DNA of 4,863 nt from a virus (Duplodnaviria; Heunggongvirae; Uroviricota; Caudoviricetes), in IMG/VR virus record IMGVR_UViG_3300031577_000084; one strand, 5' to 3'. Position numbers and translations under genes: made by a program. This document shows positions 1 to 4,863 of this stretch, one piece after another; the first letter of the stretch is position 1, and each line of letters starts with the position of its first letter. The notes beneath the pieces are model-generated. The model did not search any database, had not been told where the DNA came from, and worked only from the letters and a program-made list of their open reading frames with translations.

Positions 1-617
1 GCGACGGCATGACCGAAGGTGTGTTTATGCTGCCTAAGCTGAAAACGGATGACATGAAAACGGGTAATAAGGTCTATCTGAAGTCCGGAAAAGTTCAGCT
101 GACTAACAGCGGCTCTGATCCGCTGGCCTGGCGTCCGGGTGACAGCGGGCAGAAAAAACTGGTTCAGTTGTTCGACTCCGGTGAAGTCTGCGCGTTTCGT
201 ATCAAATATCCCTACGGCACTGTTGATGTTTTCCGTGGCTGGCTGAGTTCACTGGGTAAAACCATTGCCTCAAAAGACGTGATGACCCGCACTGTGAAAA
301 TCAGCGGTGTGGGGCGTCCGTATCTGGCAGAGGAAGGCACTGAAACCGTGGGTGTTACCGGGCTGACGGTGGCACCGGCATCTGCCAGTGTAAAAGTGGG
401 AGCAACCACCACACTGACCTTTACGGTAAAACCTGACGGAGCCAGTGACAAAACGATCAGTGCGTATTCGTCAGATCCACAGACTGCCACGGTGACCCTG
501 AACGGGCTTGTCGCTACGGTGAAAGGTGTGAAGCAGGGTAATGTCAGCATTGTGGGCATTACATCTGACGGTGATTTTGTGGCAGTGGCTACGGTGGCCG
601 TCAGCGCCGCAGGTTAA
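1..617 (+). CDS. V: Major tail (tube) protein, gpV-like; 5'-partial (N-terminus lies upstream of the window), reading frame begins at nt 3
   Basis: Frame is open from the window edge to TAA at 615-617; the ATG at 9 is internal, not the true start. The translation contains a ...GTVDVFRGW.SS.GK...TRTVK...VGRP... core that I recall as closely matching lambda gpV, followed by a Thr/Val/Ala-rich C-terminal Ig-like segment. It sits immediately upstream of the G/T/H genes, as in lambda. Confidence 0.9.
   Translation, partial: DGMTEGVFMLPKLKTDDMKTGNKVYLKSGKVQLTNSGSDPLAWRPGDSGQKKLVQLFDSGEVCAFRIKYPYGTVDVFRGWLSSLGKTIASKDVMTRTVKISGVGRPYLAEEGTETVGVTGLTVAPASASVKVGATTTLTFTVKPDGASDKTISAYSSDPQTATVTLNGLVATVKGVKQGNVSIVGITSDGDFVAVATVAVSAAG
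354..614 (+). other. C-terminal Ig-like (Big_2-type) domain of the major tail protein
   Basis: The last ~87 aa (VTGLTVAPASASVKVGATTTLTFTVKPDGASDKTISAYSSDPQTATVTLNGLVATVKGVKQGNVSIVGITSDGDFVAVATVAVSAAG) show the alternating beta-strand pattern and T/V/S/A richness of bacterial Ig-like domains. Lambda gpV carries an equivalent C-terminal domain. Domain boundaries are approximate. Confidence 0.6.
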
Positions 618-637
618 CAGGACGATACTCATCATTT

Positions 638-661
638 GCCCCGGTCATCCGGGGCTTTTTG
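638..661 (+). terminator. Rho-independent terminator-like hairpin between V and G
   Basis: A perfect 7-bp GC-rich inverted repeat, gccccgg (638-644) / ccggggc (649-655), flanks a 4-nt loop (tcat) and is followed directly by TTTTT (656-660). It starts 21 nt after the V stop codon. Confidence 0.6.
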
Positions 662-673
662 CAGGTGGAGAAT

Positions 674-1063
674 ATGATTTTTCTGAAACAGGACACGTTT
701 AATTATGAAAAACAGTCCGTGGTGCTCAGTGAGCTGTCCGGGCTACAGAGAATTGAATATCTGGCGTTTCTTCAGCAGCGAACAGCAAAGTTTGATGCCG
801 GGGAGGGAGAACTGCCGGAGGCTGAACGACGGATTGCTTTTCTGCGTATGGGGATGGATATCAATGCCTGGCTGGTTTCCCGCTCACTGTGGAATGCGGA
901 ACAGTCTCAGGATGTTGAGACGCTTTACGCATCCGTTATTACAACATGGTCGTATGATGCACTGGGAGCGGGGGCGGAGATGGTACTGTCGCTGAGCGGT
1001 ATGGGAGCCATTGAGAATGCCGGGGATTTTGAGCATGAGGCGCTGACGCCGGAAAAGTCCTGA
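674..1063 (+). CDS. G: Tail assembly chaperone, gpG-like
   Basis: ATG at 674 is preceded by the purine-rich aggtggagaat; the TTG at 659 in the ORF track lies inside the terminator T-tract and is unlikely to be the start. Stop is TGA at 1061-1063. The product is ~129 aa and acidic, in the position directly after V and before the tape measure gene. A -1 frame extension overlaps its last codons, which is the hallmark G/GT arrangement. Confidence 0.85.
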   Translation: MIFLKQDTFNYEKQSVVLSELSGLQRIEYLAFLQQRTAKFDAGEGELPEAERRIAFLRMGMDINAWLVSRSLWNAEQSQDVETLYASVITTWSYDALGAGAEMVLSLSGMGAIENAGDFEHEALTPEKS

Positions 1064-1401
1064 CGCGGGAAATGCAGTTTGTCATGCGTCTTGCCCGGGA
1101 GTTCCGGCGGGCAGACTGGCGGCGGATGCTGTCGGAAATGTCGGCCACTGAGCTTGGTGAGTGGGGCGATTATTTCCGGATGCAGAGCTTCAGTGATGTG
1201 TGGATGGATGCGCAGTTTGCCTCGCTGAAGGCATTGATCGTGAGAATGGTGTCCGGCAGCAGTGATGCTGAGGTGACTGATTTCAGCCTTTTACCGGAAG
1301 AGAACGGGATACCGGAGCGAACTGACGAAGAACTGATGCATCTTGGAGAAGGTATTTCCGGAGGTGTGCGTTATGGACCAGATAGCCAACCTGGTCATTG
1401 A
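674..1401 (+). CDS. T: Tail assembly chaperone fusion gpGT-like, produced by -1 frameshift; approximately join(674..1057,1057..1401)
   Basis: The -1 frame is open from 1039 to TGA at 1399-1401 and encodes ...VLTREMQFVMRLAREFRRADWRRM...GISGGVRYGPDSQPGH. The in-window ATG at 1072 lacks a convincing independent RBS and lies 8 nt after the G stop. This layout matches the conserved G/GT frameshift arrangement upstream of tape measure genes in long-tailed phages. Predicted fusion is ~242 aa. Confidence 0.7.
1051..1057 (+). promoter_or_regulatory. Putative -1 programmed ribosomal frameshift (slippery) site, G GAA AAG
   Basis: The T frame is closed by TGA at 1036-1038 and the G frame ends at TGA 1061-1063, so any G-to-T shift must occur within 1039-1060. 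The only slippery-looking sequence there is g-gaa-aag (1051-1057), one base different from the lambda G GGA AAG heptamer as I recall it. The A-site AAG to AAA re-pairing is the classic lysine slip. Confidence 0.6.
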
Positions 1402-4400
1402 TTTGGGGATTGATGCGGCAGAGTTTAAAAATGAAATTCCCCGTATCAAAAACCTTCTGAATGGTGCAGCCAGCGATGCAGAACGGTCTTCTGCCCGTAT
1501 GCAGCGTTTTATGGAGCGTCAGACTCAGGCCGCCCGGCAGACAATGCAGGCGGCTTCTTCGGCTGCAACAGCCGCATCCGTCCATGCGCAGACGGTGGAG
1601 AAGAGCGCACAGGCTCATGAACGCATGGCCCGCGAGGTGGAGCAAACCCGCCAGCGCATGGAGGCGCTGAGCCAGAAAATGCGCGAGGAACAGGCGCAGG
1701 CCATGGCTCTGGCGGAGGCTCAGGATAAAGCGGCTGCCGCGTTTTATCGTCAGATTGACAGTGTGAAACAGGCCAGTGCGGGTCTGCAGGAATTACAGCG
1801 TATTCAGCAGCAGATCCGACAGGCCAGAAACAGTGGCGGGATTGGTCAGCAGGATTATCTGGCGCTGATTTCTGAGGTTACGGCGAAAACCCGTGTTCTT
1901 ACACAGGCTGAGGAAGAGGCTACCCGACAGAAAGTGGCGTTTATCCGTCAGCTTAAAGAGCAGGCAACCCGCCAGAATCTTTCATCTTCTGAGTTGCTTC
2001 GTGCTAAGGCTGCCCAGCTGGGGGTAAGCAGTGCTGCAGAAGTGTATATCCGCAAAATGGAGCAGGCAGGAAAAGCCACGCATTCGCTGGGTCTGAAAAG
2101 TGCAGCGGCTCGCCAGGAGATAGGCGTTCTGATAGGTGAACTGGCCCGCGGCAATTTAGGGGCGCTGAGGGGATCCGGGATAACGCTTGCTAACCGTGCC
2201 GGATGGATAGACACACTGATGTCACCGAAAGGCATGATGCTGGGTGGGGTTATTGGCGGTATTGCTGCGGCCGTCTATGGTCTGGGTAAAGCCTGGTATG
2301 ACGGTCAGAAGGAGGGGGAAGAATTTAACCGCCAGCTGTCGCTGACGGGGCATTATGCCGGAGTTACTGCCGGGCAGCTGTGGACGCTCAGTCGTGCTAT
2401 TTCCGGGAATGGTATCACGCAACATGCTGCAGCCGGTGCGCTGGCTCAGGTGGTGGGTAGTGGTGCATTTCGTGGAAACGATATCGGTATGGTGGCGAGA
2501 TCTGCCGCACAGATGGAACGATCGGTTGGCCAGTCGGTCAGCGATACCATAAATCAGTTTAAGCGGCTGAAGGATGATCCTGTAAATGCCGCGAAGGCTC
2601 TGGACAATGAGCTGCATTTTCTTACTGCCACTCAGCTTGAGCAGATACGCGTCCTTGGGGAGCAGGGACGGTCCAGTGATGCTGCACGGATAGCCATGTC
2701 TGCACTGGCAGAGGAAACCGGTCGGCGTACTGCGGATATTGATAATAACCTCAATGCGCTTGGCAGTACGCTGAAGTATCTGTCTGATTTGTGGAGTCGT
2801 TTCTGGGATGCGGCCATGAATATTGGTCGTGAAGACTCGCTGGATGAACAGATTGCCACTTTACAGGAGAAAGTGTCGCGGGCGAAAAGGCTCCCCTGGA
2901 CGGCATCATCTTCTCAGGTTGAATACGATCAGCAGCGTCTTAACGATCTTCAGGAGAAAAAACGCCAGAAGGATTTACAGGATGCAAAAGAGCAGGCAGA
3001 GCGGAATTATCAGGAGCAACAAAAACGCCGGAATGCTGAAAATGCTGCGCTGAACCGGATGAATGAAACGGAAGCAGCACGACATCAGCGTGAAATTGCG
3101 CGTATTAATGCCATGCAGTACGCCGACCAGGCTGTCAGGGAGGCGGCGATACAACGTGAAAATGAACGTTACGAGAAAGCCCTGGCATCCGGTAAGAAAA
3201 AAACACGCGACCCCCGTAATGATGAGGCCACCCGGTTATTGCTGCAGTACAGTCAGCAACAGGCACAGGTGGAAGGGCAGATTGCTGCTGCCAGACAGTC
3301 AGCAGGCATTGCCGCTGAAAAGATGACAGAAGCGCATAAACAGCTTCTGGCTCTGCAGCAGCGCATCAGCGACCTGGACGGGAAAAAACTGACGGCAGAT
3401 GAAAAGAGTGTGCTGGCCCGTAAAGATGAACTGATTCAGGCACTGACGCTGCTGGATGTAAAACAGCAGGAGCTTCAGAAACAGACGGCACTCAACGAGC
3501 TGAAGATAAAAACAACTCAGCTGACCAGTCAACTGGCTGAAGAAGAGCGCGCTCAGCGTCAACAACATAATCTGGATATCGCCACGGTGGGTATGGGTGA
3601 TCAGCTGCGGCAGCGATATCAGGTACAACTGAGTCTTCGCCAGAAATACCAGCAACAGCTGGAGCAGTTGAGGCGGGATAGTGAGCAGAAAGGGACATAT
3701 AACACGGATGACTACAGAAAGGCCGAGCAGGCGCTGACGGAGAGCCTGAACCGACAACTGAATGAGAATCGCCGTTACTGGCAACAGCTTGAAGTTGTGC
3801 AGGGTAACTGGAAAAACGGAGTCCTGCGTGCATTTCAGGATTTTACCGTGGATGCAGATAATACGGCAGGAACAGCAGAACAGGTGTTCTCGTCAGCCTT
3901 CAGCAACATGGGAAATGGCCTGGCAACTTTTGTCACTACCGGCAAACTCAATTTCAAATCCTTCACCTCTTCTGTGCTGTCAGATATGGCGAAAATCCTG
4001 GCGCAGGCAACCATGATGAAATCGATAAAAGGGATTGGCAGTGTACTGGGATTTGATCTCAGCAGCCTTTCCCTGAATGCCAATGGGGGGATTTATCAGT
4101 CTGCTGATTTGAGTCGCTACAGTGGCTCGGTGGTTAACCGTCCGACGTTTTTTGCTTTTGCAAAAGGCGCGGGTGTGATGGGGGAAGCTGGACCTGAAGC
4201 CATTTTGCCACTGCGTCGTGGTGCTGACGGTAAGCTTGGGGTTGTGGCGGATATTGGTGGTTCAGGTATGGCGATGTTTGCCCCGCAGTACAACATCGAG
4301 ATCAATAACGACGGCACGAATGGGCAGATAGGTCCAGCTGCCCTGAAGGTGGTTTATGACCTTGGGAAAAAAGCGGCAGCGGACTTTATGCAACAGCAGG

Positions 4401-4438
4401 CCCGTGATGGTGGTCGGTTAAGTGGAGCATATCGGTAA
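1373..4438 (+). CDS. H: Tail tape measure protein, gpH-like (1021 aa)
   Basis: ATG at 1373 is preceded by GGAGG (1360-1364) with an 8-nt spacer; the TTG at 1343 in the ORF track is probably not used. Stop is TAA at 4436-4438. The N-terminus (MDQIANLVIDLGIDAAEF...) and the C-terminus (...INNDGTNGQIGPAALKVVYDLGKK...DGG...) closely match lambda gpH as I recall it. It has long Q/R/E/A-rich coiled-coil stretches, a hydrophobic Gly/Ala-rich segment (~2231-2295, GMMLGGVIGGIAAAVYGLG) and a conserved ...AGPEAILPL... motif near the C-terminus. It overlaps the T stop by 29 nt in another frame. Confidence 0.95.
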   Translation: MDQIANLVIDLGIDAAEFKNEIPRIKNLLNGAASDAERSSARMQRFMERQTQAARQTMQAASSAATAASVHAQTVEKSAQAHERMAREVEQTRQRMEALSQKMREEQAQAMALAEAQDKAAAAFYRQIDSVKQASAGLQELQRIQQQIRQARNSGGIGQQDYLALISEVTAKTRVLTQAEEEATRQKVAFIRQLKEQATRQNLSSSELLRAKAAQLGVSSAAEVYIRKMEQAGKATHSLGLKSAAARQEIGVLIGELARGNLGALRGSGITLANRAGWIDTLMSPKGMMLGGVIGGIAAAVYGLGKAWYDGQKEGEEFNRQLSLTGHYAGVTAGQLWTLSRAISGNGITQHAAAGALAQVVGSGAFRGNDIGMVARSAAQMERSVGQSVSDTINQFKRLKDDPVNAAKALDNELHFLTATQLEQIRVLGEQGRSSDAARIAMSALAEETGRRTADIDNNLNALGSTLKYLSDLWSRFWDAAMNIGREDSLDEQIATLQEKVSRAKRLPWTASSSQVEYDQQRLNDLQEKKRQKDLQDAKEQAERNYQEQQKRRNAENAALNRMNETEAARHQREIARINAMQYADQAVREAAIQRENERYEKALASGKKKTRDPRNDEATRLLLQYSQQQAQVEGQIAAARQSAGIAAEKMTEAHKQLLALQQRISDLDGKKLTADEKSVLARKDELIQALTLLDVKQQELQKQTALNELKIKTTQLTSQLAEEERAQRQQHNLDIATVGMGDQLRQRYQVQLSLRQKYQQQLEQLRRDSEQKGTYNTDDYRKAEQALTESLNRQLNENRRYWQQLEVVQGNWKNGVLRAFQDFTVDADNTAGTAEQVFSSAFSNMGNGLATFVTTGKLNFKSFTSSVLSDMAKILAQATMMKSIKGIGSVLGFDLSSLSLNANGGIYQSADLSRYSGSVVNRPTFFAFAKGAGVMGEAGPEAILPLRRGADGKLGVVADIGGSGMAMFAPQYNIEINNDGTNGQIGPAALKVVYDLGKKAAADFMQQQARDGGRLSGAYR

Positions 4439-4767
4439 TGGAGACGTTTCACTGGAAAGTGCGCCCGGATATGAACGTGGTATCAGAGCCAAAAGTGGTG
4501 ACAGTGAAGCTGGGCGATGGTTATGAACAGCGTCGTGCGGCGGGACTGAATAACCAGCTGTCGACTTACAGCGTGACGATACGTGTTCGTAAATGTGAAC
4601 ACCCATCTTTAAAAGCCTTTCTGGAACGGCACGGTGGCGTCCGCGCATTTCAGTGGACGCCGCCTTATGACTGGAAACCGATCAGGGTGGTTTGTCGTAA
4701 ATGGTCGGCAAGCGTGGGGGCGCTGTGGGTAACCATAACGGCAGATTTTGAACAGGTCGTGGTATAG
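4438..4767 (+). CDS. M: Minor tail protein M, gpM-like (109 aa)
   Basis: ATG at 4438-4440 overlaps the H stop codon (TAATG). The translation (METFHWKVRPDM...KLGDGYEQRRAAGLN...TYSVT...FLERHGG...WTPPYDWKPIRVVCRKWS...ADFEQVV) is near-collinear with lambda gpM as I recall it. Stop is TAG at 4765-4767. Confidence 0.95.
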   Translation: METFHWKVRPDMNVVSEPKVVTVKLGDGYEQRRAAGLNNQLSTYSVTIRVRKCEHPSLKAFLERHGGVRAFQWTPPYDWKPIRVVCRKWSASVGALWVTITADFEQVVV

Positions 4768-4775
4768 GAGATCTG

Positions 4776-4863
4776 ATGCAGGATATTCCACAGGAAACAC
4801 ATCATGAGACGACACGCCTCACTCAGTCAGCCCAGGTGGTGCTCTGGGAAATCGATCTGACAG
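4776..4863 (+). CDS. L: Minor tail protein L, gpL-like; 3'-partial (continues beyond the window)
   Basis: ATG at 4776 is preceded by AGGAG (4766-4770) with a 5-nt spacer. The translation MQDIPQETHHETTRLTQSAQVVLWEIDLT matches the lambda gpL N-terminus (MQDI.QET...VVLWEIDLT) as I recall it. It is absent from the supplied ORF track because no stop codon falls inside the window. Confidence 0.85.
   Translation, partial: MQDIPQETHHETTRLTQSAQVVLWEIDLT

Follow-up and report, generated by a model that had tools for sequence, protein, structure and literature searches.

Comparative analysis of a predicted G-T programmed -1 frameshift site, G_GAA_AAG, in a lambdoid phage tail module

The overlap of tail genes G and T in the stretch of DNA analysed here (4863 nt; the window) very probably contains the programmed -1 ribosomal frameshift site for the G-T fusion chaperone of a lambdoid prophage of the mEp460/cdtI type. 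Most ribosomes would read G through to its stop codon, TGA 1061, and produce a chaperone of 129 amino acids. A small fraction would slip back by one base with GAA in the P site and AAG in the A site (1052-1057); tRNA-Lys would re-pair perfectly on AAA (1054-1056) and tRNA-Glu near-cognately on GGA (1051-1053), with the pairs G:C, G·U and A:U. Reading would then resume at GTC 1057 in the T frame and continue to 1401, giving a fusion of 242 amino acids with the junction ...TPEK/VLTRE.... By analogy with lambda, the G part of this protein would bind the tape measure protein H, and the T part would recruit the tube protein V. The lambda-type G/G-T frameshift is an ordinary and already known arrangement, and the heptamer found here is identical to a site annotated in phage N15. 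Production of the fusion in the present phage is predicted from the comparison of its genes and of the junction.

The tail module and the recoding window

The window holds a lambdoid phage tail module in the order V-G-T-H-M, with a Pfam match for each gene (Table 1). V matches PF16461 (Phage_TTP_12) at 5.9e-29 and PF02368 (Big_2) at 1.9e-12; since the former match spans profile positions 64-135, the N-terminus of V lies outside the window. G is a member of the gpG family (PF06894, Phage_TAC_2, 5.7e-40) and shares 31% identity with lambda gpG (BLASTP, E 3e-16). T is a gpT homolog (PF06223, Phage_tail_T, 6.6e-15; 38% identity to lambda T, BLASTP E 3e-27) that is encoded in the -1 frame, with an overlap at the 3' end of G. 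H matches TMP_2 (4.9e-49), Tape_meas_lam_C (3.2e-22) and TMP_4. G and T are located between V and H, which is the lambda-type placement. These identities agree with the first-pass annotation, a reading of the letters without database searches, which had recognised a lambda-like G-T programmed -1 frameshift at this place.

Table 1. Features of the window, with coordinates in nucleotides from its first letter
Feature	Position	Strand	Basis
Major tail protein gene, 3' part (lambda V homolog), with C-terminal Big_2 domain	1-617	+	Pfam
Intrinsic-terminator-like hairpin (7 G-C pairs) and T run, V/G intergenic	638-660	+	Hairpin scan
Gene G, tail assembly chaperone, 129 aa, zero frame	674-1063	+	Pfam, BLASTP
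Last T-frame (-1) stop codon upstream of T, TGA, 5' limit of recoding	1036-1038	+	Frame scan
SD-like GAGG, 10-nt spacer to the heptamer; Glu codon and first base of an Ala codon of G	1037-1040	+	Motif scan
Putative slippery heptamer G_GAA_AAG, P-site GAA (Glu), A-site AAG (Lys)	1051-1057	+	Frame scan, homology, N15 annotation
T-frame (-1) coding sequence after the predicted slip, T domain of the G-T fusion	1057-1401	+	Pfam, BLASTP, alignment
G stop codon, TGA, 3' limit of the recoding window	1061-1063	+	Frame scan
Tape measure gene (lambda H homolog)	1373-4438	+	Pfam; start from mEp460 and RefSeq annotations
Minor tail protein gene (lambda M homolog)	4438-4767	+	Pfam PF05939 at 9.9e-40

A scripted check places G in frame 2, from ATG 674 to its TGA, and T in frame 1, i.e. 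-1 relative to G. The T frame is open from 1039 to TGA 1399-1401 and would be entered after the slip at the valine codon GTC 1057. Because of the T-frame stop upstream and the G stop downstream, any recoding from G to T is confined to the 22 nt from 1039 to 1060; the coordinates previously assigned to both limits and to the span between them are all correct. This stretch reads GGC GCT GAC GCC GGA AAA GTC C in the T frame and ...GCG CTG ACG CCG GAA AAG TCC TGA in the G frame, with the heptamer in the register CC(G GAA AAG) TCC TGA. It contains no canonical XXXYYYZ heptamer (the nearest, at 876, 1067 and 1094, are all outside), and among its seven G-frame codons A_AAG is the sole in-register Z_ZZN tetramer. 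G_GAA_AAG is therefore the only slip candidate, as the first-pass annotation had stated, and the junction it had predicted, ...TPEK/VLTREMQ..., agrees with the sequence, which gives ...ALTPEK/VLTREMQ....

The window contains three copies of the string GGAAAAG where 0.7 would be expected, so that the copy in the overlap might be a chance occurrence in a decayed prophage in which G-T is unexpressed. The prophage region is also very common in E. coli, and rare G-T deletion fusions are found in databases. The copies at 87-93 (in V) and 2069-2075 (in H), however, are in the register GGA_AAA_G; only the copy at 1051 has the slip register, and its position is conserved in the family. It is its register, its place in the 22-nt overlap and its exact positional conservation that jointly set this copy above chance. 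Decay is also at odds with the five tail ORFs, which are all intact and have strong Pfam matches, and with the presence of 96-97% identical sequences in the named, host-assigned phages mEp460, cdtI, Ayreon and phi458. We consider this explanation barely credible.

The slip site in lambda, in the phage family and in annotated records

The lambda G/G-T frameshift was described by Levin, Hendrix and Casjens (1993) and by Xu, Hendrix and Duda (2004, 2013, 2014), as cited in PMC5009743; the lambda heptamer G_GGA_AAG is an experimentally established slip site. The lambda junction is ...TCT GCG GGA AAG TGT TCG.... Read after the slip, lambda gives GK/VFDGELSFALKLAREM and the window would give EK/VLTREMQFVMRLAREF. 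The conserved LARE motif of T is preceded by the Lys codon at a distance of exactly 13 codons in either sequence, without indels. Since this distance is identical, the two heptamers represent the same site and are one base apart (G to A, position 3). Aligning the window G-T against lambda had been proposed in the first-pass annotation as a check; the slip site turns out to be positionally homologous to G_GGA_AAG, and the A-site Lys slip from AAG to AAA is identical in lambda.

The likeness to lambda extends to the Pfam families of G and T, the V-G-T-H-M order, the position of T in the -1 frame over the 3' end of G, and the codon position of the heptamer relative to the T domain. There are also differences. 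Because heptamer position 3 is A in the window and G in lambda, the P-site codon is GAA rather than GGA. The G·U formed on re-pairing is at the third position in lambda (tRNA-Gly on GGG) and would be central in the window (tRNA-Glu on GGA). The G stop codon follows the heptamer after one codon in the window and after six in lambda, and the recoding window is 22 nt long here compared to 61 nt in lambda.

We gathered named phages by tblastn and read their G-T junctions individually. N15 (genes 14/15), HK225, phi80, mEp043 and Fels-1 carry an identical GGAAAAG in the same register and at the homologous position, although their T proteins are only 41-66% identical to that of the window. Lambda and PhiR12_4 have GGGAAAG, Stx2_95 has AAAAAAG, and the Vibrio phages in this set have C_CCA_AAA one codon upstream. 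The GenBank record of N15 (AF064539) contains a misc_feature at 10027-10033 labelled "slippery sequence for -1 translational frameshift", and the bases at these positions are GGAAAAG. The codon before GAA is GCG in N15, HK225, phi80 and mEp043, and CCG in the window.

Further loci were taken from one-genome-per-species bacterial contigs (63) and from viral contigs (80). Of all 156 usable loci, 34 representatives were kept, no two of which share 90% identity or more across a context of 97 nt. All 34 have an A-rich slip motif at the homologous position: GGAAAAG in 24, GGGAAAG in three, GGCAAAA in two, AAAAAAG and GGGAAAA in one each, and the Vibrio type in three. The hosts of GGAAAAG lineages include Escherichia, Salmonella, Citrobacter, Kluyvera, Kosakonia, Enterobacter, Klebsiella, Providencia, Sodalis, Symbiopectobacterium, Pluralibacter and Phytobacter. 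The heptamer stays constant while the flanks fall below 50% protein identity (Kluyvera, Kosakonia, Enterobacter, Klebsiella, Providencia, Sodalis and others), and the T proteins of these lineages go down to about 41% identity with that of the window. GGAAAAG is thus the majority heptamer of the family and lambda's GGGAAAG the minority form. The site had earlier been called a variant heptamer, which is right insofar as it differs from GGGAAAG; it is not unusual, however, with 24 of 34 lineages carrying it compared to three with the lambda form, and with an annotated example in N15.

Another group of loci (L056-L062, L064-L068) gave uniform T matches with 38% identity to the window T, mostly on short or low-coverage contigs. 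The assemblies are unrelated (Kitasatospora, Paenibacillus, Neobacillus, Oceanobacillus, Enterococcus, Leeuwenhoekiella, Shewanella and others), and most of the matches carry lambda's junction context. They are almost certainly lambda DNA contamination and not true prophages.

In the lineages L033, L039 and L054 (Providencia), L024 (Kluyvera) and L026 (Ewingella), the G stop codon TAG directly follows the heptamer. The forms seen there, around locus position 1498-1507, are GGAAAAG-TAG, GGCAAAA-TAG and GGGAAAA-TAG. A stop-codon-assisted slip of tRNA-Lys in the P site may operate in these lineages, which would mean that the same position is used by a different mechanism.

The closest relatives of the window are mEp460, cdtI, Ayreon and phi458, with 96-98% identity in the G-T region, and 1847 of 5426 complete E. 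coli genomes have prophages with the same region. The 22-nt recoding window and the heptamer are identical in these phages and prophages, and there are few point differences. G-T slippage is unannotated in all mEp460-type phage and RefSeq E. coli records (L001, L002, L003, L004). In mEp460 and RefSeq, T is a separate coding sequence that begins at the ATG equivalent to 1072, and in Ayreon the start lies 66 nt further downstream. The fusion product is therefore systematically absent from mEp460-type annotations.

These annotations correspond to a scheme with no frameshift at all, in which T is made alone from ATG 1072 by re-initiation after the G stop. The ATG lies only 8 nt past this stop, with a G-rich GGGAA just before it. 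The spacer between GGGAA and the ATG is only 1 nt long, however, and among the 24 GGAAAAG lineages the ATG is found in that of the window alone; the other 23 have CTG, CTT or CGN at this position, and lambda and N15 have CTG. By contrast, the T-frame Glu codon immediately upstream (1069-1071) is invariant in an alignment of 11 phages and present in 19 of the 24 GGAAAAG sequences. In several lineages, e.g. Providencia L033, the stretch from the heptamer to LAREF is devoid of start codons, so T is not independently initiated in general. In addition, it is the G part that links T to the tape measure protein in lambda gpGT, and a free T would be without this tether (PMC5009743). A start of T at ATG 1072, which the first-pass annotation had set against a fusion, is thus contradicted by an unconserved ATG and a conserved T-frame Glu upstream of it. 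Re-initiation as the sole source of T is very improbable and is not how the family makes this protein; a minor extra product of this kind is conceivable in the present phage.

The comparison instead points to a -1 shift at G_GAA_AAG that yields a G-T fusion with T as its C-terminal portion. This bears on annotation, where T is entered as a stand-alone gene with an ATG start in phages of the mEp460 type and in roughly one in three complete E. coli genomes. A protein search with the fusion sequence returned no curated slippage product, only the singleton fusions P0001, P0002, P0003 and P0016. These have the G and T Pfam domains in one continuous ORF that arose from internal deletions joining the frames, and they probably represent decayed prophages or errors of assembly rather than annotated products of slippage.

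One or two slipping tRNAs and the expected efficiency

Position 1 of the heptamer is G in all 24 GGAAAAG representatives, although the codon that ends in this base varies: GCG (10), CCG (7), CTG (4), TTG, GTG and ACG, i.e. six codons that specify five amino acids. The background share of Pro, Ala, Leu (CTN), Val and Thr codons with a third-position G is only 36% in the same G and T genes. This corresponds to p of about 2e-3 if the six codon types are taken as independent, which is not a true probability since the lineages are related. Position 1 is synonymous in G, and the GGA codon to which it belongs in the T frame remains untranslated if the slip occurs at the heptamer; its invariance therefore suggests selection on the RNA. 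Since position 1 matters only if the P-site tRNA re-pairs, the invariance also argues for re-pairing in the P site, and all seven positions of the heptamer appear to be under selection. We favour a two-tRNA slip with near-cognate P-site re-pairing, which the conservation pattern makes reasonably likely.

The first-pass annotation had expected a middle-position mismatch in the P site. The position is right, but the pair is more precisely a G·U. The anticodon of tRNA-Glu is 3'-CUU-5', with a modified U34. After the slip, the window and lambda forms would each have one G·U pair, central with tRNA-Glu and third-position with tRNA-Gly, respectively. In thermodynamic modelling of dnaX variants, a single G·U in place of A·U in the -1 frame carries a cost of about 5 kJ/mol, and substantial shifting remains, with second-position mismatches lying outside these measurements (PMC6787027).

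With respect to the canonical X_XXY_YYZ pattern, positions 1-3 of the heptamer are not identical (G, G, A), whereas positions 4-6 are (A_AAG), and both AAG and AAA are read by the single E. coli tRNA-Lys (PMC5009743). G_GAA_AAG would thus act as a heptamer but is not a canonical member of the class.

The departure from X_XXY_YYZ is what would be expected if only tRNA-Lys slipped on A_AAG, with GAA as mere 5' context, as in the NNA_AAG hexamer class (IS1222, Bacillus cdd). The efficiency of A_AAG depends on the two 5' bases and on the wobble of the preceding tRNA (PMC5009743), and Kluyvera L024 and Ewingella L026 have G_GCA_AAA, on which P-site re-pairing is impossible. IS3, IS1222 (G_CGA_AAG) and Bacillus cdd (A_CGA_AAG) share with the window both the A-site move of tRNA-Lys from AAG to AAA and a P-site codon without cognate re-pairing. 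Position 1 is unconstrained in those systems and lies outside the hexamer, yet here it is G in 24 of 24 lineages (0.36 expected) despite six codons with a synonymous third base. Moreover, hexamer and tetramer sites require strong 3' stimulators, e.g. a pseudoknot, and no conserved structure was found here within 95 nt downstream. A shift mainly by a single tRNA(Lys), as the first-pass annotation had proposed, is unlikely on these grounds.

GGAAAAG is a natural test case, both for near-cognate P-site re-pairing with a middle G·U and for the minimum shift rate that sustains tail assembly: the majority heptamer of the family is neither the textbook lambda form nor X_XXY_YYZ, yet all seven of its positions are conserved.

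It is plausible that the site differs in efficiency, as the first-pass annotation had suggested, and that it is less efficient than that of lambda, possibly by a wide margin, because in vitro work has used G GAA AAG as a poorly slippery control. In the reconstituted E. coli system of Peng et al. (2019), AUG GAA AAG was "unfavorable for slippage" and gave mainly the 0-frame product at all EF-G concentrations, whereas G GGA AAG gave more than 70% of -1 product under limiting EF-G; EF-G mutants in domain 4 still allowed the GAA construct to shift (PMC6924986). Sharma et al. (2014) found A_AAG without a stimulator to be near background, about 0.15%, compared to 5.6% with the IS3 pseudoknot (PMC4066793). 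Lambda needs a G:GT ratio of about 30:1 (PMC5009743). In the literature within reach, we found neither an in vivo frameshift value for GGAAAAG in a G-T context nor experimental evidence for any GGAAAAG G-T site; text searches for GGAAAAG gave the control construct of Peng et al. as the only relevant result, and the PRFect paper contained no relevant motif data.

Candidate stimulators and the surrounding operon

An internal SD sequence stimulates -1 shifting at a spacing of 9-14 nt (PMC5009743), and the GAGG upstream of the heptamer lies within this range. SD-like 4-mers with a 9-14-nt spacer are present in eight of the 24 GGAAAAG lineages, compared to a background of 6.8% within G. Five of them are at exactly 10 nt (the window, L027, L028, L048 and L072), a spacing shared by one lineage with GGGAAAG (Edwardsiella, L051) and one with GGCAAAA (Ewingella, L026). 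No SD-like element at this spacing is present in N15, phi80, HK225, mEp043 or lambda; in Fels-1, AGGA lies at a spacer of 12 nt. G has an acidic C-terminal tail, whose composition favours an in-frame GAG-G; yet spacers of 7 and 19 nt do not occur at all, and spacers of 13 and 16 nt occur once each. GAGG may stimulate the shift, which we regard as a lead and not as a result, or it could be a mere effect of Glu codons in the acidic tail of G.

A downstream stimulatory structure was considered and rejected. RNAalifold on the 24 diverged GGAAAAG lineages gave -1.5 kcal/mol, with a 4-bp invariant helix as the only feature and no covarying pairs, and the minimum-free-energy fold of 1058-1150 is no better than that of shuffled sequences (z -1.4). 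The first hairpin of this fold begins directly after the heptamer, with no spacer, whereas 3' stimulators usually lie a few nucleotides from the slip site. An Rfam scan of the whole window at E<=1 gave no match. The lack of a conserved 3' structure is a further likeness to lambda G/G-T. Transcriptional slippage was likewise rejected, because the A run of 4 nt is too short for it.

The arrangement resembles E. coli dnaX (A_AAA_AAG, flanked by an internal SD at 10 nt on the 5' side and by a 3' hairpin) in its AAG A-site codon and in the 10-nt spacer of GAGG. Unlike dnaX, the window has no 3' hairpin, and its SD-like element is a candidate of only 4 nt that is found in about a third of GGAAAAG lineages. 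One might speculate that G_GAA_AAG is a true two-tRNA site that tolerates a central P-site G·U and is evolutionarily preferred in enterobacterial lambdoid phages, and that GAGG at 10 nt is a dnaX-style stimulator setting the G:GT ratio in some lineages, this one included. We put this combined proposal forward only tentatively and with considerable doubt.

The strong V/G intergenic hairpin has the sequence GCCCCGG-TCAT-CCGGGGC followed by TTTTT, and its counterpart is labelled as a rho-independent terminator in the mEp460, Ayreon and N15 records. Such a terminator-like element would reduce the transcription of G, T and H relative to that of the abundant tube protein V. Further downstream, the H start codon ATG 1373 sits 29 nt inside the end of the T frame, and the H stop and M start codons overlap as TAATG (4436-4440). 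These overlaps suggest translational coupling along the tail operon.
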